32,000 nucleotides of DNA from Cystobacter fuscus (GCF_044360685.1 NZ_CP043491.1:3916026-3948025), one strand, 5' to 3'; shown: positions 1-32,000, counted from the first letter of the stretch. Program-made: numbers and translations. Notes: generated by a model from the sequence alone, not told the origin.

Positions 1-1
1 T

Positions 2-184
2 ACCTATCCCAACGCCAACTGTCTGGCCTGCCACGCCACCGCGCCCACCTTCACCCGGGTGGACAGTCACAAGGCGTTGAGGACGCAGCTCGCGAATGAC
101 GAGATGAGCTGCTTCACGTGTCACGGGCTGCCGCACCCGGCCCGGCCGACTCGCGCCCCCACCCGTGTCACCACGAACCCGTGA
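2..184 (+). CDS. C-terminal fragment of a multihaem c-type cytochrome (5-prime end lies outside the window)
   Basis: Frame 2 is open from the window edge: TYPNANCLACHATAPTFTRVDSHKALRTQLANDEMSCFTCHGLPHPARPTRAPTRVTTNP*. It has two CxxCH haem-attachment motifs (CLACH, CFTCH) and a TGA at 182-184. It is absent from the ORF track because it has no start codon in the window. Confidence 0.6.
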   Translation, partial: TYPNANCLACHATAPTFTRVDSHKALRTQLANDEMSCFTCHGLPHPARPTRAPTRVTTNP

Positions 185-390
185 GCCGCTCCATGCCCTC
201 GTCCGACACGCTCACCCGCGCCGCCGTCGTGCTCTGCGTGGCGGGCCTGCTGTTGATGCTGCCCATCCTCTCCTCCATCCGCGCCAGCTTCGTGGGCTTC
301 TACATGCTGGGCAGTCTGCTGCTCCTGGTGTCCATCACACTGTACGTGGTGGCCGTGGTGCGCGAGCTGCGCCGCGGCGGCGCGCTGTAG
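181..390 (+). CDS. small predicted two-helix membrane protein (about 65-69 aa)
   Basis: Part of track ORF 118-390. Two hydrophobic stretches are present (AAVVLCVAGLLLMLPILSSI and FYMLGSLLLLVSITLYVVAVV). The GTG at 181 overlaps the upstream TGA (GTGA); the alternative start is ATG 193. Third-position GC bias looks coding-like, but I recognise no family. Confidence 0.4.
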   Translation: MSRSMPSSDTLTRAAVVLCVAGLLLMLPILSSIRASFVGFYMLGSLLLLVSITLYVVAVVRELRRGGAL

Positions 391-443
391 GCACGGCGCC
401 CCTCCGCCTCGCGAAGACAAAAGCGCGCCGCTCTACCTGCTGG

Positions 444-475
444 CCGGGCGGCAGGCGCGTGCACCTGCCGCCCGG
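444..475. terminator. perfect 12-bp-stem hairpin between convergent genes (candidate bidirectional terminator)
   Basis: ccgggcggcagg (444-455), loop cgcgtgca, cctgccgcccgg (464-475). It lies between the stop at 390 (+) and the stop at 483 (-). There is no clear U-tract. Confidence 0.5.
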
Positions 476-482
476 TGGAACC

Positions 483-3400
483 TCAGTGCGGCACCTCGGC
501 GTACAGGCCGGTCACCTCGGTGTCACTGAACGCGCGGCCGAAGGCCTGTACCTCGTCGATCGACCCGGCCCAGTAGTCGGTGTTGCCGCCGGCGTACTTC
601 GCGCGTCCGATCGCCAGCGGTCCGGTACTCACCTCCGCTGTGCCAGCCGTGACGGTCGCCTGCCGGACGCCGTCGACGTACAGCCTCTGCTCGTTGCCGG
701 CCCGGACGCCGACGAGGTGGTACCAGCGGCCGAGTTGCGGCGTCACGACGTACCTGGCGCGTTTCCCCCCGGGCGTGCTGAAGGCGAACGCGCCCTGACC
801 GTACTGCAGGTAGAACGGGTTCTCCGTGCGGCGGCCGTCCTGGCTGACCGCCGTGGCGTAGTTGCCCGGCAGCTTGTCGAGCGTCACCCACGCGGAGATC
901 GTGTAGTCGCCGCGCGTGTCCAGCACCGGGCTGACGGTTTCGGCGAAGTCGCCGTTTCCGTCGAAGCGCAGCGCCTGTCCGCGGATCCCGGCCACCCAGG
1001 CGGTGTTGTCGCGCAGCGCCACGTCGCTGTGCCCGTTGGTGGTGTCATGGCCCACCGTGCCGCTGCCCTCGTCGAGCGGCCAGCTCCCGAGGCCGGGGAA
1101 CGTCGCGTCCTCGCCCGCCTTGGCTCCCGCGGCGATCACCCGCAGGTTGATCTCACGCACCGGCCCCGGGTCGACCTTCAGCACTCGCCGGTCGTAGGTG
1201 TAGAAGCCGTTGAGCTCGTTCTCCAGGTCGGTGACCTGGGTGTAGATCGAGCCGGACAGCTCCGCCCCTGCGGCGGCCAGGTAATAGGTCTGGGTGTTCT
1301 CGACGTACTTCCTGGTCAGTGCCGCCTTGTCCGCCACCCCGCTGTAGATGACCGTCGGCGCGCCCGGCCACATGTGGCCCGGCGTGCGCAGGGTGAACCC
1401 ACCGTGCTCGCCGTCCATGGCCGCACGCGTGAGGTCCGGGTAGGGCGGGCTGTTGTTGCCGTAATCGTGGTGGTCGATGACGTCACCCCTGCCGGAGTCG
1501 CCCTTGGAGTCGCAGCAGTTCACTCCGCTGTGCGCGTTGATCACCCGCGACGGGTCGGCGGCCTTGACCTGATCGGCGATCCGGCCGGTCTCCTCCCGGT
1601 TCCACTCGCCCCAGCCCTCGTTGAAGATCACCCAGATCGCGATGGACGGCGAGTTGTGCAACTGCTCCATCATGCGGAGGCCCTCGGAGAAGAACGCCTG
1701 CTGACCCTCCGTGTTCGTGATGGTCCCGGAGACGAAGTCCTGCCACACCAGCAGGCCGAGCTGGTCCGCGTGGTAGTACCAGCGCGCCGGCTCCACCTTG
1801 ATGTGCTTGCGGACGGAGTTGAACCCGAGGTCCTTCTGCACCTGGAGGTCCCAGCGCAGGGCCGCGTCGGTGGGCGCGGTGTTGAGCCCGTCGGGCCAGA
1901 AGCCCTGGTCCAGCATGGCGAGGGAGAAGACCGGCTTGCCGTTGAGCACCAGCTTCGGGAAGCCGCCCACGTTCTGGATCCCCACCGAGCGCATTCCGAA
2001 GTAGCTGCCGACGGTGTCGGTGCTCTGCCCCTCGGTGAGGGTGACGTCGAGCTTGTAGAGGTACGGATCGTCCGGCGTCCACAGGTGCGGCTTCTCCACC
2101 GGCAGCGTGAGCCGGGTGTTGGCCTTGCCGGTGATGGTGCCGACCACGTTGCCGTCGGTGTCACGGGCCACGGCGGTGACGCTGGCGTCGGGCGAGGCCG
2201 ACGCGGAACGGGCCTCCACGGAGAGCGTGCCCGTCTGGATGTCCGGCGTGGTCACGAGGCCGTCGATCGCCACGTTGGGCACCGGCTCCAGCCACACGGT
2301 CTGCCAGATGCCCGAGGACGGCGTGTAGAAGATGCCGCCCGGCCGGGAGGACTGCTTTCCGCGCGGCTGGTTGGCCCCCGTGGTGTCGGTGACCGCGACG
2401 AAGATCTCCTGCTCACCCGAACCACTCAGGGCGCTGGTGATGTCGGCGGTGAACGCGGTGTAGCCGCCACGGTGCTCGGCGACCTGCTTGCCGTTGACCC
2501 ACACCCGAGCGTGGTAGTCCACCGCGCCGAAGTTCAGCAGGAGCCGCTGCCCGGCGCCGATCCGCCAGGACTCGGGAACGGTGACGAGCTTGCGGTAGAA
2601 CATGTGGTCCTCATGGCGCTCCAGCCCGGAGAGCTGGGACTCCACCGGGAACGGCACGATGATGCTTTCCGGCAGCTTCTTGCCGAACACCGGCTGCTGG
2701 CCCGCGGCCGCGCCGGCGAACTCCCACGGGCCGTTGAGGTTGAGCCACTGCTCGCGGACCTGCTGCGGCCTTGGGTACTCGGGCAGTGGGTGGGCCGGGT
2801 CGACCTGGTCTGCCCACTCGGTGCGCAGCCTTTGGGTCGAGCCGTTGATGGCGTAACGGATGAGCTTGGGCACCTCCTCACCGTCCAGGCGCAGGCCAGC
2901 GGCGCCGTCGTAGGAGACGCGGACGCGCTGTCCGCGAAGGGCCGGCTCGGAGAGGGTGACCTCGACGGTGGACGGGTTGTTGGCGGCGATGGCGGCCGAG
3001 GTCAGCGGCACCGGGACGGTGTCGACCTCCACCACCAGGTGCGGCACCAGGTCGCCGAGCGCGGAGACCGTCTTGGCGAAGTCGAGCGTCAGCCGGCGGC
3101 CGTCCTCTCCGACGGAGAGGCTGACCGGGTAGACCTCGAAGTCGGCCGGCGGGGTGAACGCCGTGGTCGGCACGAGTTGCTTGCCGAGGGTGGCGCTCGA
3201 CCACCGCAGGAAGATGTTCGCGCCGCCGACGTCCTGGAACATCTCCAGCCGGAAGTCGTGTGCCTCGCCCGCGACGAGGTGCACCGGCTCGCTGTTCTTC
3301 TCGACGTCCCAGACGTCGGGGTTCCAGTGGTCGATCACCGGTTTTCCGTCGAGGAACAGCCGGAAGCCATTGTCTCCGATCGCGGAGAACGTGTAGTCGC

Positions 3401-3764
3401 CGGTCTCCGGCGCGGTGATCCGGCCGGTCCATCGGGCCGTGGTGTTCTCGGAGCGGCCGACCAGCGTCTGGAACATGGACTCCAGACCGGGGAAGTCGAT
3501 GTTCGGCTCCAGCACGACCGCGCCGAGCTGGGCGAAGTCACGGACTTTGGGCGCCGACATGCGGAAGTATTCGCCCTTGAGTCCGTGCACCTCTATCGGG
3601 GTCGATGCATCCGGAGTCGATGCATCCGGAGTCGACGCATCCGGAGTCGACGCATCCGGAGTCGACGCATCCGGGGGTGGTGGCGTGCAGCCAATCAGCG
3701 GTAGCTGCACGAAGGCGAGTGACAACAGGACCAGGGCGAGCGGCCTGAACTTGGGGCGTAACAT
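483..3764 (-). CDS. lipoprotein glycoside hydrolase family 2 enzyme with N-terminal PA14 domain and C-terminal LamG/concanavalin-like domain
   Basis: Track ORF 483-3884, trimmed to ATG 3764 (MLRPKFRPLALVLLSLAFVQLPLIGC; signal peptide with lipobox LIGC). PA14-like block: GLKGEYF...TARWTGRITAPETGDYTFSAIGDNGFRLFLDG...FLRWS. GH2 TIM-barrel motifs: NSVRKHIKVEPARWYYHADQLGLLVWQDF and WVIFNEGWGE (NE acid/base). C-terminal LamG-like block: LRFDGNGDFAE...YHLVGV...LYVDG...IDEVQAF. Confidence 0.9.
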   Translation of the reverse strand: MLRPKFRPLALVLLSLAFVQLPLIGCTPPPPDASTPDASTPDASTPDASTPDASTPIEVHGLKGEYFRMSAPKVRDFAQLGAVVLEPNIDFPGLESMFQTLVGRSENTTARWTGRITAPETGDYTFSAIGDNGFRLFLDGKPVIDHWNPDVWDVEKNSEPVHLVAGEAHDFRLEMFQDVGGANIFLRWSSATLGKQLVPTTAFTPPADFEVYPVSLSVGEDGRRLTLDFAKTVSALGDLVPHLVVEVDTVPVPLTSAAIAANNPSTVEVTLSEPALRGQRVRVSYDGAAGLRLDGEEVPKLIRYAINGSTQRLRTEWADQVDPAHPLPEYPRPQQVREQWLNLNGPWEFAGAAAGQQPVFGKKLPESIIVPFPVESQLSGLERHEDHMFYRKLVTVPESWRIGAGQRLLLNFGAVDYHARVWVNGKQVAEHRGGYTAFTADITSALSGSGEQEIFVAVTDTTGANQPRGKQSSRPGGIFYTPSSGIWQTVWLEPVPNVAIDGLVTTPDIQTGTLSVEARSASASPDASVTAVARDTDGNVVGTITGKANTRLTLPVEKPHLWTPDDPYLYKLDVTLTEGQSTDTVGSYFGMRSVGIQNVGGFPKLVLNGKPVFSLAMLDQGFWPDGLNTAPTDAALRWDLQVQKDLGFNSVRKHIKVEPARWYYHADQLGLLVWQDFVSGTITNTEGQQAFFSEGLRMMEQLHNSPSIAIWVIFNEGWGEWNREETGRIADQVKAADPSRVINAHSGVNCCDSKGDSGRGDVIDHHDYGNNSPPYPDLTRAAMDGEHGGFTLRTPGHMWPGAPTVIYSGVADKAALTRKYVENTQTYYLAAAGAELSGSIYTQVTDLENELNGFYTYDRRVLKVDPGPVREINLRVIAAGAKAGEDATFPGLGSWPLDEGSGTVGHDTTNGHSDVALRDNTAWVAGIRGQALRFDGNGDFAETVSPVLDTRGDYTISAWVTLDKLPGNYATAVSQDGRRTENPFYLQYGQGAFAFSTPGGKRARYVVTPQLGRWYHLVGVRAGNEQRLYVDGVRQATVTAGTAEVSTGPLAIGRAKYAGGNTDYWAGSIDEVQAFGRAFSDTEVTGLYAEVPH
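3601..3675 (-). repeat. 15-bp tandem repeat x5 inside the GH2 gene, encoding (PDAST)x5
   Basis: gtcgaYgcatccgga repeated five times head to tail (two copies with gat, three with gac). It translates to PDASTPDASTPDASTPDASTPDAST immediately after the lipobox Cys and a PPPP run. Confidence 0.95.
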
Positions 3765-3774
3765 GGCGTCCCTT

Positions 3775-3793
3775 CTTGAACTGGCTTGAACTG
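3775..3793 (-). promoter_or_regulatory. 9-bp direct repeat (CAGTTCAAG x2, 1-nt spacer) 10 nt upstream of the GH2 start codon
   Basis: Plus strand has cttgaactg g cttgaactg. The minus strand reads CAGTTCAAGcCAGTTCAAGaagggacgccATG, so the repeat abuts the AAGGGA Shine-Dalgarno-like element. Confidence 0.3.
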
Positions 3794-3962
3794 TCGTTGG
3801 GGTCAGGGGGGCGCAGCTTGGACAGGAAAGGACCAGAATGTCCATCACGAGCGAGACAGCCCGGTGACACGTTGCGGCAGACACGTGAGGACTGGCCGAT
3901 TCCAGATCAGCCCCCGCTGTTGCTGAAGCCGGTCAGCATGGAGGCTCGGAGGAGAGGCTGAT

Positions 3963-4622
3963 TCACTCCTTGTCCGCGTCGACCGGCCGATTGGGAATCA
4001 GGTGGTTCTTGAACCCCTGCCCGAGCAGGTACCGCCAAGACTCAAGAATGTCTCGAGGGAGGACATGCTCGGCCTGAAAGCCCAATTTCGGATACTCGAT
4101 GATGCGATGGAGGTCTCCGACCATCTCATCGATCACGCCCAACACACCCACGATGTTCGACACCTCCTCGGGAAAACCGATCGCGGGACAGTCCACCTGG
4201 ACCTTGATGCCCGGCCAGTGGACGGCGGCCGTCAGGAGCACCCGCAGGACGGAGTTGGGCTTGGTGATGAACGTCACCGTCCTGGCGTGCGGTACCAGCT
4301 GCCTCGAGAACGAGATGTTCTCCCCGAAGTGGGTCGCGCGCTCCTCGAGGATGACCGAGGACTCGGCCACCCCCGCCGCCCGGGCCCGGGCCAGGAAGAC
4401 CTGGGCCTCCGGCTTGCTCCACAGATGCCGCGTCCAATTGCCGGTGTTGCCGCTGAGCACCAACTGCCTGGCCAACCCACTTCCGAGGAGCTCACAGGCG
4501 TAGTCGCACACGCGAAGATCGTACGAGCAACAGACCACCGCGACATCACATGGCGCCCTCGTCTTGAACGAGGACATGTACTCCCAGAGCCGAAGTGCGT
4601 GCTGCATCGTCAGTGTCGACAT
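3963..4622 (-). CDS. DUF218 / YdcF-like (ElyC/SanA superfamily) protein
   Basis: Track ORF 3963-4649 (TTG start), trimmed to ATG 4622, which is preceded by GGGGGAG. The sequence pattern (DVAVVCCSYDLRV...LVLSGNTGNWT...EERATHFGENISFS...FITKP) matches my recollection of the YdcF/DUF218 Rossmann-like fold. It starts 27 nt downstream of the MFS stop. Confidence 0.7.
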   Translation of the reverse strand: MSTLTMQHALRLWEYMSSFKTRAPCDVAVVCCSYDLRVCDYACELLGSGLARQLVLSGNTGNWTRHLWSKPEAQVFLARARAAGVAESSVILEERATHFGENISFSRQLVPHARTVTFITKPNSVLRVLLTAAVHWPGIKVQVDCPAIGFPEEVSNIVGVLGVIDEMVGDLHRIIEYPKLGFQAEHVLPRDILESWRYLLGQGFKNHLIPNRPVDADKE

Positions 4623-4649
4623 GTGGCTCCCCCAGGGGGTAGAGGCCAA

Positions 4650-6122
4650 CTATCTGGACACAGCGGGGCCGCTTTCGTCCACGACGGTCTTGAGCACCTC
4701 CGGTTGCTTGCGGATTCCCAGGCTGAGCGGCACGGCCACCAGCGCGACGAGCGTGGCCACCAGGTAGACGTCGTTGATGCCCTCCACGAACGAGAACAAC
4801 TCGATATGACGGCGCTCCGTCATCCCCTGGCTCACGAGCACCTCGGCCTCCCGGGCCGTGAAGGTGGACAGGAGCGACGTGAAGATGGCGATCGAGAACG
4901 CCCCGAACACGTTTCTCAACCAGTTGCTGATGGAGGAGGCGTGGCCGCTCAGCTCGCGGGGAATCTGCTCCATGCCCGCGTTGCTGGCCGGCATCATGGA
5001 GAGCGAGATTCCCACGTTCCGCACCACCATCCATACCAACATGTAGGATTGTGAAACCTCCGGCGTCAAACGGCTCAAGGCATACGTGCCTCCCGCGATC
5101 AGCAGCACGCCGGTCGTCATGAGCGTGCTCGGCCCGATCGGGCCATACATGCGCCCAACGAAGGGCATCAGGAGCGCCATGGCCAGGGAGGCCGGAAGGA
5201 GGAGCAATCCGGTCTGAAGCGGCGTCACGCCCTGGATCTTCTGCAGGAACACCGGCACGAGGAACGCGCCCGAGTACAGGCTGATCGTGATGATGCTCGA
5301 GATGAGCAGCGTCACCAGATAGCGGCCGTTCGCGAGCACACGCAGATCGAGCAGCGGAGCGCTCGTCCTCAACTCCCTGACGACGAAGACGATCAGTGAC
5401 ACCGTCCCGAGCACGAACAGGGACACGGTCTTCGCATGCGTCCAGCTCCAGCCCCTCCCCTGGCTCAGGGCGATCAGCAGCGACAGGGTGCCGGTGATGA
5501 CGGTGAGCAGTCCGGGGAGATCGAAGGCCTTCGGGGCCTGCAAGCGATAGAAGGGAATGGTCCGCAGGGCCAGGCCCACGGCGACGAGGCCGAGCGGAAC
5601 GTTGATGAAGAACAACCACCGCCAGTTGCCCAGGGTGATCAACCAGCCCGCGAAGGTCGGCCCGAACGCGGGCGCGAGGCTCGCCGACAGGCTCCAGAGA
5701 CTGGCGGCCAGCGCCTGCCGTTCCCGGGGAAGGACCTGGTAGATGAGCGTCATGGTCACGGGCATGATGGCGCCGCAGAACGCGCCCTGCAGGAACCGGA
5801 AGGCCACGAGCGAGCCCGCATCCCAGGCCAACCCACACAGCACGGACGCCAGGGTGAAGCCCACCAGGTTGGCCACGTACACCCATTTGAAACTGAAGCG
5901 CCCACCGAGATAGCCGGTGAGCGGCGCGCTCGTGCCCATGGCGAGCATGAAGCCCGTCAGGGTCCATTGCAGCAGGGAGAGGTCGGCTCCGAAATACCGC
6001 TGCAATTCGGGAATGGCGATCGTGATCGTACTGGAACTCAGCACGGACATGAACGACCCGGCGAAGAGGGCGAACATGAACGGCCAGAAGCGGATGGCTC
6101 GTGGCTCTTCTGATGGGTGCAT
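4650..6122 (-). CDS. MFS transporter, DHA2 (EmrB/QacA-like, 14-TMS) drug:H+ antiporter family
   Basis: Track ORF 4650-6287, trimmed to ATG 6122 (MHPSEEPRAIRFWPFMFALFAGSFMSVL). Typical DHA2 N-terminal motifs are present (LSSSTITIAIPELQRYFG, WTLTGFMLAMGTSAPLTGYLGGRF, FRFLQGAFCGAIMP), with many hydrophobic segments along about 490 aa. Confidence 0.9.
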   Translation of the reverse strand: MHPSEEPRAIRFWPFMFALFAGSFMSVLSSSTITIAIPELQRYFGADLSLLQWTLTGFMLAMGTSAPLTGYLGGRFSFKWVYVANLVGFTLASVLCGLAWDAGSLVAFRFLQGAFCGAIMPVTMTLIYQVLPRERQALAASLWSLSASLAPAFGPTFAGWLITLGNWRWLFFINVPLGLVAVGLALRTIPFYRLQAPKAFDLPGLLTVITGTLSLLIALSQGRGWSWTHAKTVSLFVLGTVSLIVFVVRELRTSAPLLDLRVLANGRYLVTLLISSIITISLYSGAFLVPVFLQKIQGVTPLQTGLLLLPASLAMALLMPFVGRMYGPIGPSTLMTTGVLLIAGGTYALSRLTPEVSQSYMLVWMVVRNVGISLSMMPASNAGMEQIPRELSGHASSISNWLRNVFGAFSIAIFTSLLSTFTAREAEVLVSQGMTERRHIELFSFVEGINDVYLVATLVALVAVPLSLGIRKQPEVLKTVVDESGPAVSR

Positions 6123-6133
6123 GGGGCGGGCTA

Positions 6134-7363
6134 TTACCAGACCAGCGGCAGGCTCGCGATCGCCAGGTTGAAGCCACCCACGAACCGGGGCTTCTTCTCG
6201 GGATCCAAACGGAACGGCGGCACGCGCTTCAACCACTCCTGGTAGAACACCTTCATCTCCAGGCGGGCCAGGTTCAGACCGACGCACCGGTGCGGACCCG
6301 TGTTGAACGTCTGGTGCTGCTCCTTGCGGCCCAGGATGAACTGCTCGGGGTTGGGGAACGCCGCGTCATCGTAGTTGGCCGCGGGCAGGAGCAACGACAC
6401 CGTGTCGCCCTTCTTGAATTGGACGCCATGGCAGACCTCGTCGCGCATCACCTGCCGGACCGTGGACGCGATGCCATAGAGCCGCAGCAGCTCCTCGATG
6501 GCTCCGGGCAGGAGGCTGGGGTCGGCCCGGAGCTTCGCCTGCAACTCCTGATCGCGCGCCAGGTGCCGGACGCCAAAGCTCAGGGCATTCACCACGGTCT
6601 CCAGCCCGCCGAGGAACAAGGCGATGCTGTAGCCCAACATCTCCTGGAACGTGGGGTGGCGGCCGTCGATGTTCGCGTCGAGCAGATGGCTGATCAGATC
6701 CTCCTCGCGCTTCTCCTGCCGGGCCTTGATGGTCTCCGCCAGGATTCCCGCGATGCGTTTGAAGGTCGCCTCCCGGTCCGCGGGAGTCACCGTGGCGGAC
6801 GTCGCCTGGGTGGCCAGGTGACGGAACTCCGCCAGGCGGTCGGTCGGCATGCCCGCCAGCTTCATGAACAACGTGACGGGCAGCGGCTCGGCGATGTCCG
6901 AGAGGAAGTCGCAGCGTCCCGCGGCGAGCACCTTGTCGATGAGCTCGTTCGTCATGTCCCGGATCGCCGTCTCGAGTCCGGCAACGGACTTGGCCGACAG
7001 CGGCTGGTTGAGCGGCGCCCGGTACGCGGTGTGCCGCGGCGGATCCGCCGCGATGGGCAGCAGCATCAATCCCGGCTGCGAGTCCTTGTGTTCCCCCGAG
7101 TTGTGCCCCGAGACGAGGAAGGCGTTGCTGTAGACCTCCGGGTTCATCGTGATGTCCACGATCGCCTTCTTGCGGGTGACCACCCAGTTGCCACCGTTAT
7201 ACGGGGTGAAGAAGATGGGCGGGGCCTCGAGGATGAGGGAGCGCATCCGGGCGTGAGGATCCTCGAGCAACCGCGGATCCCTGGCGTTGTCGTATTCGTA
7301 GACCAGCTCCGGCGGAACGTGCGCGGGAATCTTGTCCAATTTCTGTCCGCTAAAGGCGCTCAT
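6134..7363 (-). CDS. cytochrome P450 (class I, ferredoxin-dependent, P450cam-like)
   Basis: 409 aa. Cys-ligand loop FNTGPHRCVGLNLA, I-helix GGLETV, and ExxR (EELLR). The stop lies 11 nt upstream of the MFS start. Confidence 0.93.
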   Translation of the reverse strand: MSAFSGQKLDKIPAHVPPELVYEYDNARDPRLLEDPHARMRSLILEAPPIFFTPYNGGNWVVTRKKAIVDITMNPEVYSNAFLVSGHNSGEHKDSQPGLMLLPIAADPPRHTAYRAPLNQPLSAKSVAGLETAIRDMTNELIDKVLAAGRCDFLSDIAEPLPVTLFMKLAGMPTDRLAEFRHLATQATSATVTPADREATFKRIAGILAETIKARQEKREEDLISHLLDANIDGRHPTFQEMLGYSIALFLGGLETVVNALSFGVRHLARDQELQAKLRADPSLLPGAIEELLRLYGIASTVRQVMRDEVCHGVQFKKGDTVSLLLPAANYDDAAFPNPEQFILGRKEQHQTFNTGPHRCVGLNLARLEMKVFYQEWLKRVPPFRLDPEKKPRFVGGFNLAIASLPLVW

Positions 7364-7414
7364 GTTCGATCTCTTTGTGGTTGGAGGAGGAAGCGTGGAG
7401 CCCTGTCCGGGCTC

Positions 7415-7741
7415 TCACTCGCCCGTCTGCGAGACGGGAAGACGGACCACCATCCCATCCAGCGCGGGCGTCACCTTGATCTGACAGGTCAACCGGCTGT
7501 TGGGTTGCACGTGGAAGGCGCACTCGATCATCGCCTCTTCCGCCGCATCGGGCGGGGGGATCTTCGTCCGCCAGGCCTCATCCACGTAGCCGTGGCAGGT
7601 CGCGCAACTGGCGAAGCCTCCACACTCGGCGACGATTCCCGGCACGAGGTTGTTCAGCGCCGCCTGCATGACGGACTGTCCCTCCTGCGCCTCGACCTCG
7701 TGCTCCTTGCCATCCGCCTCGATGAACTTGATCTTCGTCAT
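7415..7741 (-). CDS. [2Fe-2S] ferredoxin, adrenodoxin/putidaredoxin type
   Basis: 108 aa. Cluster ligands CGGFASCATCH (C-x5-C-x2-C) plus a distal Cys in RLTCQIKV. The gene sits 51 nt upstream of the P450. Confidence 0.92.
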   Translation of the reverse strand: MTKIKFIEADGKEHEVEAQEGQSVMQAALNNLVPGIVAECGGFASCATCHGYVDEAWRTKIPPPDAAEEAMIECAFHVQPNSRLTCQIKVTPALDGMVVRLPVSQTGE

Positions 7742-7814
7742 GGTTCCTCTTGGATTCCTGCCGGGTGTTGACTGTCTTCAAGCGGCGATGCTGTTGAGCG
7801 GGACGGCCGCGTGG

Positions 7815-8596
7815 TCAGTTCATCCGCTCATGGGGGGCGCACAGCCGCGCGCTCACCTTGGACACGGGGGACGCCCAGTGGTTTTCGAACCAGAAGTCGA
7901 GGAACAGCGGGGACGCACGGCCACGGCGGTACGCGGCCCAGATCCGCTTCGCGTATTCCGAGTGAACGACGCCGGACTGCCGGTCCTTGAGTTGCTGGAA
8001 CGTGCCGAGCAGCACGATGAGCATCGCGGTCCTTATCCCCAGGTTGCCCAGGACGTACGCCTGCAGCTCTATCTCGCCGATCACGTCCGTGCCGTAGCCC
8101 GTCACCAGGTGCAACAGGTCATGCGTCTCGCGGTAGCGCTTGGAGATGTAGTCGAGGTCGTTCTTGAGCTCGAGCGTCGTCGCGAAGGGCGAGATCTTGT
8201 TGTCGCGGAAGTAGCGCGCGAACTCATGGCCGAGCGTTCCTTCCGGCAGGCGATCGAGCGCGTCCAGGTCCAGATCCTTGGCCTCCAGCGAAGGGCGTTT
8301 GGACAGCAGACGGCGCCCCTCCTCGCCGCGCTGGAGCTTCTGGATGAGCGAGGCGTAGACGTTGTAGTCCAGGCAGGCATTGAGCGTCTGGCCATAGACG
8401 GGATTGCCCTCGTCGCCCTTGACCAGTTTCAGCAGCTTGAGCGACAAGCTCAGGCGGGTGAACAGGGAGGCGTTTTCGGGCAGGATCAGGGTCTTGGGAT
8501 CGATCGCGGGATTGGCTTGCATGATGGGGTCCAGGGTAGGGGGTCCTACTTCTGCGACAAGCGGCTCATCTGGTTGGAGATGAGCCGCGTCGCACA

Positions 8597-8597
<1 letters not shown>
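7815..8597 (-). CDS. Coq4-family protein (HDxxH-x12-E metal-binding motif)
   Basis: Track ORF 7815-8951, trimmed to ATG 8597, which overlaps the BVMO stop by one nucleotide (TGATG). The alternative start is ATG 8522. The motif THDLLHLVTGYGTDVIGEIE equals the Coq4 HDxxH...E signature. Length is about 235-260 aa. Confidence 0.72.
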
Positions 8598-10414
<1,817 letters not shown>

Positions 10415-10530
10415 TCGCACATATCCTTTCGACTCGATAGGCGCTCGTTCAGCGTTCCCGGTTCCACGGGCACGCTCCCGAGCATTTCTCAATCACTGCT
10501 CACTTCGGTTGCTTCGGACGTCTGGCGAGG

Positions 10531-11253
10531 TCACCGCCGGGCGGTGACGGGGGCCAGCCACAAGCCGACGAGCGCGTCGACCAGTCCGGCCGCGGTGGAC
10601 TCCCACGTCGAGTGGGGCATCACGGTGCCCTCTTGCAGCGCCCGTTCCCGTTCGGCGCACAAGTGCACGACCATCAACCGGCCCATGTCGTTGCGCTCCT
10701 GCTTCACGTCCTCGGGGAGACGAGGGATCAACTGGAACATGCCTTCGAGGCCCTGTTGCAGCGACCGCGAGGCATACGCCTCGTCGGCCAGGAGCTTTCG
10801 ATAGGAGGGATGGGTCGTCACCTGGGTGATGAACCGCGCGTACCAGGAGGGGCTGCCCAGCGAGGCGAGATGCTCGGTGGTTGGCCGTACGAGGCAGGAC
10901 ACCCAGTCGCGCAGGTCGGGCGAGCCGTTGACCTGTGCGAGCATGTCCATACGCCGCCGCTCGATCGACTCGGAGTGCCGGCGCACGATGGCCACCACGA
11001 GCTCCTCCTTGGAGCCGAAGTGGTAGCCGACGGCGAAATTGTTCGACTGGCCCGCCGCCTCGCTCACCTGACGGTTGGAGACCACCTCCACTCCGTGCTC
11101 GGCGAACAGCCGCTCCGCGGTGACGAGGAGCAATTCGCGGGTCTCGCTGCCCCGGTCGGATTTGCCCGAGCTCACCCTCGCACCGGAACCTGTGTGCTGC
11201 CGTCGGCACTCATCATGACCTCCGGAGGGGAGAAGGCCCGTCCTCGAACTCAT
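10531..11253 (-). CDS. TetR/AcrR-family transcriptional regulator
   Basis: N-terminal HTH block RELLLVTAERLFAEHGVEVVSNRQVSEAAGQSNNFAVGYHFGSKEELV. Start is ATG 11253; the alternative is GTG 11175. It is the first gene of the co-directional string. Confidence 0.9.
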   Translation of the reverse strand: MSSRTGLLPSGGHDECRRQHTGSGARVSSGKSDRGSETRELLLVTAERLFAEHGVEVVSNRQVSEAAGQSNNFAVGYHFGSKEELVVAIVRRHSESIERRRMDMLAQVNGSPDLRDWVSCLVRPTTEHLASLGSPSWYARFITQVTTHPSYRKLLADEAYASRSLQQGLEGMFQLIPRLPEDVKQERNDMGRLMVVHLCAERERALQEGTVMPHSTWESTAAGLVDALVGLWLAPVTARR

Positions 11254-11262
11254 GGGAGAAGG

Positions 11263-11299
11263 TTTAAGTCAATCGACTGATGAAGTCAACCGACTTAAA
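11263..11299. promoter_or_regulatory. candidate TetR operator: 37-bp inverted repeat made of two 12-bp palindromic units
   Basis: TTTAAGTCAATCGACT gatga AGTCAACCGACTTAAA. The arms match 13/16 as an inverted repeat. Each arm contains AGTC-N4-GACT (11267-11278 and 11284-11295, 11/12 identical). The element lies 10 nt upstream of the tetR ATG, in the divergent intergenic region. Confidence 0.5.
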
Positions 11300-11400
11300 T
11301 CACTGCCCGTCGACGAGGAGGGGAGCCGCGCCTCCTGGCCTGGGTTCGGGTGGGGGAGGGCGGACGTCAGGTTCCTCGGAAACCAGGCGTCCCGGCGCCC

Positions 11401-12402
11401 ATGAGAACCGAACGCATCTTCATCCCCACCCGCTCCGCCCCCGACTCTCTCTGCTGGTGTGGCGACACGCTCGTCGACTGGGTCGCCGGGGGCCGCTCCT
11501 ACGCGCTGGACGGACGCATCACCGAGTCCTCCGTGCTTTACAGCTACCGCTTCGACAGCGCGGTGATGTCCCAGGATGGCCAGTACGCCGTCCTCTACGA
11601 GAAGCTCGGGACGAAGGGGCTCCTGCTCCACCGGGGCCGGGTGCTCCGCGAGCTGAACCGCAGCTTCTACCACGCCGACACCTATGAGTACCCCGTCGCC
11701 CTGGTGACCCTGCCGAGCGGCCGCACGCTCCTGGCCCACTGCCCCGAGGAGTATTGCGAGCTGGAGCTCGAGGACGCCGAGACCGGGGAGCGGCTCACCC
11801 GGCGGGACAGCGAATCGCCTGACTTCTTCCACTCCCGGCTCCAGTTCAGCCGCGATGGGCGCTATCTGCTCAGCGCGGGGTGGATCTGGCATCCCGTGGA
11901 CGCGGCGCAGGTCTTCGACGTGGCCCGTGCGCTCGAGCAGCCCCGGTCGTTGGACGAGCCCAAGGAGATGGAGCTGGGTGATTCGTTCGTGGAGATCCAC
12001 TCGGCGGCCTTCGGTGAGCGGGACACGCTGGTCTTCGAGTGCTCGGGCCTGGAGGGTGAAGAGATTGCCCACCCGGATGGGCAGCCGAAGGGCTCGGTGG
12101 GACTCGCGGTGTACTCGCTCACCGAGCGTCGCGTCCTGTCCGTAGCCCCCTTGGAGAAGCCCGCGGGGACCCTGATGGTGGTGGGCGGGTACGCGGTCGG
12201 CTTCTACGAGCATCCCAAGCTTTTCGAGCTGACGACCGGACGCATCCTGGAGCAATGGCCTGAATTCCATACAGGCTGCCAGGGCAGCAGCATCATCCAC
12301 CACCTGCCGCCCTCGCCGCCGTTCGCGCTGGACCCTGCCGGCCACCGCTTCGCCGTGGCGACGGACAAGGGGATCGAGGTGGTCCGCATCCTGACGGAGT
12401 GA
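11401..12402 (+). CDS. hypothetical cytoplasmic protein, beta-propeller-like repeats
   Basis: Track ORF 11350-12402; ATG 11401 is preferred (MRTERIFIP). Recurrent strand-turn motifs are typical of PD40/WD-like blades (SQDGQYAVLYE, SRDGRYLLSAGWIWHP, DPAGHRFAVATDKGIEVVRI). There is no signal peptide and I recognise no family. Confidence 0.55.
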   Translation: MRTERIFIPTRSAPDSLCWCGDTLVDWVAGGRSYALDGRITESSVLYSYRFDSAVMSQDGQYAVLYEKLGTKGLLLHRGRVLRELNRSFYHADTYEYPVALVTLPSGRTLLAHCPEEYCELELEDAETGERLTRRDSESPDFFHSRLQFSRDGRYLLSAGWIWHPVDAAQVFDVARALEQPRSLDEPKEMELGDSFVEIHSAAFGERDTLVFECSGLEGEEIAHPDGQPKGSVGLAVYSLTERRVLSVAPLEKPAGTLMVVGGYAVGFYEHPKLFELTTGRILEQWPEFHTGCQGSSIIHHLPPSPPFALDPAGHRFAVATDKGIEVVRILTE

Positions 12403-12869
12403 CGTTTCTCCCGGACCCGGGTGGCGTGCGGTTGGTGCAACAGCCACGCCACGGTGCTCCCCGCGACACCGCGCTGAAGTGGGCCTTCGCGGCGTCCTTC
12501 ACCTCGGCGCGCAATAGCTGACAGCGCCTCCCTCCCAGACTGTTGTTTGAAGACATTCCGGTGGACAGCGGGCCCTTCAACGACGCTCCGAGCCGTCGTG
12601 AGGCGCGGACTCCTGCCGCCCGATGTCCTGAGCATCACAGTGGACCAGCAACCGGAGGTACGGCCTCCAGGCCAATTGCGCCTGTGACATGCCGTCCATA
12701 TTTCCTGCTGCGTTGGCTCATGTGTCCAAAAAGCTCCTGTTTTTACAGAATTACAAACCATACCTTCTAGAAACACCTCATCCCTGGCCCGGCCGAGCCT
12801 GCCTGCCTGCTCTGCCCCTATGGGAGTGCCGCGTCATCCTCAGGCAATCCTGACTACCTGGATTGAGCC

Positions 12870-12881
12870 GTCTTTAAAGAC
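12870..12881. promoter_or_regulatory. 12-bp perfect palindrome GTCTTTAAAGAC in the AT-richer leader of the DUF1800 gene
   Basis: Read directly from the sequence. It lies about 100 nt upstream of ATG 12985, inside the least GC-rich part of the 12403-12984 gap. Confidence 0.3.
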
Positions 12882-12984
12882 AAACAAGGATATGTCTGTA
12901 TTTCTTTGCTCTGTCCCGTGAATGCCTGAGCCGGGAATTCTCATTCCACGGTTTCAGGGCCTCAGCGTACCAGGAGAACATCGT

Positions 12985-14655
12985 ATGATACGTCACACTG
13001 CCCTGGCCCTCACCCTGTGTGTGGTTGGTCATGCACAGGCACAGGGGCTCTCCAGCGAGAATGCCGCTCAGGCCCAGCAGGTGGGGCATGCCGTCCATTC
13101 TCTCGCGGCCACGACCGCGACCGAGCCCGACGCCATCCGCTTCCTCGAGCAGGCCACCTTCGGCCCGCGGCGCGCCAATGGAGCAAGCCCGCCGCCCAGC
13201 GATAGCGTGGAGCAGGTGATGAGTGTGGGCGTCTCCCAGGCCATCACCGAGCAGCTCGCCGCTCCCCGCTCCGTGTTCGACGGGACGACCGCGACCGTGG
13301 ATCTCGGCTCTCAATTCTTTTACAACGCCGTCATGGGCAAGGATCAGCTCCGGCAGCGCGTGACCTTCGCGCTCAGCCAGATCCTCGTCGTCTCGGAGAG
13401 TGTCATCCGCGACAACACGACCACTCCCGAACTGGAGCCCAAGCTGGCGCTGGCGGATTACCTCAACCTGCTCTCCGCGAACGCCTTTGGTAACTACCGC
13501 ACCTTGCTCGATGCGGTTACCCGCAACCCCGCCATGGGCACCTATCTCAACATGGCGAACAACCTGGCGTTCGATTGGGCTGGCCGGCCCGTCCCGCTGA
13601 ACGAGAACTTCGCCCGGGAGCTGCTCCAACTCTTCACGCTCGGGCTGGACAAGTTGAACGAGGACGGCACTCCCGTGCTCGACGCCAATGGCGTGCCCAT
13701 CCCCGCGTACACCGAGGCACAGGTCCAGGCGTTCGCGCGAACCTTCTCCGGGTGGACCTACGCCAGCGCCGCGGGCTGCCCGACCAAGGGCCACAACAAC
13801 ACCATCAGCTATGCCCAGCCGCTGATGGCCTGCGATGTGAATCACGACTCTTCCGCGCAGACCCTCCTTCGGGGCGCGGTGACGACCGCGGGAGCCAGCG
13901 CCACGGTGCACCTCCAGCAGGCGCTCGACAACATCTTCGCCGACCCGAACCTGCCTCCGTTCGTCAGCAAGCAGCTCATCCAGCACCTCGTCACCAGCAA
14001 TCCCAGCCCCGCGTACGTCCAGCGGGTGGTGGCTGTTTTCAAGAACAATGGCAGCGGCGTGCGCGGCGACCTGGGCGCGGTGGTCCGCGCCATCCTCGAG
14101 GACCCCGAGGCCCGCGGTGACAAGGCTCCGGCGCAGCTCAACGCCACCTACGGCCGGCTCCGTCCACCCGTGCTGTTCATCACCTCACTCGTCCGGGGGT
14201 TGAATGGCACGCTCGATGCCACGGGGTCCAAGAACCCGGGAGGCAGGCTCAATACCTATAGCCGCACGCTCGGGCAGGACGTGCCCAGGCCGCCCTCGGT
14301 CTTCAGCTACTACTCGCCCCAGACGCCGCTGCCTGGCGGCAACGGGCTCGTCGGCCCCGAGTTCGGTGTCCTGGATACCGCGACGGCCGCCGCTCGCGCC
14401 AACTTCGTGTACGACCTCGTCTACAACAACTTGTCGAGCGCGGGGATCGTGATTGATTTCACCACGCTGCCCGTGAATCCCAACGACCTGGTGGCCTGGC
14501 TCGGCCGATATTGGATTCATGGCGAGATGTCCTCGGAGCTGAGCACCGCGCTCCTGCAGGCCATGAACGATTCCCGCGCTGGCAGCAACACCCGCAAGCA
14601 GCAATTGGCCATCTATCTCACGTCGCTCTCTCCCGAGTTCCAGATCCAGAGGTAA
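12985..14655 (+). CDS. DUF1800-family secreted protein
   Basis: Track ORF 12922-14655, trimmed to ATG 12985 (AGGAGA 7 nt upstream; signal peptide MIRHTALALTLCVVGHAQAQ). Family-typical blocks: FLEQATFGP, MGTYLNMANN, NENFARELLQLFTLG. Confidence 0.85.
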   Translation: MIRHTALALTLCVVGHAQAQGLSSENAAQAQQVGHAVHSLAATTATEPDAIRFLEQATFGPRRANGASPPPSDSVEQVMSVGVSQAITEQLAAPRSVFDGTTATVDLGSQFFYNAVMGKDQLRQRVTFALSQILVVSESVIRDNTTTPELEPKLALADYLNLLSANAFGNYRTLLDAVTRNPAMGTYLNMANNLAFDWAGRPVPLNENFARELLQLFTLGLDKLNEDGTPVLDANGVPIPAYTEAQVQAFARTFSGWTYASAAGCPTKGHNNTISYAQPLMACDVNHDSSAQTLLRGAVTTAGASATVHLQQALDNIFADPNLPPFVSKQLIQHLVTSNPSPAYVQRVVAVFKNNGSGVRGDLGAVVRAILEDPEARGDKAPAQLNATYGRLRPPVLFITSLVRGLNGTLDATGSKNPGGRLNTYSRTLGQDVPRPPSVFSYYSPQTPLPGGNGLVGPEFGVLDTATAAARANFVYDLVYNNLSSAGIVIDFTTLPVNPNDLVAWLGRYWIHGEMSSELSTALLQAMNDSRAGSNTRKQQLAIYLTSLSPEFQIQR

Positions 14656-14659
14656 TTCC

Positions 14660-16186
14660 ATGAAAACCTCGCGCCGCCAGTTCCTCCGCGCCACGGGCCT
14701 GCTCACGGCCGCCGCCACTCTTCCCCGCTGGTTGGGTGAAGCGAATGCCGCCTCGGCCACCGGCTACTCCGGCTACCGCGCCGCCATCTGTGTCAGCCTT
14801 CTGGGTGGCAATGACTCCAACAACCTGCTCGTGCCCAAGGCGGAGACGCCCTATGCCCAGTACCAGGCGGCCCGGCCGAACATTGGCATCAAGCAGGCGG
14901 ATTTGTTGACCATCAACCCGCTGGGCTTCGCCGCTGGCGCCTATGGGCTGCATCCCTCGCTCCCGAAGATCCAGGCGCTCTTCGAGCAGGGGCAGGCCGC
15001 CCTGGTGTGCAACGTGGGGCCGCTCGTGCTGCCGATGCGCAAGTCGGACTACGCCGCGGGCACGGTGGTGCGGCCGGACAACCTGTTCTCCCACGAGGAC
15101 CAGCAGGCGGCCTGGGCGAGCGGTATCGCCAACCCCTCCAACGTCATCCTTCCCCTGTCGCTCATCGGCAAGTCGACCGGATGGGGCGGCCGGACCGCGG
15201 ACAAGCTCCACGGTCTGAATGCCGGGGAGTATCCGGAGGTGACCTCGTTCATCAGTGGCCGGGTGCTCTTCGCCGAGGGCGCCACCCGGCGTCCGCTGAT
15301 GGTGCCCGCCAACGGCGTCTTCAGTGTCAAGGAGACGACCGATGCCACCTTCAACGCCCTCCAGCAGGAGTCGCTCGCCCGGGTGCTGGCCATCAACAAC
15401 GGCATCACCATGCAAGCGTCTTACGGTGGAGCGTTCACCCTGGCGCAGTCCTTCGCCAGCTCGCGCGCCGCCGCGCGGGAGGCTGCCTGGAACCGGCTCC
15501 CCCAAGCGACGCGCCAGGCGATCGACGCCTTGTTCGTCGCCCCCGGCGACAGCGGGGGTTGGTCGTTGCACACCCAGCTCTACCAGGTCCTCCGGGATCT
15601 CGTGGCGGGGTCGACCCCGGTGGCCAATGGCGGTCTGGGCCTCAAGCGCCAGCTCTTCACGGTGGCGATCGGCGGCTTCGACACCCACATCGGGCAGGAC
15701 ACGGCCCAGGCCTCGCTGTTCCGGCAGCTCGACTTCGCACTCGATGCCTTCTACCGGGCGCTCCTGCTGGTCCAGGGGGCGTTCGGCACCAACCCGCCGC
15801 AGGCCACGCTCTTCACGATGAGCGACTTCAGCCGCACCCTCGTGGAGAACTCCAACCGGGGAACGGACCATGGCTGGGGCAGCCACGCCATCGTCCTCGG
15901 GGATCGCGTCGCCGGACGCCGGCTCTACGGCACCTTCCCCAACCTGGACCTGTCGAACAACGCGGCGAACAACCTCGACACCGTCGACGAGAAGGGCCGC
16001 TGGATTCCCACGTTGTCCGTGGACCAGTACGCCCACTCCATCGCTCAGTGGATGGGCCTGTCGACCACCGAGGAGCGCGACTACGTGTTCCCCAACATCA
16101 AGGACTACCTCGCCTCGGCGGCCGAGAGGGGGTTCCCCGCCGCCGCGCAGAGCGCCACGATCGGGTTCATGATGGCGGACGGATAG
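14660..16186 (+). CDS. DUF1501-family (sulfatase-like fold) protein with twin-arginine signal
   Basis: Tat motif SRRQFLRATG followed by AAATLPRWLGEANA. Blocks GGFDTH and GTDHGWG are typical of DUF1501. It starts 4 nt after the DUF1800 stop, forming the well-known conserved pair. Confidence 0.9.
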   Translation: MKTSRRQFLRATGLLTAAATLPRWLGEANAASATGYSGYRAAICVSLLGGNDSNNLLVPKAETPYAQYQAARPNIGIKQADLLTINPLGFAAGAYGLHPSLPKIQALFEQGQAALVCNVGPLVLPMRKSDYAAGTVVRPDNLFSHEDQQAAWASGIANPSNVILPLSLIGKSTGWGGRTADKLHGLNAGEYPEVTSFISGRVLFAEGATRRPLMVPANGVFSVKETTDATFNALQQESLARVLAINNGITMQASYGGAFTLAQSFASSRAAAREAAWNRLPQATRQAIDALFVAPGDSGGWSLHTQLYQVLRDLVAGSTPVANGGLGLKRQLFTVAIGGFDTHIGQDTAQASLFRQLDFALDAFYRALLLVQGAFGTNPPQATLFTMSDFSRTLVENSNRGTDHGWGSHAIVLGDRVAGRRLYGTFPNLDLSNNAANNLDTVDEKGRWIPTLSVDQYAHSIAQWMGLSTTEERDYVFPNIKDYLASAAERGFPAAAQSATIGFMMADG

Positions 16187-16233
16187 AAAAATCGCTGCCC
16201 GAGTGGAGAAGCCGCTGTTTGGCGGGCCCATCC

Positions 16234-16290
16234 GGGCCCAGGGTGGAGTCGAACCACTCGCCTTTCGGCGATACCAGAGCGTGTGGGGCC
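16234..16290 (-). other. tRNA-like fragment (T-arm plus 3-prime acceptor strand plus GNRA hairpin); not a foldable full tRNA
   Basis: The minus strand reads GGCCCCACACGCTCTGGTAT-CGCCGAAAGGCG-AGTGG-TTCGACT-CCACC-CTGGGCC-C. It has a canonical GG-TTCGACT-CC T-loop and a 4-5 bp T-stem, preceded by a CGCC-GAAA-GGCG hairpin (variable-arm-like). I could not find a D-arm or a 7-nt anticodon loop. Confidence 0.4.
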
Positions 16291-16364
16291 TCTCCGGCCG
16301 GGCAGCTTCCCCAAGGACGCGGGGGCACGAAGCTTCCTGACCGCCGATTTTCGTTCCCCCTGCG

Positions 16365-17171
16365 TCAGCGCTCCAGAGGGCTGGAGACCAGGGCGGTGAC
16401 GTCGCGGAAGGCCCCCTGGCACGGGGCCACGTCGGACGCGAGGTAGTGGGCCACCTGGCCGGGCGCCAGCGCGAGAATGGCCGAGGAGCGGGTGCCATAG
16501 CCCGGCGTGTGGATGCACAGCGCCTGGCATTGGCGGAAGAACTCCTTCAGCTCCGGATGGCCGTCTTCCTCCGGCAGCGGGTCCGGCCCATGCTCTGGGA
16601 GCACGTGGTCCGCCAGCAGCGCCTGGAGGGACTTCGCCAGCTCCGGCCAGGGCTGGTGGGCGAGGCGCTCGGCCAGGGCCCGGGCGTGTGGCACCTTGGG
16701 GAGCGACGGGGAGTCGAGCACGTCGTTGGACAGCACGTGGATGCCCGGGGGCACGTCTTCCAGGCGGACCCGCTCCGCGTCTGGACGGGCATAGGCCACC
16801 CGGAGCCGCCGCGCGTCCCCATAGAGGAGGTTGAAGGGGCGGAACCGCCGGGCATCCAGGCCCGCCAGGTAGTCCTCGACGCCCTCCTGGCTCCCGGCCC
16901 GCAGGGCGTTCAGGACGACCTCCCCCCTTGTGTAGGGCGAGGGCATGAGGTTGGCCGAGCCCCGCTGGTTCGTCAGACCCACGAAAAAGCCGTGCTCCGT
17001 CACCCCCATCCACGTCCCCAGCCGCTCCAGGTCCCGGCCACCGATGACCCGGGGGGAGGGGAGGAGCACCTGGGGCCCCTCGGCGGGGCGGTCGTAGCGC
17101 TCGTCCCGGTTGGCGGCCAGCAGGAGCGGCCACTCGGGGTGGACGTGGCGGAAGGCGAGGAGGGTACACAT
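16365..17171 (-). CDS. NRDE-family (TANGO2-like) protein
   Basis: Track ORF 16365-17207, trimmed to ATG 17171, giving an MCT... N-terminus (Cys2, Ntn-hydrolase-like). The signature LLLAANRDERYDRP is present. Confidence 0.85.
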   Translation of the reverse strand: MCTLLAFRHVHPEWPLLLAANRDERYDRPAEGPQVLLPSPRVIGGRDLERLGTWMGVTEHGFFVGLTNQRGSANLMPSPYTRGEVVLNALRAGSQEGVEDYLAGLDARRFRPFNLLYGDARRLRVAYARPDAERVRLEDVPPGIHVLSNDVLDSPSLPKVPHARALAERLAHQPWPELAKSLQALLADHVLPEHGPDPLPEEDGHPELKEFFRQCQALCIHTPGYGTRSSAILALAPGQVAHYLASDVAPCQGAFRDVTALVSSPLER

Positions 17172-17284
17172 CGTGGAACCGATAACAGCTCGCGGGCGCC
17201 CGCGCACTCCGGGCCGCCTCCTGCTTCTTCCCGATGACCCGGACCCTGCGAGCGGCTAATGTCCGCCGCCCTTCAGGAGAACCC

Positions 17285-19390
17285 ATGGCGCAGAGAATCC
17301 TCGTCACCAGCGCGCTGCCGTACGCCAATGGCCCCATCCACATCGGCCACCTCGTCGAGTACGTCCAGACCGACATCTATGTCCGCTTCCTGCGCTCCAG
17401 CGGCAAGGACGTCGTCTACTTCTGCGCGGACGACACCCACGGCACCCCCATCGAGATCAACGCCGCCAAGCAGGGGCTCAAGCCCGAGGAGTTCATCGGC
17501 CGGTGGTATGACGCGCACCAGGCGGACTTCCGCGACTTCGGCGTGAGCGTCGACTACTTCCACTCGACGAACTCGCCCGAGAACAAGCACTACGCCGAGC
17601 TCATCTACGGCAAGCTCAAGGAGCACGGCGACATCGAGAAGCGCGACATCGAGCAGGCCTACTGCGAGACCGACAAGCGCTTCCTGCCCGACCGCTTCAT
17701 CAAGGGCACCTGCCCCAACTGCAAGGCCACCGAGCAGTACGGCGACGCCTGCGAGAAGTGCGGCAAGGCCTACGCGCCCACGGATCTCATCGAGCCCAAG
17801 TGCGCGCTGTGCGGCACGCCGCCCGTGCGCCGCAACTCCTCGCACCTGTTCTTCAAGCTGTCGCGTCACGCGGACTTCCTCCAGCAGACGCTGCGCAGCG
17901 AGGGCTTCATCAACCCCGGCCTCGCCACCCAGCTCCAGGGCTTCTTCGAGAAGGGCCTGGCCGACTGGGACATCAGCCGCGACGGGCCCTACTTCGGCTT
18001 CAACATCCCGGGCGAGACGGACAAGTACTTCTACGTGTGGCTGGACGCGCCCATCGGGTACATCGCCACCACGGAGAAGTGGGCCAAGAGCACGGGCAAG
18101 GCCCAGAGCGCGCTGGACTTCTGGTCCGAGGGCAGTGACACGCGCATCATCCACTTCATCGGCAAGGACATCGTCTACTTCCACGCGCTCTTCTGGCCCG
18201 CGGTGCTCAAGGTGGCCGGCCTCAAGCGGCCCGATGCCATCAAGGCCCACGGCCACCTCACGGTGAACGGCGAGAAGATGTCCAAGAGCCGCGGCACGCT
18301 CATCCCCGCGCGCTCCTACCTGGAGCACCTGGATCCGAGCTACCTGCGCTACTTCTACGCGGCCAACCTCGGCCCGGGCGTCGAGGACCTGGACCTGAGC
18401 CTCAAGGACTTCCGCCTCCGGGTGAACGGAGAGCTGGTCAACAACATCGGCAACCTCGCCAACCGCAGCCTGTCCATGCTCGCGGGCGCCGCGCTGGACA
18501 AGCGGCTGGCTCCCGCGACGAAGGAGGGCCCCGGCCGCGCCCTGGTCGAGGCCGCGCTCGCCCGCGTCCCCGAGGTGCGCGAGGCCTACGAGAAGCTCGA
18601 GTTCCGCAACGCCATCCGCGTCATCACCGAGATCTCCCAGTCCGCCAACGGCTTCCTCCAGACGGCGGCCCCCTGGGTCAAGGTGAAGACGGACCCCGAG
18701 GCCGCTCGCGCCGACCTGAGCGACGCCGCCGAGGTGGCCTACCTGCTGGGCGCGCTGCTCACGCCGGTGATTCCTCGCGTGACGGAGAAGCTCTTCGCCC
18801 AGCTCAACGCGCCGCCGCTCACCTTCGAGGCGCTCGCCACCGCGCGCTACCCGCTGCTCGACCGCGCCCGCCCCGTGGGCACCCCCGAGCCGCTCATGCC
18901 GCGGCTGGAGGAGGAGCGCGTCAACGCCATCCTCGGCGGCGCGCCCGCCCCCGCCGAGCCCGCCCCGGAGACGAAGAAGGGCGGCAAGGCCGAGAAGAAG
19001 GCCGCCGAGCCCAAGCCGGCCGAGGCCAAGGCGCCCGAGACGAAGCCCGCCGAGGCCGCGCCCGGGGAGATTGAAATCACCGACTTCGCCAAGGTGGTGC
19101 TCAAGGTGGGCCACATCCTGGCCGCCGAGCGCGTGCCCAAGGCGGACAAGCTGCTCAAGCTGACGGTGGACCTCGGGGAAGGGCAGCCGCGCACCATTTG
19201 TTCTGGCATCGCCGAGGCCTTCCAACCCGAGCAGGTCCAGGGCCGCAAGGTGGTGGTGGTGGCCAACCTCAAGCCGCGCATGCTGCGGGGCATCGAGTCG
19301 CGCGGGATGATTCTCACCGCGGGCTCCGGGGGCAAGGACCTGTCGTTGCTGGACCCGGGCGACATGCCGCCGGGCTCCGAGGTGAAGTGA
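17285..19390 (+). CDS. metG: methionine--tRNA ligase with C-terminal tRNA-binding (Trbp111/EMAP-like) domain
   Basis: Track ORF 17234-19390, trimmed to ATG 17285 (AGGAGA upstream). HIGH motif PYANGPIHIGHL, KMSKS motif, and a zinc knuckle CPNCKA...CEKCG. A Pro/Ala/Lys-rich linker leads into ITDFAKVVLKVGHILAAERVPKADKLLKLTVDLGEG. Confidence 0.97.
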   Translation: MAQRILVTSALPYANGPIHIGHLVEYVQTDIYVRFLRSSGKDVVYFCADDTHGTPIEINAAKQGLKPEEFIGRWYDAHQADFRDFGVSVDYFHSTNSPENKHYAELIYGKLKEHGDIEKRDIEQAYCETDKRFLPDRFIKGTCPNCKATEQYGDACEKCGKAYAPTDLIEPKCALCGTPPVRRNSSHLFFKLSRHADFLQQTLRSEGFINPGLATQLQGFFEKGLADWDISRDGPYFGFNIPGETDKYFYVWLDAPIGYIATTEKWAKSTGKAQSALDFWSEGSDTRIIHFIGKDIVYFHALFWPAVLKVAGLKRPDAIKAHGHLTVNGEKMSKSRGTLIPARSYLEHLDPSYLRYFYAANLGPGVEDLDLSLKDFRLRVNGELVNNIGNLANRSLSMLAGAALDKRLAPATKEGPGRALVEAALARVPEVREAYEKLEFRNAIRVITEISQSANGFLQTAAPWVKVKTDPEAARADLSDAAEVAYLLGALLTPVIPRVTEKLFAQLNAPPLTFEALATARYPLLDRARPVGTPEPLMPRLEEERVNAILGGAPAPAEPAPETKKGGKAEKKAAEPKPAEAKAPETKPAEAAPGEIEITDFAKVVLKVGHILAAERVPKADKLLKLTVDLGEGQPRTICSGIAEAFQPEQVQGRKVVVVANLKPRMLRGIESRGMILTAGSGGKDLSLLDPGDMPPGSEVK

Positions 19391-19395
19391 GCGTG

Positions 19396-32000: not shown

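Follow-up and report, generated by a model that had tools for sequence, protein, structure and literature searches.

Gene content and organization of the locus

We analysed a window of 32,000 nucleotides from Cystobacter fuscus (GCF_044360685.1, NZ_CP043491.1:3916026-3948025), and all positions are counted from its first letter. Seven minus-strand open reading frames (ORFs) encode the domains named in the original prediction, as borne out by Pfam and NCBIfam profile matches (Table 1). The intergenic gaps of 116, 73, 51, 11 and 27 nt were confirmed. The interval between the Baeyer-Villiger monooxygenase (BVMO) and Coq4 genes, previously given as -1 nt, is instead +74 nt. The layout is operon-like, as had been proposed. 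The gaps are short, all genes lie on the same strand, and a scan for intergenic terminators and promoters gave nothing above shuffled (chance) expectation; we infer that the region is cotranscribed as one operon.

Table 1 Features of the C. fuscus locus, listed from the operon head. Positions refer to the window.
Feature	Position	Strand	Evidence and remarks
Double operator, two AGTCN4GACT palindromes	11267..11295	-	TTTAAGTCGGTTGACTTCATCAGTCGATTGACTTAA, minus strand; operon head
Leader ORF MMSADGSTQVPVRG*, 14 codons	11172..11216	-	Translation; TGA overlaps tetR GTG start (GTGA)
TetR-family repressor, TetR1 type, 214 aa	10531..11175	-	PF00440 (TetR_N), 34 bits
Type I BVMO, 605 aa, long-N-terminus clade	8597..10414	-	Pyr_redox_3/FMO-like; PockeMO match
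SDR 3'-end relic, CATRLISNQMSRLSQK + TAG	8546..8596	-	Translation; in-frame join to BVMO end
Coq4-family metalloprotein, 235 aa, ATG 8522	7815..8522	-	PF05019, 104 bits
Ferredoxin reductase (FdR) relic AAVPLNSIAA*, last 10 codons + stop, then original FdR-Fdx spacer	7778..7812	-	Translation
[2Fe-2S] ferredoxin (Fdx), adrenodoxin/putidaredoxin-type, 108 aa	7415..7741	-	PF00111 (Fer2), 46 bits
Class I cytochrome P450, CYP101-like, 409 aa	6134..7363	-	PF00067
DHA2-family MFS efflux pump, 490 aa	4650..6122	-	TIGR00711, 332.4 bits
DUF218 protein, 219 aa	3963..4622	-	PF02698; same-strand neighbour, cassette membership not conserved

The BVMO carries the long N-terminal extension originally noted. 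This extension also characterizes its best solved relative, the polycyclic ketone monooxygenase PockeMO (5mq6; 3e-141, residues 15-597), and the cyclopentadecanone monooxygenase clade; PockeMO is fungal. The translation features the FxGxxxHxxxW[P/D] fingerprint and two Rossmann GxGxxG/A motifs (one of them GTGATS) of type I enzymes. Matches to phenylacetone MO, CHMO and steroid MO range from 1e-81 to 1e-68. The score against the PtlE NCBIfam model (783.7 bits) is under the equivalog cut-off of 1100, which places the protein outside the (neo)pentalenolactone D synthases (PtlE/PenE/PntE).

The ferredoxin has the CX5CX2C...C ligand pattern and is 84-95% identical in relatives. The P450, in which FxxGxHxCxG and EELLR are found, is most similar to CYP101J2 (5kyo; 1.6e-73, 37% identity over 391 aligned positions), its other nearest solved relatives being CYP101D1/D2 and P450cam. 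Assignment to CYP101 was rejected because this identity is below the family line of more than 40% set by the P450 nomenclature rule, and the protein is referred to as CYP101-like. Its match to the pentalenolactone synthase NCBIfam model (100 bits) is far below the cut-off. The pump exceeds the TIGR00711 cut-off (230.2 bits) and is assigned to the DHA2 drug:H+ antiporter family. A pump gene follows the P450 gene in nine related loci of the scan and also in L088 (C. fuscus DSM 2262) and L089. DUF218, earlier counted as a cassette member, adjoins the pump in just two loci, this one and L001. In L088 it is found 3 kb off, behind two other genes, and L089 is without it; judging from these gene orders, DUF218 is a variable neighbour.

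The BVMO, ferredoxin, P450 and MFS genes are under purifying selection, with dN/dS values of 0.07-0.30 in comparisons with relatives at a dS near 0.09-0.18 (0.10 for the BVMO against C. fuscus). Evolution is faster in the Coq4 gene than in the genes around it (dN/dS 0.43-0.48).

TetR, leader ORF and operator

The open frame of tetR reaches ATG 11253, but this candidate start was discarded, as orthologues in relatives (214-236 aa) fit GTG 11175. The latter is most likely the start, yielding a protein of 214 aa as in relatives. TetR copies 77-91% identical to this one head related operons. A genome-wide scan identified only two AGTCN4GACT double sites in 11.85 Mb, and no further operator within the cluster; the second double site fronts a TetR paralogue (79% identical) at 6.80 Mb. 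The double operator also heads homologous operons in 15 related loci. Leader codons of the form M(M)SADDxxQVLDxPF occur upstream of TetR1 in L088, L089, L001, L008, L002, L004 and L007, while codons of the same type make up the N-terminal extension of Coq4 in L009, L006 and L015. Solved structures were searched for hints of the TetR ligand, and the matches (best E 1e-9) are confined to the DNA-binding domain plus, at most, a portion of the remaining protein. TetR repressors combined with DHA2 pumps are the usual layout of xenobiotic-response units, as in TetR/QacR/EmrR-type systems.

Two deletion scars

The BVMO stop codon was originally taken to share a base with the Coq4 start in a TGATG overlap, and the two genes to form a translationally coupled pair. 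The letters are present, but ATG 8597 is not the Coq4 start. Coq4 homologues, 228-245 aa long, start at the position equal to ATG 8522. The intervening stretch of about 74-75 nt is an SDR relic, which the TGATG extension reads in another frame and which aligns with the SDR C-termini (...YRLNPQRAARFIYNQMSSLLPK*) of L006, L008, L010 and others. In L088, a 1-nt indel puts the TGATG-type ATG out of frame with Coq4, and all four codon differences between the extension and its L001 counterpart are non-synonymous. Translational coupling is not supported by these comparisons. BVMO and Coq4 genes are directly adjacent in the C. fuscus group only. Two genes that once separated them, encoding an ScyE-like beta-propeller and an SDR, have been deleted, and the adjacency does not support a two-enzyme step. 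On these alignments, the TGATG contact is a deletion scar. The SDR scar is common to the window, L001, L088 and L089, while L090 has an intact SDR end 24 nt upstream of Coq4. The deletion is old, being common to four genomes that all retain BVMO and Coq4, intact in three.

No FdR gene is present in the gene string, as had been reported; the inference to production and export is not supported, as the gene was lost by deletion. The relic upstream of the ferredoxin gene matches the FdR C-terminus (...TRLGDVAVPLNSIAA*) of L088, and both C. fuscus DSM 2262 and DSM 52655 have FdR intact at the exact spot of the relic, flanked by Coq4 and Fdx. FdR is present in L088, L089, L002, L004, L006-L009, L013 and L015. 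As judged from these comparisons, a recent deletion of about 1.2 kb took the reductase gene except for its last codons, and this deletion is newer than that of the SDR and beta-propeller genes. Of the three components that define a class I system (FdR encoded with P450 and Fdx), the window retains FdR only as a 10-codon relic. FdR-less alleles feature three different junctions (in the window, L001 and L090), a small, clear case of ongoing operon erosion or rewiring among close relatives. Elsewhere in the genome lie an FdR-Fdx pair (72% and 71%, respectively), at 6.3633-6.3649 Mb, and paralogous SDR and propeller genes. The P450 would rely on a reductase made in trans, for instance that of the pair at 6.36 Mb. 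The two scars thus remove two false leads, translational coupling and the missing reductase.

Fuller versions of the cluster in Archangiaceae

Module maps were drawn over 86 myxobacterial Coq4 loci. The proposed co-occurrence of Coq4 and BVMO was recovered in 13 loci, where a BVMO gene lies at most four genes away from Coq4, direct adjacency being seen in the C. fuscus group only. A TetR gene adjoins Coq4 in 37 of the 86 loci, and many Coq4 genes lie alone beside a TetR gene, without a recurring enzyme gene nearby. Fuller Archangium/Vitiosangium clusters (L006, L008 and L015) comprise TetR, BVMO, a secreted ScyE-like beta-propeller, SDR, Coq4, (TetR), FdR, Fdx, P450 and MFS genes behind the conserved double operator. 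The propeller had been considered a lactonase on a modest SGL Pfam match (59 bits), a firm label that was dropped: the protein matches ScyD/ScyE in NCBIfam and its PDB lactonase matches are weak. In L001, the Fdx and P450 frames are split, which may reflect assembly errors.

The gene string of the window is best read as a deletion-trimmed copy of an operon conserved in Archangiaceae. For this family, the comparison outlines an oxidative gene set that is conserved, modular and under operator control, and that can be tested as a unit with the complete clusters of Archangium gephyra or Vitiosangium.

Proposed function

The camphor/cineole-type logic initially recognized, in which a class I P450, a ferredoxin and a BVMO lie behind a TetR repressor, is supported by the gene content. 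The cam/cin-type operon set (P450, dehydrogenase and BVMO under TetR) is complete in relatives only. The camphor operon (camRDCAB, CAM plasmid of Pseudomonas putida) and the CYP101J2 (1,8-cineole hydroxylase) and CYP101D1/D2 systems similarly combine a TetR-family repressor, a class I P450, a putidaredoxin-type ferredoxin and an FAD reductase, found here in relatives, with a subsequent dehydrogenase and Baeyer-Villiger oxygenation, and the best solved relatives of the P450 are exactly these enzymes. In contrast to the camphor system, the host is a myxobacterium, the P450 falls under the 40% line and a type I long-N-terminus BVMO replaces the two-component diketocamphane monooxygenase. Moreover, the unit includes a DHA2 exporter and Coq4-family proteins, and its reductase and dehydrogenase are deleted in this strain.

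With a probability of about 0.6, the double operator, leader ORF, tetR, BVMO, Coq4, ferredoxin, P450 and DHA2 pump genes form one autoregulated operon, trimmed from the Archangiaceae set, whose ligand-induced oxidation and efflux functions would serve to detoxify or catabolize a small lipophilic compound of alicyclic (terpenoid-like) type. Gene content, homologies, the deletion scars, operator conservation and purifying selection are observed, whereas cotranscription, substrate class, detoxification role and Coq4 chemistry are the deduced parts of this reading. The compound would bind TetR, causing the repressor to leave the AGTCN4GACT operators. In the fuller version, the CYP101-like class I P450 with its own FdR and Fdx would hydroxylate the substrate, the SDR would convert the alcohol to a ketone, the BVMO of the PockeMO/PtlE clade would turn the ketone into a lactone or ester, and the secreted ScyD/ScyE-family beta-propeller would possibly open the lactone, alongside a DHA2 exporter and, for each module, one Coq4-family metalloprotein. 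The strain studied here lost the beta-propeller and SDR genes in an older deletion and the reductase gene in a more recent one. The Coq4-like protein would bind the lipophilic substrate of this pathway or act on it in a metal-dependent step, and would play no part in ubiquinone synthesis.

Two further observations concern this pathway. An exporter fits catabolism for growth poorly. Also, having lost the SDR, propeller and reductase, this strain may carry a pathway that no longer works or has been rewired.

An endogenous terpenoid, quinone or aromatic metabolite might instead be modified by the operon and secreted by the MFS pump, with Coq4 either partnering the BVMO as a ring decarboxylase/hydroxylase or forming a scaffold itself in an unconventional way. 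We consider this unlikely. The best NCBIfam models of the BVMO (PtlE, 784 bits) and P450 (pentalenolactone synthase) come from a terpenoid antibiotic cluster with an SDR and an MFS exporter, but both scores are far under the cut-offs and the nearest solved relatives of the P450 hydroxylate camphor or cineole. In the Streptomyces pentalenolactone clusters, a BVMO (PtlE/PenE/PntE), an SDR (PtlF), P450s (PtlI and PntM) and an exporter (PtlG) similarly co-occur; unlike these clusters, the one described here has no terpene synthase, FPP synthase, resistance GAPDH or non-haem iron dioxygenase and features another type of regulator. The TIGR00711 match does identify the pump as an exporter, and the cyanobacterial Coq4 homologue Alr8543 holds two Mg ions via motif residues adjacent to a hydrophobic pocket (10.1101/2023.11.13.566839). 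However, a scaffold-forming biosynthetic enzyme is absent from every fuller cluster version looked at: terpene synthase, prenyltransferase, PKS and NRPS genes were not seen beside them (L006 genes were scanned, and no such family recurs across loci). The many Coq4 genes alone by a TetR gene also speak against biosynthesis. Production and export had been deduced from the lack of a reductase combined with an exporter and DUF218; the reductase was deleted recently, the closest relatives keep it, and DUF218 is variable. TGATG coupling and the missing reductase, on which the biosynthetic view drew, are deletion artefacts.

It is similarly doubtful that the locus is a decaying remnant, with no pathway left after loss of the SDR, beta-propeller and reductase and with ORFs intact only as the losses are recent. 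The two scars, the three FdR-less junctions, the split L001 frames and the raised Coq4 dN/dS would fit such decay. However, the six core ORFs are all intact, the low dN/dS values of BVMO, Fdx, P450 and MFS denote constraint, and the SDR/propeller deletion is old enough for four genomes to have kept BVMO and Coq4. In addition, SDR, propeller and FdR-Fdx paralogues exist elsewhere in the genome, and the L001 breaks may be artefactual.

In Streptomyces, TetR-type butenolide receptors are encoded beside P450 genes. By analogy alone, TetR1 might sense a diffusible lipophilic autoregulator made or inactivated by Coq4, P450 and BVMO, which is very improbable: operator and leader are conserved, TetR genes often adjoin Coq4, and TetR weakly matches ScbR-type autoregulator receptors (40 bits) and AvaR1 chains, but these matches cover only the DNA-binding domain, far under the cut-offs, and the loci revealed no signal synthase, AfsA-like or otherwise.

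Coq4-family proteins outside ubiquinone synthesis

The ligand-induced oxidation operon preferred above includes a clear member of the Coq4 family (104.2 bits against a PF05019 gathering cut-off of 22.9), homologous to both solved bacterial homologues, 3msq (6.3e-17) and Alr8543 (6e12; 4.8e-14). The metal motif is intact as predicted, with the canonical Coq4 spacing (HDLLH-x11-E) rather than x12, and HDxxH-x11-E is intact in 88/88 myxobacterial family members. An AF2 model (14-sequence alignment; pLDDT 49.6) was too poor for a fold search and was left out.

Eukaryotic COQ4, which shares PF05019 and the motif, performs the O2-dependent C1 decarboxylation/hydroxylation of prenylated hydroxybenzoate in coenzyme Q synthesis, and this activity is known only there (10.1101/2023.11.13.566839). 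In contrast, the complete C. fuscus genome encodes no UbiA or UbiG above cut-off (best scores 64.5 bits against 275 and 55 against 103, respectively) and carries seven Coq4 paralogues without quinone context, which lie within P450/BVMO operons under TetR control or have a TetR or MarR gene as partner. The Coq4 tree features one paralogue clade per module, and the window protein falls in the P450-module clade (support 98/94). A literature search on Coq4 with myxobacteria or with P450/BVMO clusters found nothing relevant. The new finding, drawn from gene neighbourhoods, is the place of Coq4-family metalloproteins in such operons of bacteria without ubiquinone genes.

Tentatively, binuclear-metal proteins of the Coq4 family may have a further catalytic role in bacteria, independent of quinones. 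In myxobacteria lacking ubiquinone, they may be TetR/MarR-controlled, ligand-induced enzymes whose substrates are lipophilic acids, esters or lactones of alicyclic or aromatic type; decarboxylation/hydroxylation and lactone hydrolysis are examples of the reactions they might catalyse. Separate specialised paralogues would then serve the P450 and BVMO modules of a xenobiotic-oxidation pathway. The family thereby gains a tractable bacterial setting outside quinone synthesis, in which several paralogues share an invariant metal motif and are tightly linked to ligand-sensing repressors, and which could help settle the chemistry of the Coq4 fold.

Gene content of the window

The window maps to 3.916-3.948 Mb of an 11.85-Mb single-contig genome and has a GC content of 62-74%. 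The seven minus-strand genes of the original prediction were recovered by an ORF listing and by Pfam and NCBIfam scans.

Features of the minus-strand gene string in the window
Gene	Coordinates	Strand	Evidence
TetR	10531-11253 (as open frame)	-	PF00440
BVMO	8597-10414	-	BVMO fingerprint; PtlE model 784 bits, below the 1100 cut-off
Coq4 family	start at ATG 8522	-	PF05019, 104 bits
[2Fe-2S] ferredoxin (Fdx)	7415-7741	-	PF00111
P450	6134-7363	-	PF00067
DHA2 efflux pump	4650-6122	-	TIGR00711, 332 bits, above the 230 cut-off
DUF218	3963-4622	-	PF02698

The nearest solved relative of the BVMO is PockeMO (5mq6, 3e-141). Those of the P450 are CYP101J2 (37% identity), CYP101D1/D2 and P450cam (1.6e-73 to about 1e-57), and those of the Coq4 protein are the cyanobacterial Coq4 homologues 3msq and Alr8543. 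Among the matches listed, the proteins closest to Coq4 are from C. fuscus (87-88% identical). DUF218 does not behave as the cassette member it was taken for, adjoining the pump, among the loci compared, solely in the window and in the C. fuscus NCWS locus L001. A 333-aa protein encoded divergently from tetR (11350-12402, plus strand) matched no family. C. fuscus DSM 52655 encodes an orthologue, and a 72-aa ORF alone is called at its place in DSM 2262. The protein is probably outside the system, because it is missing from the other cluster versions.

The BVMO-Coq4 junction

The TGATG letters at the BVMO end, originally read as an overlap coupling BVMO to Coq4, are present, but most Coq4 homologues (226-258 aa; 120 among the matches listed) start where the window has its second ATG, 8522. 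Comparison of Coq4 upstream regions across 20 related loci revealed that the 74 nt from the BVMO stop to this ATG share homology with the 3'-terminal part of the SDR gene that precedes Coq4 in relatives. In the BVMO frame past its TGA, the window reads CATRLISNQMSRLSQK and then TAG; intact SDR C-termini end in ...NPQRAARFIYNQMSSLLPK*. The 25 codons taken for an N-terminal extension of Coq4 are this SDR relic read in another frame, and all codon differences within it between the window and L001 (4/4) are non-synonymous. In DSM 2262, a 1-nt indel sets the ATG of TGATG out of the Coq4 frame (9001 - 8925 = 76). Because the extension reads the relic out of frame and the frame is lost in DSM 2262, the overlap is a chance product of a deletion, which joined the end of BVMO to the tail of SDR. 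The window shares this scar with L001 and the syntenic loci of DSM 2262 (L088) and DSM 52655 (L089).

The missing ferredoxin reductase

No ferredoxin reductase (FdR) gene is present in the string, as predicted, but its absence is the trace of a deletion: the DSM 2262 and DSM 52655 loci are ordered TetR, BVMO, Coq4, FdR (414 aa), Fdx, P450 and MFS, and FdR codons remain in the window. In the window, the codons right behind the Coq4 stop spell AAVPLNSIAA* (7778-7810), the C-terminus of the FdR that relatives encode between Coq4 and Fdx (...TRLGDVAVPLNSIAA* in L088), followed by the original FdR-Fdx spacer. Two more close relatives lack FdR, with junctions unlike that of the window. In L001 (10783-10850), the junction reads MEERIAA* (ATGGAAGAGCGCATCG|CCGCTTGA); the metagenome contig L090 (1178-1300) keeps the first ~5 and last ~22 FdR codons, and the SDR end remains upstream of its Coq4. 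The three junctions may reflect independent deletions, or stepwise shrinkage spread via recombination. Since the Coq4-Fdx part of the window is closer to L090 (94.9% vs 91.9% nt) but the upstream scar is closer to C. fuscus, the locus is a mosaic. Homologues of FdR (72%) and Fdx (71%) are encoded side by side at 6.36 Mb of the same genome and could supply the P450 in trans.

Modules in related genomes

Species-representative genomes were scanned, yielding 80 Coq4 loci, with few exceptions from Myxococcota; genes were called by GC3 periodicity, which for relatives is our own heuristic, and neighbours were clustered in 86 loci. Two modules recur. Module A consists of a divergent TetR7-family repressor gene followed by BVMO, a secreted beta-propeller, SDR and Coq4a; this propeller belongs to the ScyD/ScyE family (104 bits, cut-off 80), with a modest SGL match. 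Module B consists of an operator, then Coq4b and TetR1, the window-type repressor (order varies), FdR, Fdx, P450 and MFS. The modules stand in tandem in A. gephyra (L006, L015) and Vitiosangium (L008).

Counted over kin genomes, and thus not as independent events, a BVMO lies within four genes of Coq4 in 13/86 loci and a P450 in 19. The Coq4-BVMO association therefore extends to other genomes, but the two are direct neighbours in only 3/86 loci. A TetR gene directly adjoins Coq4 in 37 of the 86, with five or more TetR families represented among these neighbours; as a base rate, the 11.85-Mb genome holding the window has ~78 TetR_N matches, of the order of 1% of its genes.

A tree of Coq4 proteins places that of the window in the module-B clade (98/94) and the 9.98-Mb paralogue from the same genome among the module-A copies. 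The window BVMO clusters first with the C. fuscus orthologues, next with Nannocystis (L020) and after that with its paralogue from the same genome. On the basis of these groupings, the string in the window is an L008-type A+B fusion that has lost the propeller, SDR, second TetR and FdR.

Operator and leader

A double palindrome (AGTCN4GACT x2) lies upstream of tetR in the window and at the head of homologous operons in 15 loci. A genome-wide scan for the site found only two copies, this one and another before a TetR1 paralogue (79%) at 6.80 Mb, and thus no further one inside the string; no terminator above chance was seen inside the string either. The second operator-TetR1 unit (6800210-6801830) is followed by an SDR-like gene.

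Between operator and first gene (11172-11260, minus strand), the leader contains GTGGGCTCGAGGACGRGCC, a possible 6-bp hairpin, an RBS and a short ORF, M(M)SADDxxQVLDxPF. It is conserved in L002, L004, L007, L008, L009, L006 and L015. In some genomes it is a uORF of 14-22 codons, with its stop codon overlapping the start of tetR; this is so in the window, where the ORF reads MMSADGSTQVPVRG* and the TetR, 214 aa long, begins at the overlapped GTG. In L009, L006 and L015, the leader codons form the Coq4 N-terminal extension. The ORF represents a leader peptide for coupling, or else what is left of Coq4 after a deletion or fusion.

Proposed function

Judged by gene content, the putative enzymology parallels cam/cin systems, in line with the predicted camphor-type logic: the P450 would hydroxylate, a dehydrogenase and Baeyer-Villiger oxygenation would follow, and lactone opening is a possible last step, all under a presumably ligand-responsive TetR and with a DHA2 exporter. 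We favour, with a probability of about 0.6, an inducible system that oxidizes an exogenous lipophilic alicyclic compound and pumps it out: P450, dehydrogenase and BVMO would act under TetR control, possibly with lactone opening after the Baeyer-Villiger step, and the compound would leave through the pump. This reading is preferred because no enzyme for scaffold formation turned up in the neighbourhood of the fuller clusters. The same observation speaks against biosynthetic tailoring, which we regard as unlikely, and ranks the production or modification and export of a small molecule, as first proposed, below oxidation and efflux of an exogenous compound. That the string is a dead remnant seems just as improbable as tailoring, and signal turnover is the least credible explanation.

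Relative to C. fuscus, dN/dS is 0.07-0.30 for BVMO (0.10), Fdx, P450 and MFS. Coq4 (7815-8522) evolves fastest within the string (0.43-0.48 against L088 and L089), and part of its changes relative to DSM 2262 fall in the N-terminal helix (TRLSLSLKLLKLVKGD vs TRLRIATRILMVIKGN). For TetR and P450, divergence is mosaic and varies with the strain compared, suggesting that recombination has taken place between strains or paralogues.

Coq4 family and paralogues

PF05019 is patchy across the phylum, occurring in 26 of 201 sampled Myxococcota genomes (13/13 in one genus, 0/16 in another); the seven matches in the genome holding the window are the most in this sample. Since a profile search of this genome found neither UbiA nor UbiG above cut-off, its Coq4-like proteins are not ubiquinone enzymes. 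Eukaryotic COQ4 is an O2-dependent C1 decarboxylase/hydroxylase with a binuclear site similar to that of metallohydrolases (10.1101/2023.11.13.566839). The invariance of the metal motif (88/88 proteins), the presence of one paralogue clade per module and the TetR/MarR linkage argue for a real metal-dependent role, plausibly on the same substrates as the modules. A literature search found no published link of Coq4 to myxobacteria or to P450/BVMO clusters.

The paralogous operon at 9.98 Mb (G000:C1:9979254-9982860) comprises a divergent TetR7 gene, BVMO (86%), SDR (90%) and Coq4, with no beta-propeller gene; an HSL-type alpha/beta hydrolase (LipP1/chloramphenicol-hydrolase-like) adjoins its TetR. 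Relatives of the modules are also scattered over this genome: besides the operator-TetR1 unit at 6.80 Mb, a TetR gene (family f48) at 2295092-2298621 is divergent from two tandem P450s, one of which is 85% identical to the L002 orthologue of the window P450. In C. fuscus NCWS (L012:7440-10043), paralogous BVMO and SDR form a single 867-aa frame, the result of a genuine fusion or else of a 1-nt error in the assembly. L001 comes from the same assembly, and its Fdx, P450 and BVMO frames are split; these breaks may be assembly errors.
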